DNA from: a virus
Taxonomy: Duplodnaviria; Heunggongvirae; Uroviricota; Caudoviricetes
Direction: 5' to 3' (one strand)
Length of the DNA stretch: 38,978 nucleotides
IMG/VR virus record: IMGVR_UViG_2778261386_000007
The notes beneath the pieces were generated by a model. That model made no database searches. It was not told the DNA's origin and worked only from the letters and a program-made list of their open reading frames with translations. Below are positions 1 through 38,978 of the stretch, one piece after another. Both the position numbers and the translations under genes were made by a program. Numbering within the stretch: the stretch's first letter is position 1; each line of letters begins with the position of its first letter.

Positions 1-1254
1 ATGCTGGAACAAATGGGCATTGCCGCGAAGCAAGCCTCGTATAAATTAGCGCAACTCTCCAGCCGCGAAAAAAATCGCGTGCTGGAAAAAATCGCCGATG
101 AACTGGAAGCACAAAGCGAAATCATCCTCAACGCTAACGCCCAGGATGTTGCTGACGCGCGTGCCAATGGCCTTGGCGAAGCGATGCTTGACCGTCTGGC
201 ACTGACGCCCGCACGGCTGAAAGGCATTGCCGATGATGTGCGCCAGGTGTGTAACCTCGCCGATCCGGTGGGGCAGGTAATCGATGGCAGCGTACTGGAC
301 AGCGGCCTGCGTCTTGAGCGTCGTCGCGTGCCGCTGGGGGTGATTGGCGTGATTTATGAAGCGCGCCCGAACGTGACGGTTGATGTCGCTTCGCTGTGCC
401 TGAAAACCGGTAATGCGGTGATCCTGCGTGGTGGCAAAGAAACCTGTCGCACTAACGCGGCAACGGTGGCGGTGATTCAGGACGCCCTGAAATCCTGTGG
501 CTTACCGGCGGGTGCCGTGCAGGCGATTGATAATCCTGACCGTGCGCTGGTCAGTGAAATGCTGCGTATGGATAAATACATCGACATGCTGATCCCGCGT
601 GGTGGCGCTGGTTTGCATAAACTGTGCCGTGAACAGTCGACAATCCCGGTGATCACAGGTGGTATAGGCGTATGCCATATTTACGTTGATGAAAGTGTAG
701 AGATCGCTGAAGCATTAAAAGTGATCGTCAACGCGAAAACTCAGCGTCCGAGCACATGTAATACGGTTGAAACGTTGCTGGTGAATAAAAACATCGCCGA
801 TAGCTTCCTGCCCGCATTAAGCAAACAAATGGCGGAAAGCGGCGTGACATTACACGCAGATGCAGCTGCACTGGCGCAGTTGCAGGCAGGCCCTGCGAAG
901 GTGGTTGCTGTTAAAGCCGAAGAGTATGACGATGAGTTTCTGTCATTAGATTTGAACGTCAAAATCGTCAGCGATCTTGACGATGCCATCGCCCATATTC
1001 GTGAACACGGCACACAACACTCCGATGCGATCCTGACCCGCGATATGCGCAACGCCCAGCGTTTTGTTAACGAAGTGGATTCGTCCGCTGTTTACGTTAA
1101 CGCCTCTACGCGTTTTACCGACGGCGGCCAGTTTGGTCTGGGTGCGGAAGTGGCGGTAAGCACACAAAAACTCCACGCGCGTGGCCCAATGGGGCTGGAA
1201 GCACTGACCACTTACAAGTGGATCGGCATTGGTGATTACACCATTCGTGCGTAA
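1..1254 (+). CDS. proA: Gamma-glutamyl phosphate reductase (complete, 417 aa)
   Basis: Full-length ORF from ATG at 1 to TAA at 1252-1254; translation reads as enterobacterial ProA ([20 protein letters not shown] ... [23 protein letters not shown]). Recognised from memory, not searched. Confidence 0.95.
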
Positions 1255-1368
1255 ATAAAACCGGGTGATGCAAAAGTAGCCATTTGATTCACAAGGCCAT
1301 TGACGCATCGCCCGGTTAGTTTTAACCTTGTCCACCGTGATTCACGTTCGTGAACATGTCCTTTCAGG

Positions 1369-1444
1369 GCCGATATAGCTCAGTTGGTAGAGCAGCGCAT
1401 TCGTAATGCGAAGGTCGTAGGTTCGACTCCTATTATCGGCACCA
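1369..1444 (+). tRNA. thrW: tRNA-Thr (anticodon CGU), integration target for the prophage
   Basis: 76-nt sequence GCCGATATAGCTCAGTTGGTAGAGC...GGTTCGACTCCTATTATCGGCACCA with D-loop, anticodon loop cattCGTaatg, T-arm GGTTCGACTCC and encoded CCA. The integrase gene stop lies 14 nt downstream, as expected for attL at a tRNA 3' end. Confidence 0.92.
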
Positions 1445-1458
1445 TTTAAATCAATAAG

Positions 1459-2622
1459 TTACACATCATTAGTACCTTCCTTATTTTTTGACTGGGACAA
1501 ATTTGGGACCGATGGGTTCAGGATCGAGTCTATTTGCCGTGCGTGTTCGGTAAGGTGATTAGGTGCAAGGTGAGCATATCGACGAACCATTTCGATAGAC
1601 TCCCAGCCTCCCATTTCCTGTAACACTGACAACGGGACTCCGGCTTGAACCAGCCAACTTGCCCAGGTGTGTCTCAAGTCGTGAAATCTGAAATCATCAA
1701 TACCAGCCCGTCTCAGCGCCGCTTTCCAGGCTGTGTTTGCGTCATACCGCATCTTCCTTACTGTTGGCGCTTTCGTTCCGTCTGGTTTGGTACAGCTTTC
1801 CTTGTACACAAATACCCAACGGTGATGATTCCCGATTTGTTTTTTCAATACGCGACATGCAGTATCATTCAGCGCAACGCCAATTGCGCGGTTTGATTTA
1901 CTCTCTTCCGGGTTTATCCATGCCACCCGGCGCTGCATATCTATTTGTTGCCATTCAAGGTTGATGATGTTCGAGCGTCTTAAGCCTGTTGCCAGTGCAA
2001 ATTCAACAACAGACTTTAATGGCTCCGGACATTCATCAATCAGCCTTTGTGCTTCATGGGGCTCCAGCCAGCGGATCCGTTTATTCTTTGGTTGAGGCAC
2101 TTTAATAATTGGTGCCTTATCCAGCATTTTCCATTCACGCTCTGCGGCTCTTAGTAGGGCCTTTATAAATGAAAGATGCGTAGCCTTCGTTGCAACGGAC
2201 GCTGGTTTTGGCGTGTATTCTGGAACAGGTTTCCCTTTTTTTCTGCATGCTTCTGCCCTGAGTTTCCAGTTTTCCTCATGACGCCGGTTCGTCATTTTCT
2301 GCATTGCTGAATAAATTTTTGATTCAGTAATGTCTCTTAGTTGCATTCCTGCGAAATGTTGAAGCCAGAATCCGATCCGGCTTTTGTCATCGTCCAGTGA
2401 TTTTTTATGTGCTTTCTCTTCAAGCCACCTGACACACGCTTCCTCGAACGTTATATCAGGTATTTCACCAAGTTTGCTGACCCGCCATGCTTCAGCCTTT
2501 AGCTTGTCATGGAGTTCTGTCGCCTGCCTTTTGTCCTTTGTTCCAAGAGACTGTTTAAATCTTTTACCGTTCGGCAATGTGAAACTGGCGTACCATATTT
2601 CACCTCTGCGGAAGAGTGACAT
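1459..2622 (-). CDS. int: Tyrosine integrase, P22-like (387 aa)
   Basis: N-terminus [46 protein letters not shown] matches my memory of P22 Int; C-terminal catalytic region has the R...HDLRHTWAS...RRYAHL tyrosine-recombinase signature; sits directly beside thrW. Confidence 0.93.
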
Positions 2623-2849
2623 TTTCTTTCCTCTGTTATGCCATCACCCGCGCTCACCTGGACAGTATGCAGCGGAGACTGAAGAGCCGCAATGCAGGCT
2701 TGTCGTGTTGTGAGGTAAGGAGATTTATTCTTAGTGGGATCTTTGCGTGTTGCCTGAAGACGCCCTGTGCGTATCCAGTTAATGGCAGTCGGTCTGGATA
2801 TCTTGAGAAAATGACAGGCCTCATCGAGTGTGAGGCTGTATGGCTCCAT
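2499..2849 (-). CDS. xis: Excisionase (116 aa), overlapping the int start
   Basis: ATG at 2849-2847 ([32 protein letters not shown], an AlpA/Xis-type HTH); reading frame continues 116 codons, the length I recall for P22 Xis, and overlaps int by about 120 nt; start shares a nucleotide with the stop of the upstream gene. Confidence 0.7.
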
Positions 2850-3154
2850 TATTTCACCTCTTGCTGTGACATTGTTGAGAAATGGATACCAGCTCGTTGC
2901 TGCCAGACGATCCAACCGAGAGTCATATCCCATGCCATGTATTCGTTATCGCCGTTTTTTGCTCTCCGACGATCTACTAAGTCACCAAAACGCTTTTCCA
3001 TGAATAATTCATAAGCTTCGCGTTCATCTGGTTCTACTTCCAGAGATAGGAGTGCGATTTCATAAGCACGGCGCTCAATATCGTCTCGCACGTCAAGGCT
3101 GCTGATACGCTCTTTAATTTCTTTAATCAGTTCTTTGTCGGTAAAAGTGGTCAT
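2849..3154 (-). CDS. Hypothetical early-left protein (101 aa)
   Basis: ORF with ATG at 3154, translationally coupled to neighbours on both sides (stop/start overlaps); acidic helical protein, no family recognised. Confidence 0.5.
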   Translation of the reverse strand: MTTFTDKELIKEIKERISSLDVRDDIERRAYEIALLSLEVEPDEREAYELFMEKRFGDLVDRRRAKNGDNEYMAWDMTLGWIVWQQRAGIHFSTMSQQEVK

Positions 3155-3516
3155 TATGCTCCAGCCTCCGGTGCTTTTGGCATTACTGCCCAGTGAGTGA
3201 TATTGACGTTTTCAAGGTCCCCGACCTGAAATGTCCACTGCCATTCTCCGGTTTCTTTTTGTCCCCAGGTGTACCAGAGAGAACGCCAGCCAATTAGCCA
3301 GCCTTCTCCGTTAGCATCGAATAACAAAACACTTTCATTTGCTGGTGGCAGTTCAGTTGACACTGGTATTACTTTGTTTTCCTGTGCTGCACATTTAGCT
3401 TCAAGCGCATCGAATTTACGCACCAGGTATTCAGCATCCGTTTCATTCACTTTCAGATCTCGCGGTACACATCTCCCACGAAGAAACCCTTCCATTTCGA
3501 AAACATTCATGCGCAT
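3154..3516 (-). CDS. Hypothetical early-left protein (120 aa, Trp-rich C-terminus)
   Basis: ATG at 3516 preceded by GGAG 8 nt upstream; tryptophan-rich C-terminus (GEWQWTFQVGDLENVNITHWAV); possibly a DUF551-type phage protein, not confirmed. Confidence 0.5.
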   Translation of the reverse strand: MRMNVFEMEGFLRGRCVPRDLKVNETDAEYLVRKFDALEAKCAAQENKVIPVSTELPPANESVLLFDANGEGWLIGWRSLWYTWGQKETGEWQWTFQVGDLENVNITHWAVMPKAPEAGA

Positions 3517-4043
3517 TTGCGTAACTCCGATAATTCGTTAAAGCGTTCCATAAACATCCCGTAGGCATGGCCTGGAGCCAGTGGAATCACGTTGAACATC
3601 TCTGTTGCCGGGATACCTTCCAGCACAGGCCAGAAAGAGCCATCATCAAGCCCGAGATCGCGGCGTTCGGTTGCCAGCATAATGAGATCGGCATATTTCA
3701 CTGGCGTGCTCATAACAGGAGGTAACCCGTATTTCTCACGGATTACGGCGTCTATTTTTTCTTCCATCCGTTTATAGTCAGGAAGAAGTCGTTTCAGTGG
3801 TGCGGGGATGTCCTGGCAATATGCTTCTGTTGCATCATGCATTAAAGCTTCAAAAGCAAATTCCTGCGGTACCAGCTGGCTGCAAAGCACCGCATGTTGG
3901 GCGACACTGTAGAAGTGTGAAAGATGTCCTGCAAAGCGACAGATATTTGAAAGGGAAACCGCGATATCGTTAATAACGATGTCGTCTTTATTTATCCTGT
4001 CATAATAAAAATGCTTCCCGGAAAAAGTTTTAATAAATGACAT
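3507..4043 (-). CDS. HD-domain phosphohydrolase-like protein (178 aa from preferred ATG at 4043; ORF extends to GTG at 4070)
   Basis: Translation contains H...HD...D-type metal-binding pattern (FAGHLSHFYSVAQHAVL ... LMHDATEAY ... DLIMLATERRDL) reminiscent of YfbR/YfdR 5'-deoxynucleotidase-like HD hydrolases; ATG at 4043 has GGAG 8 nt upstream. Confidence 0.6.
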   Translation of the reverse strand: MSFIKTFSGKHFYYDRINKDDIVINDIAVSLSNICRFAGHLSHFYSVAQHAVLCSQLVPQEFAFEALMHDATEAYCQDIPAPLKRLLPDYKRMEEKIDAVIREKYGLPPVMSTPVKYADLIMLATERRDLGLDDGSFWPVLEGIPATEMFNVIPLAPGHAYGMFMERFNELSELRKCA

Positions 4044-4079
4044 TTTGTTCTCCACGTATATGCGCTGCACCGCGCTGAA

Positions 4080-4585
4080 TTCGGGTAAAAGGAAGCCCTC
4101 ACCGTCCGGCGATTATTGAGTCAATTACATTTCCATAAATGCCCCCGTAGGGGCGGTTAGTTTCTCCACAAAACAGAGAAGAACACCTGCGGTGGCAGCC
4201 GCCCGGATGGATTGGGTTATGAGCCCGTCGTCCGGTGATGCTCTTCTCTGTTTTGTAAAAATGACGGTACCAGCCGGAAGCAAGGGTACAAACTGGTACC
4301 GCCAGGACTACACACAGCATAAAGTTGTGGTGCCGGGTGCCTCCCGGTGCCTGGCGAAGGTTGCACACCAGGCGGGTGGGTATCCACAGAAGGTCGACTG
4401 TCAGCCTCAACCTTAACCCGCGTGCGCTGAGCCGCATTCACCACAACGCTAAGGATTCTCTCTGGTTGAAAATACTTAGCTGTTATGTGCCTGCTTTTAG
4501 CCACATCAGGCGAGGTGGACCTAGTTATTCCCCAACAACAAGGATTCGGTTAATCTGGTTATCCCCAACAACGCAAAAGGAAAAG
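4080..4585. other. GC-rich structured non-coding region (candidate RNA element) in the early-left operon
   Basis: No protein-like ORF in any frame (overlapping low-complexity Arg/Cys/Pro-rich ORFs in four frames); nested inverted repeats, e.g. ACAAAACAGAGAAGA ... TCTTCTCTGTTTTGT spanning about 4168-4260, GGTACCAG ... CTGGTACC about 4265-4299, GCCAGG ... CCTGGC about 4300-4354; tandem TTAT(T)CCCCAACAAC direct repeat at about 4525-4570. Confidence 0.3.
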
Positions 4586-4587
4586 AA

Positions 4588-5022
4588 ATGTCCGGTAATA
4601 TCTATACGCTGTACAAATCCCACTGTGAAAATGTTGGAAAGTATCGGGGCATTGAAATCAGTGGGGTAGTGTCATCAGTCGAAATAAGCAAAGTTGAATC
4701 AAGGGCAACATTACTTACTCTTTTGGACCTTGTCTTACATGAGCACCGGAAGAAATTCGGCACTCCCTATAATCAATTGAATGGGAAAAAGGCTCTGGTT
4801 CACCTTATTCTGATGAAGCATCACTGGATGCCAAAACAGATTAATGAGATGAAATTTGATGAACTTCTTCTTTCAATTCAGGATGAACTCACACTTGATA
4901 AAATAAGCGTAACCGCCCAGAAATTTTTAGATTATCGAGACTGGAGATCACAAATTCATCACTTTGATGATTTTGACGAAAATGAATGGGATCCTAATTT
5001 GTCTGCACAATATCTAAAGTAA
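4588..5022 (+). CDS. Hypothetical protein (144 aa), AT-rich moron gene oriented against the early-left operon
   Basis: ATG at 4588 with AAGGAAAAG upstream; visibly lower GC than flanking phage DNA; no TM segment, no family recognised; followed on the same strand by a strong terminator at 5260-5283. Confidence 0.6.
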   Translation: MSGNIYTLYKSHCENVGKYRGIEISGVVSSVEISKVESRATLLTLLDLVLHEHRKKFGTPYNQLNGKKALVHLILMKHHWMPKQINEMKFDELLLSIQDELTLDKISVTAQKFLDYRDWRSQIHHFDDFDENEWDPNLSAQYLK

Positions 5023-5200
5023 CATCCTGTGATAAAACCGTGATTTCCTGATCCAGTTTTTTTAAGGAGTCTATTGTTTCCTGTCGATAAGACAGCACTT
5101 CACGAAGCTGGTTTATAGCTGCCAGCTTCTTTGTCATCCACTCATAAATTTCCTCATCTGTGTAGCCAGGCGCGACGATTTTGGGTTCTGTTTTGTGCAT
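4994..5200 (-). CDS. Small hypothetical protein (68 aa), first gene downstream of the putative PL region
   Basis: ATG at 5200 with perfect GAGGAG 7 nt upstream (minus-strand TTGAGGAGATGTGAAATG); occupies the position of N in lambda-type maps but has no arginine-rich motif; 3' end overlaps the convergent 144-aa gene by 29 nt. Confidence 0.45.
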   Translation of the reverse strand: MHKTEPKIVAPGYTDEEIYEWMTKKLAAINQLREVLSYRQETIDSLKKLDQEITVLSQDVTLDIVQTN

Positions 5201-5259
5201 TTCACATCTCCTCAAGTTATCAGTTACTTGTTGATGGGGACCAGATTGTTAAAGAGCTA

Positions 5260-5283
5260 AGCGTCCTGTAGGGCGCTTTTTTG
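5260..5283 (+). terminator. Rho-independent terminator (plus strand)
   Basis: AGCGTCC-TGTA-GGGCGCT hairpin (7 bp including one G-U wobble) followed by TTTTTTG. Confidence 0.6.
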
Positions 5284-5359
5284 TTGCTAACGAATCATCC
5301 TGGACTTCATATGCCCCAGGCGGCTACTTCGTGGGCGTCCTGCCTGTTCGTTGTTTCGC

Positions 5360-5400
5360 TTGGGTACATTATGTATCTCAAAGGTACATTGTCAAGTATA
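5360..5400. promoter_or_regulatory. Candidate OL operator cluster downstream of cI
   Basis: Two GGTACATT motifs 20 bp apart (tgGGTACATTatgtatc and aaGGTACATTgtcaagtat) sharing the GTAC core of the OR palindromes. Confidence 0.35.
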
Positions 5401-5434
5401 AAAAAACCTGCCGAAGCAGGTTCATAAACATTGA

Positions 5435-6109
5435 TTAGGCTTTGATTTTGTATCTTCTTGGTTTTCCTGAGAAAATCACTGTACCAATTATAGAGCAATT
5501 ACCGTTGATCTTAATGTAAGGCTCAGGCCAGTTTGGGTTTAACGCTTTGAGATAACGCTGTGTCCCATCTTCTATCAACCTTTTGAAGGTGGTTTCGCCT
5601 GTATCGTGCATCAATGCAATAACGTCGTCACCGTGGCAGGCAGGTACTTCAGGATCGACAAAAATCATGTCTCCCGGGCGGTACTCATCAATCATTGAAT
5701 CACCTATCACCCGCAAGATATAAGTCATTTCCCCACAGGGTACAGGGCAGGGATACGTTTCTGCTGTGCTCAAATCAACCTCAGAATATCCAACTTCTTT
5801 CCATGCTCCGGCCTGTACCCATGATATGACAGGGACTAATGTGATTTGTTTATTAGTGATTGAAACATCAGGTTTTTTTGTGATGTTCGTTGTCTGGTGT
5901 TCTTGATCGAGCCATCCGACAGGCAGGTCGAAACATTTTTCGATGTGTCGTGCCATGCTGTCACCGATATTTTTAGTAGCACCATCTCCCATAAACCTGC
6001 TGGTCTGGGTTGGCTCGCGATCAATCATAGTGGCAAAGGAAGAATTCCCGCCAACACCATCTCTCAGTTTTCTGGCGTTAGACCGCCGGATGTCATGGAT
6101 TGTTTTCAT
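5435..6109 (-). CDS. CI-type prophage repressor (HTH N-domain plus S24 LexA-like autopeptidase C-domain, 224 aa)
   Basis: C-terminal region ILRVIGDSMIDEYRPGDMIFVD ... LIEDGTQRYLKALNPNWPE contains the Ser (GDSM) and Lys (FKRL) of S24 peptidases; ATG at 6109 with no SD, consistent with a leaderless PRM-type transcript; divergent from cro. Confidence 0.88.
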   Translation of the reverse strand: MKTIHDIRRSNARKLRDGVGGNSSFATMIDREPTQTSRFMGDGATKNIGDSMARHIEKCFDLPVGWLDQEHQTTNITKKPDVSITNKQITLVPVISWVQAGAWKEVGYSEVDLSTAETYPCPVPCGEMTYILRVIGDSMIDEYRPGDMIFVDPEVPACHGDDVIALMHDTGETTFKRLIEDGTQRYLKALNPNWPEPYIKINGNCSIIGTVIFSGKPRRYKIKA

Positions 6110-6199
6110 AACGAAATTAAAACCCTTGTACCGTTAAGGTACAAGTATCTTGAAGGTTCATTTCAATCATGTAATATGTACACCGGAGGTACATATTGT
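6110..6199. promoter_or_regulatory. OR-type operator/promoter region between cI and cro
   Basis: Perfect palindrome CTTGTACC-GTTAA-GGTACAAG at 6125-6145 and ATATGTAC-ACCGGAG-GTACATAT at 6174-6196, the latter overlapping the cro SD GGAGG. Confidence 0.6.
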
Positions 6200-6400
6200 A
6201 TGAAAGCGTATTGGGACTCTTTAACCAAAGAACAGCAGGGCGAGTTGGCCGGAAAAGTTGGCTCAACACCTGGCTACTTACGGCTGGTTTTCAATGGCTA
6301 TAAAAAAGCCAGTTTTGTGCTGGCTAAAAAACTTGAGCAATGCACGTCAGGTGCAATTACGAAATCTGACTTAAGACCGGATATCTATCCGAAAGATTAG
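6200..6400 (+). CDS. Cro-like HTH regulator (66 aa)
   Basis: ATG at 6200 with GGAGG SD; small basic HTH protein (MKAYWDSLTKEQQGELAGKVGSTPGYLRLVFNG) divergent from the repressor; resembles YdaS/DUF1019-type Cro proteins. Confidence 0.78.
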   Translation: MKAYWDSLTKEQQGELAGKVGSTPGYLRLVFNGYKKASFVLAKKLEQCTSGAITKSDLRPDIYPKD

Positions 6401-6431
6401 CAGAACACTTTCAATTTTTAACCACAGAACG

Positions 6432-6995
6432 ATGAGGCTAACCGTGGGTAAGCATCACTGGAAAATAGAAAAACAGCCTGAGTGGTACGTGAAAGCTGTC
6501 AGAAAAACTATCGCGGCGTTGCCGGGTGGTTACGCTGAAGCGGCTGACTGGCTCGATGTAACAGAAAACGCTTTATTCAACCGCCTTCGTGCAGATGGCG
6601 ATCAGATTTTCCCGCTGGGATGGGCAATGGTTTTACAGCGTGCTGGTGGCACTCACTTCATTGCTGATGCTGTGGCGCAGTCTGCAAATGGCGTCTTTGT
6701 GTCTCTTCCTGACGTCGAGGATGTGGACAACGCCGATATCAACCAACGCCTGCTGGAAGTCATTGAACAGATCGGCAGTTATTCAAAACAGATTCGTTCA
6801 GCAATTGAAGACGGTGTAGTGGAACCGCATGAGAAGACAGCAATTAACGATGAGCTGTACCTCTCAATTTCGAAGCTGCAGGAGCATGCAGCACTGGTCT
6901 ACAAAATCTTTTGCGTTTCAGAAAGTAGTGACGCCCGCGAGTGTGCAGCTCCGGGCGCCGTGGCGTGTCGTGACTGTGGAGAAACTAACGCATGA
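6432..6995 (+). CDS. Putative regulatory protein (CII/YdaT-like, 187 aa)
   Basis: First gene after cro; family assignment from positional analogy and weak recollection of YdaT-like proteins; start codon uncertain. Confidence 0.45.
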
Positions 6996-7330
6996 ACAGT
7001 TTAACAACACACTACCGTCGCTCGCAACTGATTGCGCTTCCTGTACCGGGTGGAAAAGCGAAGGTGGAGTATTGCTATGCAGTAAATGTACTAGGTGACA
7101 GGGAAATTGTAACCCACAGCTTTGCAGAGTGGGCTGTGGGTGATTTCAACCGGCAGAAGGAGACAGTCCTTTGCGACAAGTTAACCGCTGGTTCAAAGAT
7201 CACTACGGAGTGCCCGTCAGAGTCATTCGTTGGGAGCCGGAAACACAACGGGTTATCTACCTCCGTGAAGGCTATGAGCATGAGTGCTTCAGCCCGCTCG
7301 AACAGTTTCGTTGTAAATTCAGGGAAATAG
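6992..7330 (+). CDS. Hypothetical protein (112 aa); C-terminal half may be mis-framed
   Basis: ATG overlaps the upstream stop (ATGA coupling); the N-terminal half looks protein-like, the C-terminal part is low-complexity while an alternative frame 7171-7350 looks more protein-like. Confidence 0.35.
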
Positions 7331-7350
7331 AGGTCGGTCATGAGCACTAA
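7171..7350 (+). CDS. Alternative-frame small ORF (about 59 aa, TTG start) ending inside the start of the replication gene
   Basis: AGGAG 9 nt upstream of TTG at 7171; translation [59 protein letters not shown] looks like a folded small phage protein; stop TAA at 7348-7350. Confidence 0.3.
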
Positions 7351-8281
7351 ATTAACCGGCTATGTATGGGATGGTTGCGCTGCGTCAGGCATGAAATTAT
7401 CCAGCGTGGCAATTATGGCCCGCCTGGCTGATTTCAGTAATGACGAAGGTGTGTGCTGGCCATCAATTGAAACCATTGCCCGTCAGATTGGCGCGGGGAT
7501 GAGTACCGTCAGAACGGCTATCGCACGGCTGGAAGCAGAAGGCTGGTTAACGCGTAAGGCGCGTCGCCAGGGTAACCGCAATGCGTCGAATGTTTATCAG
7601 CTTAACGTTGCGAAGCTTCAGGCAGCGGCATTTTCTCAACTGTCAGATTCTGACCCGTCAAAATCTGACGCATCAAAATCTGACCCGTCAAAATTTGATG
7701 CGTCGAAATCTGGCAAAAAAGCGGGTTTTCACCCGTCAGAATCTGGCGGGGATCCGTCAGTAAAATCAAAACATGATCCGTCAGATAAAAAAACTTCTCG
7801 TCCGGACGCTTCGCAACCGGACACGCAGACGGCTGAACAGGAGTTTTTAACTCGCCATCCTGATGCGGTTGTATTCAGCCCTAAAAAGCGCCAGTGGGGA
7901 ACGCAGGATGATTTGACCTGCGCACAGTGGCTCTGGAAAAAAATCATCGCCCTGTACGAGCAGGCCGCCGAATGTGACGGCGAGGTGGTTCGTCCCAAAG
8001 AACCGAACTGGACAGCCTGGGCAAACGAAATTCGCCTGATGTGTGTGCAGGATGGTCGTACTCACAAACAAATCTGCGAGATGTACAGCCGCGTCAGCCG
8101 CGATCCGTTCTGGTGCCGTAACGTGCTCAGCCCGTCGAAGCTGCGGGAAAAATGGGATGAGCTTTCCCTGCGCTTATCGCCGTCCGTCAGCACGTACACA
8201 GAAAAACGCGAAGACCCGTACTTCAAAGCCAGTTACGACAACGTGGACTACAGCCAGATCCCGGCAGGATTCAGGGGGTGA
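7340..8281 (+). CDS. Replication initiation protein (N-terminal winged-helix Rep domain, repeat linker, DnaT-like C-terminal domain; 313 aa)
   Basis: N-terminus [51 protein letters not shown] is typical of phage/plasmid replication-initiator HTH domains; central SDSDPSKSDASKSDPSKFDASKSG repeats encoded by 15-bp DNA repeats; position right of cro/cII as for lambda O. Confidence 0.75.
   Translation: MSTKLTGYVWDGCAASGMKLSSVAIMARLADFSNDEGVCWPSIETIARQIGAGMSTVRTAIARLEAEGWLTRKARRQGNRNASNVYQLNVAKLQAAAFSQLSDSDPSKSDASKSDPSKFDASKSGKKAGFHPSESGGDPSVKSKHDPSDKKTSRPDASQPDTQTAEQEFLTRHPDAVVFSPKKRQWGTQDDLTCAQWLWKKIIALYEQAAECDGEVVRPKEPNWTAWANEIRLMCVQDGRTHKQICEMYSRVSRDPFWCRNVLSPSKLREKWDELSLRLSPSVSTYTEKREDPYFKASYDNVDYSQIPAGFRG
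7644..7775 (+). repeat. Iteron-like 15-bp tandem repeats inside the replication gene (candidate ori)
   Basis: TCTGACCCGTCAAAA / TCTGACGCATCAAAA / TCTGACCCGTCAAAA / TTTGATGCGTCGAAA at 7649-7708, followed by further CCGTCAG copies and an A-rich tract. Confidence 0.5.
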
Positions 8282-8772
8282 TCATGAGTCTTTTGAATGA
8301 AGTTCAGAAATACATTGAAGCCCATCCGGGGTGTACTTCCGGAGACATTGCGGATGCTTTTGCAGGTTACTCACGGCAGCGCGTTCTGCAGTCAGCAAGC
8401 AAGTTACGTCAGAGTGGGCGTGTGGCTCACCGTTGTGAAGGGGATACACGCAGACATTTCCCGCGCCTGACTGAGAGAGCGCAGGAGGCGGAACCGCAAC
8501 CAGTTCGTGAAACCAGACCTGTGCGCAATTTCTATGTCAGCACTAACGACCCGCGGGAGATTTTGTGCCTGACCCGCCAGGCTGAAGAACTGGAGTCCAG
8601 GGGCTTATACCGTCGTGCTGCAACGGTGTGGATGGCGGCATTCCGTGAAAGCCACTCCCAGCCAGAACGAAACAATTTTCTGGCGCGTCGTGAGCAGTGT
8701 TTACGGAAAAGCAGCAAGCGCGCTGTATCGAGTGATGAGTGGTATCTGTCAGGGAATTACGTGGGGGCGTAA
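8278..8772 (+). CDS. Putative transcriptional regulator with PerC-like C-terminal domain (164 aa)
   Basis: C-terminal segment QAEELESRGLYRRAATVWMAAFRESHSQPERNNFLARREQC resembles PerC/Pch-family regulators as I recall them; N-terminal part looks like a winged helix. Confidence 0.45.
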   Translation: MIMSLLNEVQKYIEAHPGCTSGDIADAFAGYSRQRVLQSASKLRQSGRVAHRCEGDTRRHFPRLTERAQEAEPQPVRETRPVRNFYVSTNDPREILCLTRQAEELESRGLYRRAATVWMAAFRESHSQPERNNFLARREQCLRKSSKRAVSSDEWYLSGNYVGA

Positions 8773-9098
8773 TGACGACGTTAACTCAATGCCAGCAGCA
8801 GGTGCTGGATATGCTGATTTCTTACCAGAAAGAACGTGGCTTCCCGCCAACCAATCAGGAGGTGGCAACCATGCTGGGATATCGTTCGGTGAATGCAGCG
8901 GTGGAGCATCTTCGCGCACTGGAGAAAAAAGGCGTCATCACGATAAAGCGTGGCGTGGCCCGGGGGATAACGCTTCATACCGCGGTGAAGGACGACGACA
9001 GCGAGGCGGTCGGGATTATCCGCTCACTGCTTGCCGGTGAGGAAAACGCCAGGCTGCGTGCAGCCCACTGGTTACATGAGAGGGGCCTGAAAGTATGA
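8772..9098 (+). CDS. LexA-N-terminal-domain-like DNA-binding protein (108 aa)
   Basis: ATG at 8772 overlapping upstream stop; MTTLTQCQQQVLDMLISYQKERGFPPTNQEVATMLGYRSVNAAVEHLRALEKKGVI matches the LexA DNA-binding domain pattern; no peptidase domain. Confidence 0.5.
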   Translation: MTTLTQCQQQVLDMLISYQKERGFPPTNQEVATMLGYRSVNAAVEHLRALEKKGVITIKRGVARGITLHTAVKDDDSEAVGIIRSLLAGEENARLRAAHWLHERGLKV

Positions 9099-9484
9099 AG
9101 TTGATCCTTCCTTTCCCGCCCAGCGTGAACACGTACTGGCGACACCCCAACAAAGGGGCATTTGCTGGTAAGAGCCTGATAAGCGCGGCGGGGCGAAAAT
9201 TTCAGAGCGCGGCGTGTGCAGCAATAGTTGAGCAGTTACGTCGTCTGCCAAAACCAACGTCGGCACCTGCTTCAGTGGAGATCGTGTTGTTTCCTCCGGA
9301 TAACCGGATCCGCGATCTGGACAACTATAACAAGGCGCTGTTTGACGCCCTGACCCACGCGGGTGTGTGGGAAGACGACAGTCAGGTGAAAAGAATGCTG
9401 GTGGAGTGGGGACCGGTTATCCCGGAAGGGAAGGTCGAGATCACTATCAGTAAGTACGAGAAAACGGCGGGTGCAGCCGCCTGA
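9095..9484 (+). CDS. rusA: Holliday-junction resolvase RusA (129 aa)
   Basis: MKLILPFPPSVNTYWR... with the DxDN catalytic-region motif (IRDLDNYNKALFDALTHAGVWEDDSQV) typical of RusA. Confidence 0.88.
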   Translation: MKLILPFPPSVNTYWRHPNKGAFAGKSLISAAGRKFQSAACAAIVEQLRRLPKPTSAPASVEIVLFPPDNRIRDLDNYNKALFDALTHAGVWEDDSQVKRMLVEWGPVIPEGKVEITISKYEKTAGAAA

Positions 9485-9503
9485 TTAAGAGGAGAAACGA
9501 AGT

Positions 9504-10301
9504 ATGAATAATCTGATGGTTATTGATGGTATTGAAGTTCGTCGTGATGCTTATGGGCGTTACAGCCTGAACGATCTGCACAGGGCTGCTGGTTCTCTGG
9601 ATAAGCATAAGCCTGCATTCTGGCTCCGCAATGAGCAAACTGAGCGTTTAATAAGCGAGTTGCAGATTTGCAACTCGGTCAATATAGAGCCAGTTAACGT
9701 TATTCGTGGCGGAAATAACCAGGGGACGTATGTCTGCAAAGAACTGGTGTATGCCTATGCAATGTGGATCAGCCCGTCATTCCATCTGAAGGTGATCCGT
9801 ACTTTCGACATGGTAACCAGCGCACCGGAAAAATTATCCGGACAGGCTGCTGACAAGATGCAGGCTGGTGTGATTCTGCTGGACTTTATGCGCCGGGAAT
9901 TAAACCTGTCTAACTCTTCAGTGCTTGGTGCCTGCCAGAAACTCCAGGAGGCTGTTGGCTTACCGAATCTGGCACCGCGCTATGCCATTGATGCTCCTGC
10001 TGATGCACACGATGGCTCAAGTCGCCCCACGCTGTCTCTGAGTGCACTGCTGAGGCAGTATGGTATCCGCCTGACGGCTAATCAGGCATATCACCAGATG
10101 GTGAAGCTGGGGATCGTTGAACAACGCGAACGATACAGCCGTACCGCGATTAACAACATCAAAAAATTCTGGTCACTGACAGCGAAAGGCTGCATGTTCG
10201 GCAAGAACATCACCAGTCCCGCAAATCCGCGCGAGACGCAGCCGCATTTCTTCGAATCCCGATTCCCTGAGCTGTTAAAGCTGCTCGATACCGTACATTG
10301 A
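9504..10301 (+). CDS. KilA-N domain protein (antirepressor-like, 265 aa)
   Basis: N-terminal region DGIEVRRDAYGRYSLNDLHRAAG...KPAFWLRNEQTERLI is characteristic of KilA-N domains; AAGGAGAAACGAAG upstream of the ATG. Confidence 0.65.
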   Translation: MNNLMVIDGIEVRRDAYGRYSLNDLHRAAGSLDKHKPAFWLRNEQTERLISELQICNSVNIEPVNVIRGGNNQGTYVCKELVYAYAMWISPSFHLKVIRTFDMVTSAPEKLSGQAADKMQAGVILLDFMRRELNLSNSSVLGACQKLQEAVGLPNLAPRYAIDAPADAHDGSSRPTLSLSALLRQYGIRLTANQAYHQMVKLGIVEQRERYSRTAINNIKKFWSLTAKGCMFGKNITSPANPRETQPHFFESRFPELLKLLDTVH

Positions 10302-10302
10302 G

Positions 10303-11298
10303 GTGACCGTGAGAGCACTACTGACCCCTGAAATTGCCCCGCGTATGGGGATCGTATTGTTCAGACCAGGTTCAGAGCTGATGCCCCTGTTTATGCAGGG
10401 GCGTGTCCTGCTGGAGCCTGAGCCGGAACGTTATTCATCTTTCGCCAGTGGTGCCGTTCCGGCGGCATCACAACCGCTGGCGGATGATCCTACCGTTCGG
10501 GCCGTGTTCCGCAATGAGGCAGTGATCCGTCGTGCTGGTGGCGTGGAATGTCTTGAAAGCTGGTTACTTCGTGAAAAAGGCTGCCAGTGGCCTCATTCCG
10601 ACTGGCACAGCGAGAACATGACCACAATGCGACACGCTCCGGGTGCAATCCGTCTGTGCTGGCACTGCGATAACCAGCTGCGCGATCAGTTCACGGAACG
10701 GCTGGAATCAATGGCAACGGATAACTGTGCCCGCTGGGTGTTGTCTGTTGTGCGTCGGGATCTCGGTTTTGATGACAGTCACGTTGTGACAATGCCGGAA
10801 CTGTGCTGGTGGCTGATTCGTAATGACCTGGCGGATGCCTTACCGGAAAGTGCAGCCCGTAAGGCACTGAGATTACCGAAGCCTGTTGTGCCGTCTGTCA
10901 CCCGGGAAAGTGACCTTGTGCCTTCGGTTCCTGCCACCAGCATCATCCAGGATAAGGCGAAAAAGGTGCTGGCGCTGAAAGTGGATCCGGAGTCGCCGGA
11001 GTCTTTTATGTTACGCCCAAAACGTCGCCGCTGGGTTAATGAAAAGTACACGCGCTGGGTTAAGACACAGCCGTGTGCATGTTGTGGAAAGCCCGCTGAT
11101 GATCCCCACCACCTGATAGGTTACGGTCAGGGTGGAATGGGAACAAAAGCCCATGACCTTTTTGTGTTGCCTTTGTGCAGAAAGCATCACGACGAGCTGC
11201 ATGCGGATACCGTGGTATTTGAAGAAAAGTATGGCTCTCAGTTGGAGCTGATATTTCGTTTTATCGATCGTGCGCTGGCAATTGGCGTGCTGGCCTGA
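10303..11298 (+). CDS. DUF968-type nin-region protein with C-terminal HNH-like Cys/His motif (331 aa)
   Basis: C-terminus PCACCGKPADDPHHLIGYGQGGMGTKAHDLFVLPLCRKHHDELH; common lambdoid nin-region gene; GTG start per ORF track. Confidence 0.6.
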   Translation: MTVRALLTPEIAPRMGIVLFRPGSELMPLFMQGRVLLEPEPERYSSFASGAVPAASQPLADDPTVRAVFRNEAVIRRAGGVECLESWLLREKGCQWPHSDWHSENMTTMRHAPGAIRLCWHCDNQLRDQFTERLESMATDNCARWVLSVVRRDLGFDDSHVVTMPELCWWLIRNDLADALPESAARKALRLPKPVVPSVTRESDLVPSVPATSIIQDKAKKVLALKVDPESPESFMLRPKRRRWVNEKYTRWVKTQPCACCGKPADDPHHLIGYGQGGMGTKAHDLFVLPLCRKHHDELHADTVVFEEKYGSQLELIFRFIDRALAIGVLA

Positions 11299-11315
11299 TT
11301 TTGTGGAGAAAGTTG

Positions 11316-11693
11316 ATGCGTGATATTCAAATGGTTCTGGATCGTTGGGGAGCATGGGCGGCGAGTGATAGTTCAGGAGTAGACTATTCTCCTATAGCTG
11401 CTGGGTTTAAAGGGCTTCTTCCCTATACAAGCAAAACACGTCAGGCATGTTCAGATAGTGATGCATTAATTATTGAAGGTTGTCTTGCTCGTCTAAGGCA
11501 AAAAAGGCCGGACGAACATTCGCTTCTTGTTGCCCATTACCTATACGGTATCTCTAAAAGAAAGCTCGCCAAGGCTCGTAAAAAGGATGAGAAACTAATA
11601 CGCATTGAGATACAGATGGCTGAGGGGTTTATTGATGGCTGCCTATCGATGCTGGAAATTAGTCTAGAGATGGACCCCGAAATTAAAGATTGA
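11316..11693 (+). CDS. Late-gene antiterminator Q (QuuD/phage-82 type, 125 aa)
   Basis: MRDIQMVLDRWGAWAA... start and ...MAEGFIDGCLSMLEISLEMD C-terminus match my memory of QuuD-type Q proteins; GGAG 8 nt upstream of ATG 11316 (ORF extends upstream to TTG at 11301). Confidence 0.7.
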   Translation: MRDIQMVLDRWGAWAASDSSGVDYSPIAAGFKGLLPYTSKTRQACSDSDALIIEGCLARLRQKRPDEHSLLVAHYLYGISKRKLAKARKKDEKLIRIEIQMAEGFIDGCLSMLEISLEMDPEIKD

Positions 11694-11699
11694 TTATTG

Positions 11700-11724
11700 A
11701 AGCCCGATTACTCGGGCTTTTGTT
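11700..11724 (+). terminator. Hairpin plus T-tract after Q, overlapping the 3' end of the convergent gene
   Basis: AAGCCCGA-TTAC-TCGGGCTT followed by TTGTT. Confidence 0.45.
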
Positions 11725-12727
11725 CCACATCTCGAACATAGAGAATTACTGCTGACTTAATGTCACCATCGACGTGTTTTGCGTTAATGCTCAAATGTAC
11801 AGGCTTTCTTTCCCACTCAGCTCGCTGCAATGCTTCTTTGTTTCCGGATTCATCAAGGAAAACATCCTGAACTACGCAGGTTAGACGTTGGTCGGTATCT
11901 ACGCGTCGGACCTTAACTTTGAAACTCTCTGGGTCAGTATTATTGACTTCTTCAATTCGGTAAATACCATCAATCCTCATTTCTGATGAACGTCTACGAG
12001 CATTCGTAACCAACTCTTTCGCCATTTCAGAATCAATAGTAACGCCATCAATTTGAGCGTTATCTGAACGCACAAAGGATTTGACCATTTGGGTTTTAGC
12101 GTCATACGACATACGGTCCATGTTATCGAGAAGTGGTTTTTCCGCAATCATTTCTGAAATAACCCGCAGGCGTTTAGTTTCTTGCTCGCTCATGATCTGC
12201 ATAGTCCGGAGATGTTCTTTCTCTCCATCCTTAGCAATTTCTGCAAGGCGAATATCTTTACGGTTGTCCAAGAACCGTTTAAATACTGTTACTCCGCCCC
12301 AGATGACTGCTGCGCCGAGAACAGTAAACATGATCTCAGTTGCGTTCATTTTACCAACAAGTTCCTGTGTGAGTTTGGTTAAAAAGCCATCAATGTTGAT
12401 TTCTACTATTGAAGAACCCTGTTCTACCGTAACTTCTATTTCTAGGGCATCAAGTTCTTCTTTGGTCAGTTTGCGGACGTCAGGGACACCGTACTTGGCA
12501 AGGGCATATGATTTGTTGATTTGAGCTTGCATTTCAACAAATCCCTTCATAACTGAAGGTGTTAGCGATCTGTTGAATTTTTCACCGGTTAATCTGATGG
12601 TAAGGTTTGGCCATCCGTTGAAACTTAAACTGTCAGGTAAACCATAACCATCAAGATAGCTTTCAAGCAAATCGAAGGCTTGCTGCTCAGATTCAATGTC
12701 TACATGAATCTCATCAAACTTATCCAA
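11708..12727 (-). CDS. Hypothetical membrane-anchored protein (339 aa), reverse-oriented moron between Q and the late operon
   Basis: TTG start at 12727 with GAGGA 7 nt upstream; visibly AT-rich; one central hydrophobic segment (EIMFTVLGAAVIWGGVTVFKRF) flanked by charged, helical domains; no family recognised. Confidence 0.6.
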   Translation of the reverse strand: MDKFDEIHVDIESEQQAFDLLESYLDGYGLPDSLSFNGWPNLTIRLTGEKFNRSLTPSVMKGFVEMQAQINKSYALAKYGVPDVRKLTKEELDALEIEVTVEQGSSIVEINIDGFLTKLTQELVGKMNATEIMFTVLGAAVIWGGVTVFKRFLDNRKDIRLAEIAKDGEKEHLRTMQIMSEQETKRLRVISEMIAEKPLLDNMDRMSYDAKTQMVKSFVRSDNAQIDGVTIDSEMAKELVTNARRRSSEMRIDGIYRIEEVNNTDPESFKVKVRRVDTDQRLTCVVQDVFLDESGNKEALQRAEWERKPVHLSINAKHVDGDIKSAVILYVRDVEQKPE

Positions 12728-12902
12728 AAATATGTCCTCATTCTAAGCCAACTGTCACCGTGAGGTTTGGCAACGCCTGCTTTATTTTTCGTTTTAAGCT
12801 GTGTGGCAAAAAAATAATGGAAAAACAGATAAAAATCACTAACGCGGTCCGCATTTTCTAGATTACTGTGTTAAGAGTGGTTACTTCGCCACACAACTTA
12901 AA

Positions 12903-12925
12903 CCCGCCGCTGAGCGGTTTTTTTG
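12903..12925 (+). terminator. Short GC hairpin plus T7 tract (candidate tR'-like terminator of a short late leader)
   Basis: CCGC-TGA-GCGG followed by TTTTTTT; short stem, so weak call. Confidence 0.3.
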
Positions 12926-13022
12926 TACCTGTAAACTTGGTGCAGCACAGTAAACACGCTGGTGGTCGTGAATACTGACTTTTTATCTTGCTGGCTTTTT
13001 AGACAAGAGTTATTGGTATGTC

Positions 13023-13250
13023 ATGTTAACCAGAAGGGAAAAAGACATGCTAAAACAGCAAGATATGACAGAAACCGCCGCCGCAGTCCTTCATTTCTTA
13101 CCTGCTGACAAGTGGGTAACGCCACGCATGATGACGAGAACTACCGGAGTAAGCGAAGCCCGGTGCCAGTTAATACTGACTCAGTTAGTTCTGGCGGGTC
13201 TGGCGAAGGATAACGGCGGGTACGGGAATAAATTCAGACGCTGCCAGTAA
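13023..13250 (+). CDS. Small hypothetical protein, possibly winged-helix DNA binding (75 aa)
   Basis: ORF upstream of the methyltransferase; alternative ATG at 13047 has AAGGG upstream; helix-rich with basic C-terminus. Confidence 0.45.
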   Translation: MLTRREKDMLKQQDMTETAAAVLHFLPADKWVTPRMMTRTTGVSEARCQLILTQLVLAGLAKDNGGYGNKFRRCQ

Positions 13251-13400
13251 TGGCGGTTTCCTGCTGTGAAAATGGGCGGCTGGTGGGTGTTGGTAGCACC
13301 TGCCAGCCATTCGCTCATGCTTACTGGTCACAAGCGAACCACGGCCCACTGCTTTAGCGCAAAAGCAGAGTGAGCCTACCAGAGTTACGCTTACTGATCC

Positions 13401-14453
13401 ATGAAAAATACTGTAAAAATAAACAGTGTTGATTTAATCAACGCTGATTGCCTGCATTTTATTCAGTCCCTGCCTGATGATTCCATTGACCTGATTGTTA
13501 CCGATCCGCCTTACTTCAAAGTGAAACCTAACGGTTGGGACAATCAGTGGAAAGGGGACGAAGATTACCTTAAGTGGCTGGACCACTGTCTGGCCCAGTT
13601 CTGGCGGGTGTTAAAACCTGCCGGAAGCCTTTACCTGTTCTGTGGGCATCGCCTGGCATCTGATATTGAGATCATGATGCGTGAACGTTTCAACGTGCTT
13701 AACCATATCATCTGGGCGAAGCCGTCCGGACGTTGGAATGGGTGTAATAAAGAAAGTCTGCGCGCATATTTTCCTGCCACAGAGCGCGTTCTGTTTGCTG
13801 AACATTACCAGGGGCCATATCGCGGCAAAAGTGACGACTATGCGGCAAAAGAAAGGGAACTCAAACAGCACATAATGGCACCGCTGATATCGTATTTCAG
13901 GGATGCTCGTGCCGAACTGGGTATAACGGCAAAACAAATTGCCGAAGCCACAGGTAAGAAAAATATGGTTTCCCACTGGTTTGGTGCCAGTCAGTGGCAG
14001 TTGCCGAATGAGGCTGACTATCGGAAGTTACAGGCACTGTTTTCCCGTATAGCGGCAGAGAAGTTTCAGGAACAACAACTGGAACAACCACACCACCAGC
14101 TGGTGGCATCTTATGATTCACTGAATCGCAAATATTCTGAATTGCTGGATGAGTTTAAATCTCTCCGGCGCTATTTCTCCGTATCAGTCTCCGTGCCTTA
14201 TACCGATGTCTGGACGCATAAGCCCGTTCAGTTCTACCCGGGTAAACATCCGTGCGAGAAACCGGCGGATATGCTCCGGCAAATAATCAATGCCAGTAGT
14301 CGACCTGGTGATCTGGTTGCTGATTTCTTTATGGGATCCGGTTCCACAATAAAAGCAGCAATGGCGCTGGGGCGTCGGGCGTTAGGTGTTGAACTTGAGT
14401 CAGAGCGGTTTAATCAGACGGTGAAAGAGGTAAGTGAACTGGTGGGGAAATAA
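13401..14453 (+). CDS. DNA methyltransferase, beta-class (motif IV DPPY before motif I), probably N6-adenine (350 aa)
   Basis: IVTDPPYF near the N-terminus and DLVADFFMGSGSTIKAA near the C-terminus give the circularly permuted order of beta-class N6A/N4C enzymes; no cognate restriction gene recognised nearby. Confidence 0.85.
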   Translation: MKNTVKINSVDLINADCLHFIQSLPDDSIDLIVTDPPYFKVKPNGWDNQWKGDEDYLKWLDHCLAQFWRVLKPAGSLYLFCGHRLASDIEIMMRERFNVLNHIIWAKPSGRWNGCNKESLRAYFPATERVLFAEHYQGPYRGKSDDYAAKERELKQHIMAPLISYFRDARAELGITAKQIAEATGKKNMVSHWFGASQWQLPNEADYRKLQALFSRIAAEKFQEQQLEQPHHQLVASYDSLNRKYSELLDEFKSLRRYFSVSVSVPYTDVWTHKPVQFYPGKHPCEKPADMLRQIINASSRPGDLVADFFMGSGSTIKAAMALGRRALGVELESERFNQTVKEVSELVGK

Positions 14454-14460
14454 TTCTGGT

Positions 14461-14486
14461 GGCCACGTTGCGTGGCCTTTTTATTT
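14461..14486 (+). terminator. Rho-independent terminator between methyltransferase and holin
   Basis: GGCCACG-TTG-CGTGGCC followed by TTTTTATTT. Confidence 0.6.
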
Positions 14487-14529
14487 CCAACACAGCACCC
14501 GCAAATATCGCGAGGTGAGAGATGACGAA

Positions 14530-14856
14530 ATGCCTCATAACCCAAATACCTGGCTGGACTTGGTCCAGAGCTGGTGGCGTGGAGACACACCGCTGGGTGC
14601 AGTGATTATGTCGATCGTTATGGCTGGTTTGCGCATCGCCTATTTTGGCGGTGGTGGTGGCTGGAAGCGAAAAACGCTCGAGATTTTGCTATGTGGCGCT
14701 CTGACGCTGACCTTTGCATCCGCTCTTGAGTATGTCGGATGGCCTAAATCACTTTCTGTTGCCATTGGTGGTGGGGTGGGGCTGATCGGTGTCGATGCTA
14801 TTCGTGGGGCTGCAATGCGAGTAATCGGTAACAAATTTGGTGGCTCTAAGGAGTAA
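14530..14856 (+). CDS. Holin (lambda S-like, 108 aa from ATG 14530)
   Basis: Hydrophobic TM segments (GAVIMSIVMAGLRIAYFGGGG, LEILLCGALTLTFASALEYVGW, LSVAIGGGVGLIGVDAI) and charged C-terminal tail; immediately precedes the endolysin. Confidence 0.78.
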   Translation: MPHNPNTWLDLVQSWWRGDTPLGAVIMSIVMAGLRIAYFGGGGGWKRKTLEILLCGALTLTFASALEYVGWPKSLSVAIGGGVGLIGVDAIRGAAMRVIGNKFGGSKE

Positions 14857-14859
14857 TTT

Positions 14860-15336
14860 ATGCAGGTACTAAATTCCCAGCGTAAAGCTTTCCTTGATAT
14901 GGTGGCTTGGTCAGAAGGAACGGATAACGGACGACAACCGACACGTAACCACGGTTATGACGTTATTGTCGGTGGTGAACTCTTCACTGATTACTCCGAT
15001 CACCCTCGCAAACTTGTCACGCTAAACCCGAAACTCAAGTCAACAGCCGCCGGACGTTACCAGCTTCTTTCACGCTGGTGGGATGCTTACCGTAAACAGC
15101 TTGGCCTGAAAGATTTTTCTCCAGAAAGCCAGGACGCTGTAGCTCTGCAGCAGATTAAAGAGCGTGGCGCTTTACCGATGATTGACCGTGGCAATATTCG
15201 TCAGGCAATCGACCGTTGCAGCAATATCTGGGCGTCATTACCTGGTGCAGGTTACGGTCAGTATGAACATAAAATCGGTGACCTGATTGCACGGTTTGAA
15301 GAGGCTGGTGGGGTGATAAATGAAGTTGAGCTATAA
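14860..15336 (+). CDS. R: Endolysin, lambda R-type lytic transglycosylase (158 aa)
   Basis: Near-identical over most of its length to my recollection of lambda R (NSQRKAFLDMVAWSEGTDNGRQPTRNHGYDVIVGGELFTDYSDHPRKLVTLNPKLKSTAAGRYQLLSRWWDAYRKQLGLKDF...). Confidence 0.93.
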   Translation: MQVLNSQRKAFLDMVAWSEGTDNGRQPTRNHGYDVIVGGELFTDYSDHPRKLVTLNPKLKSTAAGRYQLLSRWWDAYRKQLGLKDFSPESQDAVALQQIKERGALPMIDRGNIRQAIDRCSNIWASLPGAGYGQYEHKIGDLIARFEEAGGVINEVEL

Positions 15337-15712
15337 GCTGGTTATCGCTGCTTTCTTCGTTACTGTCATTGGTTCTTTCATCTGGTCAGCCAACCACTAC
15401 TACAGCAAATATCAGTACGAAAAGAAACGTGCTGATGAGGCTGAACGAAATGCTGGATCAGCAACAGCCATTACCAATAACGTCCTGCAATCACTGCAAA
15501 TCGTCAATACAGTACTGGAGGCTAACCAGCATGCAAAACAGCAGATCGCACTGGAGTCACAGAGAACCCAGGAAGATATCAAAATGGCTGTTGCGGATGA
15601 TGATTGTGCTTCACGTGCTGTGCCTGCTGCCGCTGCTGACCGGTTGCGGAAGTACGCGGACAGTTTACGTGAGCGTTCCGGTGGCACCACTGCCACCCAG
15701 CCTGACTTCTGA
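15320..15712 (+). CDS. Rz: Rz-like inner-membrane spanin (130 aa)
   Basis: N-terminal TM (LVIAAFFVTVIGSFIWSANHY) followed by a charged coiled-coil region; start overlaps the endolysin 3' end. Confidence 0.68.
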   Translation: MKLSYKLVIAAFFVTVIGSFIWSANHYYSKYQYEKKRADEAERNAGSATAITNNVLQSLQIVNTVLEANQHAKQQIALESQRTQEDIKMAVADDDCASRAVPAAAADRLRKYADSLRERSGGTTATQPDF

Positions 15713-15854
15713 TACTCCTGTACCGTTTATACCTAATCCGCTGACGTATGGTGCCAGTCTGGAGCTGAATGTGAGTCTGTTGTCTGCGCTGGCTAACTGC
15801 AATCGGGATAAAGCTGATATTCGTAAAATAGATGCAGAGAGAACTAACCATTAA
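15597..15854 (+). CDS. Rz1: Rz1-like outer-membrane lipoprotein spanin (85 aa), overlapping Rz in another frame
   Basis: MMIVLHVLCLLPLLTGC signal peptide with lipobox LLTGC, proline-rich mature part; begins inside Rz and extends 142 nt beyond its stop. Confidence 0.6.
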   Translation: MMIVLHVLCLLPLLTGCGSTRTVYVSVPVAPLPPSLTSDTPVPFIPNPLTYGASLELNVSLLSALANCNRDKADIRKIDAERTNH

Positions 15855-15875
15855 GCAATAAAATTGTCAAATTAA

Positions 15876-16502
15876 TCAGTTGTCAAATGAATATACGTTA
15901 AAGGTATATGTCGACATAATTTCACCAAGTACCTCAATACATACACTTTTTTTATGAAAATTACTGGGAAATGAACTTAGCTCCTCAAGACATTGCACAT
16001 AAGTGCTGATATCACTTGCATCACGTTCAAGGAATTTCACTTGACCAAAAGAAGGAGTTTTAATCTTGGTTCTTTGCTGGATTATATGGATAAAGTGTGT
16101 AGTTGGTGAAACTATTACTCTTGAAATATCGGAAATGATGTCTTCTTGAACTTGCCGATAAAGTAAATCCTTTGGGTAATGGTGTTTTATCTCGATGGTT
16201 GCAACATTGCCATTATGTTCAGACGTTAATATCGACTGGTTATAAAGTGATATGTCAACAGCGCCGATACCGAGTTTTGGATGCTCACTTAAAGCAGTTA
16301 GTGTGCTGATTTGATTGAGTATAACAACTAACTCATCACGTATTTGTGTTTCATGTTTGCGATTGTAGAAGTAGCCATTCAGTTCATTTAACTTTTTATG
16401 CATCCTATCGTGACTAATTGCTTCGATCAGTAAATCCTGAATCATACTTTTCTCTAGGTAATCCGAACGGTTGTAAGTGACAGTATTGTGCTGGCATGTC
16501 AT
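15876..16502 (-). CDS. Hypothetical protein (208 aa) with possible PD-(D/E)xK nuclease-like motif; downstream gene of an AT-rich reverse cassette
   Basis: Visibly AT-rich; hydrophobic-D ... hydrophobic-E-x-K spacing (GIGAVDISL, then 22 residues, then TIEIKHH); alternative ATG at 16445; no family recognised. Confidence 0.55.
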   Translation of the reverse strand: MTCQHNTVTYNRSDYLEKSMIQDLLIEAISHDRMHKKLNELNGYFYNRKHETQIRDELVVILNQISTLTALSEHPKLGIGAVDISLYNQSILTSEHNGNVATIEIKHHYPKDLLYRQVQEDIISDISRVIVSPTTHFIHIIQQRTKIKTPSFGQVKFLERDASDISTYVQCLEELSSFPSNFHKKSVCIEVLGEIMSTYTFNVYSFDN

Positions 16503-16545
16503 TAATATGTAAAGGTATTGTGAATGCCAGAAAGATAACGAAGTA

Positions 16546-16881
16546 TCATCGATAGAAAAACTTTACAGCCCACTCGTAAACAGCTTTGTAAATCGGTTCA
16601 TGGTAAATACTATCGATACTATTCAGATGTGCGATCATCGCCTCCACAGTTGTAGTGGTTGTTTCTAATATTTCGATTATTGCAGGGCGGTCATCATCTT
16701 CATCGAAGTATTCGAACAGCAGTACAGGTTTACCATGCAATTCAGCATCTGAGACTCTAAGGTTACAACTACCGCTCAACTCAAAGTGAATTTTGTAATT
16801 ACCTTCTACAGAATGGCCTACGGGGAAAAAGTATAGGGTGTCATCTTTGTTCAAAAGCCATTCCCATTCATAACTATTCAT
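16546..16881 (-). CDS. Hypothetical acidic protein (111 aa), upstream gene of the AT-rich reverse cassette
   Basis: ATG at 16881 with AGGAG 7 nt upstream (minus-strand AACAGGAGTTCACAAATG); acidic stretch EYFDEDDDRPAIIEILETTTT; 43-bp spacer to the next gene. Confidence 0.55.
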   Translation of the reverse strand: MNSYEWEWLLNKDDTLYFFPVGHSVEGNYKIHFELSGSCNLRVSDAELHGKPVLLFEYFDEDDDRPAIIEILETTTTTVEAMIAHLNSIDSIYHEPIYKAVYEWAVKFFYR

Positions 16882-17031
16882 TTGTGAACTCCTGTTCATT
16901 GAGTTTCAACAACTATCAACTACATCCAGCGAAGCATAAAAGATCGTTTATGGCAAAACCGGAATGGAGTGCGATTCGATTCTGAGAAGGGTGCCACGTA
17001 TCGTACGCGAACCATCCAAGAGGATTATGCA

Positions 17032-17382
17032 ATGCCCCTACGAACCCCAAAAGCCTGCCGCGTTCGCGGCTGCCGTAATACCACTACAGACCCGTCAGGC
17101 TACTGCGAAAGCCACAAAAACGAAGGCTGGAAACAATACAAGCCGGGGCAATCTCGTCATCAGCGCGGTTATGGTTCGAAGTGGGATGTTATCCGCGCGC
17201 GTGTGCTGAAGCGTGACAAAGGTTTATGTCAATTATGTCTGCATGCTGGTGTGGTGGGTGAGGCGAAAACCGTTGACCACATCATTCCCAAAGCGCATGG
17301 CGGCACCGATGCCGACAGTAACCTGCAGAGTCTGTGCTGGCCGTGTCATAAGGCGAAGACGGCCCGTGAACGGCTGAAGTAA
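17032..17382 (+). CDS. HNH endonuclease, terminase-associated (116 aa)
   Basis: CxxC...H-N-H pattern (CQLCLHAGVVGEAKTVDHIIPKAHGGTDADSNLQSLCWPCHKAK); AGAGGA SD; immediately upstream of the terminase small subunit, as in HK97-like cos phages. Confidence 0.85.
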   Translation: MPLRTPKACRVRGCRNTTTDPSGYCESHKNEGWKQYKPGQSRHQRGYGSKWDVIRARVLKRDKGLCQLCLHAGVVGEAKTVDHIIPKAHGGTDADSNLQSLCWPCHKAKTARERLK

Positions 17383-17408
17383 GAACCAGTTCCCATTGCC
17401 AGAGGGGA

Positions 17409-17467
17409 GGGGCGGGTCAAATCCCTGTGACCTGACGTCTTCCGGACTGCCCGCCCCATCGTTTTTT
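17409..17467 (+). other. GC-rich hairpin with T-tract between HNH and terminase (terminator-like, possibly cos-adjacent)
   Basis: GGGGCGGG ... CCCGCCCC arms enclosing an inner GGTCA ... TGACC hairpin, followed by ATCGTTTTTTTAT. Confidence 0.3.
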
Positions 17468-17507
17468 TATACCCGCGAAAAATGAAATTTAACCAGGAGT
17501 GCCGCAT

Positions 17508-18002
17508 ATGGCTGGAACGGCGGGGCGTTCCGGGCGTCGCCCCAAGCCAACGGCGCGCAAGGCGCTGGCCGGAAACCCCGGCAAGCGAGCCCTGAATAAA
17601 GATGAACCTGTTTTTACGCCCATCAAAGGTGTTGAGCCACCGGAGTGGTTCGCTGAAGAAGATCTCCCTCTCGCCACGATCATGTGGCAACTGACAACTA
17701 AAGAACTCTGCGGTCAGGGCCTGCTGTGCGTGACTGACCTCGCGGTGCTTGAGCGGTGGTGCGTGGCCTATGAGTTCTGGCGACGTGCCGTGAAAAATAT
17801 TGCCAGACAGGGCAACACCATCACCGGTGCAATGGGCGGTATGGTCAAAAATCCGGAGCTGACCGCCAAAAAAGAACAGGAGTCCGAGATGAGCAGTACG
17901 GGGGCAATGCTCGGACTCGACCCCAGCAGCCGCCAGCGTCTGATTGGCCTGGCGGGGAAGAAGAAAGCCACTAACCCGTTTCTGAAAATCATCGAATCAT
18001 GA
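17508..18002 (+). CDS. Terminase small subunit (P27-family-like, 164 aa)
   Basis: AGGAG 8 nt upstream of ATG 17508 (ORF track begins at GTG 17499); basic N-terminus [27 protein letters not shown] typical of P27-type small terminases; stop overlaps the large-subunit start. Confidence 0.82.
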
Positions 18003-19732
18003 GCCGGAAATCTTACCCCAACGTAAATGCTGCCAATCAGTATGCCCGGGATGTCGTGCGCGGAAAGATTGTGGCCTGCCAGTTTGTGATTCAGGCCTGC
18101 CAGCGCCATCTTGATGACCTGATGGCGGAAAAAAGTAAGTCGTTTCGTTACCGCTTCGACAAGGACCTGGCTGAACGGGCCGCCAAATTTATTCAGCTGT
18201 TGCCGCACACCAAGGGTGAGTGGGCATTTAAGAGGATGCCCATCACGCTGGAGCCGTGGCAGCTCTTTGTGATCTGCTGCGCGTTTGGCTGGGTCAATAA
18301 AGGCTCCCGGCTGCGCCGCTTCCGGGAGGTGTATACCGAAATCCCCCGTAAGAACGGCAAATCGGCAATCTCTGCCGGTGTTGCCCTGTATTGTTTTGCC
18401 TGTGATAACGAGTTCGGCGCGGAAGTGTATTCCGGTGCCACGACAGAGAAACAGGCATGGGAAGTCTTTCGCCCGGCGCGACTGATGTGTAAACGCACAC
18501 CCATGCTGACGGAAGCGTTCGGGATTGAGGTTAACGCCTCAAACATGAACCGTCCGGAGGATGGTGCGCGGTTTGAACCGCTGATCGGTAACCCCGGTGA
18601 TGGTTCATCACCCCACTGTACCGTGGTGGATGAATATCACGAGCACGCCACAGATGCGCTTTACACCACGATGCTTACCGGGATGGGGGCGCGACGTCAG
18701 CCACTGATGTGGGCTATCACCACTGCCGGGTACAACATTGAGGGACCGTGCTACGACAAGCGGCGGGAAGTCATCGAGATGCTCAACGGCTCGGTGCCTA
18801 ACGATGAACTGTTCGGGATCATCTATACCGTTGATGAAGGTGACGACTGGACCGACCCGCAGGTGCTGGAAAAAGCCAATCCAAATATTGGCGTGTCGGT
18901 TTATCGCGAATTTTTGTTAAGTCAGCAGCAGCGTGCGAAAAATAACGCCCGTCTGGCAAACGTCTTTAAAACAAAACACCTCAATATCTGGGTGTCGGCG
19001 CGTTCGGCGTATTTCAACCTGGTGAGCTGGCAGAGCTGCGAGGATAAATCACTGACCCTTGAGCAGTTCGAGGGGCAGCCGTGCATTCTGGCCTTTGACC
19101 TGGCGCGTAAGCTGGATATGAACAGCATGGCGCGACTTTATACCCGCGAGATTGACGGTAAAACGCATTACTACAGTGTAGCCCCGCGTTTCTGGGTACC
19201 GTATGACACGGTGTACAGCGTCGAGAAAAATGAAGATCGACGGACAGCCGAACGCTTTCAGAAATGGGTGGAAATGGGCGTTCTGACCGTTACCGATGGT
19301 GCGGAGGTGGATTATCGCTACATCCTCGAGGAGGCCAAAGCGGCGAACAAAATCAGCCCGGTCAGTGAGTCACCCATCGACCCCTTCGGGGCGACCGGGC
19401 TGTCGCATGACCTTGCTGATGAAGACCTGAACCCCATCACCATCATTCAGAACTACACCAACATGTCCGATCCGATGAAAGAGCTGGAAGCGGCGATTGA
19501 ATCGGGGCGCTTTCATCATGACGGCAATCCCATCATGACCTGGTGTATCGGCAACGTGGTCGGCAAAACCATTCCGGGTAACGATGATGTGGTGAAGCCT
19601 GTCAAGGAGCAGGCGGAAAACAAAATCGATGGTGCAGTTGCGCTGATTATGGCGGTTGGCAGAGCCATGCTGTACGAGAAAGAAGACACGCTGTCTGACC
19701 ACATTGAGTCCTATGGGATCCGCTCGCTTTAA
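17999..19732 (+). CDS. Terminase large subunit (577 aa)
   Basis: ATPase Walker A-like [13 protein letters not shown], then nuclease domain; size and position typical; ATGA overlap with the small subunit. Confidence 0.93.
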
Positions 19733-19743
19733 CTGAGGTAATT

Positions 19744-19926
19744 ATGATCATGCTGATTCTCGCGCCTCTGGTGGGCGTGCTGGGGGCGCTTTTGCTGGCG
19801 TATGGTGCCTGGCTGATTTATCCCCCGGCGGGGTTTGTTGTTGCCGGGGCGTTGTGCCTGTTCTGGTCGTGGCTGGTGGCGCGATATCTCGACCGTACAC
19901 AGTCGTCTGTCGGCGGAGGTAAATAG
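19744..19926 (+). CDS. Small hydrophobic protein (60 aa)
   Basis: Two predicted TM helices ([39 protein letters not shown]); between terminase and portal. Confidence 0.4.
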
Positions 19927-21167
19927 TGTTCTTTTCGGGATTATTTCAACGAAAAAGCGACGCACCGGTGACCACGCCAGCAGAGCTGGCGGATGCCATC
20001 GGGTTGTCCTACGACACCTATACCGGAAAGCAGATCAGCAGCCAGCGGGCCATGCGACTGACGGCGGTTTTTTCCTGTGTCAGGGTGCTGGCAGAGTCGG
20101 TCGGGATGTTGCCCTGCAATCTGTATCACCTGAACGGCAGCCTGAAACAGAGAGCCACCGGCGAGCGTCTGCATAAGCTGATCTCCACGCATCCCAATGG
20201 CTATATGACGCCGCAGGAGTTCTGGGAGCTGGTGGTCACCTGTCTGTGCCTGCGGGGAAACTTTTACGCCTACAAAGTGAAAGCATTTGGCGAAGTGGCT
20301 GAACTGCTGCCCGTCGATCCCGGCTGTGTGGTACCGAAGCTTAACAGTAGCTGGGAGCCGGTCTATCAGGTCACATTCCCGGATGGCTCCACGGATGTAC
20401 TGAGCCAGGAGGATATCTGGCATGTGCGCACGCTGACGCTGGACGGACTGGTGGGGCTGAATCCCATCGCCTATGCCCGCGAGGCAATATCGCTGGCGGC
20501 AGCGACCGAAGAGCACGGGGCCAGACTGTTCAGCAATGGCGCGGTGACGTCGGGTGTGTTGCGTACAGAGCAGACGCTGTCAGATCAGGCTTATGAGCGC
20601 CTGAAGAAAGATTTTGAGGAGCGTCACACCGGGCTTGGCAATGCTCACCGCCCGATGATCCTTGAGATGGGGCTGGACTGGAAGTCGATGGCGCTGAACG
20701 CCGAGGACAGCCAGTTCCTGGAAACCCGCAAGTTTCAGCTTGAAGAAATCTGTCGTCTGTTCCGGGTGCCGTTGCACATGGTGCAGAACACCGATCGCGC
20801 CACCTTCAACAATATCGAAGAGCTGGGGCTGGGATTTATCAACTATTCACTGGTGCCGTATCTGACCCGCATCGAACAGCGGATCAACACCGGACTGGTA
20901 CGAAAAAGTAAGCAGGGCGTTTATTACGCCAAATTTAACGCCGGGGCGTTACTGCGCGGGGATATGAAGTCCCGTTTTGAAGCCTACGCCACCGGGATCA
21001 ACTGGGGAATTTACTCTCCCAATGACTGCCGCGACCTGGAAGATATGAATCCGCGTCCCGGTGGTGATGTCTATCTCACACCGATGAACATGACCACGAA
21101 ACCCTCCGATGGCAGTAAAGCCGGTAAGCAGAAGGATAACGCCAATGCAGACGAAACAACGTCTTGA
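19926..21167 (+). CDS. Portal protein, HK97 family (413 aa)
   Basis: Size, position after the terminase, and sequence character of HK97-type portals; GTG start per ORF track, exact start uncertain. Confidence 0.88.
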   Translation: MFFSGLFQRKSDAPVTTPAELADAIGLSYDTYTGKQISSQRAMRLTAVFSCVRVLAESVGMLPCNLYHLNGSLKQRATGERLHKLISTHPNGYMTPQEFWELVVTCLCLRGNFYAYKVKAFGEVAELLPVDPGCVVPKLNSSWEPVYQVTFPDGSTDVLSQEDIWHVRTLTLDGLVGLNPIAYAREAISLAAATEEHGARLFSNGAVTSGVLRTEQTLSDQAYERLKKDFEERHTGLGNAHRPMILEMGLDWKSMALNAEDSQFLETRKFQLEEICRLFRVPLHMVQNTDRATFNNIEELGLGFINYSLVPYLTRIEQRINTGLVRKSKQGVYYAKFNAGALLRGDMKSRFEAYATGINWGIYSPNDCRDLEDMNPRPGGDVYLTPMNMTTKPSDGSKAGKQKDNANADETTS

Positions 21168-21795
21168 TGTACCGCTGAGTCTGAAATCTGTCAGTGACTC
21201 CGGTGAGTTTGAAGGGTATGGCTCCGTCTTTGGTGTAAAGGACAGCCACGATGATGTGGTGATGTCCGGGGCATTTGCTGCTTCCCTGCGGGCGTGGAGT
21301 GACAGAAAAGCGTTACCTGCGCTGCTCTGGCAGCACCGCATGGATGAGCCCATCGGTGTTTACACCGAAATGAAGGAAGACGATGTCGGGCTTTACGTCA
21401 GGGGGCGGTTGCTCATTGATGATGATCCCCTGGCAAAACGCGCACATGCACACATGAAGGCCGGTTCGTTAACCGGCCTTTCTATTGGGTACGTCCTGAA
21501 GGACTGGGAATACGACCGGACGAAAGAAGCCTTTCTGCTGAAAGAAATCGACCTCTGGGAAGTCAGTCTGGTGACGTTTCCGTCTAACGACGAGGCGCGG
21601 ATCAGCGACGTCAAGAACGCGCTGGCCCGCGGGGAAATCCCCGAACAGAAAAAAATCGAAAGAGTCCTGCGTGATGTCGGACTCTCCCGTACCCAGGCCA
21701 AAGCATTCATGGCCGGGGGCTATGGCGCACTGTCCCTGCGCGACGCTGAGGATGTGGGCTCTGCACTGAATGCACTGAAAAATCTGAACTTCTAA
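21145..21795 (+). CDS. Prohead protease, HK97 family (216 aa from ATG 21145)
   Basis: EGYGSVFGVKDSHDDVVMSGAF motif typical of HK97-family prohead proteases; AAGGA SD; overlaps the portal 3' end. Confidence 0.88.
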   Translation: MQTKQRLDVPLSLKSVSDSGEFEGYGSVFGVKDSHDDVVMSGAFAASLRAWSDRKALPALLWQHRMDEPIGVYTEMKEDDVGLYVRGRLLIDDDPLAKRAHAHMKAGSLTGLSIGYVLKDWEYDRTKEAFLLKEIDLWEVSLVTFPSNDEARISDVKNALARGEIPEQKKIERVLRDVGLSRTQAKAFMAGGYGALSLRDAEDVGSALNALKNLNF

Positions 21796-21809
21796 TCAGG
21801 AGAAATACG

Positions 21810-23015
21810 ATGGCGGTAGATATTAAAGATGTCGAACAGGTCGCGCAGGAGCTGCAGCAGAAGTTTGACGACTTCAAAGCAAAGAACGACAAGCGCGTGG
21901 ATGCGATTGAGCAGGAAAAAGGCAAGCTTGCCGGGCAGGTGGAAACCCTGAACGGAAAACTCAGCGAGCTGGAAAATCTCAAAAGCGACCTTGAAAAAGA
22001 GCTGCTTGAGCTGAAACGTCCGGCAGGTGGTGCGCAAAATAAACTGGCCACCGAGCATAAAGAGGCGTTTGTGGGCTTCCTGCGTAAAGGCCGTGAAGAC
22101 GGTCTGCGCGATCTGGAGCGTAAGGCATTGCAGGTGGGCACCGATGAAGACGGTGGCTACGCCGTGCCGGAAGAACTGGATCGCAACATTCTTAACCTGC
22201 TGAAAGATGAAGTGGTGATGCGTCAGGAAGCCACGGTGATCACCGTTGGTGGTTCCGACTACAAAAAACTGGTGAATCTGGGCGGCACGGCTTCCGGATG
22301 GGTTGGCGAGACTGACGCGCGCTCCCAGACTGCCACCTCAAAACTGGGGCTGATTGAACCTTTCATGGGGGAAATCTACGGTAACCCGCAGGCCACCCAG
22401 AAAATGCTGGATGATGCCTTTTTCAACGTGGAGGCCTGGATCAACAGCGAGCTGGCAACCGAATTTGCCGAACAGGAAGAAATTGCCTTTACCACCGGCG
22501 ATGGTACCAAGAAGCCGAAAGGGTTCCTGGCGTATGAATCCACGGATGAAACCGATAAGGTCCGGGCGTTCGGCAAACTTCAGCATATTGTATCCGGCGA
22601 CGCGACTGCGGTGACCGCAGACGCCATTATCAAACTGATTTACACGCTGCGAAAGGCACACCGCACTGGCGCGAAGTTCATGATGAACAACAACAGCCTG
22701 TTTGCCATCCGTCTGCTGAAAGACACCGAGGGTAACTATCTGTGGCGTCCGGGGCTGGAACTGGGGCAGCCGTCCTCTCTGGCGGGTTACGGTATCGCTG
22801 AAAACGAACAGATGCCGGATATCGCCGCTGATGCGAAAGCCATTGCATTTGGTAACTTCAAACGGGGTTACACCATCGTTGACCGTATCGGCACCCGCAT
22901 TCTGCGTGACCCGTACACCAATAAACCGTTTGTCGGTTTTTATACCACCAAGCGCACCGGCGGGATGCTGGTCGATTCGCAGGCCATCAAACTGCTGAAG
23001 ATTGCAGCGGCGTAA
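21810..23015 (+). CDS. Major capsid protein, HK97 family (401 aa)
   Basis: CAGGAG SD; N-terminal coiled-coil delta-domain-like region followed by an HK97-fold-sized body; position after the protease. Confidence 0.9.
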   Translation: MAVDIKDVEQVAQELQQKFDDFKAKNDKRVDAIEQEKGKLAGQVETLNGKLSELENLKSDLEKELLELKRPAGGAQNKLATEHKEAFVGFLRKGREDGLRDLERKALQVGTDEDGGYAVPEELDRNILNLLKDEVVMRQEATVITVGGSDYKKLVNLGGTASGWVGETDARSQTATSKLGLIEPFMGEIYGNPQATQKMLDDAFFNVEAWINSELATEFAEQEEIAFTTGDGTKKPKGFLAYESTDETDKVRAFGKLQHIVSGDATAVTADAIIKLIYTLRKAHRTGAKFMMNNNSLFAIRLLKDTEGNYLWRPGLELGQPSSLAGYGIAENEQMPDIAADAKAIAFGNFKRGYTIVDRIGTRILRDPYTNKPFVGFYTTKRTGGMLVDSQAIKLLKIAAA

Positions 23016-23064
23016 TCACTCAGGGGCGCGGAACCGCGCCCCCTGTTCTGACGGGTGAAGAATC

Positions 23065-23265
23065 ATGATCCTGAAACAAGATCTGAAATGGTCACCGGAC
23101 GGTATGCGTGTTGAGGTCATTCGGGCCGGTGAGTATGACGACGGGGCGCTTCCTGCCCGGGTGCAGGAGATTGCACTTCAGGCCGGGTTAGCAGAGCGCG
23201 GAACCAGTGCAAAAAGCAGTAAAGCGGCAAAAGAGAAAAAAGCCACGACCAGTAAAGAGGGCTGA
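23065..23265 (+). CDS. Small hypothetical head-region protein (66 aa)
   Basis: ORF with Lys/Ala-rich C-terminus between capsid and connector genes. Confidence 0.4.
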   Translation: MILKQDLKWSPDGMRVEVIRAGEYDDGALPARVQEIALQAGLAERGTSAKSSKAAKEKKATTSKEG

Positions 23266-23267
23266 GT

Positions 23268-23591
23268 ATGCTTCTGACAATGGAAGAGATTAAAGCCCAA
23301 CTCCGGCTGGATGAGGATTTCGATGCTGATGACCGCCATCTGCAACTGCTGGCCTGTGCGGCGCAAAAGCGGACGGAAACGTATCTGAACCGGAAGCTCT
23401 ATGCACCGGATGAAACCATTCCGGAGAGCGATCCGGACGGGCTGCACCTGCCGGATGATATTCGTCTGGGGATGCTGATGCTTATCAGCCATTTTTACGA
23501 AAACCGCTCGTCGGTTACGGAAGTGGAGAAACTCGACATGCCGCAGAGTTTTGGCTGGCTTGTCGGCCCGTACAGGTACTTTCCGCAATGA
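23268..23591 (+). CDS. Head-tail connector protein (gp6-like, 107 aa)
   Basis: Sequence character (EEIKAQLRLDEDFDADD...LISHFYENR) of gp6-type DNA-packaging/connector proteins; synteny. Confidence 0.72.
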   Translation: MLLTMEEIKAQLRLDEDFDADDRHLQLLACAAQKRTETYLNRKLYAPDETIPESDPDGLHLPDDIRLGMLMLISHFYENRSSVTEVEKLDMPQSFGWLVGPYRYFPQ

Positions 23592-23998
23592 AAATTCGTC
23601 AGGCGCAGACCAGCGCAACCTACATTCTGCCGGACCCCGGTGAACTGAATAAACGCGTCCTGATCCGCCTGCGGGTGGATATGCCCGCGGATAACTTTGG
23701 CGTGGAGCCTCAATACCCGGTTACGTTCCGGACATGGGCGAAGGTTATCCAGACCAGTGCCAGCACCTGGCAGGAAACCGCGCAGACCGGGGACGCCATC
23801 ACCCATTACATCACCATTCGTTACCGCCGGGGGATCACCGCTGATTATGAGGTGGTCTGCGGTGACAGTGTGTACCGGGTGAAACGTCAGCGCGATCTGA
23901 ACGGGGCGCGGCGCTTTCTGCTGCTGGAGTGTACGGAGCTGGGCGAATGTAGGCAGAGTCACGGAGGCAGCAATGGCGACTCCCTTTTTTCACGTTGA
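23588..23998 (+). CDS. Head closure / head-tail adaptor protein (136 aa)
   Basis: Synteny and size; overlapping start with the upstream gene. Confidence 0.65.
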   Translation: MKIRQAQTSATYILPDPGELNKRVLIRLRVDMPADNFGVEPQYPVTFRTWAKVIQTSASTWQETAQTGDAITHYITIRYRRGITADYEVVCGDSVYRVKRQRDLNGARRFLLLECTELGECRQSHGGSNGDSLFSR

Positions 23999-24479
23999 TG
24001 TTCAGCAGCCCGCCGAGATGCGCTTTAACCGCGCCCGTGTCCGGCGGGCGTTTGTCACGATTGGGCAGCGTCATATGCGTGATGCCCGTCGGCTGGTGAT
24101 GCGCCGTGCGCGGTCGGCACCGGGTGAAAACCCCGGTTATCAGACCGGACGCCTGGCTCGTTCGATTGGTTATATGGTGCCGAGAGCCAGTAAAAAGCGA
24201 GCCGGTTTTATGACACGCATTGCCCCTAACCAGCGCAACGGGAAGGGGAACCGGATGATCTCTGGTGACTTCTATCCGGCGTTTCTGTTTTTTGGTGTCC
24301 GGGGAGGAGCAAAACGTCGTCGTAGTCATCATCGTGGTGCATCCGGTGGCAGCGGCTGGCGACTGGCTCCACGTAATAACTTCATGGTGGAAGCGCTTGA
24401 AAAGAACCGCAGCTGGACACGCTATTTTCTGGCGCGGGAATTGCGTAAATCACTGAAGCCGGAGCGACGACACAGATGA
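23973..24479 (+). CDS. Tail-completion protein (HK97 gp10-like, 168 aa)
   Basis: Synteny; basic protein with FFHVDVQQP N-terminus, as I recall for gp10-like proteins. Confidence 0.6.
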   Translation: MATPFFHVDVQQPAEMRFNRARVRRAFVTIGQRHMRDARRLVMRRARSAPGENPGYQTGRLARSIGYMVPRASKKRAGFMTRIAPNQRNGKGNRMISGDFYPAFLFFGVRGGAKRRRSHHRGASGGSGWRLAPRNNFMVEALEKNRSWTRYFLARELRKSLKPERRHR

Positions 24480-25036
24480 AACTGACGCCTGTTATTGCTG
24501 CGCTGCGTGCCCGCTGCCCGTATTTTGAAAACCGGGTGGCAGGCGCGGCACAGTTCAAAAATCTGCCGGAGGTCGGAAAGCTGAGACTCCCGGCGGCGTA
24601 TGTGGTACCGGGTGATGACTCTCCGGGAGAAAACAAAAGCCAGACCGACTACTGGCAGGAGCTGAAAGAGGGCTTCTCCGTGGTTGTCATACTGAGTAAC
24701 GGGCGTGATGAGCGCGGTCAGTTTGCCTCGTATGATGTGGTGGACGATGTCCGGCAGATGCTCTTTAAGGCCCTGCTGGGCTGGAACCCGGAAGCGTGCG
24801 GTAACCCGATTACCTATGACGGCGGCACGCTGCTGGATCTGAATCGTCATGAGCTGATTTATCAGTTCGATTTTTCGGTCATCAGCGAGCTGACTGAAGA
24901 CGATACCCGCCAGCAGGATGATCTGAACAGTCTGGATGAACTGCAAACGCTGGCGATTGATGTTGATTATCTCGAGCCCGGTAACGGGCCTGACGGCGAT
25001 ATCGAACATCACACCGAAATAACCCTTCCTTCCTGA
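24476..25036 (+). CDS. Putative tail-terminator / neck protein (Mu gp37-like, 186 aa)
   Basis: Position immediately upstream of the sheath gene; family assignment tentative. Confidence 0.5.
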   Translation: MKLTPVIAALRARCPYFENRVAGAAQFKNLPEVGKLRLPAAYVVPGDDSPGENKSQTDYWQELKEGFSVVVILSNGRDERGQFASYDVVDDVRQMLFKALLGWNPEACGNPITYDGGTLLDLNRHELIYQFDFSVISELTEDDTRQQDDLNSLDELQTLAIDVDYLEPGNGPDGDIEHHTEITLPS

Positions 25037-25044
25037 GGATCCTC

Positions 25045-25215
25045 ATGTTTGTCAAACCTGTTAAAGGGCGGTCAGTGCCTGACCCTGCCCGCGGCGACCT
25101 TTTGCCCGCCGAAGGGCGAAATGTTGACGAGAACAACTACTGGCTGCGCCGTGAAGCAGCGGGTGATATCCGGCGCGTGAATAAAAAGGTGAATACCGAT
25201 GACGATAAGCTTTAA
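25045..25215 (+). CDS. Small ORF (56 aa) upstream of the tail sheath gene
   Basis: ATG at 25045, stop TAA at 25213-25215, found by manual translation (below the ORF-track size cutoff). Confidence 0.3.
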   Translation: MFVKPVKGRSVPDPARGDLLPAEGRNVDENNYWLRREAAGDIRRVNKKVNTDDDKL

Positions 25216-26695
25216 CACCATTCCGTCGAATACGCTGGTTCCGTTGTTTTATGCGGAAATGGATAACCAGGCGGCGAATACTGCACAGGACAGCGGAGCA
25301 TCGCTGCTGATTGGTCATGCCAATAACGGTGCAGAGATTGTTGCCAACAGTCTGGTACTGATGCCGTCGGCAGACTATGCACGCCAGATTTGTGGTGCGG
25401 GAAGTCAGCTGGCGCGTATGGTCGAGGCTTATCGCCAGACCGATCCGTTTGGCGAGCTGTATGTGATTGCCGTTCCTGAATCCACAGGCGCGGCGGCAAC
25501 AGTTACGCTGACGGTGACCGGGGCAGCAACCGAAACCGGCACGGTGAATGTTTATGTGGGACGTACCCGCGTGCAGGCACCGGTGACCAACGGCGATAAC
25601 GTCGCGACGATTGCCAGCAGTATCCAGGATGCCATCAATGCCGTTCCGGCCCTGCCGTTTACGGCCTCATCTTCGGCTGGTGTGGTTACATTGACCGCTC
25701 GCCATAAGGGGCTTTGCGGGAATGAAATTCCTGTCAGCCTCAATTACTACGGCTTCGGTGGGGGCGAAGTGCTGCCAGCGGGCGTACAGATTGCCGTGGC
25801 GACGGGGACCGCCGGAACGGGCGCTCCGGTTCTCACCGGCGCGGTGGCTGCAATGGCGGATGAGCCGTTTGATTATATCGGTCTGCCGTTCAACGACACG
25901 GCCTCTGTTAACACGCTGGTGACCGAGATGAACGATACCAGCGGTCGCTGGAGCTATGCGCGTCAGCTGTATGGTCATGTGTATACGGCAAAGGCCGGCA
26001 CACTGTCAGAACTGGTGAACGCAGGTGACCAGTTTAACCAGCAGCACATCACCCTGGCGGGGTACGAAAAAGAGACCCAGACGCCTGCCGACGAGCTGGC
26101 AGCCAGCCGTACCGCCCGCGCAGCGGTGTTTATCCGCAACGATCCGGCACGTCCCACGCAGACCGGTGAGATGGTGGGTATGCTGCCTGCGCCGAAGGGG
26201 AAACGGTTCACGATGACCGAACAACAGACCCTGCTGTCTCATGGCGTGGCAACGGCGTATGTCGAAAGCGGGGTACTGCGCATTCAGCGTGATGTCACCA
26301 CGTACAGGAAAAACGCTTACGGGGTTGCGGATAACAGCTACCTCGACAGTGAGACACTGCATACCAGCGCGTATGTACTGCGCAAACTGAAATCCGTCAT
26401 TACCAGTAAGTACGGGCGTCACAAGCTTGCCAGTGACGGTACCCGCTTTGGTCCCGGTCAGGCGATTGTCACCCCGGCGGTGATCAAAGGGGAACTGCTG
26501 GCAACCTACCGTCAGCTTGAGCGTGCGGGGATCGTGGAAAACTACGAACTGTTTAAGCAGTACCTGGTTGTGGAGCGTGATGCCAGCGATCCGAACCGCC
26601 TGAACACGCTGTTCCCGCCTGACTATGTTAACCAGTTGCGTGTCTTTGCCGTGGTTAACCAGTTCCGTCTTCAGTATTCAGAGGAGTCTGCATAA
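25199..26695 (+). CDS. Tail sheath protein (Mu gpL-like, 498 aa)
   Basis: Size and position; followed by tube, chaperone and tape-measure genes in the Mu-like order. Confidence 0.85.
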   Translation: MTISFNTIPSNTLVPLFYAEMDNQAANTAQDSGASLLIGHANNGAEIVANSLVLMPSADYARQICGAGSQLARMVEAYRQTDPFGELYVIAVPESTGAAATVTLTVTGAATETGTVNVYVGRTRVQAPVTNGDNVATIASSIQDAINAVPALPFTASSSAGVVTLTARHKGLCGNEIPVSLNYYGFGGGEVLPAGVQIAVATGTAGTGAPVLTGAVAAMADEPFDYIGLPFNDTASVNTLVTEMNDTSGRWSYARQLYGHVYTAKAGTLSELVNAGDQFNQQHITLAGYEKETQTPADELAASRTARAAVFIRNDPARPTQTGEMVGMLPAPKGKRFTMTEQQTLLSHGVATAYVESGVLRIQRDVTTYRKNAYGVADNSYLDSETLHTSAYVLRKLKSVITSKYGRHKLASDGTRFGPGQAIVTPAVIKGELLATYRQLERAGIVENYELFKQYLVVERDASDPNRLNTLFPPDYVNQLRVFAVVNQFRLQYSEESA

Positions 26696-27051
26696 TGGCC
26701 CGTATCGGGGGAACCTGTTATTTCAAAATTGACGGTCAGCAGCTATCGCTGACCGGCGGCATTGAGGTGCCCATGAACAGGACGGTCAATGATGACATCA
26801 TCGGCCTGGACGGTTCAGTGGACCGCAAGGAAACTCACCGTGCGCCCTATGTCAAAGGGACCTTCAAGGTGCCGAAGAATTTTCCGGTGAGCAAAATCAC
26901 CTCGTCTGATGAGATGACCATCACTGCCGAGCTGGCGAACGGTCAGGTCTATGTACTGTCGTCTGCCTGGCTGCACGGCGAAGCGAACCATAATGCCGAA
27001 GAAGGCACGGTTGATCTTGAGTTCCACGGTGAAGAAGGGGATTACCAGTGA
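26695..27051 (+). CDS. Tail tube protein (118 aa)
   Basis: Size and position directly after the sheath, with overlapping start. Confidence 0.8.
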   Translation: MARIGGTCYFKIDGQQLSLTGGIEVPMNRTVNDDIIGLDGSVDRKETHRAPYVKGTFKVPKNFPVSKITSSDEMTITAELANGQVYVLSSAWLHGEANHNAEEGTVDLEFHGEEGDYQ

Positions 27052-27371
27052 TTGAGCTTGTACTTAAAAAACCGATCATCGCCCACAAAGAAACACTGCA
27101 TGTGCTGGAAATACGTGAGCCTACGTATGACGAGATTGAGGCGCTGGGGTTCCCTTTCTCTGTTTCACCTGATGGTGGTATGAAAATGGACAGTCAGGTA
27201 GCGCTGAAATATATCCCGCTTCTGGCCGGGATCCCGCGCTCGTCTGCAGCGCAGATGACGAAGCTGGATATTTTCAAGGCAGGCATGATTGTAATGCGTT
27301 TTTTTACCGGCTTGGAGACGGAAGAGACCTCCGGAAGCGATTCTACAATGTCGCGTGGTTCTGGAAATTAA
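27048..27371 (+). CDS. Tail assembly chaperone (107 aa)
   Basis: Small acidic protein between the tube and tape-measure genes. Confidence 0.6.
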   Translation: MIELVLKKPIIAHKETLHVLEIREPTYDEIEALGFPFSVSPDGGMKMDSQVALKYIPLLAGIPRSSAAQMTKLDIFKAGMIVMRFFTGLETEETSGSDSTMSRGSGN

Positions 27372-27455
27372 ACCCCCTTGAACTTCGCCGGACGGCTATT
27401 TCCCACTTTGCTGATCTGGAGGCAGAGGCCGTCCGTATAAATGAGGAGATGAAGC

Positions 27456-29363
27456 ATGGCTGATAATTTTCAGCTGAAAGCCATCATCACCGCCGTTGAC
27501 AGGCTGTCCGGCCCGCTTAAAGGTATGCAGCGTCAGCTTAAGGGGTTTCAGAAAGAAGTCTCCAGCCTTGCTCTGGGCGCTGCCGGGGCGGGTACTGCAA
27601 TAATGGGGGCACTGGCACTCCCTGTAAAATCAGCCATCACCCTTGAATCGAAGATGGCTGATGTCCGCAAAGTGGTAGACGGTCTGGATACGCCGGATGC
27701 GTTTAAGGCCATGACGGAGCAGGTACGCGCTTTGTCTACTGAGCTTCCCATGTCTGCAGACGGGATCGCGGAAATTGTGGCGGCTGGCGGTCAGGCCGGG
27801 ATTGCACGTGATGAACTGATGCAGTTTGCCACTGATGCGGTGAAGATGGGCGTGGCCTTTGATACCACGGCTGAAGAGTCCGGGCAGATGATGGCCCAGT
27901 GGCGTACTGCGTTTAATATGACGCAGGATGAAGTGGCCGGGCTGGCTGACAAAATCAACTACCTTGGTAATACCGGCCCGGCGAATGCGAAGAAAATCTC
28001 CGATATTGTTACGCGTATTGGTCCTTTAGGTGGTGTTGCAGGTGTGGCTTCCGGCGAAATCGCGGCAATGGGGGCAACCATTGCCGGGATGGGCGTGGAG
28101 TCAGAAATTGCCGCCACAGGGATCAAGAACTTCATGCTTTCCCTGACCGCGGGAAATTCCGCGACAAAATCGCAGAAACAGGCATTACGTTTTCTGCGGA
28201 TCAATCCGAAGAAATTAGCTGCTGATATGCAGAAAGATGCCCGGGGAACCATGCTGTCTGTACTGGATGCGATGGCTAAAGTGCCCAAAGAAAAACAGGC
28301 AGCTGTGCTGAATGCCCTGTTCGGGAAAGAGTCTCTGGGCGCGATAGCACCTCTGCTGACTAACCTTGATTTGTTGCGTACCAACTTCAGGCGGGTTGCG
28401 GATTCCCAGCAGTATGGCAGTTCGATGCAGAAGGAATATGCTTCGAGGGCAGCGACGACGGAAAACCAGCTTTTACTTCTGCAAAATCAACTTGATGCCA
28501 TTTCTTCCACGCTGGGGGAAACGTTTCTTCCTGAGGTTAATGATGGTCTTGAAGCGGTAAAACCGCTCCTTGAGGAAGTGAGAACGTTTGTCCGTGAAAA
28601 CCCGGAGCTCGTTAAGACCATTGCTAAAATCGGTCTGGCCTTACTGACGGTGGGAGCCGCTGCAGGCTCTTTGTCCAGAATTATGAAAGTTCTCGGCGGT
28701 GTGATGAATATGACGCCTGCTAAGGGGCTGATTGCTCTTCTGGTTGGTGGCGCTTACCTCATTATTGATAACTGGGAAACCGTAGGTCCTGTCATAAAAA
28801 AAGTCTGGCACGTGGTGGATGAAACGGCGCAGGCGATGGGGGGATGGGAAACTGTTCTGAAAGCGATTGCCCTGTTTATGGCAACCAAATGGGTTGCTGA
28901 CGTTACCAAATCCATTACCGCAGTGACCAGAGAGATGCGTACGCTGGGGAAGGTATCGGCAGAAACGGGATTGATGGGGAAAGGCCGCGGCTTTATCGGG
29001 AAGGCCGGGGTATATGGTTTTCTGGGAACCCTGATGTATGAGCCGGTTAAAGATACTCTGGAAAGTGTTGTTCCTGAAGATACGGTTAACTGGCTGGATA
29101 ATAAAGGGCTGTTTCTGGCTTCAGACTGGACGCCTTTTTTTGATCGTAAAGAGTACGAGCAGTATCAGGCCAGCCTGAGTCAGTACAAACCCAATGTTCC
29201 GCTGTTGAATCCATCTTCTTCCATGACACAGCACAGCGAGCTGAAAGTCACGTTCGAGAATGCTCCGCCAGGTATGAAGATAATTGATGTACCGGGCAAA
29301 GCCGATCCCCTGATGAAAATCACGCACGATGTGGGGTATTCCCCTTTTCGTTTTCCACGATAA
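27456..29363 (+). CDS. Tail tape-measure protein (635 aa)
   Basis: Long Ala/Gly-rich helical protein with hydrophobic stretches, typical of tape-measure proteins; GAGGAG SD. Confidence 0.85.
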   Translation: MADNFQLKAIITAVDRLSGPLKGMQRQLKGFQKEVSSLALGAAGAGTAIMGALALPVKSAITLESKMADVRKVVDGLDTPDAFKAMTEQVRALSTELPMSADGIAEIVAAGGQAGIARDELMQFATDAVKMGVAFDTTAEESGQMMAQWRTAFNMTQDEVAGLADKINYLGNTGPANAKKISDIVTRIGPLGGVAGVASGEIAAMGATIAGMGVESEIAATGIKNFMLSLTAGNSATKSQKQALRFLRINPKKLAADMQKDARGTMLSVLDAMAKVPKEKQAAVLNALFGKESLGAIAPLLTNLDLLRTNFRRVADSQQYGSSMQKEYASRAATTENQLLLLQNQLDAISSTLGETFLPEVNDGLEAVKPLLEEVRTFVRENPELVKTIAKIGLALLTVGAAAGSLSRIMKVLGGVMNMTPAKGLIALLVGGAYLIIDNWETVGPVIKKVWHVVDETAQAMGGWETVLKAIALFMATKWVADVTKSITAVTREMRTLGKVSAETGLMGKGRGFIGKAGVYGFLGTLMYEPVKDTLESVVPEDTVNWLDNKGLFLASDWTPFFDRKEYEQYQASLSQYKPNVPLLNPSSSMTQHSELKVTFENAPPGMKIIDVPGKADPLMKITHDVGYSPFRFPR

Positions 29364-29387
29364 CGCAGTCCTTTTTGAGGTCAGTCT

Positions 29388-30764
29388 ATGGATTTATCCT
29401 CATTTCCCACCCGACCTTCATTACTTTCGTCGTCTTCAGGCTGGCGTGACAGACTTCAGGACGCGTCATTTCGCGGCGTGCCGTTTAAGGTTGAAGAAGA
29501 AAGTGCGGGAACCGGTCGCCGTGTGGAAACACACGAATATCCGAACCGCGACAAGCCCTATACCGAAGATCTGGGAAAAGTCACTTTCCGCCCGTCCATC
29601 ACAGCTTATGTGGTGGGAGATGACTGCTTTGACCAGCGCGATCGCCTGATTGAAGCGCTGAATAAACCCGGTCCCGGCACGCTTGTCCACCCGACATATG
29701 GTGAGCTGAAAGTCTGTGTTGACGGGGAAGTTCGGGTCAGCACATCGAAAAGTGAAGGGCGTATTGTCCGCTTTGACCTGAAGTTTGTCGAAGCAGGAGA
29801 ACTCTCTTACCCCACATCAGGTGCGGCGACGGCGCAGACGCTGATGTCATCCTGTTCTGCACTGGATTACTGCATCAGTGACAGCTTCAGCGGTTTCAGT
29901 ATCGATGGTGTGGCGGATTTCGTGCAGAACGACGTTATCGGTAATGCCAGCATAATGCTGGGGTATGTTTCTGATGCGATGAAAGTGGTGGATTCTGCCG
30001 TATCGGATGCCGCCAGGCTGTTGCAGGGGGATATCTCGGTACTTCTGCCGCCGCCATCGTCAGGCAAAAATTTCGTTGAGCAGGTGCAGAAAATGTGGCG
30101 TACCGGGAAACGCCTTTATGGTAACGCCAGCGACCTGGTCACCATGATCAAAACGCTTTCCGGTGTCAGCCTCGGCAGCGATCTGCAACCGCGCGGCGTC
30201 TGGAAAACGGACAGTAAAACCACCGCCACGGCGACGCAGCAGCGTAACGTGGTTGCCAGCACCCTTCGTACGACCGCAATCAGCGAAGCGGCGTATGCCG
30301 TCACCCGATTGCCTGCGCCAACAACTTCCGCGGTGATGCAGAATTCCGCAGTGGGGCAGGCAACAACACCCGCGCAGAGCACTGGCTGGCCTTCCGTCAC
30401 GCATCCGGCACTGAACAATGCACCGGCGGTGAAAAACACGGTTGACCTGCCGACGTGGGAAGAACTGACTGACATTCGCGACACACTGAATACGGCAATT
30501 GATAAGGAGTTGTCCCGTACAACCAGCGATGCGCTGTTTCTGGCGCTGCGCCGGGTGAAAGCAGATCTGAATGCGGATATCAACACGCGCCTTGAACAGT
30601 CTGCACGGATCATTCAGCGCACACCGGATGAGGTTTTACCCGCGCTGGTGCTGGCGGCGACCTGGTTTGATAACGCGGCGCGTGACGCGGACATTATCCG
30701 GCGTAATGCCATTACGCATCCCGGCTTTGTGCCGGTGATCCCTCTGAAGGTGCCAGTGCAATGA
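29388..30764 (+). CDS. DNA circularisation protein (Mu gp43/N-like, 458 aa)
   Basis: Position after the tape measure in a Mu-like tail module; size. Confidence 0.75.
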   Translation: MDLSSFPTRPSLLSSSSGWRDRLQDASFRGVPFKVEEESAGTGRRVETHEYPNRDKPYTEDLGKVTFRPSITAYVVGDDCFDQRDRLIEALNKPGPGTLVHPTYGELKVCVDGEVRVSTSKSEGRIVRFDLKFVEAGELSYPTSGAATAQTLMSSCSALDYCISDSFSGFSIDGVADFVQNDVIGNASIMLGYVSDAMKVVDSAVSDAARLLQGDISVLLPPPSSGKNFVEQVQKMWRTGKRLYGNASDLVTMIKTLSGVSLGSDLQPRGVWKTDSKTTATATQQRNVVASTLRTTAISEAAYAVTRLPAPTTSAVMQNSAVGQATTPAQSTGWPSVTHPALNNAPAVKNTVDLPTWEELTDIRDTLNTAIDKELSRTTSDALFLALRRVKADLNADINTRLEQSARIIQRTPDEVLPALVLAATWFDNAARDADIIRRNAITHPGFVPVIPLKVPVQ

Positions 30765-31840
30765 ACGACAATGTCACGCTACGGGTAAATGGCCGGGAGT
30801 GGAATGGCTGGACATCGGTGCGCATCGGTGCCGGTATTGAACGGCTGGCGCGGGATTTCAGTGTGGAGATCACCCGCCAGTGGCCGGGAGATGAGGGTAT
30901 CACCACGCTTCAGCCGCGCATTAAAAACGGTTCAAAAGTGGAAGTGCTGATTGGTGATGAGCTGGTGATCACCGGCTGGGTGGAGGCGACGCCCGTTCGT
31001 TACGATTCCCGTTCGGTCAGCACCGGTATTGCCGGGCGTAGTCTGACCGCTGACCTGATTGACTGTGCAGCCGAACCGACACAGTTTAACGGACGCTCGC
31101 TGGTGCAGATTGCGCAGGCGCTTGCTGCGCCTTTCGGCATTGAGGTGGTGAACAGCGGTGCGCCGTCGGGTGTTATTCCTGATGTTCAGCCTGATCACGG
31201 TGAAACGGTGATTGAGGTAATCAACAAAATACTCGGTCAGCAGCAGGCACTGGCTTACGACGACCCGCACGGCAGGCTGGTGATTGGCGGTATTGGCTCA
31301 ACGCGGGCACATACTGCGCTGGTACTCGGGGAAAACATCCTTTCCTGCGATACGGAGAAGAGTATCCGGGAGCGGTTTTCTGTTTACCAGGTGGCGGGGC
31401 AGCGTGCCGGAAACGACGATGATTTCGGTGAGGCCACCACCACCGCGCTGCGGGCCCGCACAGAGGACGCATTTATTGCCCGTTACCGTCCGATGTATAT
31501 CAGGCAGACAGGGCAGGCTACGGGGGCAGGCTGTATTGCCCGTGCGGACTTTGAAGCCCGGCAACGGGCGGCGCGGACGGATGAAACCACCTATGTGGTG
31601 CAGGGCTGGCGACAGGGTAACGGTACGCTGTGGCAGCCCAACCAGCGGGTGATTGTCTTTGATCCGGTCTGTGGTTTCGACAATACCGAACTGCTTGTTT
31701 CGGAAGTCACGTTTACTCAGGACCAGAACGGCACCCTGACGGAAATCCGTGTCGGCCCGCCTGATGCTTATCTGCCTGAACCCGAAGATCCCGGCGCGCG
31801 GAAAAAGAAAAAAGCCAGAGTACAGGAGGACCCGTTCTGA
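30761..31840 (+). CDS. Baseplate hub protein (Mu gp44/P-like, 359 aa)
   Basis: Synteny and size; overlapping start. Confidence 0.78.
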   Translation: MNDNVTLRVNGREWNGWTSVRIGAGIERLARDFSVEITRQWPGDEGITTLQPRIKNGSKVEVLIGDELVITGWVEATPVRYDSRSVSTGIAGRSLTADLIDCAAEPTQFNGRSLVQIAQALAAPFGIEVVNSGAPSGVIPDVQPDHGETVIEVINKILGQQQALAYDDPHGRLVIGGIGSTRAHTALVLGENILSCDTEKSIRERFSVYQVAGQRAGNDDDFGEATTTALRARTEDAFIARYRPMYIRQTGQATGAGCIARADFEARQRAARTDETTYVVQGWRQGNGTLWQPNQRVIVFDPVCGFDNTELLVSEVTFTQDQNGTLTEIRVGPPDAYLPEPEDPGARKKKKARVQEDPF

Positions 31841-32388
31841 TGAGGGCGATTGAAACCATACAGCGACAACTTCTCGGCCTGATTGGGCGGGCAGTGGTGA
31901 AAAGCATCAGTGCCGCCACGAAATGTCAGACCGTGGATGTGTCCCTGATTGCCGGTGAACCCAAAGCCGGGGTTGAACATCTTGAACCCTACGGTTTTAC
32001 CGCAAGGGCAAACAGCGGTGCGGAAGCGGTGGTGTTGTTTCCGGATGGCGACCGTTCTCATGCGGTGGTTGTTACGGTGTCGGACCGGCGCTACCGCCTG
32101 AAAGGGCTGCAGACGGGGGAGGTGGCTGTCTATGACGATCAGGGGCAGTCTGTGACGCTGACCCGGGAGGGGATCGTGGTGGACGGTGCAGGGAAAACGA
32201 TCACGTTTCGCAATGCACCTGAAGCACGTTTTGAAATGGATCTGGAAGTGACCGGACAGGTGAAAGACCTGTGCGACTCCGGCGGCACCACCATGTCAGC
32301 GATGCGGCTTGCCTATAACGGGCATCGTCACAGAGAGAACGGTCAGGGCAGTAACACCGACAAACCTGATAAAGCGATGGAGGCATGA
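31840..32388 (+). CDS. Baseplate spike / assembly protein V (Mu gp45-like, 182 aa)
   Basis: Synteny and size. Confidence 0.72.
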   Translation: MRAIETIQRQLLGLIGRAVVKSISAATKCQTVDVSLIAGEPKAGVEHLEPYGFTARANSGAEAVVLFPDGDRSHAVVVTVSDRRYRLKGLQTGEVAVYDDQGQSVTLTREGIVVDGAGKTITFRNAPEARFEMDLEVTGQVKDLCDSGGTTMSAMRLAYNGHRHRENGQGSNTDKPDKAMEA

Positions 32389-32813
32389 TGGAACTGTGGC
32401 TGACGGTGAACGGTAAACGCACCTGCGCCAGCGCACCGCTGGATCCGCTGACCCGCGCCGTGGTGATTTCCCTGTTTACCTGGCGGCGGGCGGAGCCTGA
32501 TGACAACGCCGACGTCCCGATGGGATGGTGGGGGGATACCTGGCCTGCGGTACAGAATGACAGTTACGGCTCCCGACTGTGGCTGCTTCAGCGCAGCAAA
32601 CTGACCAATCAGCTGGTGCAGACGGTAAGGGGGTATATCCGCGAATGCCTGCAATGGATGATTGATGACGGCGTGGTGTCCCGTATTGATCTGGATATCC
32701 GCCGCACCGGGATTAATGAACTGGGTAACAGTATCACTCTCTGGCGTCGTGACGGACCGGTAATGATTTCTTTTGATGATCTGTGGAGTGCGATAACGCA
32801 TGGCGGACAGTGA
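32385..32813 (+). CDS. Baseplate protein (Mu gp46-like, 142 aa)
   Basis: Synteny and size. Confidence 0.68.
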   Translation: MMELWLTVNGKRTCASAPLDPLTRAVVISLFTWRRAEPDDNADVPMGWWGDTWPAVQNDSYGSRLWLLQRSKLTNQLVQTVRGYIRECLQWMIDDGVVSRIDLDIRRTGINELGNSITLWRRDGPVMISFDDLWSAITHGGQ

Positions 32814-33858
32814 ATTTCAGCGCCCGACGCTGGCAGAAAATATCAGTATGCTCCGTAACGATTTATTCGCCAGGCTGGACGTCAGCGACACGCTCCGGCG
32901 CATGGATGAAGACGTGCGGGCAAAGGTGTATGCGGCGGCGCTGCATACGGTTTACGGGTACATCGATTATCTGGCAATGAACATGCTGCCTGACCTGTGC
33001 GATGAGTCCTGGCTGGCGCGACATGCTGCGATGAAACGGTGTCCGCGCAAGGGGGCCACGACTGCCAGCGGGTATATGCGCTGGGAAGGCGTCAGCGATG
33101 GCCTGAAGGTGACCGCCGGGAGTGTTATTCAGCGCGATGACCTGGTTCAGTACACGGCAACTGCCGATGCAACCAGCGCCGGTGGTGTCCTGCGCGTGCC
33201 GATCGCCTGCTCAAGTGCAGGCGCGGTCGGTAACGCTGACGACGGTACGTCATTAATCCTGGTCACGCCGGTTAATGGTCTGCCGTCTTCCGGCGTGGCA
33301 GACACTCTGACAGGTGGATTTGATACTGAAGATCTGGAAACGTGGCGCGCCCGCGTCATTGAGCGGTATTACTGGACTCCTCAGGGCGGGGCTGACGGGG
33401 ACTATGTTGTCTGGGCTAAAGAAGTGCCCGGCATTACCCGCGCATGGGCATACCGTCACTGGATGGGAACGGGGACTGTCGGTGTGATGATTGCCAGCAG
33501 TGACCTGATTAATCCCATTCCGGAAGAATCAACGGAAACGGCGGCAAGACAACATATCTGGCCACTGGCCCCGGTGGCAGGCTCTGATTTGTATGTGTTC
33601 AGGCCGGTGGCGCATACGGTGGATTTTCATATCCGTGTGACGCCGGATACACCGGAAATACGGGCTGCCATCACCGCGGAGTTGCGTTCGTTCCTGCTGC
33701 GTGATGGTTATCCGCAGGGAGAACTGAAGGTGTCGCGTATCAGTGAAGCGATTTCCGGTGCGAACGGGGAATACAGCCATCAGTTGCTTGCACCGGCGGA
33801 AAATATCTCCATTGCAAAAAATGAACTGGCGGTTCTGGGGACGATTTCATGGACGTGA
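32800..33858 (+). CDS. Baseplate J-like protein (Mu gp47-like, 352 aa)
   Basis: Synteny and size. Confidence 0.78.
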
Positions 33859-34433
33859 CAAACGATGATTACATCCGTCTGTTGTCGGCACTGCTGCCGC
33901 CCGGTCCGGCGTGGTCAGCCAGCGATCCGGCGATTGCCGGTGCGGCACCGTCATTAACCCGCGTTCATCAGCGTGCGGATGCCCTGATGCGGGAGCTGGA
34001 TCCGCGCACCACCACCGAACTGATAAATCGCTGGGAGCGTCTGTGCGGCCTGCCGGATGAATGTATTCCCGCAGGAACACAGACCCTTCGCCAGCGTCAG
34101 CAACGACTGGATGCGAAGGTTAACCTGGCGGGCGGCATCAACGAGGATTTTTATCTTGCACAGCTTGCTGCCCTGGGCAGACCAGATGCCACTATCACGC
34201 GATACGACAAAAGCACGTTCACCTGCTCATCGGCCTGTACTGACGCTGTGAACGCGCCTGAATGGCGGTATTACTGGCAGGTCAACATGCCAGCCGCCAC
34301 CAACACCACCTGGATGGCATGTGGCGATCCCTGTGATTCCGCACTGCGTATCTGGGGCGACACAGTTGTCGAATGTGTGCTTAACAAACTCTGCCCGTCG
34401 CATACCTACGTAATTTTTAAATATCCGGAGTAA
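33849..34433 (+). CDS. Tail protein (Mu gp48 / DUF2313 YmfQ-like, 194 aa)
   Basis: Synteny and size. Confidence 0.68.
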
Positions 34434-34436
34434 TCC

Positions 34437-35219
34437 ATGCATCGTATAGACACGAAAACCGCGCAGAAGGATAAGTTCGGCGCGGGTAAGAACGGTTTTA
34501 CCCGTGGTAACCCCCAGACCGGCACGCCTGCCACCGATCTGGATGATGACTACTTTGACATGTTGCAGGAGGAGCTTTGCAGCGTTGTGGAGGCGTCCGG
34601 TGCCAGCCTGGATAAGGGGCGGCACGACCAGCTACTTACCGCGCTTCGCGCGCTGCTGTTAAGCCGCAAGAATCCGTTTGGCGATATCAAATCGGATGGC
34701 ACGGTGAAAACGGCTCTCGAAAACCTTGGTTTGGGAGAAGGCTCAGCATTACCCGTTGGCGTGCCTGTTCCGTGGCCTTCAGCCACTCCGCCAACAGGCT
34801 GGCTGAAATGCAACGGAGCAGCTTTTTCTGCTGAAGAATACCCGGAACTGGCAAAGGCTTATCCGACAAATAAATTACCTGATTTACGCGGTGAGTTTAT
34901 TCGTGGCTGGGATGACGGACGTGGAGTGGATAACGGAAGGGGATTATTAACGCTTCAGGACGGTGCGATTGTCAGTCATAACCACTATTGGGGAATCTGG
35001 ACTTCACGAACTAACGACCAGACTCTGGGAAGTTTTACAGGCACCACGATTTTAAAACAAATCACGCCCCTGTCTCCAGCCATTGACTTCGATAATTACA
35101 AAATTCCCAACCAGTCTATTACAGAGGGTGGTGTTGTTGCGGCAACGACTAAACCTGCAGGTGCGAATGAAACGCGCCCACGAAATGTCGCTTTTAACTA
35201 TATTGTGAGGGCTGCATAA
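34437..35219 (+). CDS. Tail fibre protein (260 aa)
   Basis: N-terminal region resembles conserved tail-fibre attachment domains; followed by a Tfa-type chaperone gene. Confidence 0.68.
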
Positions 35220-35830
35220 TGAATAACGCAGAATTAAACAGTGAATTAATTGCCACTATGGCAGGAGAAATTACTGTTTATAACTTTGATGTCGTGAGTC
35301 GGGAGTATATTTCAGCTTCAACTGAATATCTTGCTGTTGGTGTCGGCATTCCGGCATATTCCTGTTTAGATGCTCCAGGCGCATACAAAGCTGGTTATGC
35401 AATCTGCCGTTCTGCAGATTTTAACTCATGGGAATATGTGCCAGACCATCGCGGTGAAATCGTCTTTAGCACCGAAACAGGAGAATCAAAAGAAATCACA
35501 GCTCCGGGTGATTACCCTGATAATACAACCACTATCGTCCCGTTAACACCATACGATAAATGGGATGGTGAGAAATGGGTGACGGATACCGAGGCACAAC
35601 ATAGCGCCGCAGTCGATGCAGCAGAAGCACAACGCCAGTCGCTGATTGATACTGCAATGGCTTCCATCAATCTGATTCAACTAAAATTACAGGCCGGACG
35701 GAATCTGACGCAGGCAGAAACCAGCCGACTTAACACGGTGCTGGATTACATTGACGCGGTGACGGCAACAGATACCAGCACCGCGCCGGATGTCATCTGG
35801 CCTGAGTTGTTGGATGCACATAATATGTGA
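35219..35830 (+). CDS. Tail fibre assembly chaperone (Tfa-like, 203 aa)
   Basis: Position directly after the fibre gene with overlapping start; Tfa-like size. Confidence 0.72.
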   Translation: MNNAELNSELIATMAGEITVYNFDVVSREYISASTEYLAVGVGIPAYSCLDAPGAYKAGYAICRSADFNSWEYVPDHRGEIVFSTETGESKEITAPGDYPDNTTTIVPLTPYDKWDGEKWVTDTEAQHSAAVDAAEAQRQSLIDTAMASINLIQLKLQAGRNLTQAETSRLNTVLDYIDAVTATDTSTAPDVIWPELLDAHNM

Positions 35831-36109
35831 TTTTGAGTGCTATTGAAGCATCAATAAGAATTAACAGTACTTTTATCCTCGGGACACAATATTACTCATT
35901 ATGGTGTTAAGGCAATAACATAGCCCCTGCATTGCCTGAAGTTACATATTTTTGTAATCATTATTTAGCTTCCCTGTTCATAGTGGAACACCATAAAAAT
36001 AATATTTATAATTTATATTTACCATAAGGATATAAAAGAACCTCCGGAAATGGCGAAGGTTCTTTATTGTTATCTATAAACCACCTCTTGATTAGGTGAC
36101 AATTGATTA

Positions 36110-37258
36110 CTAAGTGTTTTTTATTATGCCCCTGATTTTCATAGCGGTTTGTTTTGTTATATTAATGAAAGGTAGTTCAATTAATTTAAATGTTATGCAT
36201 GATAAAAGTGTGACGCAAAAAGCAGTAATGCTTATTAACATAATAAAAAAATAATTAGAATAATTACTAGGGATGACCCATGTCATTACACAATAAAGGA
36301 ATACTCCATGTAAAAGATAAATACTATATGTTGTTTCACCAAGTTTTCTTGTTAAATTTAATCTCAATATACCATAAAAATCACAGCCTGATGCGATAAG
36401 TATAAAGCAAACACCGCAAATTATGAGAGGGAGTGGAGCGTAGGTTGTAGGAAAATATATCATTTCGTAACTTAGTAATGCAATTATCATAATAGGCGTT
36501 ATTTTAGCTTTAGCAACTCTATGTACATAATTATTTGAATAAGAGGCTAACAGTCCAAATAAAAATGAAATAACATGTATTTTTTTTGATGGGTAACATA
36601 AGAAAATCACTAGAACTAAAACACTTATTATAATCATGTGGATGCTGACTCTTCTTTTGAAGAGTGCAGCTATAACCGGTAATGAAAAATAAAAAAACCA
36701 TTCGTAAACGAGGGTCCATGTTACAGCTGCATTGATAGTGAATGAGTCCTTAACACCGTTAATATTTGGCATCCCTAATGCGGTGAATGGTGCCCATCTC
36801 ATGAGTGACACAGTAAGAGAGGCAGGGGAGACATGTACGCTCCATCTTGATTTAAAACCTATAACAAGAAGAACTAAACATAAACTTACAATAAACATAG
36901 GAGTTAATCGCAGAAATCTCGATATATATAGTCTTACCCAATCCTGGTCACTTGAGCGGATCTTCGAAAAAAATAGATATCCGGTGATCATGAAAAAGAA
37001 TGAGACACCAACTTGGCCTAAATTTGTTAATAAGTTTGATGACGGAGTTTTCCATACCCCGGTTAATAAGTAGCCATGCCAAATAGCGGCATGATGAATA
37101 AGTACGAAGATGGCTAAGAATCCTCTCATTCCATCTATCTGATTATTTCTTCCATGATCGACAAGTTGTATAGGAGAAATTTCATCAAATAATTTTACAG
37201 CCAATAATGACAAGATTATCACGGATGTTATTAATAATAGGTTATCAATTTCAAACAT
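36110..37258 (-). CDS. Acyltransferase-3 family integral membrane protein, O-antigen O-acetyltransferase-like (382 aa)
   Basis: Strongly AT-rich; many TM helices; N-terminal motif IDGMRGFLAIFVLIHHA typical of acyltransferase-3 (Oac/OafA-like) enzymes; reverse orientation at the prophage right end. Confidence 0.8.
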   Translation of the reverse strand: MFEIDNLLLITSVIILSLLAVKLFDEISPIQLVDHGRNNQIDGMRGFLAIFVLIHHAAIWHGYLLTGVWKTPSSNLLTNLGQVGVSFFFMITGYLFFSKIRSSDQDWVRLYISRFLRLTPMFIVSLCLVLLVIGFKSRWSVHVSPASLTVSLMRWAPFTALGMPNINGVKDSFTINAAVTWTLVYEWFFYFSLPVIAALFKRRVSIHMIIISVLVLVIFLCYPSKKIHVISFLFGLLASYSNNYVHRVAKAKITPIMIIALLSYEMIYFPTTYAPLPLIICGVCFILIASGCDFYGILRLNLTRKLGETTYSIYLLHGVFLYCVMTWVIPSNYSNYFFIMLISITAFCVTLLSCITFKLIELPFINITKQTAMKIRGIIKNT

Positions 37259-37454
37259 TTAATATAACTCACTTTAATATGCGTAGTCTTATTGCTTAGA
37301 GATGGTGATTTTGCAATTGTATGTACCAATGGTAAAGACATTTGTCATTGATATTGTGTTAAATTTAGTCAGTTGAATTGAGGTTATATACTCAGATTTG
37401 GGCTAATGGAACGTCGGTAAAGAATGAATGTCAGGGCTGAGATTCAAACTGAAT

Positions 37455-38978: not shown

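Follow-up and report, generated by a model that had tools for sequence, protein, structure and literature searches.

The minus (leftward) strand of the 38,978-nt stretch of phage DNA analysed here (hereafter the window) probably carries, at positions 4141–4511, a composite non-coding RNA locus made up of two conserved modules. Module 1, as judged from sequence and structure, belongs to the STnc100/PasD prophage small RNA family, having diverged from the other members but kept its structure intact, and module 2, here called the Y element, is apparently an undescribed tRNA-derived RNA that begins within the U-tract of the terminator that closes module 1. The locus lies in a lambdoid prophage of the e14/SfV/ST64B type, flanked by the control region on the cI side and by the yfd-xis-int genes (Table 1). 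On balance, we favour a trans-acting structured sRNA followed by an excised tRNA-mimic RNA as the function of this locus. The initial annotation had suggested a structured RNA at this place, which holds in so far as the product is an RNA and neither a protein nor a retron, but the strand, the family and the two-module anatomy had not been named.

Table 1. Features of the RNA locus and its flanking genes, with positions in the window.
Feature	Position	Strand	Basis or remark
yfdR-like 5'-deoxynucleotidase (HD), next leftward gene	3507..4043	-	flank
Small GC hairpin GCCCCUACGGGGGC	4141..4154	-	fold; position matched in relatives
Conserved single-stranded GGAGAAACUAAC, after Y stem	4156..4167	-	comparison of relatives
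Y element, tRNA-derived 3-way junction	4168..4256	-	model R2 122 bits; covariation
Y 20-bp stem, near-perfect	4256-4237 with 4187-4168	-	
Y arm 1: 7-bp stem, internal loop, GGG/CCC	4235-4203	-	
Y arm 1, GGG/CCC and CUCAUAA loop part	4228-4212	-	
Y arm 2, variable	4202-4189	-	
Intrinsic terminator, stem GGCGGUACCAG / CUGGUACCGUC then A-UUUUU	4257..4303	-	fold z = -4.36
Linker UUUAUGCUGUGUGUAGUCCU	4304..4323	-	GUAGUCUUGG-like motif kept across species
STnc100/PasD-family core	4324..4447	-	RF02076 42.3 bits; own model R1 74 bits
P1 closing helix	4447-4439 with 4332-4324	-	covariation
AAU between P1 and P2	after 4439	-	
P2 hairpin, UCAGC loop, bulged A	4435-4420	-	covariation
Pseudoknot A / A'	4414-4408 with 4363-4357	-	AAGGUUG/CAACCUU
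Pseudoknot B / B'	4372-4366 with 4356-4350	-	CCUGGUG/CGCCAGG
P5 hairpin CCGGG AGGCA CCCGG, stacked directly on P1	4347-4333	-	covariation
Invariant 22-mer CACCGGGAGGCACCCGGCACCA	4349-4328	-	family-wide
Leader hairpin H1, GCUAAGUAUUUUC / GAGAAUCCUUAGC, directly 5' of P1	4448..4480	-	within Rfam STnc100 match
Leader hairpin H0, GCCUG-AUGUGGCUAAAAG-CAGGC then ACAUAAC	4489..4511	-	kept in L234, L235, L242
Direct repeat copy 2, plus GTTATTCCCCAACAAC	4524..4539	.	resembles RNA core 5' end GUUGUGGUGAAU
Direct repeat copy 1, plus GTTATCCCCAACAAC, minus GUUGUUGGGGAUAAC	4558..4572	.	divergent intergenic, RNA block/144-aa gene
ECs1072-family 144-aa gene, pointing away from RNA block	4588..5022	+	flank

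As had been described from the sequence initially, this region is GC-rich and densely structured and holds no protein gene; no conserved ORF was found at 4141–4572, and the GC content is 0.55–0.575 at 4200–4500 against 0.35–0.47 in the flanks. Folding of the whole region gave z = -4.98 for the minus strand and z = -2.69 for the plus strand, and the Y element alone (96 nt) gave z = -6.83. The functional strand is the minus strand, since the score of our Y-element model R2 (122 bits on minus vs 39.6 on plus), the U-tract of the terminator and the orientation of the Rfam match all agree, and on this reading the Y element holds 56 G-U pairs vs 25 A-C cells. Two of the inverted repeats reported earlier were recovered as such: the 15-bp stem around about 60 nt is a perfect 15-mer (ACAAAACAGAGAAGA / TCTTCTCTGTTTTGT, 59 nt apart) within longer arms of 25 nt at 4168–4192 and 4232–4256, and GGTACCAG / CTGGTACC lies within the arms 4262–4273 / 4293–4304. 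The hexamers GCCAGG and CCTGGC are both present as well, but they are not partners in the conserved fold, because CCTGGC is part of the pseudoknot strand B', the partner of which is at 4366–4372. A long inverted repeat around some 60 nt might also recall the msr/msd of a retron or another reverse transcriptase-associated ncRNA, a reading that was considered unlikely from the outset and is now effectively refuted, as no reverse transcriptase is found among the ORFs of window positions 1–9000 or among the genes annotated around the identical locus in E. coli, and both element families occur in hundreds of prophages without reverse transcriptases.

Counting both strands, 4099–4669 is overlapped by five ORFs of 40 aa or more, the longest of which encodes 112 aa (4099–4437, minus). 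Existing annotations do place genes here, with a frameshifted CDS ('frameshifted hypothetical protein') called by PGAP at window positions 4125–4444, a 103-aa ymfH ORF at the homologous place in the e14 prophage of K-12, and an annotated 226-aa ORF in SfIV that starts at this locus, all of which would fit a decayed, ymfH-like protein-coding gene. Such a pseudogene is, however, highly improbable. In tblastn, the matches of YmfH or of the 112-aa ORF break up over 2–3 frames in nearly all homologues, the longest run free of stops is anywhere between 22 and 117 aa and changes frame, and no intact protein gene, the finding that would have spoken most directly for this reading, is conserved among the homologues. 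A scan of NCBIfam that covered the 112-aa ORF and e14 YmfH returned no family for either. The e14 ORF, moreover, exists only because 1 nt has been lost from the P5 loop, a loop that shows no variation across more than 100 family members, and the substitutions seen among homologues are compensatory for RNA helices. Since the ORF is not conserved and that of e14 stems from the deletion, the PGAP pseudogene and K-12 ymfH are artefacts, and the annotation of ymfH, together with hundreds of E. coli and Shigella prophage entries labelled 'frameshifted hypothetical protein', should be amended to an RNA locus.

The assignment of module 1 comes from an Rfam match to RF02076 (STnc100) on the minus strand at 4477–4255, with 42.3 bits and an E-value of 1.2e-7 over 901 nt. 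This score is below the gathering score of 47, and a scan of the whole window at the gathering threshold found only thrW, so the match is visible only with an E-value scan. The alignment covers the full length of the model, and STnc100, a Salmonella/E. coli prophage sRNA, is prophage-borne like the window copy. Weak matches to MIR1094, Hairpin ribozyme, ftsZ-DE, PhotoRC-I and STnc310 were taken as noise. Our own model of the core (R1) scores 74 bits at this one place in the window only. Both end motifs of STnc100 are present, the 5' (U/G)GGUGAAU at 4447–4434 and the 3' CACCGGGAGGCACCCGGCACCA at 4349–4328, closed by P1; the 22-mer is found exactly in more than 120 otherwise diverged IMG/VR contigs from 30 clusters. 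With STnc100 the window copy thus shares the 5' GGUGAAU, the 3' 22-mer, P1, P2, P5 and the terminator hairpin, whereas the sequences of P2, pseudoknot and linker are all replaced by compensating variants.

Compensatory substitutions are seen among the homologues in every helix: P1, P2, the pseudoknot, P5 and the Y element. The P1 pair covaries as AU:17 / GC:17, and P2 reads GCGGC-UCAGC-GC(A)CGC in place of the canonical CCCCC-UGUGC-GG(A)GGG, with three pairs changed on both sides (CG to GC in the window type) and the U-N-N-G-C loop and the bulge retained. Helix cells are paired in 95.5% of cases, compared with at most 51% when the partners are slid as a control. P5 covaries (GGUGG AGGCA CCACC) in members that were retrieved independently of the 22-mer. 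The pseudoknot, which is of the H-type and joins the strand after P2 to the loop of the penultimate hairpin, was defined here and is lacking from the RF02076 consensus structure; the MAFFT alignment of this region was inconsistent and the strands were therefore parsed by script. They pair in 78 of 82 unique family sequences, with 35 and 39 different strand combinations and a mean of 12 pairs vs 2.3 in shuffles. The STnc100/PasD family thereby gains a structural definition beyond the Rfam consensus, consisting of P1, P2, the H-type pseudoknot, P5 on P1, and the constant GGAGGCACC. A knotted core that is nearly invariant suggests recognition by a protein or another macromolecule rather than simple seed pairing.

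The terminator that follows has a stem of 11–14 bp and a U-tract of only 5 U, and both structure and U-tract persist in ST64B, Kp4866-6, Flotzy and ∼20 species although the sequence of the stem differs. An alternative fold in which the linker (UGUGUGU) would pair with the Y stem's 5' arm was considered and dropped, as the linker motif is lost where the arm changes.

The Y element bears at the tip of its arm 1 (CGGGCUCAUAACCC) 14 nt identical to the anticodon stem-loop of E. coli initiator tRNA (tRNA-fMet), in which a 7-nt CUCAUAA loop with the CAU anticodon triplet and U33 is set on an initiator-type GGG/CCC stem. D arm, T arm and CCA are all absent from the window copy, and the 20-bp stem stands in place of an acceptor stem. 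ARAGORN found only thrW and nothing at the Y element, the Rfam tRNA model was silent at 4168–4256 and at the second form described below, no family of Rfam 15 matches the Y element, and no tRNA-like or decoy element of this type was found in the literature searched. Among 27 diverse sequences, 93.8% of its cells are paired, with 10 pairs changed on both sides, while slid controls reach 37–54%. The model R2 gives 25 hits in species-representative genomes, nearly all of them Enterobacterales (∼20 enterobacterial species). Part of the sequence conservation may result from recent exchange among phages instead of selection. A leader peptide starting from the GUG/AUG where the Y stem ends was also considered and dropped after inspection by eye, having no SD and inconsistent frames and lengths.

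A second form of the element (Form II) is found in the tRNA arrays of Klebsiella phages, where the same head is carried on a basal stem of 6 bp (GGCCUG/CAGGCC) followed by (A/G)CCA, 6 nt after real tRNAs. The acceptor ends of Form II resemble phage tRNA-Met(CAT), and both the GGCC... / ...GGCCACCA ends and the position in the array are shared with the tRNA genes of lambdoid phages (ileZ-like tRNA-Met(CAT)-Arg-Arg arrays); the NCCA after the acceptor stem belongs to the Form II relatives only and is not found in the window Y element. One phage contig (L205) carries both forms. Searching with R2 revealed no Y element near canonical STnc100 loci, which limits the association of the two modules to the early-left subtype. 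The spread over ∼20 species and the two 'packagings' of the same head are the signature of a functional small RNA, and make a hypothesis of tRNA mimicry or anti-defence directly testable.

These two forms also bear on whether the long hairpin merely serves RNase III processing or retroregulation, as do lambda sib and the T7 R sites, with the tRNA-like tip a functionless relic. A near-perfect 20-bp stem kept by compensatory changes and an intercistronic position in an early operon would agree with this. It nevertheless appears improbable, given that the best-conserved part of the element is the tip of arm 1, including the unpaired bases of the internal loop (partly an effect of how homologues were retrieved), that the same head is carried on a wholly different basal stem (6 bp and NCCA) in tRNA arrays, and that both forms occur together on the one contig.

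A stronger competitor, though still an unlikely one, is a cis-acting element of the leftward operon, in which a nut-, put- or riboswitch-like core would allow read-through of the terminator at 4303–4257, either by modifying RNA polymerase or by sensing a signal. The long stem would then give the yfd-xis-int message a signal for processing or stability. The antitermination RNAs of lambda (nut) and HK022 (put) and the RNase III sites of lambda (sib) and T7 are known RNA elements of early operons, and the locus is like them in having a structured RNA upstream of a terminator and a long intercistronic stem. The terminator lies inside the operon, and the distal yfdR/S/T, xis and int genes need leftward transcription. 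Linker, terminator, Y element, a GGAGAAAC motif and the small hairpin form a constant unit, directly after which most species have a yfdP-like gene with its SD and ATG; in the window yfdP/Q are missing, and yfdR comes next after the hairpin. When the sequences of other species are anchored on the Y element, the core, bounded by GUUGUGG and CCACAAC, varies or is even missing while linker, terminator and Y element remain constant, a pattern that a cis-acting leader would explain no less well than a trans-acting sRNA. The layout is aptamer-like, with a pseudoknotted core closed by P1 and then a terminator, and many relatives read AGUGCUCU(C/U)UUC just 5' of P1, which we take to resemble boxA (UGCUCUUU), as a lead only.

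Several observations nevertheless argue against control in cis. Canonical family members have promoter-like sites and a terminator of their own, and face a convergent terminator, so that nothing lies downstream for them to regulate; they are also transcribed in uninduced cultures of the lysogenic strain EDL933. The window copy has no boxA-like motif and no boxB, no N-like arginine-rich protein is evident, STnc100-family members elsewhere are free-standing genes, and tRNA arrays likewise contain the head of module 2 as a tRNA-like gene standing on its own. The initial annotation had offered an antitermination or processing element on the leftward transcript, which stays a minority reading for the terminator and long-stem part, and an independent ncRNA, which fits module 1 best, its STnc100/PasD relatives being transcribed in lysogens. 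With regard to promoters, the window copy has no obvious one of its own: a sigma-70 scan gave no convincing site directly upstream of the core, and its sole site is pL-like (5395–5368); transcription of the core may depend on read-through from pL or on an unrecognised promoter.

Under the favoured reading of a trans-acting sRNA with a tRNA-mimic RNA behind it, module 1 would comprise the two leader hairpins, the P1-closed core (P2, H-type pseudoknot and P5), the linker and the Rho-independent terminator, and is predicted to yield a discrete structured RNA of ∼190–260 nt with its 3' end near 4257. This RNA would end at the terminator and act in trans, as suggested by its relatives: members of the family are transcribed in EDL933, one of them verified by Northern blot, and the EPEC prophage sRNAs PasD1 and PasD2, which have been reported as structural relatives of STnc100, depend on Hfq for stability and have many mRNA partners, properties known for the EPEC copies. 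The Pas sRNAs span 80 to 240 nt, and PasD is thus a structured prophage sRNA of similar size, the comparison with module 1 being one of published descriptions. PasD lies close to Q and lpxR, and the canonical context of STnc100/PasD is the late region (Q, tRNA array, stx/lpxR and lysis genes), where the STnc100 copies follow tRNA arrays, whereas the window copy is in the early-left region between the cI side and int.

Transcripts that read through the terminator would carry module 2, the 20-bp stem of which is a plausible RNase III substrate whose cleavage might free a head the size of a tRNA. The same head in Klebsiella phages would be cut out by tRNA-processing enzymes, given its acceptor-like stem, its NCCA and its place in a tRNA array. 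The released head could then mimic, or act as a decoy of, the arm of a CAU-anticodon tRNA. In its specific form, a phage-encoded mimic of the initiator-type CAU anticodon arm that is freed by RNase III or tRNA enzymes and titrates a factor reading this arm, the proposal is quite improbable. Candidate factors are the enteric VapC-type nucleases of the initiator tRNA anticodon loop, MetRS, TilS, and IF3 with the 30S P site; VapC cleaves tRNA-fMet, and the enteric type is carried by Shigella and Salmonella hosts. The knotted STnc100-type core, which in other phages stands behind a tRNA array, would be part of the same tRNA-directed toolkit. If the tRNA-arm mimic is real, a ymfH clone reported to trigger the toxin of retron-Sen2 would have acted as RNA and not as protein. 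The co-localisation of phage tRNAs, a tRNA-like RNA and STnc100 hints at a common translation- or tRNA-directed function of the lambdoid accessory region.

Folds derived from tRNA with roles beyond decoding are known from the stable RNAs in the tRNA cluster of T4 and from viral tRNA-like structures. The Y element shares 14 nt, the CUCAUAA loop and the GGG/CCC stem with E. coli initiator tRNA while lacking the D and T arms. Non-translating pseudo-tRNAs such as B. cereus tRNA-Other (PMC3399842) likewise keep a tRNA-derived fold for a non-decoding role. All of these RNAs differ from the Y element in sequence, host and architecture, and the likeness is one in kind.

The repeat GTTAT(T)CCCCAACAAC ahead of the RNA block, described earlier as tandem, does occur as two imperfect direct copies (4524–4539 and 4558–4572, ∼33 bp from start to start), but these are not head-to-tail, and TRF reported no tandem array there. 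The copies lie 15–60 bp upstream of the 144-aa gene, and homologues in E. coli have mosaic breakpoints at ∼4518 and ∼4572, which would suit a plus-strand element such as a leader or promoter-operator of the 144-aa ECs1072-family gene, or a DNA site (a recombination boundary or att-like). For the locus as a whole this is very improbable: the minus strand gives the models much higher scores, the polarity of the terminator agrees, G-U pairs outnumber A-C cells in the Y element, and only the repeats at 4524–4572 could belong to such an element. A leader for the 144-aa gene, one of the roles first proposed, is excluded because the gene is on the plus strand and divergent from the RNA, and because the RNA block is found without it in e14, ST64B, SfII and many species. 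Enterobacter L234 has the same direct repeats upstream of its RNA block, and Mixta L242 has them in degenerate form.

The region studied here is a real, conserved and mis-annotated non-coding RNA locus. It joins an apparently undescribed tRNA-derived RNA to a member of a known prophage sRNA family that scores below threshold and whose pseudoknotted fold is newly defined. The initial annotation of GC-rich, highly structured DNA with no protein-like ORF holds well, with a GC content of 0.55–0.575 compared with 0.35–0.47 in the flanks, every listed repeat present in the window, ORFs that overlap one another and lack family matches, and z = -4.98 for the minus strand and z = -2.69 for the plus strand relative to shuffles when both were folded. 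Its proposal of a structured RNA agrees with a full-length minus-strand match to STnc100 (RF02076) in a permissive Rfam scan (42.3 bits, E 1.2e-7), and as this lies under the gathering score of 47 bits, the module is left unannotated by a default Rfam scan and by PGAP. Compensatory pairs across homologues are found in the helices of this core and in a three-way junction downstream, the Y element, of which the 15-bp stem noted previously forms the base. The hexamers GCCAGG and CCTGGC are both present, but are not pairing partners in the conserved fold.

The window opens with proA and the tRNA-Thr gene thrW, beyond which lies a lambdoid prophage. E. coli LZSFT34 is 100% identical to the window over the query, the close relatives are Shigella phages SfII, SfIV and SfV and K-12 e14, and Salmonella ST64B is more distant. 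A strong leftward promoter-like site, the likely pL, lies directly below the cI terminator and agrees with the consensus at 11 of 12 positions. This site, and the plus-strand terminator of the 144-aa gene, which is antisense to a 73-aa leftward ORF, indicate that leftward and rightward transcription converge. No sigma-70 promoter was evident upstream of the window core in a promoter scan.

Features of the locus and its surroundings (window positions)
Feature	Position	Strand	Detail
thrW	1369-1444		tRNA-Thr
Prophage gene order	after thrW		integrase, xis-like, yfdT/S/R-like, RNA region, 144-aa ECs1072-family gene (plus), cI, cro, replication genes
PGAP call	4125-4444		"frameshifted hypothetical protein"
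Homologue of e14 ymfH locus	4151-4518		L002 (e14) 3481-3792
Motif after Y stem	4156-4167		GGAGAAAC(U)AAC
Y fold	4256-4168	minus	20-bp stem and two arms
Terminator	4303-4257	minus	stem GGCGGUACCAG/CUGGUACCGUC, A-UUUUU
STnc100 match	4477-4255	minus	
P1, window copy			GUUGUGGUG/CACCACAAC
P2, window copy			GCGGC/GC(A)CGC
Pseudoknot A, window copy			AAGGUUG/CAACCUU
Pseudoknot B, window copy			CCUGGUG/CGCCAGG
Direct repeats	4524-4572		
73-aa leftward ORF	4994-5215		
Terminator of 144-aa gene	5259-5278	plus	
Promoter-like site	5395-5368	minus	TTGACA-16-CATAAT
cI terminator	5423-5404	minus	
LexA-type cI	5435-6109	minus	ymfK-like

Among the matches listed, more than 120 IMG/VR contigs carry an exact copy of the 22-mer CACCGGGAGGCACCCGGCACCA of the 3' core, and these form 30 clusters with little else in common by BLAST. 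Comparison of the clusters revealed a shared layout, in which the 5' strand of helix P1 ((A/G)UGGUG with CACCA(U/C), lengthened by covarying pairs) is followed by AAU and hairpin P2, with a U-N-N-G-C loop and a bulged base. Strand A after P2 pairs with A', the loop of the next-to-last hairpin (B/B'), in an H-type pseudoknot, and hairpin P5 (CCGGG AGGCA CCCGG) abuts the P1 3' strand without a spacer, after which come a linker and a Rho-independent terminator. Among 36 representatives, 95.5% of cells in the core were paired compared with 39–51% with slid partners, one P1 pair was AU in 17 and GC in 17, and three P2 pairs had double-sided changes. The pseudoknot can be drawn, at constant position, in 78 of 82 unique sequences (35 A/A' and 39 B/B' combinations), with a mean of 12 pairs versus 2.3 in shuffled controls. 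P5 had no room to vary in the set retrieved with the 22-mer; in members picked up separately, via the Y element, it is GGUGG AGGCA CCACC, with three pairs exchanged and GGAGGCACC constant. The window copy keeps all helices with its own compensating sequences, and is the sole copy in the window found by R1, our covariance model of the core (74 bits). In contig L129 and Stx2c/mEp460-type phages, the terminator and Y element are kept and the upstream core is without P5, has CACCGGUCACCA where the 22-mer would be and reaches just 26 bits with R1.

The window terminator (z = -4.36) is kept in structure, with unrelated stem sequences and 5–7 U, in ST64B, Klebsiella Kp4866-6, phage Flotzy and around 20 species. 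This conservation sets the polarity of the locus, with the 3' end of the transcript predicted near 4257.

STnc100 copies are prophage-borne; in O157:H7 EDL933 eleven are transcribed, with Northern blot confirmation for one of them (PMC5331693), and a copy 75 nt downstream of stx2 has been described (PMC12370729). PasD1/2 of EPEC depend on Hfq for stability, and Hfq RIL-seq links them to many mRNA partners (PMC8550237). Common ancestry of PasD1/2 and STnc100 was proposed recently, in a preprint that makes no mention of a pseudoknot, e14 or ymfH (bioRxiv 10.64898/2026.05.13.724894). In the loci examined here, canonical STnc100 copies lie 50–250 nt downstream of phage tRNA-Met(CAT)-Arg-Arg arrays and are co-oriented with them. 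In some prophages two directly oriented copies are spaced by exactly 484 bp, and pairs with spacings of 267, 922 and 4027 bp also occur; the pairs (contigs L018, L035, L049, L069, L074, L011 and L058) are all just downstream of the tRNA-Met-Arg-Arg array.

Arm 1 of the Y element consists of a 7-bp stem (in which a C-A mismatch recurs), a conserved internal loop (AC/AAUC) and GGG/CCC capped by CUCAUAA, and arm 2 is variable (14–50 nt). Pairing was kept in 93.8% of cells in 27 diverse sequences, compared with 37–54% when slid, and ten pairs had changes on both sides (e.g., GC:14/CG:13 in the long stem); R2, our covariance model of the element, gave 122 bits on the minus strand versus 39.6 bits on the plus strand. 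Scanning for the pattern in one genome from each species gave 25 hits, two of which are likely spurious or contaminant records, in Escherichia, Shigella, Citrobacter, Enterobacter, Kosakonia, Leclercia, Klebsiella, Raoultella, Phytobacter, Pseudescherichia, Pseudocitrobacter, Buttiauxella, Mixta, Erwinia and Pantoea. The tip, CGGGCUCAUAACCC, matches the E. coli initiator tRNA exactly over positions 28–41; the tRNA sequence was confirmed at 100% identity in a search of all 5,426 genomes, where each genome listed had four tRNA-Met copies. BLAST matches to the Y part on the opposite strand adjoin annotated tRNAs in Klebsiella phages, where an unannotated 70-nt element (Form II; GGCCUGA-CC-[arm 1]-GGG-[hairpin]-AA-CAGGCC-ACCA) follows tRNA-Asn and tRNA-Arg after a 6-nt spacer, downstream of Q. 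Its ends resemble those of phage tRNA-Met(CAT), and (A/G)CCA is present in nine of ten unique versions; neither Form II nor the early-left Form I is recognized by ARAGORN or any Rfam family. One phage contig (L205) carries both Form I (~5829-6148, with an STnc100-like core upstream) and Form II in a tRNA array (~14628), so the forms are not simply alternatives. In the late region of Pantoea phage PA-1, an STnc100-like 5' end is closely preceded by arm 1. The SD-like (GGAG) motif right after the Y stem is conserved, with no start codon at SD distance in the window or homologues.

A cis-regulatory role, through antitermination or attenuation with RNase III processing, is kept alive by comparison of Y-anchored loci, in which the GUUGUGG-CCACAAC segment is either swapped for inserts of other, partly STnc100-like, sequence or missing altogether (L234, L242), and the linker, terminator, Y element, GGAGAAAC motif and small hairpin are retained, usually ahead of a yfdP-like gene. 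However, canonical members of the STnc100 family stand alone and show expression in lysogens, and the Y head also occurs as a tRNA-like gene in tRNA arrays; two trans-acting RNAs are therefore favoured. On that reading, RNase III would release the Y head in the window-type locus, and tRNA-processing enzymes would release it from Form II. Just 5' of GUUGUGG in loci L229-L256, many species have AGUGCUCU(C/U)UUC, which we take to resemble boxA (UGCUCUUU), and in others the equivalent GAGUGCGCUUCC makes up the 3' half of a 10-bp hairpin; both are absent from the window 5' of P1.

The PGAP frameshift call arises because e14 has a 103-aa ymfH ORF. Aligned with the window, e14 lacks 1 nt of the P5 loop and has a P5 stem mismatch, and its Y arm has lost the CAU loop (UUAAUAA), so that e14 is the decayed copy and its ORF an accident. 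Translated searches are split over two to three frames in nearly all homologues; these frame breaks, the lack of NCBIfam matches for the 112-aa ORF and YmfH, and the e14 deletion argue strongly against a ymfH-like protein-coding gene. SfIV_34 (226 aa; SfIV 2615-3295) begins inside the STnc100-like core and crosses the Y element into the real downstream gene, with ATGGCTAGC after the small hairpin as the likely true start.

The initiator-type anticodon arm suggests, speculatively, that the Y arm may be a decoy for factors that read such arms; VapC of Shigella pINV cleaves tRNA-fMet. "ymfH" is among the prophage genes that trigger the retron-Sen2 toxin on overexpression (bioRxiv 10.1101/2020.06.22.160242), and if the ORF is spurious, this effect would, speculatively, be RNA-borne.

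The repeat described as tandem upstream of the 144-aa gene is present, but as two imperfect direct copies ~33 bp apart. These lie within the divergent intergenic region, and could be an operator, promoter or recombination linker. Mosaic breakpoints fall at the repeats, which also occur ahead of the RNA block in Enterobacter and, in degenerate form, in Mixta.

Follow-up and report, generated by a model that had tools for sequence, protein, structure and literature searches.

Two small convergent genes, a 144-aa open reading frame (ORF) on the plus strand and a 68-aa ORF on the minus strand, lie beside the immunity region of an SfIV/SfV-like prophage integrated at thrW of E. coli. The window, the whole 38,978-nt stretch of DNA that was analysed, starts with proA and the tRNA-Thr gene (thrW), followed by the complete prophage; in an Rfam scan of the window, this tRNA-Thr alone passed the gathering threshold. 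E. coli LZSFT34 carries an identical prophage, and its PGAP annotation gives the gene content: early-left genes of the yfdR/S/T type, immunity genes of the e14 type (ymfK, ymfT, ymfL), an antiterminator of the Q family, and structural genes for a contractile tail and a head of the HK97 type. The gene pair and its surroundings, 1.2 kb in all, share 98% identity with Shigella phage SfIV; of 5426 complete E. coli genomes, 400 contain this region at a coverage of at least 80%. The features of the locus are as follows.

4255–4477, minus strand: STnc100/PasD-like RNA element in the left flank, following the cassette on the PL transcript
4521–4572, plus strand: conserved upstream block of the cargo slot, also present in the FORC_042 and N767 prophages, whose cargo gene is a different one
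4552–4571 and 5228–5247: left and right arms of an inverted repeat framing the cargo
4588–5022, plus strand: 144-aa ORF; PGAP calls the same gene in the identical prophage
4987–4994, no strand assigned: palindrome TGGGATCC, which encodes WDP of the 144-aa protein and abuts the stop codon of the 68-aa ORF
4994–5200, minus strand: 68-aa ORF from its ATG; 73 aa if read from an upstream TTG at 5215
5104–5129, plus strand: t1, a terminator-like hairpin with a weak T tail, inside the 68-aa gene
5259–5284, plus strand: t2, a strong intrinsic terminator facing away from PL
5291–5355, minus strand: structured RNA of about 65 nt at the 5′ end of the PL transcript
5395–5368, minus strand: PL-like promoter, TTGACA-16-CATAAT, with 11 of 12 consensus matches
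5423–5404, minus strand: cI terminator
5435–6109, minus strand: ymfK-type CI repressor (S24 peptidase)

An earlier note on this DNA had described an AT-rich plus-strand gene overlapping a minus-strand gene by 29 nt, with a perfect GAGGAG Shine–Dalgarno (SD) sequence for the latter and a plus-strand terminator before a putative PL/OL region. All the sequence features that it listed were found, with correct coordinates: the GC content of the 144-aa gene is 37.7% compared with 50.9% for the window, the 3′ ends of the two genes overlap at 4994–5022, GAGGAG stands at 5213–5208, 7 nt 5′ of the ATG of the 68-aa gene, and the PL-like promoter is overlapped by an operator-like site (5363–5377) that recurs at 6188–6202. 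The first ORF 3′ of this promoter is the 68-aa gene. The t2 terminator comprises an 8-bp stem with five GC pairs (5259–5278) followed by T6, the sequence form of an intrinsic terminator, and its stem is retained in E. albertii through a two-sided change. The t1 hairpin was absent from the earlier list; terminator-like sites number 11 in the surrounding 2.5-kb region, with 2.3 expected from shuffles.

The two proteins and their families

The 144-aa protein belongs, over its full length, to the ECs1072 family, which is uncharacterised. It matches the NCBIfam model NF033230 (ECs1072 family phage-associated protein) over residues 4–144 with 157.8 bits, where the curated cut-off is 70 bits, and phrog_5286 over positions 1–144 of 144 (E 1.5e-90). 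An exhaustive profile search delineated 76 clusters of the family at 50% identity, and nearly all full-length members measure 143–161 aa and carry conserved motifs. The AlphaFold2 (AF2) model is all-helical (pLDDT 78.5, pTM 0.78), and a fold search with it returned no informative match. A remote-homology and structure comparison of this protein, as the earlier note had proposed, therefore ends in an uncharacterised family and an all-alpha model with no fold match.

The gene is preceded by an AAGGA SD sequence at 4577–4581, 6 nt 5′ of its ATG, and compared with a 72%-identical allele in E. albertii its body shows a dN/dS of 0.24 at a dS of 0.72, whereas the 5′ UTRs of the two alleles are 98.6% identical. 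The low ratio in the body next to a near-identical 5′ UTR indicates allelic replacement of the gene body and purifying selection on it. These observations bear on the reading in which the 144-aa ORF is untranslated and its transcript works as antisense RNA, directed at PL read-through or at the small gene. The absence of a recognisable domain in the 144-aa protein would fit such a role; the substitution pattern, the 76 clusters of near-constant length with conserved motifs, the fairly confident AF2 model and the well-placed SD sequence all speak for a translated product, making the antisense-only reading very improbable.

On the plus strand, a scan of the DNA preceding the 144-aa gene gave no match to the sigma-70 promoter consensus. 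By eye, a TTGATA-N18 motif is common to the cassettes of the late type described below, and to these only. Sakai ECs1072, a distant relative, has been seen to change with growth phase on microarrays (PMC2241611).

The 68-aa gene is likewise AT-rich (40.6% GC). Its product matches phrog_1744 end to end (E 6e-35) and is 39–41% identical over 66 aa to the annotated YdfC proteins of PPompW and Qin-like phages (E 2e-9); membership of the YdfC family rests on this pairwise similarity, no Pfam or NCBIfam model having matched. The AF2 model (pLDDT 87) consists of a 14-residue extended N-terminus and one long helix spanning residues 15–67. For this protein the comparison proposed earlier thus yields a YdfC-like sequence at about 40% identity, a single predicted helix and no Pfam domain. 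The 144-aa and 68-aa ORFs both look like real genes on these sequence features.

The protein had also been said to lack an arginine-rich motif, and it does, with two arginines in 68 residues. Together with the absence of any Pfam match above threshold and the predicted single helix, this led to the rejection of a lambda N-type protein as a candidate identity.

The cargo slot and the PL leader

Comparison with related prophages places both genes in a replaceable segment. Relative to SfV, the window differs as a block at about 4521–5288, and SfV carries there an unrelated minus-strand gene, orf33. Relative to the FORC_042- and N767-type prophages, the variable segment is 4573–5240; its content in these prophages is a single plus-strand gene of 171–173 aa, ending 6 nt before the terminator block. 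The cassette as a whole has a GC content of 39.7%. Among complete E. coli genomes, the large gene is present in 418 of 5426, and the small gene together with the leader in 410 of 5426. On the strength of these alignments, the 144-aa and 68-aa genes are one AT-rich cargo in a conserved PL-leader slot.

On the left, the conserved upstream block contains direct repeats of TCCCCAACAAC at 4529–4539 and 4562–4572, and is presumed to be the 5′ UTR or promoter region of whatever plus-strand cargo is present. Further out, the element at 4255–4477 matches Rfam RF02076 (STnc100) over its full length at 42.3 bits (E 3e-7), short of the gathering score of 47, and is conserved in SfV, SfII, mEp460 and ST64B. 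An inverted repeat frames the cargo here, and in FORC_042 the cargo is flanked by a perfect repeat of 13 nt, AATCTGGATATCC / GGATATCCAGATT. Long-range RNA pairing between the arms was considered and rejected: the changes in E. albertii weaken the pairing and are not compensatory.

On the right, the flank at 5241–5352, which holds t2 and the PL leader, is unchanged even in N767, a prophage with a different immunity region. The constancy of this flank across cargos implies that t2 is a fixture of the slot and not of the 144-aa gene, contrary to the earlier view of a terminator dedicated to that gene.

The structured RNA at 5291–5355 is conserved in 54 phage records, which come from 10 or more host genera. 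Its core is invariant, and a comparison of eight phages shows compensatory changes at 10 of the 14 predicted base pairs; single-sequence folds give z values near 0. A covariance model identifies one copy in the window (89.8 bits) and none on the PR side, and it matched nothing in HK022; BLAST likewise recovered no second copy. In an alignment to HK022 putL, only CAGGATGA is shared. An assignment of the leader RNA to the HK022 put class was rejected, the covariance model, the search for a second copy and the alignment all being against it.

Taken with the earlier note, these data allow a first alternative to be weighed, in which the 144-aa gene acts by itself in defence or exclusion, is expressed in the lysogen and has a terminator of its own, and the 68-aa gene is the resident first gene of PL, replacing N. 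The orientation, the AT-richness and the terminator are real, and the earlier statement that the window holds no N homologue agrees with the PGAP annotation of the identical prophage, in which a Q-family protein is the only antiterminator and no N is found. Set against this, the 68-aa gene lies inside the swapped cargo, is equally AT-rich and co-occurs with the 144-aa gene, so that its description as a resident early gene in the N position does not hold; by this comparison it is part of the cargo and foreign to the phage backbone. Its YdfC-like product is a single helix with two arginines and no Pfam domain, and t2 is common to other cargos. Regarding defence, neither the 144-aa nor the 68-aa protein matched any PADLOC 2.0 component at E values up to 1, nor did the ST64B homologue at E values up to 0.01, and the fold search was equally without a match. 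The lone-gene alternative is accordingly improbable. Of the proposal that the 144-aa gene is a moron, the accessory nature is what stands, by comparison only: AT-richness, a swappable slot, opposition to the lytic operon and purifying selection support its action as accessory cargo. Opposition to the adjoining lytic operon was seen for ECs1072 relatives in all contexts in which the annotation was read (SfIV-type, ST64B, Klebsiella KPP5665-2 and Sakai Sp4).

Recurrence of the convergent pair

A tblastn search detected homologues of the 144-aa protein at about 30% identity in Salmonella phage ST64B and five Klebsiella phages. The gene, which encodes 144 aa in ST64B, is unannotated in these phages; it is located between Q and the holin gene in the orientation opposite to that of the late genes, and each copy is convergent with, and overlaps at its 3′ end, a small gene (Sb50 in ST64B, GP45 in KPP5665-2). 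In ST64B-type phages the Sb50-like gene comes first after Q. The same convergent, overlapping pair is present in Serratia, Photorhabdus and Providencia genomes. With an HMM of the Sb50 family, a convergent small partner was recognised in 92 of 94 fetched large-gene loci; the 94 loci are highly redundant, 65 coming from one Klebsiella group, and the 92 paired loci represent 41 distinct sequence pairs. The 3′ ends overlap by 29, 71, 83, 89 or 95 nt in 84 loci. In the remaining eight paired loci, of the Klebsiella type, the small gene is shortened by a stop codon or frameshift while the large gene is intact. E. albertii provides a 93rd locus, in which the partner is present with a homopolymer frameshift; a mosaic joint lies inside the small gene, and the C-terminus is frameshifted thereafter.

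The relationship between the 68-aa protein and Sb50 is remote and its scores are modest. The Sb50-family HMM ranks the 68-aa ORF first among the ORFs of the window at only 14.1 bits, a score reached by none of 2000 composition-preserving shuffles, and hhalign of the 68-aa/YdfC set against the Sb50 set gives a probability of 93% (E 3e-7) over 57 colinear columns.

The architecture of the pairs is preserved along with the genes. The large gene faces a lytic promoter, and its terminator is located within the small gene or a short way past it. Four distant cassettes of the late type have a plus-strand terminator embedded in the small gene, 26–45 nt past the stop codon of the large gene, and the position of t1 in the present locus is comparable. 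In the late-operon pairs, WDP occurs in the overlapping C-terminal tails of both proteins. The sequence TGGGATCCCA reads the same on both strands, which would allow a single site to specify WDP in the two proteins at once, and such a shared site may exist in these pairs.

Pairwise identities of the large and small proteins across seven lineages correlate with a Spearman coefficient of 0.78, a descriptive value only, given that the pairs are non-independent. Each gene can also be found without the other. SKA5 and 118970_sal3 have the order Q, small gene, lysis genes, with no room for the large gene; the large gene is absent from all 19 phage records of the YdfC type; and L005 has a 56%-identical large gene without a partner. 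A convergent ORF beside YdfC in vB_EcoS-689R5, considered as a large-gene relative, proved unrelated to the 144-aa protein. In Sakai Sp4, ECs1072, the type member of the family, has a cII-like gene on one side and O on the other and opposes the PR operon, and the ORF convergent with it is the best match to a 68-aa/YdfC HMM in 35 kb, at only 12.4 bits; Sp4 is thus a possible third genomic context of the pair.

These comparisons show the pair to be an old, co-diverging module that recurs beside putative lytic promoters, both after PL and between Q and the holin gene. It could still be argued that the linkage is historical and functionally uncoupled, the two genes being kept together by recombination joints that lie in the conserved flanks. 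The mosaic joints are indeed located there, each gene can occur alone, and the E. albertii joint lies inside the small gene with its C-terminus frameshifted. However, the pairing persists at about 27–32% identity for the large protein and 15–30% for the small one, spans two genomic positions and at least five genera, and retains the 3′ overlap and the embedded terminator throughout, which leaves uncoupled co-travel unlikely.

A full-text literature search with both accessions and the family identifiers found no paper naming them. The gene pair is already catalogued and widespread; what is new is the consistent tail-to-tail linkage and the promoter-facing placement. To our knowledge, the conserved convergent pairing in two contexts, and possibly a third, is undescribed.

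A model for the pair and its relation to known systems

The recurrence of the pairing next to lytic promoters in many enterobacterial phages suggests that the two genes probably work together. In the reading that we favour, and to which we give an even chance, the two ORFs form one accessory cassette, an ECs1072-family gene with a YdfC/Sb50-like small coiled-coil gene, that constitutes a functional module. We infer that the two genes co-evolve as a module whose position is head-on to lytic promoters. While the phage is lysogenic, rightward transcription of the large gene would stop at t1 or t2; the resulting RNA would be antisense to part or all of the small gene, and the stop would keep large-gene transcription out of PL and cI. 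Upon induction, PL would transcribe the small gene first and then continue antisense through the large gene, which would silence it. The small protein probably has the large one as its target or its partner. Transcriptional interference between the lytic and lysogenic programmes, already raised in the earlier note, is plausible and is strengthened by the conserved head-on layout. A broader version, which we put forward tentatively as possible, is an unrecognised two-component module in which an effector expressed in the lysogen and a partner under lytic-promoter control, arranged head-on, would track the lysis–lysogeny decision and would be mobile between PL, PR′ and possibly PR positions.

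A more specific variant would make the large protein an effector that blocks phage growth in the lysogen and the small protein, made first from the lytic promoter, its neutraliser, which would free the resident phage to grow. SieB/Esc of P22 works in a comparable manner, as effector and self-immunity. The parallel divergence of the two proteins, the promoter-proximal position of the small gene in both contexts and the confinement of replacement to the gene body, typical of arms-race genes, are consistent with this proposal, and the eight loci with a truncated small gene and an intact large gene would fit a partner that is not needed in the lysogen. However, neither protein contains a known defence or toxin domain, and the wide occurrence of the small gene without the large one argues that it has a role of its own; self-immunity in this form seems doubtful. 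A type II toxin–antitoxin pair was rejected, since the genes are convergent and a truncated small gene accompanies an intact large gene in eight loci.

Whatever the molecular activity of the favoured cassette, the locus is of a known class, prophage accessory cargo beside the immunity region. Lambdoid morons in this position include rexAB and sieB of lambda and sieB of P22. The present genes resemble them as AT-rich accessory cargo beside cI and PL with a terminator, in a place where neighbours carry other cargo. In contrast to these morons, with which they have no sequence or fold similarity, the cargo is a convergent overlapping pair, one that other phages carry in their late leader, between Q and the holin gene.

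A second point of comparison is the dicBF operon of Qin, ydfA-ydfB-ydfC-dicF-dicB-ydfD, in which YdfC is small and promoter-proximal (PMC5069750). As in Qin, a promoter-proximal small gene of a repressor-controlled leftward operon, here about 40% identical to the YdfC family, is followed by a small-RNA element, DicF in Qin and the STnc100-like element here. Unlike the present locus, phages with YdfC-type genes lack an ECs1072-family partner. The closest parallels are the pairs of ST64B, Klebsiella, Serratia, Photorhabdus and Providencia, which share the ECs1072 family, probably also the small-protein family, the tail-to-tail overlap and the embedded terminator. The ST64B-type pairs differ in lying between Q and the holin gene, in an overlap of 71–95 nt compared with 29 here, and in a longer small protein (79–85 aa from an internal start).

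Face-to-face promoter interference is known from pR/pL of coliphage 186, and antisense RNA from oop of lambda. The present arrangement is like these in that convergent units, putatively of the lytic and lysogenic programmes, overlap at their 3′ ends; in contrast, the genes here are accessory and not switch regulators, and the layout is known from sequence. The leader RNA, in turn, recalls the put antiterminator RNAs of HK022 (PMC9378689), being about 65 nt long and directly downstream of PL in a phage without N, but it differs from them as a single-copy RNA with no PR-side copy, whose covariance model misses HK022. Among the characterised defence, exclusion, toxin–antitoxin and antitermination families tested, the two proteins belong to none.

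The exact pair is present in about 8% of complete E. coli genomes and has relatives across Enterobacterales. Its linkage and co-divergence turn two "hypothetical proteins" into a testable unit, and the pairing offers the first comparative lead for the uncharacterised YdfC-type genes of the Qin dicBF type. More generally, the slot, with its conserved flanks, shared terminator and leader RNA, is reusable and would be a useful place in which to seek further prophage accessory genes.

Cargo in the slot and opposed genes beyond it

The variable cargo of the slot, the conserved cargo site after PL, is framed by an inverted repeat, and in other phages the same site holds different genes.

Inverted repeat and alternative cargo
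Window 4552-4571 / 5228-5247: inverted repeat around the variable cargo, arms AATCTGGTTATCCCCAACAA / TTGTTGATGGGGACCAGATT
L100 (FORC_042), about 1940-1960 / 2490-2510: equivalent inverted repeat
L100, 1980-2495 (+), and L101 (N767), 1456-1977 (+): other cargo in the same slot, a gene of 171-173 aa
L002 (SfV), 2921-3217 (-): other cargo in the same slot, orf33

In FORC_042, a perfect 13-nt version of the repeat flanks the other cargo gene; the changes that the repeat carries in E. albertii are not compensatory. The repeat could mark a site of recombination or of regulation. The 171-173-aa plus-strand gene ends 6 nt short of the shared terminator block. The FORC_042 gene and SfV orf33, the two that were scanned, yielded neither a Pfam match above threshold nor PADLOC matches.

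Genes opposed to their surroundings are also present elsewhere in the window.

Other opposed genes
11708-12727 (-): 339-aa ORF, head-on, right after the Q-family gene at 11313-11693
15876-16445 (-), 16546-16881 (-), 29326-29772 (-), 37747-38520 (-): opposite-strand genes within the late region or at its end

The 339-aa ORF is further opposed cargo, occupying the position held by the ECs1072/Sb50 pair in other phages; it likewise returned no Pfam match above threshold and no PADLOC match. Of the four remaining genes, two encode hypothetical proteins, one an OB-fold protein and one a GIY-YIG protein; all four are probably more accessory cargo.

Coding overlap and variation of the gene pair

In the pairs located in late operons, between Q and the holin gene, a WDP motif is present in the overlapping tails of both the large (ECs1072-family) and the small (YdfC/Sb50-like) protein.

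Sites within the pair and its relatives
Window 4987-4994; L007 (late-type), about 3690-3700: WDP site of the convergent pair
L007, about 3235-3265, and equivalent places in L008, L014 and L025: shared motif upstream of the large gene
L098 (Sakai Sp4), 19114-19677 (+) against 19361-19816 (-): ORF pair; variant at L133, 1643-2206
L006, 1070-1327; L026, L035, L044, L061, L068 (about 2990-3206): disrupted small gene

Because TGGGATCCCA is its own reverse complement, a single putative site in the late-operon pairs could give WDP from both strands. In the window, the 68-aa gene has TGGGATCC directly next to its stop codon. Phages that have the small gene without the large one carry WES or RES in place of WDP, the motif having decayed.

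In Sakai Sp4, an ORF of ~170 aa runs antisense to ECs1072, carries the YdfC-like motif GGLSDVELAEWL at its N-terminus and is still open in a 74%-identical variant; it could represent dual coding or a longer partner. In several other prophages the large gene is intact and the small gene broken, by a frame shift at a T7/T8 run in E. albertii and by premature stops in some Klebsiella prophages.

Inspection by eye of late-type cassettes revealed TTGATA, ~18 nt including TTCGCCAAAA, and a weak -10, 20-45 nt before the large gene. This may be the promoter of those cassettes; the same inspection did not find it in the window's cassette.

RNA elements on either side of the cassette

Window 5291-5355 (-): conserved structured RNA at the start (5' end) of the PL transcript
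Window 4255-4477 (-): STnc100-like element, left of the cassette

The PL-leader RNA has two helices and a core, AGGCAGGACGCCCACGAAGUAGC, that does not vary; compensatory changes are seen at 10 of 14 pairs among the eight phages compared. It was found in 54 phage records, occurs once in the window, had no match in Rfam and was not detected in HK022.

STnc100 is a small RNA of prophages lately connected with PasD. The window element matches the Rfam model over its full length but below threshold (42.3 bits against 47), and PGAP calls a 'frameshifted hypothetical protein' across it (4125-4444). In Qin, DicF follows ydfC; this sub-threshold STnc100-like element similarly follows the YdfC-like gene.

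Follow-up and report, generated by a model that had tools for sequence, protein, structure and literature searches.

Two reading frames compete directly upstream of the replication gene in the stretch of viral DNA analysed here (38 978 nucleotides; IMG/VR record IMGVR_UViG_2778261386_000007; hereafter the window), and the question raised is whether they are one gene broken by a frameshift or two genes that genuinely overlap. An earlier note made from the sequence had named both possibilities; its statements about the letters themselves (an ATG-initiated ORF at 6992-7330, a second frame at 7144-7350, AGGAG and a TTG at 7171) all hold. The explanation that best accounts for the locus as a whole, to which we assign a probability of about three in four, is that 7171-7330 is common to two genuine genes read in different frames and that the tail of the upstream one is kept open, as is proposed here, for coupling. 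Two points go beyond the earlier note: selection has kept the long ORF open as well, and this ORF is ymfM/sfiC, a gene already in the literature.

Element and layout of the locus

The window is a lambdoid E. coli prophage resembling e14, SfII and SfIV. The features of the locus were as follows.

6444..6995, + strand: ymfL, a cII-like regulator gene (Pfam Phage_CP76, E = 1.4e-13)
6992..7330, + strand: ymfM ORF, 112 amino acids, ATG start, stop TAG 7328-7330
6992..7170, + strand: ymfM N-terminal domain, about 58-60 codons, the stretch in which selection acts on the ymfM frame
7158..7162, + strand: AGGAG Shine-Dalgarno of DUF4222, located 8 nt 5' of TTG 7171 (direct reading)
7171..7327, + strand: ymfM read-through tail, codons 60-112 (about 53 residues), out of frame over DUF4222
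7171..7350, + strand: DUF4222 (RgdR-family) gene, 59 amino acids, TTG start, -1 frame relative to ymfM, stop TAA 7348-7350
7328..7342, + strand: putative coupling junction, comprising the ymfM TAG 7328-7330, a GAGG Shine-Dalgarno 7331-7334 and ATG 7340-7342 (direct reading)
7340..8281, + strand: O-like replication initiator gene, the 3' partner of both ORFs (Pfam HTH_36, E = 4e-11)

The name ymfL was taken from RefSeq, which uses it in an identical E. coli LD22-1 locus. The ymfL TGA stop (6993-6995) overlaps the ymfM ATG in an ATGA (6992-6995; direct reading), and GGAG is read from the sequence ∼10 nt 5' of that ATG. Following TGA 7141-7143, the DUF4222 frame has no stop from 7144 up to its TAA, which lies 11 nt inside the replication gene. 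The latter also gave weaker Pfam matches to DnaD_N and RP-C, and its counterpart is named replication protein or primosomal protein in phage records. The same two-frame layout was found in 1,834 complete E. coli genomes, in the K-12 element e14 and in the phages SfII and SfIV; it also recurs in 18 diverged phage lineages and in homologues down to ∼40% protein identity. Near-identical viral loci served for the SNP counts, and the diverged set was obtained from a scan with a divergent sequence placed first in the alignment.

The DUF4222 gene

The second frame had been described as well formed in appearance and possibly a genuinely overlapping small gene, and both descriptions are borne out. The ORF matched PF13973 with E = 2.5e-19 (69 bits, cutoff 27) over profile positions 1-52 of 53, matched phrog_1343 with E = 1.5e-33 and is entered by PGAP as WP_023148278.1. 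The protein was conserved in all of the diverged homologues compared, and its start codon kept a constant offset across all lineages examined while alternating between TTG, ATG and GTG; an SD-like motif was present 5-13 nt before the homologous start in 19 of the 22 overlapped lineage representatives. Differences between lineages fell on codon positions 1, 2 and 3 at 0.26, 0.26 and 0.56, a coding-type pattern, and 15 of the 24 SNPs found in the overlap within the close E. coli clade were synonymous in this frame. An AF2 model of the protein had a pLDDT of 84 and showed an SH3/Tudor-like barrel. The 139 homologues compared were mostly of 50-86 amino acids, with PF13973 as the only domain in all of them; the window product, a small stand-alone protein of a lambdoid prophage, fits this family, whose members are encoded by prophages or PICIs of Enterobacteriaceae. 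These comparisons identify TTG 7171-7350 as a bona fide DUF4222 gene with its own start.

The ymfM N-terminal domain

The ymfM ORF matched phrog_1170 with E = 1.6e-69, and homologues of 112-117 amino acids reached down to 45% identity. Within 6992..7170, SNPs among 68 unique close relatives were 18 synonymous to 8 non-synonymous in the ymfM frame, and 22 residues of the domain were invariant among homologues down to 42% identity. AF2 predicted a beta-beta-beta-alpha-alpha fold (pLDDT 56-71). Where DUF4222 has been deleted or displaced the domain persists as an ORF of 73-78 amino acids. An exhaustive search with the domain yielded 47 clusters only and a scan of genome contigs with its alignment 6 loci only; weak multi-stretch matches to repeat proteins (DUF7507) look spurious and were set aside. 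NCBIfam holds no model for YmfM or for the DUF4222 protein. The conservation marks the N-terminal domain as a real coding region.

It also bears on the idea that DUF4222 is the sole real gene, the long ATG ORF being open by chance or as a shadow. That idea would agree with the PGAP annotation, in which only 7171-7350 is called, and with the lack of amino-acid conservation in the ymfM tail, and the open frame in the window taken singly would be only mildly unlikely under it (P ≃ 0.08 when codons are recoded synonymously at E. coli usage). The idea is nevertheless highly improbable, as conservation is strong over the N-terminal 58 codons and the SNPs there are biased to synonymous changes, the ymfM ATG overlaps the ymfL stop with GGAG upstream, and stops are avoided in 18 lineages where the non-overlapped controls contain 3-7 (see below). 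The significance of the open frame comes from the comparison with other lineages and not from the window alone.

Frameshifting and fusion

The other possibility raised at the outset, that one gene carries a frameshift due to sequencing or mutation, is contradicted by the recurrence of the split layout, identical in 1,834 complete genomes and kept in all of the diverged lineages down to the ∼40%-identity homologues. In its wider form this explanation holds that an ancestral N-domain-DUF4222 gene was split by a frameshift mutation or sequencing error, or that the two parts are joined by programmed -1 frameshifting. The DUF4222 frame is indeed -1 relative to ymfM, and a few database proteins fuse both parts. 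Such fusions were rare (P0031, P0050, P0056, P0062 and P0087), each with a different junction, and P0031, P0050 and P0056 came from one contig each, as did P0062 with its 14 member sequences; an ancestral fused gene was rejected on account of these heterogeneous junctions. In the overlap 7144-7330 neither an X_XXY_YYZ heptamer nor a homopolymer run of at least four was found, and no significant RNA structure was found near it (z-scores of -0.5 and -0.2); the fold of 7120-7215 had z = -0.53, 58 of 200 shuffles folding at least as well. Lineage L010 has just a single open codon in the -1 frame ahead of the DUF4222 start. Programmed -1 frameshifting was rejected for want of a slippery site and of significant structure and in view of the independent DUF4222 start, which is conserved, the family consisting throughout of stand-alone proteins of 50-86 amino acids. 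The layout is the product of neither mutation, sequencing error nor programmed frameshifting, and the split or frameshifted gene is the least probable of the explanations weighed here.

A hairpin pairing the Shine-Dalgarno with the TTG (∼7155-7172) was present in the minimum-free-energy fold; it was not significant, other lineages differ in sequence there and it was discarded.

The ymfM tail

The C-terminal half of 6992-7330 had been called low in complexity, and it is compositionally odd: S makes up 23% of the tail versus 5% of the N-terminal part, and AF2 gave the tail a pLDDT of ∼30 and predicted it to be disordered. In 7171..7327, 19 of the 24 SNPs among the 68 unique close relatives were non-synonymous in the ymfM frame. 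Between lineages the mean amino-acid identity was 0.35 for the tail and 0.59 for DUF4222. These patterns show selection on amino-acid sequence switching from the ymfM to the DUF4222 frame at ∼7171. The earlier note had proposed that homologues conserving 6992-7330 at full length, with the alternative frame not conserved, would refute its reading; homologues do retain an uninterrupted 6992-7330, but at the protein level it is the alternative frame that is conserved.

The ymfM frame contained no stop across DUF4222 in 18 of 18 overlapped clusters (lineage clusters defined at <85% nucleotide identity), while the third frame contained 1-6. DUF4222 genes not overlapped by an upstream ORF had 3-5 stops (subclade L211-L224), 5 (L261) or 7 (RgdR) in the frame corresponding to ymfM. 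Under synonymous recoding the probability that the frame is open was 0.01-0.28 per cluster; the joint probability for the 18 clusters was ∼1e-20 with E. coli codon usage and ∼1e-11 with the family's own usage, the conservative figure, both to be read as orders of magnitude only, since they assume independence of the clusters, which does not strictly hold. At Leu, Val and Ile contexts in which a stop could arise, a safe codon was used in 283 of 283 cases in the overlapped lineages, with GTY for instance at the invariant V-I motif, compared with 34 safe versus 29 stop-making codons in non-overlapped DUF4222 genes, where the V-I motif has GTG. Within the close E. coli clade alone the absence of stop-creating SNPs was not significant (of the 93 DUF4222-synonymous changes possible, 10 create a stop, and the synonymous SNPs seen numbered 15). 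The lineage comparison shows that the frame of the tail has been kept stop-free by selection across the whole DUF4222 gene. In the shared stretch the constraint on the ymfM frame is selection against stop codons only, and that on the DUF4222 frame purifying selection on amino acids.

An antisense ORF (7075-7347, - strand), in register with the DUF4222 codons and open in 58 of 70 unique sequences, was dismissed as a shadow ORF, open because TTA, CTA and TCA codons are rare there.

The junction with the replication gene

The TAG of ymfM adjoins the GAGG-N5-ATG of the replication gene. In most lineages the upstream ORF stops 4-10 nt before the ATG of the next gene or 7-10 nt after it, and this stop/start geometry (within ∼10 nt) recurs despite different downstream genes; the exception is L206-L210, in which the upstream ORF extends 37-82 nt into the next gene. 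The same geometry was present where no DUF4222 gene is overlapped (L006, L007 and L259; L261 overlaps by 23 nt). The ymfM-type tail of these four lineages is only ∼12-18 residues long, and their short tails with the geometry kept indicate that tail length is not needed.

Translationally coupled junctions, with a stop and a start within a few nucleotides of each other, occur in phage and bacterial operons. The ATGA of ymfL/ymfM, the ymfM stop at the replication Shine-Dalgarno and ATG and the DUF4222 stop just inside the replication gene resemble them; the difference is that read-through here runs for ∼160 nt across a gene in a second frame and that the coupling is proposed from geometry. In the proposed mechanism, ribosomes from ymfL and ymfM would be carried through the tail to the stop adjoining the replication gene's Shine-Dalgarno and ATG; translation of that gene would thereby be coupled to the upstream genes, and DUF4222 would be made separately by internal initiation. 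Judged from the geometry, translational coupling to the replication gene is the likeliest reason for the position of the ymfM stop. The odds are roughly even that, for the tail, the act of translation matters rather than its product and that the replication gene is so coupled. Against a need for ymfM read-through, the DUF4222 stop overlaps the replication start and could itself supply the coupling. A literature search for ymfM together with ribosome profiling returned no paper linking the two.

Relation to the SfiC phenotype

The ymfM gene of the window is the orthologue of K-12 b1148, with 108 of 112 residues identical and the gene order ymfK, ymfT, ymfL, ymfM, replication gene common to both; b1148 is annotated in MG1655 as 'cell division inhibitor YmfM' (SfiC). 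The K-12 e14 gene has the identical DUF4222 frame nested within it, including AAGGAG and TTG. It differs in how it has been described: as one gene of 112 amino acids in the literature and annotation, whereas two overlapping genes are recognized here. The ymfM gene of the cryptic prophage e14 has been reported as the SOS-associated division inhibitor SfiC, and expression of the K-12 ymfM ORF as blocking FtsZ-ring formation and causing filamentation (Ansari et al., bioRxiv 10.1101/2020.11.19.390815). The pBAD24-ymfM ORF, clone D1-8E and the ymfM deletion each take in both genes; on the assumption that the cloned fragment extends to the ymfM stop and no further, it holds DUF4222 through I53 (I62 counted from 7144), which is the whole Pfam domain. 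Since these published constructs hold both genes, the experiments cannot tell which protein blocks division, and the decades-old sfiC inhibitor may be the product of either gene.

The phenotype of the expressed full-length ORF could be taken to mean that the entire 112-residue YmfM is functional, its Ser/Thr-rich disordered tail serving for example as a flexible linker, as a tag for degradation or as a site of low-specificity interaction, with ribosome delivery not the reason for the open frame. Selection has kept the tail frame open, and what is selected in a disordered region may be its composition and length, not its sequence. Yet the tail identity of just 0.35 is mostly forced by the DUF4222 frame, synonymous diversity in DUF4222 is not depressed (15 SNPs in 52 codons versus 18 in 60 in the N-domain), and the 73-78-residue N-domain ORFs without DUF4222 overlap still end at the start of the next gene; the full-length protein as the functional unit is on this evidence unlikely. 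Somewhat better placed, although still tentative, is the suggestion that the ∼160-nt ymfM tail, selected for being translated and not for its product, acts as a 'ribosome conduit' over the nested RgdR-family gene to the replication start, with the corollary that the SfiC phenotype of K-12 may be due, in full or in part, to the DUF4222 protein missing from the K-12 annotation, or to just the 58-residue N-domain, rather than to the 112-residue protein as annotated.

Current annotation is half right on each side, with ymfM only in the K-12/EcoCyc style and DUF4222 only in that of PGAP. The latter leaves the conserved N-domain (6996-7170) unannotated in thousands of genomes; the former is incomplete in that the 'ymfM' DNA holds a second, strongly conserved RgdR-family gene.

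Comparison with known systems

In phage lambda, Rz/Rz1 are an out-of-frame nested gene pair and both products are sequence-conserved functional proteins. As there, one gene encloses another on the same strand, small and complete, that has its own start and a different frame; unlike there, the outer gene of the window has no amino-acid conservation in the overlap, only its openness being constrained. The locus offers the study of overlapping-gene evolution a clean natural example of one frame constrained only to stay open, with internal controls, as the same gene family occurs with and without overlap, that would be useful both for work on overlap evolution and for scoring methods.

The sole studied member of DUF4222 (PF13973) is the EHEC regulator RgdR, in which the RGD motif (residues 20-22) is needed for the activation of type III secretion (PMC3378721). 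Pleiotropic regulation of transcription and DNA binding of a non-specific kind are traits associated with this family. RgdR (ECs1581, from the prophage-like element Sp7/CP-933C of EHEC O157:H7 Sakai) matched PF13973 with E = 2e-23, compared with 2.5e-19 for the window protein, and identity between the two was 39% across 49 residues. Both are small mobile-element proteins the genes of which lie directly 5' of a replication gene and overlap it (by 4 nt for rgdR and the primase gene ECs1582 and by 11 nt in the window), and a PerC/Pch-family gene lies downstream in both elements. RgdR has 99 amino acids with a C-terminal extension, in contrast to 59 in the window protein; no upstream ORF reads into rgdR, the +1 frame of which contains the seven stops; and RgdR is a regulator, whereas the window protein was assigned to the family from sequence alone. 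The window protein also lacks RGD: BLASTP aligned Y24-R-D-Q-Y-G of RgdR with F8-K-D-H-Y-G of the window protein, which places the motif opposite V-N-R.

Reading frames and annotation

The window is a lambdoid E. coli prophage resembling e14, SfII and SfIV. Positions 6432-7700 matched E. coli LD22-1 at 100% identity and the Shigella phages SfII and SfIV at 97-98%; this region was found in 2,793 of 5,426 complete E. coli genomes, with at least 80% of it present in 1,834. The local gene order is:

5435-6109 (-), ymfK, cI/LexA-like repressor
between ymfK and ymfL, ymfT, cro-like gene
6444-6995, ymfL, cII-like gene (Phage_CP76)
6992-7330 (+), ymfM, ATG, 112 aa (N-domain 6992-7170, read-through tail 7171-7327)
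7171-7350 (+), DUF4222 gene, TTG, 59 aa, -1 frame relative to ymfM
7340-8281, O-like replication gene
8278-8772, PerC-family gene (yfdN)

Within the replication gene, five to six tandem 15-nt iteron-like repeats (7628-7750; consensus TCAAAATCTGACSCR) presumably mark the phage origin, by analogy with lambda.

The earlier note had pointed out two competing frames here and proposed either a frameshift in one gene or a genuinely overlapping small gene. Its description of the frames was confirmed: the long ATG ORF runs to a TAG at 7328-7330, the second frame has no stop between 7144 and a TAA at 7348-7350, which lies 11 nt into the replication gene, and contains AGGAG (7158-7162) and a TTG (7171), and the C-terminal half of the long ORF is indeed unusual (23% Ser in the tail versus 5% in the N-terminal part).

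The long ORF is orthologous to K-12 ymfM (b1148; four differences in 112 residues), labelled 'cell division inhibitor YmfM' in the MG1655 annotation. It matched phrog_1170, and its residues 1-58 phrog_20047; searches of Pfam and NCBIfam gave no match. The second ORF matched Pfam DUF4222 (PF13973; E = 2.5e-19) and phrog_1343. PGAP calls a single gene here, the DUF4222 ORF (WP_023148278.1), and leaves 6996-7170 empty, so that the conserved N-domain coding region is unannotated in PGAP-annotated E. coli genomes (e.g. RefSeq locus L001:2065-2239). The K-12 MG1655 and SfIV records carry the 112-aa ORF and omit DUF4222, so that each annotation tradition excludes the gene called by the other. K-12 itself has the identical DUF4222 frame, preceded by AAGGAG and starting with TTG.

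Frame conserved as protein

The comparison covered a close clade of 159 near-identical loci (68 unique sequences) together with more distant homologues, taken from Phytobacter and from several viral and metagenome contigs. In the close clade, SNPs in 6992-7170 were 18 synonymous versus 8 non-synonymous in the ymfM frame; in 7171-7327, 15 of 24 were synonymous in the DUF4222 frame and 19 of 24 non-synonymous in the ymfM frame. Among 17 diverged representatives (136 pairs), DUF4222 codon positions 1, 2 and 3 differed at 0.26, 0.26 and 0.56, and mean amino-acid identity was 0.59 for DUF4222 versus 0.35 for the co-linear ymfM tail. In ymfM-type lineages the DUF4222 start has a constant offset of +179 from the ymfM ATG, and other lineages have it at the homologous position; its codon varies between TTG, ATG and GTG, and an SD-like motif lies 5-13 nt upstream of it in 19 of 22 overlapped lineage representatives. 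AlphaFold2 predicted a five-stranded SH3/Tudor-like barrel plus a short helix for DUF4222 (pLDDT 84) and a small beta-beta-beta-alpha-alpha fold for the YmfM N-domain (pLDDT 56-71), with pLDDT of about 30 for YmfM residues 67-112. Together these data show that amino-acid selection changes frame at about position 7171. The conserved proteins are the ymfM N-domain and the entire DUF4222, which is a genuine overlapping gene with a conserved start; the ymfM frame is conserved as protein in the N-domain only, its tail being merely kept open.

Relative to the 68 unique close relatives, the window carries two minority alleles, YmfM P34L (C7092T) and DUF4222 R48C (C7312T; FRCKF, versus FRRKF in most relatives). 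The domain upstream of DUF4222 is of several very divergent types in loci L177, L195-L205 and L214-L254 (one example is MNSLNRYRPAKQFRC), with a loose common pattern and an MNSL or MSSL start in nearly all; this suggests a fast-evolving family or mosaic domain replacement with read-through preserved. The 58-residue N-domain also gave weak multi-stretch matches (E 7e-14 to 2e-4) to large repeat proteins (P0214, P0223, P0231-P0234, P0237), with DUF7507 repeats in two of five scanned; such matches could arise spuriously from composition or reflect a distant relationship to a repeat unit.

Frameshift and antisense readings

A single frameshifted gene was ruled out, as the split layout is common to every lineage. 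No slippery heptamer, homopolymer run or significant RNA structure was found as a signal for programmed frameshifting. Frameshifting was further rejected because in L010, a homologous locus, the -1 frame opens just one codon ahead of the DUF4222 start, and because DUF4222 proteins across the Enterobacteriaceae stand alone (50-86 aa). An ancestral N-domain-DUF4222 fusion was likewise discarded, since fused proteins are rare and joined differently in each case. An antisense ORF in register with the DUF4222 codons (7075-7347, -; 90 aa), open in 58 of 70 unique homologues, was judged a shadow ORF and not a gene; it is open because TTA, CTA and TCA codons are rare in that stretch.

Constraint on the ymfM frame

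The finding of the earlier note is genuine, and larger than supposed. Eighty viral loci were gathered by DUF4222 similarity alone and were therefore unbiased towards an open ymfM frame; with the window and the diverged loci L005, L008, L010 and L014 they gave 70 unique DUF4222 coding sequences, which formed 20 clusters at 85% nucleotide identity. In all 18 clusters with an upstream ORF reading in, the ymfM frame (+1 relative to DUF4222) had no stops over the first 52 DUF4222 codons, and the +2 frame had one to six. Under synonymous recoding with E. coli codon usage, the probability of an open +1 frame was 0.01-0.28 per cluster (window, 0.077). With clusters taken as independent, a fair approximation because third positions differ at 56% between clades, the joint probability was about 1e-20, or about 1e-11 when the codon usage of the family itself was applied, a conservative choice because that usage is already biased; both are orders of magnitude only. 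Overlapped lineages used the safe codon in 283 of 283 contexts in which a synonymous change would introduce a +1 stop, and their invariant V-I motif alternated between GTT and GTC, never GTG or GTA.

Every non-overlapped DUF4222 gene examined had stops in the +1 frame. In the subclade L211/L213/L215-L224, whose upstream gene ends at the DUF4222 start, there were three to five, with 34 safe versus 29 stop-making codons in such contexts and GTG in the V-I motif; L261, with an antirepressor gene between the N-domain ORF and DUF4222, had five and rgdR seven. The long ymfM ORF is therefore held open by selection, even though its tail can vary freely in sequence. The locus is a conserved same-strand nested gene pair in which the only constraint on the outer frame is that it stay open.

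A frameshift in one viral contig (L229:984-1369) ends the N-domain ORF at 1193, just within DUF4222, and the old tail frame is still stop-free; this looks like a recent disruption.

Gene junctions and possible translational coupling

The ymfM TAG (7328-7330) is followed immediately by the GAGG Shine-Dalgarno of the replication gene (7331-7334; its ATG at 7340). The stop of the upstream ORF in most lineages falls 4-10 nt short of the following ATG or ends 7-10 nt beyond it, and this spacing is kept despite different downstream replication genes; the exceptions are L206-L210, in which the ORF overlaps the next gene by 37-82 nt. In loci that have lost DUF4222 or carry it elsewhere, the N-domain ORF is only 73-78 aa, and its stop is still at or close to the start of the following gene:

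L006 (Atlantibacter), ATGA overlap with the next gene
L007 (Entomohabitans), stop ends 10 nt past the ATG
L259 (Salmonella), stop ends 3 nt before the next start
L261, overlaps the next gene by 23 nt

The Atlantibacter (L006:1501-1728) and Entomohabitans (L007:1501-1737) prophages have lost most of DUF4222, leaving a C-terminal remnant beside an intact N-domain ORF of 75-78 aa, which finishes where the replication gene begins.

A tail of 50 residues is therefore unnecessary, and the conserved property is an ORF extending to the next start codon, which fits translational coupling: translation would be coupled along ymfL (ATGA), ymfM and the replication gene, with DUF4222 made by internal initiation. 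From this gene geometry, the odds that coupling is why the frame stays open are put at roughly even. The DUF4222 stop, which also overlaps the replication start, might couple by itself. The main rival explanation is a compositionally constrained, disordered tail needed by YmfM itself; the short N-domain ORFs that still reach the next start argue against it.

Bearing on the ymfM/sfiC assignment

YmfM has been reported as SfiC: pBAD24 carrying the ymfM ORF caused filamentation and Z-ring loss, and ymfM deletion in a sulA background shortened SOS filaments (bioRxiv 10.1101/2020.11.19.390815). Clones from an earlier screen carried ymfL(142-185), ymfM and ymfN(1-92), or the whole ymfN-ymfK region. 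All these constructs and clones contain the DUF4222 gene; even a fragment cut at the ymfM stop, if so cloned, retains the SD, the TTG and the DUF4222 codons through I53 (I62 counted from 7144), the entire Pfam domain. Full YmfM, its N-domain and DUF4222 are therefore all candidates for the division-inhibiting product. Nesting of genes out of frame is already familiar, as are coupled junctions. The nested pair bears on this assignment and on the two conflicting annotations, and in the literature searched this combination and its bearing on both appear not to have been described previously.

Comparison with RgdR

RgdR (ECs1581) of EHEC, which is prophage/PICI-encoded, acts as a pleiotropic regulator of motility and of LEE1/type III secretion and binds DNA non-specifically (PMC3378721, PMC10877973, PMC6092414). 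It also belongs to PF13973 (E = 2e-23), shares 39% identity with the window protein over 49 residues, and is likewise encoded directly 5' of, and overlapping, the replication gene (primase) of its own element. The window protein lacks the RGD motif and the C-terminal extension of RgdR, and is therefore a family member and not its equivalent. A DUF4222/RgdR-like gene, a replication gene and a PerC/Pch-family regulator occur in the same order in Sakai Sp7/CP-933C:

window 7171-8772, DUF4222, O-like gene, PerC-family yfdN
Sakai Sp7/CP-933C (L258:23305-27045), rgdR, primase, pchE a few genes further on

Gram-negative PICIs have been reported to encode RgdR and PerC variants (PMC6092414).

Follow-up and report, generated by a model that had tools for sequence, protein, structure and literature searches.

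PHROG 6191, a widespread family of temperate-phage cargo proteins with a candidate exclusion or abortive-infection function

Main

PHROG 6191 is best regarded as a protein family that is new in itself but of a known kind: its members are membrane-associated proteins borne by prophages and are candidates for a role in exclusion or abortive infection. The member described here is a 339-aa protein encoded in IMG/VR record IMGVR_UViG_2778261386_000007, which was analysed as a single stretch of 38,978 nucleotides (hereafter, the window). It belongs to an Escherichia coli prophage at thrW that uses tRNA-Thr as its integration site, as a first-pass annotation of the same DNA had proposed. For this protein, exclusion or abortive infection by a product made in the lysogen is the reading with most support, which keeps the core proposal of the first-pass annotation as the leading hypothesis. 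The evidence is broad but entirely circumstantial: the status of the gene as cargo, its positions across the family, a predicted membrane-associated architecture and the likeness to known single-gene systems. The gene itself is best explained as an autonomous accessory gene ('moron') of temperate phages that is dispensable and horizontally mobile.

The 339-aa ORF is a real gene and is carried as cargo

The coding sequence runs from 11708 to 12727 on the minus strand (TTG start; 1020 bp) and is supported by the ORF list, by RefSeq and by the PHROG profile. A Shine–Dalgarno sequence, GAGGA, was read from the sequence at 12735–12739 (minus strand), 7 nt 5′ of the TTG codon, and the orthologues from Entomohabitans, Rahnella and Serratia keep (A/G)AGG at this position. 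Positions 11301–13400 of the window are 100% identical to E. coli PCN061, in which RefSeq annotates the same 1020-bp coding sequence as a hypothetical protein (WP_000357056.1). The minus-strand ORF, with the start codon and ribosome-binding site that the first-pass annotation had assigned to it, is thus a real gene. Its AT-richness was also borne out, with a GC content of 0.41–0.43 (about 42%) across the gene compared with 0.49–0.58 upstream, before Q, and 0.49–0.52 in the downstream late genes. A consensus scan combined with cross-genus conservation gave no convincing sigma-70 consensus promoter for the gene in the window.

A presence/absence comparison of related prophages, as suggested in the first-pass annotation, placed the gene in 83–87 of 5,426 complete E. 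coli genomes and its flanks in 1,381–1,779. Identical copies of the 339-aa protein are encoded on at least 1,000 contigs, and about 1.6% of the complete E. coli genomes have one. Because most of the closely related prophages that share these flanks lack the gene, it is dispensable, and its status as cargo rather than backbone is well supported.

PHROG 6191 is a large family across several host groups

The protein matches PHROG 6191 ('unknown function') over its full length (E = 1.6e-152; residues 3–337 on positions 2–337 of the 338-position profile), as do 52 of 52 sampled distant relatives. A word-indexed search returned 101 relatives with identities down to 26–30%, all of them named hypothetical, from Enterobacterales, Pseudomonas, Acinetobacter and Burkholderiales; relatives from Moraxella and Pasteurella phages were found in a search of phage records. 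An exhaustive profile search yielded 1,520 clusters at 50% identity (E <= 0.001), including 589 with E <= 1e-30, and member length was 320–375 aa in almost all of the best 150 of the 1,520 clusters. Phages that carry relatives infect Salmonella, Klebsiella, Serratia, Pseudomonas, Acinetobacter and Moraxella.

Sequence searches of Pfam, NCBIfam, PADLOC and the PDB, run with the single sequence and two profiles, returned nothing above threshold. No Pfam domain was present in any of the 52 sampled relatives, none of the 5,027 models of PADLOC-DB 2.0 was matched at E <= 0.1, and no NTPase motif, DNA-binding domain or enzymatic domain was found in the 339-aa protein with Pfam and NCBIfam or, with Pfam, in the 52 relatives. 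Fold searches of the PDB found no known defence protein and gave no fold match for the N-terminal domain. Two sub-threshold matches, one to FNIII-A_GpJ in Pfam (E = 0.0022; 18.6 bits, below the cut-off of 27; 1 of 52 members) and one to a titin Ig domain in a PDB profile search, span about 50 beta-rich residues and were judged to be chance. Among PHROGs with a structural or lysis annotation, there was no match beyond a single marginal one. Literature searches by accession, PHROG identifier and descriptive terms found no paper on PHROG 6191, and they found no database name for the family.

The gene occupies a polymorphic slot between Q and the late-operon leader

On its left side, the slot is bordered by the gene for a Q antiterminator of the PF06530 type (11301–11693, plus strand; Pfam E = 2e-52). 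Q and the 339-aa gene are arranged tail to tail with their stop codons 14 bp apart, in agreement with the convergent arrangement and gap reported previously. A hairpin with a 9-bp stem at 11699–11720 (both strands) is common to the two converging genes and overlaps the stop codon of the 339-aa gene. Its energy is -13.8 kcal/mol on the plus strand and -13.6 kcal/mol on the minus strand (z about -4.4), and 0 of 200 shuffles were as good. Since the U-tract (UUUUGUU) is present on the plus strand only, the hairpin looks like a terminator of Q transcription and is more suited to halting transcripts that come from Q than to ending the 339-aa gene. The terminator first assigned to the 3′ end of the gene was thus correctly located as a hairpin but is not a canonical terminator for this gene.

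The right border is formed by a terminator-like hairpin with a T7 tract at 12906–12925 (plus strand; scan and alignment). Its stem is weak (-6.4 kcal/mol). The same sequence is an annotated terminator in SfV and Ayreon, 3′ of their lambda-type Q genes, and the site persists in phages that differ in cargo or in Q type, whatever stands to its left. The site is therefore part of the late-operon leader and not of the 339-aa gene. We accordingly rejected the suggestion that this hairpin and T7 tract, which lie on the plus strand, are a regulatory element of the gene's own.

Between the cargo gene and the late terminator lies a non-coding element (12797–12893; no strand assigned) that is conserved among the Escherichia, Entomohabitans, Rahnella and Serratia loci and is partly common to phages cdtI and PhiR40_1, both of which carry other cargo. 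This element is a candidate late promoter or Q-utilisation region; a late promoter could not be placed with confidence in the window.

The slot is not reserved for PHROG 6191. The backbone KilA-N, DUF968 and Q, followed by a 67-aa gene, a methylase and a holin, recurs with at least five different reverse-oriented cargo sets, which agrees with the earlier view of the gene as cargo inserted in a hotspot. These reverse-oriented sets include a 148-aa gene (UTI89 and PhiR40_1), a pair of 147–149-aa and 313-aa (DUF6731) genes (phage cdtI and E. coli strain 11), a 308-aa gene or a pair of 182-aa and 286-aa genes (mEp460_4F5 and vB_EcoS-569R4), and a gene for a 443-aa KAP NTPase. In PADLOC, the KAP NTPase hits the candidate system PDC-S20 (E = 5e-177) and PifA (E = 6e-18); the other Q-slot cargo proteins hit nothing there.

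Family members concentrate in two cargo slots

Genomic context was sampled at 110 loci (80 from IMG/VR and 11 from GTDB genomes, with earlier look-ups supplying the others), which formed 30 clusters at 90% identity. Eight clusters (54 loci; 69–100% identity to the window protein) share the arrangement of the window, with the gene tail to tail with a PF06530-type Q at a distance of 6–24 bp; the genera in this group are Escherichia, Entomohabitans, Rahnella and Serratia. In another nine clusters (27 loci; 27–68% identity), the gene follows a cI-like repressor gene at 26–308 bp on the same strand, and in four clusters (6 loci; 29–44% identity) it lies further downstream of a cI-like gene, again on the same strand, such that 13 of the 30 family clusters have the gene 3′ of a cI-like gene. 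The cI-adjacent group comprises Salmonella Gifsy-like prophages (rseC and pncB sites), E. coli phage phi458, Morganella, Moraxella phage Mcat17 and Pseudomonas. No terminator-like site was seen between cI and the PHROG 6191 gene in the two loci examined (Salmonella and Morganella), and in Morganella a strong terminator stands directly 3′ of the PHROG 6191 gene. The remaining nine clusters (23 loci; 33–71% identity) occupy other positions. No conserved partner gene was found, and the PHROG 6191 gene stands alone across loci.

Both main slots, downstream of cI and convergent with Q, are polymorphic cargo slots and classic sites of prophage-expressed genes. At the immunity slot of Gifsy prophages, the ParA-like ATPase GiPD474 was described as a defence gene in 2025, and remAIN is cited as a defence system at the same slot (PMC12724215). 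The KAP NTPase, GiPD474 and remAIN resemble the PHROG 6191 gene in their insertion slots and in being single-gene or small systems and, at the Q slot, also in their reverse orientation. They differ in being P-loop NTPases or a three-gene system, and they are unrelated to the PHROG 6191 protein, which is free of NTPase motifs. GiPD474, being ParA-like (PMC12724215), was rejected as a relative of the 339-aa protein, which has no Pfam domain, as is the case for the 52 relatives.

Residence in these slots would also be expected of a lysogen function unconnected with defence, such as a lysogenic conversion factor that serves host fitness or a protein that modulates how lysogeny is maintained or induced, given that the repressor-operon and Q–S slots also hold stx, porins and bor/iss, and that the PCN061 relative has an annotated iss gene beyond the lysis genes. 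A regulatory link would also fit the location of the 339-aa gene between Q and the conserved non-coding element, as well as the pairing with Q, which is kept despite divergence of both partners (69–100% identity to the window copy for the cargo and 50–100% for Q). However, the gene occupies unrelated positions in lambdoid, Gifsy, Mu-like and Pseudomonas siphophage types, which speaks for a function that is not tied to a particular regulatory circuit. Moreover, no DNA-binding or enzymatic domain was found, and the 339-aa sequence contains no signal peptide, lipobox or surface-protein feature, making a surface virulence role unlikely. We regard a non-defence lysogen function as improbable.

Some of the clusters at other positions raise a different possibility, in which the protein serves the lytic cycle of the phage itself through lysis timing, assembly, anti-defence or host take-over. 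These clusters include copies in the gap between tail genes I and J of P. aeruginosa siphophage-like prophages and copies among the late-region genes of Mu-like phages, both co-oriented within late or structural regions. A predicted membrane-associated protein encoded near the lysis cassette, as in the window, would suit such a role, and so would the weak match to FNIII-A_GpJ. By contrast, the window copy is antisense to both early and late transcription, the gene is missing from most closely related flank-sharing prophages, and the GpJ match is confined to a single sampled member, with one marginal hit to structural or lysis PHROGs beside it. We consider a lytic-cycle function to be very unlikely.

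A conserved hydrophobic helix joins two predicted soluble domains

An AlphaFold2 model of the 339-aa protein (pLDDT 84.3, pTM 0.66) consists of four parts: an alpha/beta N-terminal domain, a hydrophobic helix, a helical linker and a beta-rich C-terminal domain. This architecture replaces the simple charged helical flanks of the first-pass annotation with an alpha/beta domain on the N-terminal side and, on the C-terminal side, a helical linker followed by an OB-fold beta-barrel. The N-terminal domain, delimited by the model and by conservation, covers residues 1–125 (about 8–125 in the model; 12353–12727, minus strand). It is acidic, with a net charge of -10 (family mean, -6). The protein is best conserved in the core of this domain (residues 40–110), where the motifs TPSVMKGF and GSS lie. 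Residues that vary little or not at all are G48, T56/P57, Q67, G104/S105, R251/D253/G254/Y256 and E304/W305. The C-terminal domain (residues about 221–335; 11723–12067, minus strand) is predicted to form a five-stranded beta-barrel that can be superposed on known OB folds. Conservation is lower in this domain than in the N-domain core and lowest in the hydrophobic helix and linker. Unlike many sensor domains, none of the parts is hypervariable in the family alignment. By charge count, the OB domain is not basic; nucleic-acid sensing is therefore not favoured, and binding is not assumed.

The Gly/Ala-rich hydrophobic helix EIMFTVLGAAVIWGGVTVFK (residues 131–150; 12278–12337, minus strand) is a candidate transmembrane or membrane-inserting segment. 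Within it, EIMFTVLGAAVIWGGVTVF has a Kyte–Doolittle 19-mer (KD19) mean of 1.77 (residues 131–149). The hydrophobic stretch is held by model helices 129–144 and 146–163, with a pLDDT of 91–94 for the hydrophobic helix, and is followed by a charged helical linker (residues 151–220; 12068–12277, minus strand), to which AlphaFold2 assigns helices 146–163, 167–174, 181–196 and 198–218. In 88 of 88 family members examined, no 19-mer of the protein is more hydrophobic than the one at this position. The family KD19 mean is 1.70, whereas the next-best window elsewhere averages 0.88, and KD19 is at least 1.6 in 58% of the 52 sampled distant relatives. The uncharged run around the helix has a median of 19 aa. 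Although the sequence of the helix varies, its position and its hydrophobic small-residue character, including a small-residue packing motif (LGAAxIWGG in the 339-aa protein), are kept. The summed Hessa-scale values of the helix (+2.7 kcal/mol) are those of a marginal transmembrane segment. The single central transmembrane-like segment noted earlier is thus present, and its position holds throughout the members examined, but its transmembrane nature is only marginal. Overall, these family-wide sequence properties favour a membrane segment, with membrane insertion being provisional.

The charges around the helix allow a prediction of its orientation. Across the family, the 15 residues after the helix contain 3.8 lysines and arginines versus 2.0 in the 15 residues before it, a bias that, by the positive-inside rule, implies an N-out/C-in orientation. 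For such a topology, the acidic 128-aa N domain would have to be exported although it has no signal peptide, which would be unusual. Alternatively, the helix may lie in the plane of the membrane, be re-entrant or insert only upon activation.

The predicted topology bears on strict superinfection exclusion, by which an inner-membrane protein would block entry of an incoming genome without killing the cell, in the manner of T4 Imm, P22 SieA or HK97 gp15. A single hydrophobic helix with soluble domains possibly on both sides of the membrane, and a charge bias that predicts a membrane-spanning, bitopic N-out/C-in protein, would be in keeping with such a blocker. The positions downstream of cI speak for it as much as for abortive infection, and the P. 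aeruginosa copy adjoins the tail-tip gene J. However, known injection blockers are small and tied to particular host or phage partners, whereas in PHROG 6191 the same 330-aa architecture recurs in Enterobacterales, Pseudomonas, Acinetobacter, Moraxella and Burkholderiales. The unusual export that this topology entails also counts against it, and no similarity to a Sie protein was found in Pfam or PHROGs. We consider strict exclusion unlikely for these reasons.

Likeness to known single-gene systems

Abortive infection by a single protein has precedents of similar build. PdpSau (ORF016 of Staphylococcus aureus phage 53) and AbiP of Lactococcus each abort infection as a single protein with a membrane anchor and an OB-like domain; PdpSau is encoded by an accessory gene adjoining the lysis module and causes membrane depolarisation upon infection (PMC10127798). 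PHROG 6191 shares with both the single-gene format, carriage on a mobile element and the combination of one hydrophobic helix with a predicted OB-type domain. It differs in that their anchor is N-terminal, whereas the PHROG 6191 helix is central (131–150) and stands behind a conserved 125-aa domain, and in that the cytoplasmic domain of PdpSau is basic, whereas the OB domain of PHROG 6191 is not. Homology to PdpSau was rejected: hhalign gave a probability of 0.1% (E = 0.65) over 17 columns, every one of them in the hydrophobic helix. This comparison was made with PdpSau only.

As for genomic placement, Tab of P. aeruginosa phage JBD26 comes from a moron on the reverse strand that lies within the late operon, has a promoter of its own and defends the lysogen (PMC10884400), and TaiEcA (phi80 orf63) likewise defends the lysogen from inside a late region (PMC11364771). 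Both resemble the window gene as reverse-strand or autonomous morons in late regions. They have 83 and 204 residues, respectively, and act on tail assembly and have cognate anti-defence partners; no partner of this kind was seen for PHROG 6191. Neither was accepted as a relative, TaiEcA having a best BLASTP E value of 9.2 and Tab being only 83 aa long.

A further likeness is to the lambda RexA/RexB pair, both in position, as many relatives lie directly downstream of cI on the same strand, and in the idea of a soluble sensor coupled to a membrane component. Rex consists of two proteins, and RexB has four transmembrane helices. PHROG 6191 differs in being a single gene with one hydrophobic segment, and the window copy lies outside the cI operon. 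A relationship to RexA was rejected, there being no PDB sequence or fold match and no PADLOC model match.

Discussion

Starting from what is shown above, namely the gene and its family, the architecture predicted for the protein and its positions in phage genomes, we infer expression in the lysogen, membrane insertion, a trigger and an effector step. In this model, the protein would be a single-protein sensor-plus-membrane-effector abortive-infection system that protects the lysogen, and with it the prophage, against other phages; we give this model close to an even chance. The protein would be made in the prophage state. A soluble domain, either the OB fold or the N-terminal domain, would recognise a component of the infecting phage as the trigger. 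The hydrophobic helices would then associate or insert into the inner membrane and, as the effector step, compromise it such that infection is stopped.

We favour protection of the lysogen because the gene is cargo, lies in lysogeny-type positions, shares its slots with defence genes and stands as a single gene, because its hydrophobic helix is conserved, and because PdpSau, AbiP and Tab provide precedents. Several observations speak against abortive infection: there is no known defence homologue and no sigma-70 site, the hydrophobicity of the helix is marginal, a periplasmic N domain would be unusual, the OB domain is non-basic, the family has no hypervariable domain, and P. aeruginosa and Mu-like phages carry late-region copies.

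In a more specific form of this reading, PHROG 6191 would be an unrecognised, widespread single-gene anti-phage system, a one-polypeptide counterpart of Rex in which a sensor domain and a membrane-disrupting helix are combined, interchangeable between the cI operon and the Q–late promoter slot and with a new N-terminal fold as its conserved core. We regard this proposal as plausible but somewhat short of an even chance.

If its members were not to act in defence, the family would still represent a conserved, predicted membrane-associated phage protein with an N-terminal domain that has no fold match. If they are defence genes, PHROG 6191 would add a large unannotated family to prophage-encoded immunity and could affect the host range of therapeutic phages in clinically relevant strains such as APEC, UPEC and Salmonella, and, in these lambdoid prophages, the slot bounded by Q and the late terminator would be a defence hotspot.

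A polymorphic slot between Q and the late terminator

The cargo gene (window 11708-12727, minus strand) occupies a slot extending from Q, the PF06530-type antiterminator gene, to the late terminator (window 11694-12905). Comparing the collected loci, we found this slot to be polymorphic (loci L012, L013, L018, L019, L043, L044 and L045), with at least five unrelated cargo sets, all of them reverse-oriented. One cargo is a KAP NTPase that matches the PADLOC entry PDC-S20 and PifA; a PADLOC search with the other slot cargo (148 aa; 147-149 aa plus a 313-aa DUF6731 protein; 308 aa; 182 plus 286 aa) gave no match.

Where a member of the cargo protein's family is present beside Q, the divergence of the two from their window copies was only loosely correlated (loci L046-L097). 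For example, cargo and Q identities were 99% and 86% in one pair, 69% and 79% in another, and 73% and 50% in a third. Judging from these sequence comparisons, recombination shuffles the cargo gene and Q, and their tail-to-tail pairing is nevertheless preserved.

The stretch separating the cargo gene from the late terminator contains a roughly 100-bp non-coding element (window 12797-12893), which is conserved in Escherichia, Entomohabitans, Rahnella and Serratia loci with a PF06530-type Q. It contains the motif TGnTAAGA(G/A)TGGTTAC and a small palindrome whose sequence varies while its palindromy is kept (GCGGaCCGC versus GCGTACGC). We searched the element for a promoter and none could be placed with confidence. 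This element may be the late promoter or Q-utilisation site, in which case the cargo would separate Q from its own target.

Reverse-oriented and overlapping ORFs in the lysis region

The window carries a second reverse-oriented, AT-rich ORF (208 aa; window 15876-16502, minus strand; GC 0.34-0.39) directly past the Rz/Rz1 lysis genes. At this position, the otherwise near-identical prophage of E. coli PCN061 has an iss/bor lipoprotein gene. The 208-aa ORF had no match in PADLOC. Further upstream, the longest ORF containing the holin (window 14434-14856) starts at a GTG inside the methyltransferase gene (window 13401-14453), whose 3' end it overlaps; the RefSeq holin start is later, equivalent to approximately window position 14530, and yields a protein of 109 aa.

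Genomic neighbours and structural relatives of the cargo protein

In Acinetobacter sp. BY419 (L010, 5480-10193), a family member sits in a same-strand run of accessory genes downstream of a cI-like repressor, in the order HSDR_N-domain protein (390 aa), 100-aa ORF, family member and GAF-GGDEF protein; neither the HSDR_N-domain protein nor the 100-aa ORF matched PADLOC. In a P. aeruginosa locus (L002), a DarTG-type pair of DarT and Macro-domain genes (15237-16969) was found in the same prophage region, past the tail-tip gene and some 6 kb downstream from the family member.

When the AlphaFold2 model of the cargo protein was compared with BFVD, it matched three uncharacterised phage proteins (A0A8S5QA00, A0A8S5T657 and Q6NE06), of which one carries the DUF6575 annotation and one is from Leptospira phage LE1. 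The alignments were weak (E values of 1e-5 to 1e-6, TM scores of about 0.3) and spanned the entire model, suggesting that the predicted architecture of the cargo protein may be more widespread than the family found by sequence.

Follow-up and report, generated by a model that had tools for sequence, protein, structure and literature searches.

Introduction

The locus analyzed here raises the question of what a DNA methyltransferase gene does between the late-gene antiterminator Q and the lysis genes of a prophage, and of how its output might be controlled there. The window, i.e., the whole stretch of 38,978 nucleotides that was analyzed (IMG/VR record IMGVR_UViG_2778261386_000007), is a lambdoid prophage, since it carries Q, holin, endolysin, and Rz genes. 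From the letters alone, the original prediction had described an orphan beta-class methyltransferase, preceded by a small reading frame and bracketed by two terminators within the late operon. As set out below, the methyltransferase gene is an ordinary and very common prophage gene of known kind, and the structured leader RNA upstream of it is the sole novel lead. The features of the locus are collected in Table 1.

Table 1. Features of the methyltransferase locus and its surroundings, with positions in the window.
Feature	Position	Strand	Evidence or remark
Late-gene antiterminator Q, 130 aa	11301..11693	+	PF06530 Phage_antitermQ, E 2.1e-52; phrog_79
339-aa reading frame	11708-12727	-	Convergent with Q
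Predicted upstream intrinsic terminator, hairpin and T7	12904..12925	+	Terminator scan; tR' or module-proximal terminator
Conserved box TTGCTG-N17-TATTGG..ATGTCAT, 5' of the small reading frame	12988..13022	+	Locus comparison
Small protein, predicted winged helix, 67 aa	13047..13250	+	phrog_331, E 3.1e-26
Hairpin across the stop of the small reading frame (CTGCCA GTAA TGGCGG), then U-rich tract UUUCCUGCUGUG	13241..13268	+	
Structured leader RNA of the methyltransferase	13264..13400	+	Covariation
Predicted M.EcoGII-family beta-class N6-adenine methyltransferase, 350 aa	13401..14453	+	PF01555, E 1.2e-42
Predicted downstream intrinsic terminator	14461..14486	+	7-pair stem, then TTTTTATTT
Lysis cassette: holin, endolysin, Rz	14530..15712	+	Holin PF05106, E 4.5e-25; annotation of matching phages
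208-aa protein, restriction-endonuclease-like fold	15876-16502	-	1.4 kb downstream of the methyltransferase

Family and predicted specificity of the methyltransferase

The 350-aa reading frame with DPPY ahead of FxGxG, as first described, was confirmed. The motif TDPPYF occupies residues 34-39 (DPPY, 35-38) and FFMGSGS residues 309-315 (F-x-G-x-G, 310-314), both DPPY and FxGxG being invariant in the family alignment. This order, together with a score of 146.8 bits against the PF01555 N6_N4_Mtase profile (curated cutoff, 26.7), is that of beta-class N6A/N4C methyltransferases, and the PADLOC model MTase_II (PDLC03265) matched the protein as well (E 1.6e-151).

Over its full length and without real gaps, the protein shares 81% identity (282/349) with M.EcoGII, the characterized enzyme that methylates adenines non-specifically (reference sequence from Table S1 of PMC11551740, machine-read from the PDF and carrying a few evident reading errors); the target-recognition region (residues 160-240) aligns ungapped at about 75% identity. 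Identity to the reconstructed ancestor Anc291 reaches 89%, likewise at full length, and Anc291, when tested, methylated both DNA and RNA with no recognizable motif (PMC11551740). In the same work, the nodes tested between M.EcoGII and Anc284 were all non-specific, and M.PflMI, the nearest site-specific relative, was 27% identical to M.EcoGII (PMC11551740). In addition, the naturally occurring homologue EspM, which branches in the same region of the tree, has been reported as a non-specific adenine methyltransferase (PMC13540299). The protein analyzed here falls in the full-length clade between M.EcoGII and the tested ancestors, far from M.PflMI, and is, as judged from its sequence, a member of the M.EcoGII family. 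Its residue divergence from M.EcoGII is 19%, and adenine methylation with little or no sequence preference is the most likely activity of this orthologue.

A sequence-specific orphan enzyme (Dam-, CcrM-, or YhdJ-like), recognizing one short motif and serving protection from a particular restriction enzyme or phage gene regulation, would be the default for PF01555 proteins and would agree with the current source annotation, 'site-specific DNA-methyltransferase'. The best solved-structure relatives (M.RsrI, M.MboIIA, and CcrM) are site-specific, but were aligned over the catalytic core only, and the NCBIfam YhdJ-type model matched weakly (110 bits; cutoff, 292). Set against the closeness to M.EcoGII and to the non-specific Anc291, the uniform lack of specificity of the tested nodes, and the remoteness of M.PflMI, such specificity appears very unlikely. 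The original prediction thus had the kind of gene right and missed its non-specific family, M.EcoGII, and the annotation should be corrected to 'M.EcoGII-type, probably non-specific'.

Distribution and gene neighborhood

The methyltransferase module was found in 1495 of the 5426 complete E. coli genomes (about a quarter), in the phages SfV, mEp460, cdtI, and Ayreon, and in Stx2c and Stx2e prophages; an orthologue that shares 95% identity or more with M.EcoGII sits, as here, in a module with small reading frame and leader. Q precedes the module and lysis or stx genes follow it in Ayreon, cdtI, Salmonella, and the Stx2e and Stx2c prophages; in the latter two prophage types, the leader shares a late transcript with the Shiga toxin genes, which lie a short distance downstream of it. 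Across loci from 80 Enterobacterales species, the module occupies the late operon with Q on one side and lysis genes on the other, all in the same orientation, the downstream neighbors being endolysin (43/80), spanins, and holins, and the upstream ones DUF968 and Q families. The late-operon placement first proposed is therefore borne out, both in the window and in related loci. In the window, the Pfam match of the holin begins at residue 33 of the listed reading frame, so that the holin probably starts at ATG 14530, which leaves the second terminator intergenic.

A linked restriction enzyme had been named in the original prediction as a finding that would speak against an orphan methyltransferase. 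No nuclease family was a conserved neighbor of the methyltransferase in the 80 species loci, and the adjacent, co-inherited nuclease that characterizes a type II restriction-modification (R-M) system was not found. Two proteins encoded on the minus strand could have supplied the nuclease half of a complete system. The 208-aa protein has a nuclease-like fold resembling PD-(D/E)xK, which qualifies the earlier statement that no restriction endonuclease was recognizable nearby, although none is linked: its gene accompanies the methyltransferase in only 1 of the 80 loci, and the number of E. coli genomes with that gene is 80, whereas 1495 have the module. The 339-aa protein, which had been described as convergent with the methyltransferase and is instead convergent with Q, gave no informative match. 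Both were rejected as cognate nucleases; a complete R-M system is scarcely credible at this locus, and the methyltransferase is an orphan. By itself it changes little, given that the family has already been characterized, is sold as a reagent, and is present in roughly one in four complete E. coli genomes.

The small upstream reading frame

The predicted 75-aa reading frame is present (13023-13250), but its start should probably be moved, since its homologues nearly always begin at the second ATG (13047; 67 aa, MLKQQDMTE...), which is preceded at 6-7 nt by AAGGGA. The 67-aa start is thus favored, and the reading from ATG 13023 is less likely. Among the 89 homologues, some of which carry PF17782 or TrmB/IscR-family names, the segment RCQLILTQL is invariant, with underlying DNA that varies synonymously. 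The protein itself gave no match to Pfam (including HTH_3-type families), NCBIfam, or PADLOC. Its AF2 model (pLDDT 85) places helices at residues 4-25, 34-41, and 45-57 and strands at 61-63 and 71-73, i.e., three helices followed by the beta-hairpin wing of a winged helix. Foldseek returned weak matches to Zalpha (TM 0.73/0.84), the IclR N-terminal domain, TrmBL2, and SelB, all with E of at least 2.6e-3. Assignment to PapI/FaeA or to the C proteins was rejected, there being no profile match and only a generic winged-helix fold. The modeled fold makes a nucleic-acid-binding role plausible, in keeping with the DNA binding suggested at the outset.

The small reading frame lies directly upstream of the leader and methyltransferase in 57 of the 80 species loci and is absent from 24 of the 81 loci scanned; it is a frequent but dispensable companion of the methyltransferase, and its product may regulate its own expression or the leader.

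Terminators and transcription signals

Both flanking terminators of the original prediction were recovered by the terminator scan, each as a predicted intrinsic (Rho-independent) terminator with a hairpin directly before a T-run. The upstream one has a 5-pair stem (12906-12918) followed by TTTTTTG, and the downstream one a 7-pair stem with six G-C pairs (14461-14477) followed by TTTTTATTT; the 3.8-kb region as a whole holds nine terminator-like sites, compared with 3.5 +/- 1.9 in shuffles. Of 60 distinct loci, drawn from many genera, nearly all have a hairpin with a T-run ahead of the small reading frame; past the stop codon of the methyltransferase, 29 of 66 loci show a terminator-like hairpin when a strict criterion is applied. 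Positions are conserved at both ends while stem sequences differ. Megablast similarity to other phages starts at the upstream terminator. About 25 nt upstream of the hairpin of that terminator there is also a conserved TGnTAAGAG motif, which is no more than a candidate for pR'.

The box that follows the upstream terminator (12988-13022) consists of two conserved blocks, with a spacer that varies in sequence and is fixed in length. It was found in 53 of the 57 loci with the small reading frame and in none of the 24 without it. Of the 12 positions of the sigma-70 consensus, the box matches only about 6, the T at -7 being among those missing. The promoter scan did not report this box, nor any sigma-70 site upstream of the module; a 9/12 site within the small reading frame (13105-13132) is not conserved in type-B small reading frames and was rejected as a promoter for the module. 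A weak promoter and an element of the 5' UTR are both possible readings of the box; were it a promoter, part of the module would not depend on Q.

Taken further, such a promoter (TTGCTG-N17-TATNTG) would turn the module into an autonomous, Q-independent 'moron', with the winged-helix protein exerting control like an R-M C protein. Two hexamer-like blocks at a fixed 17-nt spacing after the upstream terminator, in nearly all loci with the small reading frame, would suit such an arrangement, as would the moron-like terminators at both ends. Upstream, however, the promoter feature is only this weak hexamer-like box, which has no scan hit and is tied to the small reading frame, being missing from all 24 loci that have leader and methyltransferase without it. 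Moreover, a hairpin that is in many loci terminator-like stands between small reading frame and leader, M.EcoGII is silent in lysogens, and the small protein is a predicted winged helix and not the Xre-type HTH of C proteins. We consider autonomy of this kind unlikely. Terminators on both sides and a late-operon position are compatible with read-through driven by Q, and with published work in which M.EcoGII was silent in lysogens, and it is from this position that we infer the dependence of the module on Q.

The leader RNA

The spacer between the small reading frame and the methyltransferase is of constant length, about 150 nt (147-154 nt in Enterobacteriaceae and Erwiniaceae). The original prediction had not remarked on a structured RNA in it. 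The helices of the leader are H1 (13272-13318), H3 (13343-13376), and H5 (13326-13335 with 13389-13399), with H2 (13310-13318 with 13330-13338) as an alternative. In two alignments, 85.5% and 82.3% of cells were paired, against at most 44% in slid controls, and compensatory changes occurred in 11 and 17 pairs, the observed values being reached by 0 of 500 shuffles; RNAalifold independently recovered H1 and H3. The minimum free energy of the plus strand is -61.6 kcal/mol (z -2.98), compared with a z of -1.56 for the minus strand, and the helices are rich in G-U pairs, so that they survive in the plus-strand transcript only. Searches of 89 sources with a covariance model gave 73 matches; almost all related loci that were searched carry the leader immediately 5' of the methyltransferase gene, and about 20 of these loci lack the small reading frame. 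Conservation of the leader extends from Escherichia to Yersinia and Providencia. The leader is a conserved, structured RNA. Just ahead of it, the hairpin at the stop of the small reading frame keeps its position with varying sequence, also in loci without the small reading frame, and in 24 of 58 loci it qualifies by score as an intrinsic terminator.

At the gathering threshold, an Rfam 15 scan of the whole window returned one tRNA only, without a match to the spacer (13251-13400), and a permissive scan of 12700-13450 (E up to 10) returned nothing inside that interval. Riboswitches (including SAM/SAH), AgvB/AsxR anti-sRNA, StxS, STnc100, and IsrK were rejected as identities for the leader on these grounds, and papers on prophage sRNAs locate those sRNA genes elsewhere. 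A description of the leader was not found in the literature searched, and papers on pR' regions and on Stx2a phage types make no mention of the methyltransferase gene or the leader.

Instead of acting in cis as a leader, the conserved spacer might contain the gene of an independent small RNA or a site of RNase processing, or it might function as DNA, for example by binding a protein at the near-palindrome TTTAGCGC(A/T)AAA. Many Hfq-bound small RNAs are encoded in lambdoid late regions (PMC4104026), many relatives have a perfectly palindromic H3 loop, and H1, at about 18 bp, would be near the length of an RNase III substrate. On the other hand, the element always adjoins the start codon of the methyltransferase, with unvarying distance and strand, and has neither promoter nor terminator of its own, and its G-U pairing belongs to the plus-strand transcript. 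Furthermore, H5 covaries while engaging the 12 nt immediately upstream of the AUG, a start codon without a Shine-Dalgarno sequence. We therefore give the non-leader explanations no better than an outside chance.

As a cis-acting leader, judging from its fold just ahead of the start codon, the RNA probably holds down or delays methyltransferase output. Three mutually exclusive pairings share one leader segment, so that a repressing fold is only one among several. Tentatively, and with less than even confidence, we propose that the leader could be an undescribed cis-regulatory RNA switch, in which H5 and an alternative fold (H2 or a CUGUG:CACAA helix) gate methyltransferase translation; the trigger could be the winged-helix protein, a SAM/SAH-type metabolite, or the methyltransferase itself, which, if active on RNA, might methylate the leader. 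With the winged-helix protein as trigger, the switch would, if true, be a Com/mom-like arrangement from unrelated parts.

Proposed mechanism

The family membership, gene order, terminators, RNA structure, and winged-helix fold obtained in this analysis are best explained, in our view with high probability, by an orphan M.EcoGII-family enzyme encoded in a late, Q-driven module, with an anti-restriction function and restraint at the RNA level; beyond these findings, we infer that this orthologue acts without sequence specificity and serves to counter restriction, and that its expression depends on Q and is controlled at translation. In the lysogen, transcription would end before the methyltransferase gene, and the toxic enzyme would not be produced. 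Upon induction, RNA polymerase modified by Q would pass the terminators, and the methyltransferase would place N6-methyl groups from S-adenosylmethionine on adenines, largely disregarding sequence, with broad methylation of replicating phage DNA ahead of packaging. In the next host, this methylation would blunt type I, II, and III restriction. The dose of the enzyme would be kept low or late by the missing Shine-Dalgarno sequence, the leader of about 135 nt, and the helix over the 12 nt before the AUG.

M.EcoGII itself is prophage-borne, silent in the lysogen, and toxic if constitutive, and blocks many restriction enzymes (PMC5778455; PMC12707154). Plasmid DNA heavily methylated by M.EcoGII transforms E. 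coli 10^4-10^5-fold more poorly (PMC5778455), so that heavy methylation is not simply beneficial. How phages dose this toxic enzyme was not found described in the literature searched. The covarying leader, the lack of a Shine-Dalgarno sequence, the frequent winged-helix partner, and one to three upstream terminators together offer a concrete control circuit, which in Stx2e and Stx2c prophages is part of the Shiga toxin transcript.

Comparison with known systems

In the com-mom system of phage Mu, a toxic DNA-modification enzyme is silent in the lysogen and made late, a small gene lies directly upstream of it, and a leader hairpin occludes the translation start of the enzyme; Com is a zinc-finger protein and Mom an acetyltransferase-fold enzyme. 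The likeness to the module described here is possibly functional, without any relation in sequence or fold: occlusion of the methyltransferase start is predicted from the leader fold, and the small protein, unlike Com, is a predicted winged helix and is missing in about 30% of loci. M.EcoGII, also toxic, is silent in the lysogen as well (PMC12707154).

The closest known enzymes are M.EcoGII (and M.EcoGI) of E. coli O104:H4 C227-11, which share family, length, DPPY...FxGxG order, and prophage location with the methyltransferase analyzed here, the upstream reading frame, leader RNA, and terminators not being described in that work (Murray et al., 2018, PMC5778455). Anc291 and SUPREM, together with EspM, methylate DNA and RNA without a motif, and the former two are laboratory reconstructions used as tools, without genomic context (PMC11551740; PMC13540299).

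Similarly to the small protein, the C proteins of type II R-M systems are small, of DNA-binding type, and encoded just upstream of the modification or restriction gene on the same strand; they have, however, an Xre-type HTH and act through C-boxes on the expression of a nuclease gene, whereas the module here has a predicted winged helix, for which no HTH_3-type Pfam match was found, and no nuclease. Finally, the Dam-type methyltransferases of T4, T2, and P1 and the alpha-class promiscuous phage methyltransferases have in common with this enzyme the anti-restriction adenine methylation that is predicted here; those enzymes are alpha-class or GATC-specific, whereas the one encoded by this prophage is of beta-class type and groups, by sequence, in the M.EcoGII clade.

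Identity of the methyltransferase

The original prediction picked out a genuine feature, and its reading was correct in broad terms but missed the M.EcoGII family. The 350-aa enzyme does carry DPPY (residues 35-38) before FxGxG (residues 310-314), with 146.8 bits to PF01555. M.EcoGII, a characterised non-specific N6-adenine methyltransferase from E. coli O104:H4 C227-11, is 81% identical to it over the whole length (282/349), a lower bound because the reference sequence, machine-read from a PDF (PMC11551740, Table S1), carries a few evident reading errors. The reconstructed ancestor Anc291 is 89% identical to it, and M.PflMI, the closest enzyme whose recognition site is defined, shares 27% identity with M.EcoGII. 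By sequence, these identities and the distance of M.PflMI place the window methyltransferase firmly in the M.EcoGII family.

Encoded by a prophage, M.EcoGII is silent in the lysogen, is toxic under constitutive expression and methylates adenine whatever the surrounding sequence (PMC5778455). No motif was discernible in the methylation of DNA and RNA by purified Anc291 (PMC11551740), and EspM, a natural homologue placed in the Anc291-Anc289 region of the tree, is reported to be non-specific too (PMC11551740; PMC13540299). Non-specific activity is thus strongly predicted for the window orthologue. As a member of this family, the gene is very common and well understood already, a known kind offering little surprise; the sole lead worth following is the leader RNA, which the winged-helix protein optionally accompanies.

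In a few database entries (P0099, P0144 and P0209), the methyltransferase (80-85% of it covered, at 99% identity) is fused to unrelated N-terminal domains (PF03245; PF26078/PF26079; PF06316/PF13505), probably as gene-calling or assembly artefacts.

Prophage setting and orphan status

The window represents a lambdoid prophage of E. coli, and across the module region it matches the UPEC_U013 chromosome at 100% identity. Its sole Rfam match, a tRNA gene (71.8 bits), may mark the integration site. Terminators of the hairpin plus T-run type were found at both ends of the module, as had been proposed.

Positions of features in the window
Feature	Position	Strand	Remarks
tRNA gene	1369-1441	+	
DUF968/HNH protein	10303-11298		
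Antiterminator Q	11301-11693		PF06530, E 2e-52
339-aa ORF	11708-12727	-	PHROG 6191
Hairpin + T7	12904-12925		Ends an intergenic stretch
Conserved box	12988-13022		Follows upstream terminator
Small ORF	13023/13047-13250	+	
Hairpin over last codons and stop of small ORF	13241-13268		Precedes leader
Spacer, 150 nt			Between small ORF and methyltransferase
Leader RNA	13264-13400	+	
H1, long hairpin	13272-13318		
H2	13310-13318 with 13330-13338		
H5, long-range helix	13326-13335 with 13389-13399		
H3, bulged hairpin	13343-13376		
Methyltransferase, 350 aa	13401-14453	+	PF01555
Strong hairpin + T-run	14461-14486		
Holin, endolysin, Rz			After preceding hairpin, in this order
137-aa ORF	16969-17382	+	HNH-type motif
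Terminase-like ORF	17499-18002	+	

The 339-aa protein, encoded between Q and the late-operon terminator, apparently has one hydrophobic segment; its PHROG is of unknown function, and no match was found in Pfam, PADLOC, NCBIfam or PDB. Other phages carry other reverse-oriented genes in this slot (e.g., cdtI orf53/54, RM13322). The mechanical holin ORF (14434-14856, GTG start at 14434) would overlap the terminator as well as the methyltransferase stop; the holin Pfam match starts at residue 33, and the in-frame ATG at 14530, giving 108 aa, is the likelier start. Further downstream, as read from translation only, an ORF with the motif DHIIP...N...CWPCH is immediately followed by one resembling a small terminase subunit, a pairing of HNH protein and terminase that is usual in cos phages.

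As a block, the small ORF and methyltransferase are shared by phages SfV (orf47/orf48), mEp460, cdtI and Ayreon (96-98% identity) and by Stx2c phages (about 90%). Of 5426 complete E. coli genomes, 1495 carry it, and more than 2800 related proteins were found across Enterobacterales. The RM13322 methyltransferase carries a frameshift in its annotation. In E. coli ETEC6334 (locus 2669-5695), the Stx2e prophage has tRNA-Ile/tRNA-Arg and stx2e immediately after the small ORF, leader and methyltransferase; in this order, methyltransferase and toxin would therefore be on one late transcript.

All neighbouring ORFs were clustered in 80 loci from different species, retrieved with the family alignment. 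Endolysin (43/80 loci), spanins and holins recurred downstream, DUF968 proteins and several Q families upstream, and no nuclease-like family recurred in these 80 loci. Thus, the methyltransferase is an orphan, as originally claimed, with a conserved address in the promoter-proximal part of the late operon, which agrees with Q-dependent expression but does not prove it.

A structured leader RNA

The spacer upstream of the methyltransferase is a structured RNA, with higher conservation than the central part of the small ORF. In Providencia, 142-143 nt separate the small-ORF stop from the methyltransferase AUG; in Enterobacteriaceae and Erwiniaceae, the range is 147-154 nt. Structure was counted on two MAFFT alignments, A4 (38 sequences) and A5 (26 more diverse sequences), in which 85.5% and 82.3% of cells were paired (slid partners, 44% or less in each), with compensatory changes at 11 and 17 pairs, respectively. 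For each alignment, none of 500 shuffles matched the observed paired fraction, compensatory cells or covariation score. In A5, both sides had changed in 9/12 inner H1 pairs and 3/4 distal H5 pairs.

RNAalifold independently recovered H1 and H3, and the minimum-energy fold of the window leader contains H1, H3 and H5 (-61.6 kcal/mol, z -2.98, 0/200 shuffles equally good), versus z -1.56 for the minus strand; since G-U pairs are frequent, the helices are kept only by the sense transcript. With a covariance model, 73 matches were obtained in 89 sources: in almost all related loci searched, the element sits immediately ahead of the methyltransferase, including about 20 loci that lack the small ORF and the locus of an orthologue with at least 95% identity to M.EcoGII. 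No Rfam match was obtained for the leader and no description was found in the literature searched.

In nine Photorhabdus/Xenorhabdus loci (L063-L065, L070, L075, L076, L084, L089 and L090), the spacer is only 85-107 nt and the covariance model scores just 23-30 bits, so that in these genera the leader is truncated or remodelled.

The small winged-helix ORF

The small upstream ORF had been proposed as a 75-aa possible DNA-binding protein. It is a real gene, as denoted by its match to phrog_331 (E 3e-26), the helix RCQLILTQL, invariant in a family diverging to about 50% identity, and synonymous changes in the underlying DNA; the 75-aa start is the less likely one, since homologues nearly always begin at the second ATG (13047), preceded by the ribosome-binding site AAGGGA and giving 67 aa. 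AlphaFold predicted a confident three-helix winged-helix fold (pLDDT 85), with generic and weak structure matches (Zalpha, IclR N-terminal domains, TrmBL2 and the RNA-binding SelB domain).

The small ORF lies directly upstream of the methyltransferase in 57/80 species loci, preceded by a terminator and then a conserved box, TTGCTG-N17-TAYNTG..TGTCAY (also written TAT(T/C)(G/T)G), whose spacer is promoter-like, fixed in length and variable in sequence, yet the box itself matches the sigma-70 consensus poorly. The box was present in 53/57 loci with the small ORF and 0/24 without it; therefore, both form a sub-module, which is dispensable for the methyltransferase.

Possible control of expression

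No genus has a Shine-Dalgarno sequence at the methyltransferase AUG, and positions -12 to -2 are occupied by H5. One half of H5, UCAC(A/G)(A/G)GC, has two further possible partners, H2, with compensatory changes at three pairs, and a CUGUG:CACAA helix. These alternatives suggest a possible switch, in which the translation start would be either closed or open. Moreover, the hairpin at the small-ORF stop is retained, with other sequences, in loci lacking that ORF, and scores as a terminator in 24/58 loci (weakly in the window, with a UUUCC tail); together with the flanking terminators, up to three would therefore fence the methyltransferase.

Dosing the enzyme tightly would make sense: constitutive M.EcoGII slows growth, and plasmid DNA heavily modified by it transforms 10^4-10^5-fold worse (PMC5778455). 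The closest functional analogy is com-mom of phage Mu, whose enzyme is also toxic and silent in lysogens (PMC12707154), although the parts of the two modules are unrelated.

What the first reader, a model, noticed from the sequence alone, without database searches (positions are those of the whole stretch)
15876..16900. AT-rich reverse-strand two-gene cassette between Rz1 and the HNH/terminase module: candidate toxin or defence pair
Seen in sequence: two co-oriented minus-strand genes (111 aa then 208 aa, 43-bp spacer) with visibly lower GC than the flanking lysis and packaging genes, in the slot where lambda carries the reverse-oriented moron bor. The upstream gene has a perfect AGGAG SD and encodes an acidic protein; the downstream protein has a hydrophobic-D then hydrophobic-E-x-K pattern (GIGAVDISL, 22 residues, TIEIKHH) compatible with a PD-(D/E)xK nuclease core. 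Inference: this is a horizontally acquired accessory operon, plausibly a nuclease effector with a partner or immunity protein. I do not recognise either protein.
Basis: partly seen in the sequence, partly recalled or inferred. Interest (0 to 1): 0.72.

Follow-up and report, generated by a model that had tools for sequence, protein, structure and literature searches.

The report
Two stacked prophage cargo genes, one nuclease
The AT-rich reverse-strand segment is real prophage cargo, but it is two separate single-gene insertions stacked in a variable slot, not a matched pair: one is an uncharacterised restriction-enzyme-like nuclease, a reasonable but untested anti-phage candidate, and the other is a small acidic protein of unknown function.

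Summary
Two minus-strand genes lie in an AT-rich segment (GC 0.37 against 0.51 for the window) between Rz1 and the HNH/terminase genes of an SfV/e14-like prophage.

- **Gene lengths.** The conserved start of the larger gene gives 189 aa (15876-16445), not 208. The spacer is therefore 100 bp, not 43. The smaller gene is 111 aa (16546-16881).
- **Effector plus partner or immunity protein: not supported.** Each gene family occurs alone in the same lysis/terminase slot in many other Enterobacterales prophages. The two are adjacent only in the E. coli lineage.
- **No linked methyltransferase.** None is consistently nearby. Neither protein matches Pfam, NCBIfam, PADLOC or any PDB sequence.
- **The slot is variable.** In relatives it is empty or holds Iss/Bor, DUF2441 or other genes. 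In Proteus it holds a Lamassu system next to the nuclease.

Most likely each gene is an independent moron, and the nuclease is a stand-alone DNA endonuclease used in phage-phage conflict. That function is inferred, not shown.

The parts
15815..17031 (.). Variable AT-rich cargo segment between the lysis cassette and the packaging module
   Evidence: Homology to an 'empty-slot' E. coli prophage (L069) ends at 15814 and resumes at 17032. GC is 0.374 against 0.509 for the window. The slot holds different cargo in relatives.
15876..16445 (-). 189-aa stand-alone PD-(D/E)xK (restriction-endonuclease-like) nuclease gene, here called B189 (WP_000613842.1, phrog_12494). Candidate catalytic residues are E32 (16350-16352), D64 (16254-16256), E85 (16191-16193) and K87 (16185-16187).
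16446..16502 (-). In-frame 19-codon upstream extension of the ORF (the '208 aa' reading), probably not translated
   Evidence: It is absent from homologues in other genera, from the PHROG profile and from PGAP's call.
16446..16545 (-). 100-bp spacer between the two genes, with a sigma-70-like site TTTACA-17-CACAAT (16513-16485)
   Evidence: Promoter scan. The same site is kept in L027, where the upstream gene is a different one on the other strand. It also carries a 17-nt imperfect direct repeat, 16474-16490 and 16506-16522.
16546..16881 (-). 111-aa acidic protein gene of unknown fold, here called A111 (WP_001089763.1, phrog_14397)
   Evidence: ORF and AGGAG. pI 4.56. The family is restricted to Enterobacterales, with no Pfam match. 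The AF2 model is unusable at pLDDT 53. dN/dS is 0.14-0.25. It occurs alone in the same slot in other prophages.
16889..16893 (-). AGGAG Shine-Dalgarno sequence for the 111-aa gene
   Evidence: Read directly from the sequence.
16950..16985 (+). 11-codon fossil of the 5' end of a Terminase_2-type small terminase gene (MAKPEWSAIRF*), carried in with the 111-aa module
   Evidence: Translation compared with the intact TerS start MAKPDWGALQ in L061. The DNA alignment of the upstream regions shows CCGGTTTTGCCAT in nearly all solo loci.
15597..15854 (+). Rz1-like lipoprotein gene (left flank, convergent with the nuclease gene)
   Evidence: PGAP annotation of the identical prophage, mapped onto the window.
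17032..17382 (+). HNH endonuclease gene of the HNH-TerS(P27)-TerL packaging module (right flank)
   Evidence: Annotation. Pfam HNH, E 6.5e-15.

Best explanation
The segment is cargo in a recombination-prone 'moron' slot between the lysis genes and the packaging genes of an SfV/e14-like prophage integrated at tRNA-Thr next to proA. It is two independent single-gene modules stacked head to tail, not a co-evolved pair.

Module 1 (15876-16445) encodes a 189-aa stand-alone nuclease with a restriction-endonuclease (PD-(D/E)xK) core and an intact E...D...ExK metal-binding and catalytic set. It most likely acts as a Mg2+-dependent DNA endonuclease made from its own promoter in the lysogen, cutting foreign DNA such as that of a superinfecting phage. 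This would be prophage-encoded exclusion or defence. Whatever spares the host's own DNA is not a linked methyltransferase and not a linked antitoxin. It must come from the enzyme's target choice (modified DNA, a long or rare site, or a DNA structure) or from control of its activity.

Module 2 (16546-16881) encodes a 111-aa acidic cytoplasmic protein that is an independent moron in its own right. My best guess is a protein-binding inhibitor or decoy used in phage-host or phage-phage conflict.

Shown: the anatomy, the fold and motif, the independence of the two genes, the variability of the slot, and purifying selection. Inferred: nuclease activity, expression in the lysogen, and any defence role.
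For: Fold and motif:
- Confident model with the canonical order of secondary-structure elements.
- K30/E32/D64/E85/K87 are the only invariant columns across 32 relatives at 19-59% identity.
- Individual distant members give weak hits to HSDR_N, PDDEXK_9, DUF234 and DpnII-MboI, all of this superfamily.

Independence of the two genes:
- B189 occurs alone next to Rz/Rz1 and HNH or TerS in Yersinia, Citrobacter and Proteus prophages.
- A111 occurs alone, divergent from TerS, in prophages with at least four different terminase types.
- A111 is replaced by another ORF in L027 and L028.

Cargo status:
- Present in 80 of 5426 E. coli genomes.
- The slot is empty or holds Iss/Bor, DUF2441, KilA-N, YfbU or other ORFs in relatives.
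- Low GC and GC3.
- A terS fossil marks import from a different phage type.

Defence context: in Proteus prophages L005 and L053 a Lamassu system (LmuA 1e-148, LmuB 9e-237) sits directly beside B189 in this slot.

Both genes are maintained: dN/dS is 0.1-0.25.
Against: - No experimental data bear on either gene.
- Neither protein matches any PADLOC model.
- Promoter evidence is weak: one 9-of-12 site for B189 and none called for A111. No terminator was found.
- Expression in the lysogen is assumed from orientation and composition only.
- Distant relatives of the nuclease (25-30% identity) are solitary chromosomal genes beside ordinary metabolic genes, so the wider family is not tied to phages or to defence.
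- In the 25 E. coli-lineage loci with a full-length nuclease gene, A111 is beside it in all but L027, L028 and the contig-end fragment L031, so a functional link acquired in that lineage cannot be excluded.
- Neither protein is found in 50,697 isolated phage genomes.
Confidence: 0.45

Rival explanations
1. The two genes are one operon: the 189-aa nuclease is a toxin or effector, and the 111-aa acidic protein is its antitoxin, immunity protein or regulatory partner.
For: The order (small acidic protein first, nuclease second) and shared orientation fit a type II toxin-antitoxin layout. In the 25 E. coli-lineage loci with a full-length nuclease gene, the two genes are adjacent in all but L027, L028 and the contig-end fragment L031. 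In L058-L060 the nuclease gene is the one disrupted, by IS3, while the small gene stays intact. The consensus TATAAT seen upstream of solo nuclease genes reads TACAAC here, so read-through from the upstream gene could matter.
Against: The nuclease is intact and conserved without the small gene in about 30 loci. In several of these nothing else lies between it and its neighbours, for example L004 and L051-L056. The small gene is solitary in all seven divergent lineages examined. L027 and L028 keep the nuclease but swap out the small gene. The spacer is 100 bp with its own promoter-like site, with no overlap or coupling.
Confidence: 0.1
2. The 189-aa protein is a free-standing homing endonuclease, a selfish element. 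It cuts the empty lysis/terminase junction of related phages and copies itself in by repair. That would explain why it always sits at the same site.
For: Distribution is sporadic at one and the same junction in phages with unrelated terminases. It is a stand-alone nuclease tolerated without a methylase or antitoxin, as expected for a long recognition site. GC is low. Pieces of the flanking terS gene travelled with the modules. PD-(D/E)xK homing enzymes exist (I-Ssp6803I; from my own knowledge).
Against: The non-nuclease 111-aa gene and many other cargo genes (Iss, DUF2441, Lamassu) use the same slot in the same way, so ordinary recombination at conserved gene boundaries is enough to explain it. 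The gene points against the late operon, which suits expression in the lysogen rather than during co-infection. Flanking Rz and HNH alleles vary with the nuclease alleles, as in plain vertical linkage. Distant relatives are chromosomal and not at such junctions.
Confidence: 0.15
3. The 189-aa protein is the nuclease of a restriction-modification system whose methyltransferase is unlinked. Candidates are the type II-like methyltransferase at 13401-14453, another prophage methylase, or a host-wide one such as Dam.
For: The best structural matches are orthodox type II enzymes (SwaI, BglI, EcoRV). The window carries a methyltransferase with a full-length match to a type II model (1.6e-151). Homologues of that methyltransferase also occur near the nuclease in Citrobacter (L003) and in three loci of the roughly 52%-identity group that includes the Proteus genomes (L047, L048, L050). 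All hosts are Enterobacterales, which as a group have Dam (my own knowledge).
Against: L013, L015, L018, L024 and L029 have the intact cassette, but neither that methyltransferase nor the N6-adenine methylase lies within 8 kb, where it sits in their relatives. Most non-E. coli loci lack it too. No member of the family has an adjacent methylase, including the distant chromosomal ones. There is no significant match to any REase family in Pfam or PADLOC.
Confidence: 0.1
4. The nuclease serves the phage's own lytic cycle, for example host DNA breakdown, recombination or junction resolution, or help with packaging, rather than conflict with other phages.
Against: It is absent from most close relatives of the same prophage, which have an empty slot or other cargo, so it is not needed for growth. 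It is absent from all 50,697 isolated phages. It is transcribed against the late operon and differs in composition. The prophage already has RusA.
Confidence: 0.1

Closest known systems
Orthodox type II restriction endonucleases of the EcoRV-like branch (R.SwaI 5tgq, BglI 1dmu, EcoRV 1eo3)
   Same: Same core fold. An acidic residue lies in the first core helix, D at the start of the second strand and ExK in the third strand. The size is that of a small homodimeric enzyme.
   Different: Only 12-16% identity over about 123 aligned residues, with Z no higher than 8.2. No sequence-level match to any REase family. No cognate methyltransferase is consistently linked. The recognition elements are unknown.
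Lambda bor / E. coli iss and other lambdoid 'morons' (Hendrix/Juhala sense)
   Same: Same genomic slot after Rz/Rz1, reverse orientation, aberrant GC, and presence/absence among close relatives. Iss itself occupies this junction in related E. coli prophages.
   Different: Bor/Iss is an outer-membrane lipoprotein for serum resistance. These two proteins are cytoplasmic, and one is a nuclease. Promoter and terminator are not demonstrated here.
Prophage-encoded single-gene nuclease defences, such as e14 McrA (type IV, HNH) and P2 Old (from my own knowledge), and defence hotspots in P2/P4 (PMC9122126)
   Same: A nuclease carried as accessory cargo in a variable prophage hotspot. The hotspot holds a known system (Lamassu) in relatives.
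   Different: A different fold from McrA and Old. There is no reader or ATPase domain, no match in PADLOC, and no phenotype is known.
Type II toxin-antitoxin or effector-immunity pairs
   Same: A small acidic gene precedes a nuclease gene on the same strand.
   Different: The two families are not co-inherited outside one E. coli lineage. The spacer is 100 bp with a separate promoter-like site.

Membership tests
PD-(D/E)xK nuclease superfamily | Core alpha-beta-beta-beta-alpha-beta fold | tested here: met
PD-(D/E)xK nuclease superfamily | Conserved D ... (D/E)xK on strands 2 and 3, often with an acidic residue in helix 1 | tested here: met
   D64 lies just before strand 2, E85-x-K87 in strand 3 and E32 in helix 1. 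All are invariant in 32 relatives.
PD-(D/E)xK nuclease superfamily | Metal-dependent phosphodiester cleavage | not testable with these tools
   Needs purified protein and D64A/E85A/K87A mutants.
Type II restriction-modification system | Cognate methyltransferase genetically linked to the nuclease | tested here: not met
   Five full-length E. coli loci have the cassette but neither prophage methyltransferase. Most other genera lack one within 8 kb.
Type II restriction-modification system | Sequence membership of a described REase family | tested here: not met
   No Pfam, NCBIfam, PADLOC or PDB sequence match for the protein. Only sub-threshold hits of a few distant members.
Two-gene toxin-antitoxin / effector-immunity module | The two genes are co-inherited across lineages | tested here: not met
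   Each family is mostly solitary. They are adjacent only in the E. coli lineage.
Two-gene toxin-antitoxin / effector-immunity module | Single transcription unit with tight gene spacing | tested here: inconclusive
   100-bp spacer with a 9-of-12 promoter-like site. There are no transcript data.
Two-gene toxin-antitoxin / effector-immunity module | Toxicity of gene 2 neutralised by gene 1 | not testable with these tools
   Needs expression tests.
Known anti-phage defence systems (PADLOC-DB v2) | Match to a model of a known or candidate system | tested here: not met
   Zero families for both proteins at E up to 10.
Moron (autonomous accessory gene in a temperate phage) | Present or absent between otherwise similar phages, with deviant base composition | tested here: met
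Moron (autonomous accessory gene in a temperate phage) | Own promoter and terminator; expressed from the repressed prophage | tested here: inconclusive
   One weak promoter-like site for B189, none for A111 and no terminator. A TATAAT is conserved next to terS in solo B189 loci, but the scanner called no -35.
Free-standing homing endonuclease | Sporadic occupancy of one site in related genomes | tested here: met
   The same holds for non-nuclease cargo in the slot, so this is not discriminating.
Free-standing homing endonuclease | Cleaves the insert-free allele and is over-transmitted | not testable with these tools
   Needs cleavage assays and crosses.

The most novel reading that the evidence does not exclude
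The 189-aa protein founds a new single-gene anti-phage system. It would be a minimal restriction-fold nuclease that tells foreign DNA from host DNA without any methyltransferase, reader domain or partner, for instance by cutting related superinfecting phages at the insert-free junction, so that defence and homing are combined. The 111-aa protein would be a second, separate new exclusion or anti-defence factor in the same hotspot.
Probability: 0.25. Interest if true: 0.6.

Novelty: new member of a known kind. Interest (0 to 1): 0.35.

Why it matters
If the nuclease is active in lysogens, it would be a very small, partner-less restriction-fold enzyme whose way of sparing host DNA is unknown. That makes a compact case for studying self/non-self choice, and it would add a defence or exclusion gene to the list for Enterobacterales prophages.

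The work also marks the Rz1/terminase junction as a cargo hotspot. It holds Iss/Bor, Lamassu, this nuclease, the acidic protein and several unknowns, and could be mined systematically.

As it stands, this is one more pair of uncharacterised prophage morons, and the more interesting toxin-plus-partner reading is not supported.

Tried and rejected
- **Sequence libraries.** Pfam, NCBIfam, PADLOC and PDB sequence searches gave nothing for either protein. PHROGs gave only 'unknown function' families.
- **Foldseek.** Searches of the nuclease model against the PDB and BFVD gave nothing significant. The afdb50 library was not available.
- **Structure of the 111-aa protein.** A profile search widened its family to Hafnia, Serratia, Pantoea and Citrobacter but added no annotation.
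- **Restriction-modification idea.** Tested against both prophage methyltransferases and rejected as a linked system.
- **RNA genes and repeats.** No Rfam match and no meaningful repeats or terminator in the segment.
- **Isolated phages.** No DNA or protein match in 50,697 phage records.
- **Literature.** Searches by accession number, PHROG id and topic found no paper on either protein. Two searches failed on term syntax.
- **LmuC-like accessory of Lamassu.** Considered and rejected: there is no PADLOC LmuC hit, and most loci have no Lamassu.
- **Second terS fossil.** A decayed second terS fossil upstream of the nuclease gene is only suggestive and is not claimed.

Full report
**1. What is in the sequence**

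Two minus-strand ORFs lie at 15876-16502 and 16546-16899. The window is a complete-looking prophage that starts just after proA and tRNA-Thr. An E. coli chromosome (UPEC_U013) matches the 1,111-bp cassette query (15850-16960) at 100% identity and is annotated in that region. In that record the two genes lie between the Rz1-like lysC gene and an HNH / TerS(P27 family) / TerL packaging module. The prophage has lambdoid early genes, an HK97-type head and a Mu-like contractile tail.

GC drops to 0.32-0.39 across the two genes, against 0.48-0.60 on either side. The segment as a whole is 0.374, against 0.509 for the window. GC3 is 0.31 and 0.38, against 0.66 for TerL.

Two corrections are needed. 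First, the larger gene starts at Met20 of the ORF. All full-length homologues begin MIQ(D/N/E)LL, the PHROG profile aligns from residue 20, and PGAP aa. The gene is therefore 15876-16445. Second, the spacer to the upstream gene is 100 bp, not 43. This spacer holds the only promoter-like site that the scan found upstream of either gene's start codon, TTTACA-17-CACAAT at 16513-16485.

**2. The 189-aa protein is a restriction-endonuclease-fold nuclease of an undescribed family**

It has no match in Pfam, NCBIfam, PADLOC or among PDB sequences. In PHROGs it matches only phrog_12494, of unknown function.

A word-indexed search of 5.8 billion proteins found 27 clusters, all from Enterobacterales. 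An exhaustive HMM search of 1.84 billion representatives found only 42 proteins at E < 0.001. The family is therefore small.

AlphaFold2 on the 16-sequence alignment gave a confident model (pLDDT 84.6, pTM 0.85). The element order is helix 29-46, strands 49-53, 65-69 and 80-89, helix 97-107, strand 117-127. That is the alpha-beta-beta-beta-alpha-beta core of PD-(D/E)xK enzymes.

The motif evidence is stronger. In an alignment of 32 relatives at 19-59% identity, the only invariant columns are K30, E32, D64, E85 and K87. D64 sits at the start of strand 2, E85-x-K87 in strand 3 and E32 in the first core helix, exactly where the catalytic residues of this superfamily lie. A few distant members give weak hits to HSDR_N, PDDEXK_9, DUF234 and DpnII-MboI, which are all members of this superfamily.

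**3. The 111-aa protein**

It is acidic (pI 4.56; 20 D+E against 8 K+R) and has no signal peptide or membrane segment in the sequence. It matches only phrog_14397, of unknown function. The family is again confined to Enterobacterales: Escherichia, Pectobacterium, Hafnia, Serratia, Citrobacter and Pantoea. It comprises 37 clusters in a profile search, none with a Pfam domain. The AlphaFold2 model was poor (pLDDT 53), so I did not run a fold search on it. Its function is unknown.

**4. The two genes are not a pair**

I fetched 59 loci that encode relatives of the nuclease and located the neighbouring genes by tblastn.

- The 111-aa gene lies beside the nuclease gene only in the E. coli lineage, where the nuclease is at least 94% identical to the window copy.
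- In the Yersinia, Citrobacter and metagenomic loci (61-71% identity) and in the Proteus group (about 51%), the nuclease gene is alone.
- It still lies convergent with Rz/Rz1 and divergent from HNH or TerS. In several loci nothing else lies in between (L004, L051-L056).
- In L027 and L028 the nuclease gene is 96% identical to the window copy, but the 111-aa gene is replaced by an unrelated 151-aa ORF on the other strand.

The converse also holds. I looked up seven homologues of the 111-aa protein at 47-75% identity. No fetched locus contained a relative of the nuclease (tblastn for L061-L068; gene tables for the rest). In five lineages the gene lies divergent from the packaging genes and ahead of the lysis genes, in prophages with Terminase_2/3, Terminase_2/6 or DUF2280-type terminases. 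The other two, in Pectobacterium and Pantoea, lie in degraded or chromosomal settings.

Each gene is therefore an autonomous module that uses the same slot. The E. coli arrangement is a stack of two.

A small fossil fits this history. Just upstream of the 111-aa gene, the plus strand at 16950-16985 reads MAKPEWSAIRF-stop. This is the first codons of the Terminase_2-type TerS (MAKPDWGALQ...) that flanks the solo copies. The window's own TerS is of the unrelated P27 type. The module was therefore imported from a different kind of phage together with a stub of its neighbour.

**5. The slot is a cargo hotspot**

The cassette occurs in 80 of 5426 complete E. coli genomes. The flanking lysis and packaging DNA matches in 3317 genomes.

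At the same junction, related prophages have one of the following:

- nothing, with 26 bp between Rz1 and HNH (L069);
- a 169-aa ORF;
- a 74-aa ORF plus a 146-aa ORF;
- a DUF2441 protein;
- a KilA-N protein;
- YfbU;
- iss, the homologue of lambda bor.

Against the empty allele, homology stops at 15814 and resumes at 17032.

In Proteus prophages L005 and L053, a Lamassu system sits directly beside the nuclease gene in this slot: LmuA with a Cap4 nuclease domain (E 1e-148) and LmuB (E 9e-237). A recognised defence system therefore does use this site.

**6. Tests of specific mechanisms**

- **Restriction-modification.** The window has a methyltransferase with a full-length type II match (13401-14453), and some relatives also carry an N6-adenine methylase. 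However, L013, L015, L018, L024 and L029 carry the intact cassette with neither enzyme in the region where relatives have them. Most loci from other genera have none within 8 kb. A linked system is excluded. An unlinked or host-wide methylase is not.
- **Toxin-antitoxin.** Excluded as an obligate relationship by section 4.
- **Selection.** Both genes are under purifying selection among E. coli alleles (dN/dS 0.09-0.26). One lineage lost most of the nuclease gene to an IS3 insertion and rearrangement.
- **Wider relatives.** Relatives of the nuclease at 25-30% identity are solitary chromosomal genes, for example next to copCD, and again have no methylase.
- **Isolated phages.** Neither protein is present in 50,697 isolated phage genomes.
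- **RNA and repeats.** There is no Rfam match and no notable repeat in the segment.

**7. Interpretation**

Shown:

- The segment is AT-rich mobile cargo in a variable slot.
- One gene encodes a restriction-fold nuclease with an intact active-site set.
- The other encodes an acidic protein of unknown fold.
- The two are independent modules.

Inferred:

- Both are expressed from the prophage. This rests on orientation against the late operon, composition, and one weak promoter-like site.
- The nuclease is most likely a DNA endonuclease aimed at foreign DNA. Its self-sparing would come from target choice rather than from a partner gene.

I put about 0.45 on this overall reading. Most of the uncertainty is in the defence role, not in the anatomy.

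**8. Novelty and score**

No paper or database entry describes either protein. The kind of thing is familiar, though: uncharacterised morons in a prophage hotspot, one of them a member of a very large nuclease superfamily. I rate it a new member of a known kind, with interest 0.35.

The most novel reading still open has probability about 0.25 and would deserve about 0.6 if true. In it, the nuclease is a minimal, partner-less restriction-fold defence or homing nuclease, and the acidic protein is a separate new factor.

Noticed in passing
window 16950-16985 (+): An 11-codon stub, MAKPEWSAIRF-stop, matches the start of Terminase_2-type small terminases (MAKPDWG...) that flank solo copies of the 111-aa gene in other prophages. 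It is a fossil of the module's import into a phage with a different (P27/HNH) packaging system.
   Followed up: yes
window 16455-16500 (-): The region upstream of the nuclease gene aligns loosely with the CCGGTTTTGCCATGTATAATCC junction (terS start plus TATAAT) found upstream of solo nuclease genes. Here it reads ...TGTCACTTACAACC. This may be a second, decayed terS fossil with an eroded -10 element.
   Followed up: partly
window 11708-12727 (-): Another reverse-oriented 339-aa ORF lies between the Q antiterminator and the methyltransferase gene, with no Pfam or PADLOC match. It is present in only some relatives (L001, L012, L023). It is a second moron slot and could be tested as a partner of the neighbouring methyltransferase.
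   Followed up: partly
window 13401-14453 (+): A 350-aa N6/N4 DNA methyltransferase just upstream of the holin gives a full-length match to a PADLOC type II MTase model (E 1.6e-151). It is present in only about a third of cassette-bearing E. coli loci, and homologues occur in Citrobacter (L003) and in three loci of the roughly 52%-identity group that includes the Proteus genomes (L047, L048, L050).
   Followed up: partly
window 36110-37258 (-): A reverse-oriented 382-aa Acyl_transf_3 protein (E 8e-33) lies near the tail-fibre end of the prophage. It is probably an O-antigen acetyltransferase-type lysogenic conversion gene.
   Followed up: no
L005 118-3018 and L053 (Proteus prophages): A Lamassu system (LmuB 579 aa, LmuA 369 aa with a Cap4 nuclease domain) occupies the same lysis/terminase slot, divergent from the nuclease homologue and 278 bp away from it.
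   Followed up: yes
L058-L060, about 8114 onward: The nuclease gene is cut after codon 38 by an IS3-family element. A segment from a second prophage follows (TerS, HNH and a 168-aa ORF). The 111-aa gene stays intact.
   Followed up: partly
L027 and L028, 177-632 bp upstream of the nuclease gene: The 111-aa gene is replaced by a 151-aa ORF on the opposite strand. That ORF has a hydrophobic stretch and no Pfam or PADLOC match.
   Followed up: partly
window 16474-16490 and 16506-16522: An imperfect 17-nt direct repeat (CACAATAC...), spaced 32 nt, lies in the spacer between the two genes and overlaps the promoter-like site. It could be a regulator-binding site or chance.
   Followed up: no
L087 616-1767 (metagenome contig): A distant relative of the nuclease (P0049, 182 aa) is preceded by another 182-aa gene on the same strand, possibly a tandem paralogue. 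This was not checked.
   Followed up: no
L081 9219-10590: The island that carries a distant relative of the nuclease (P0065) also has two S-AdoMet lyase genes (the anti-restriction type known from phage T3) and a DUF2779 protein.
   Followed up: no
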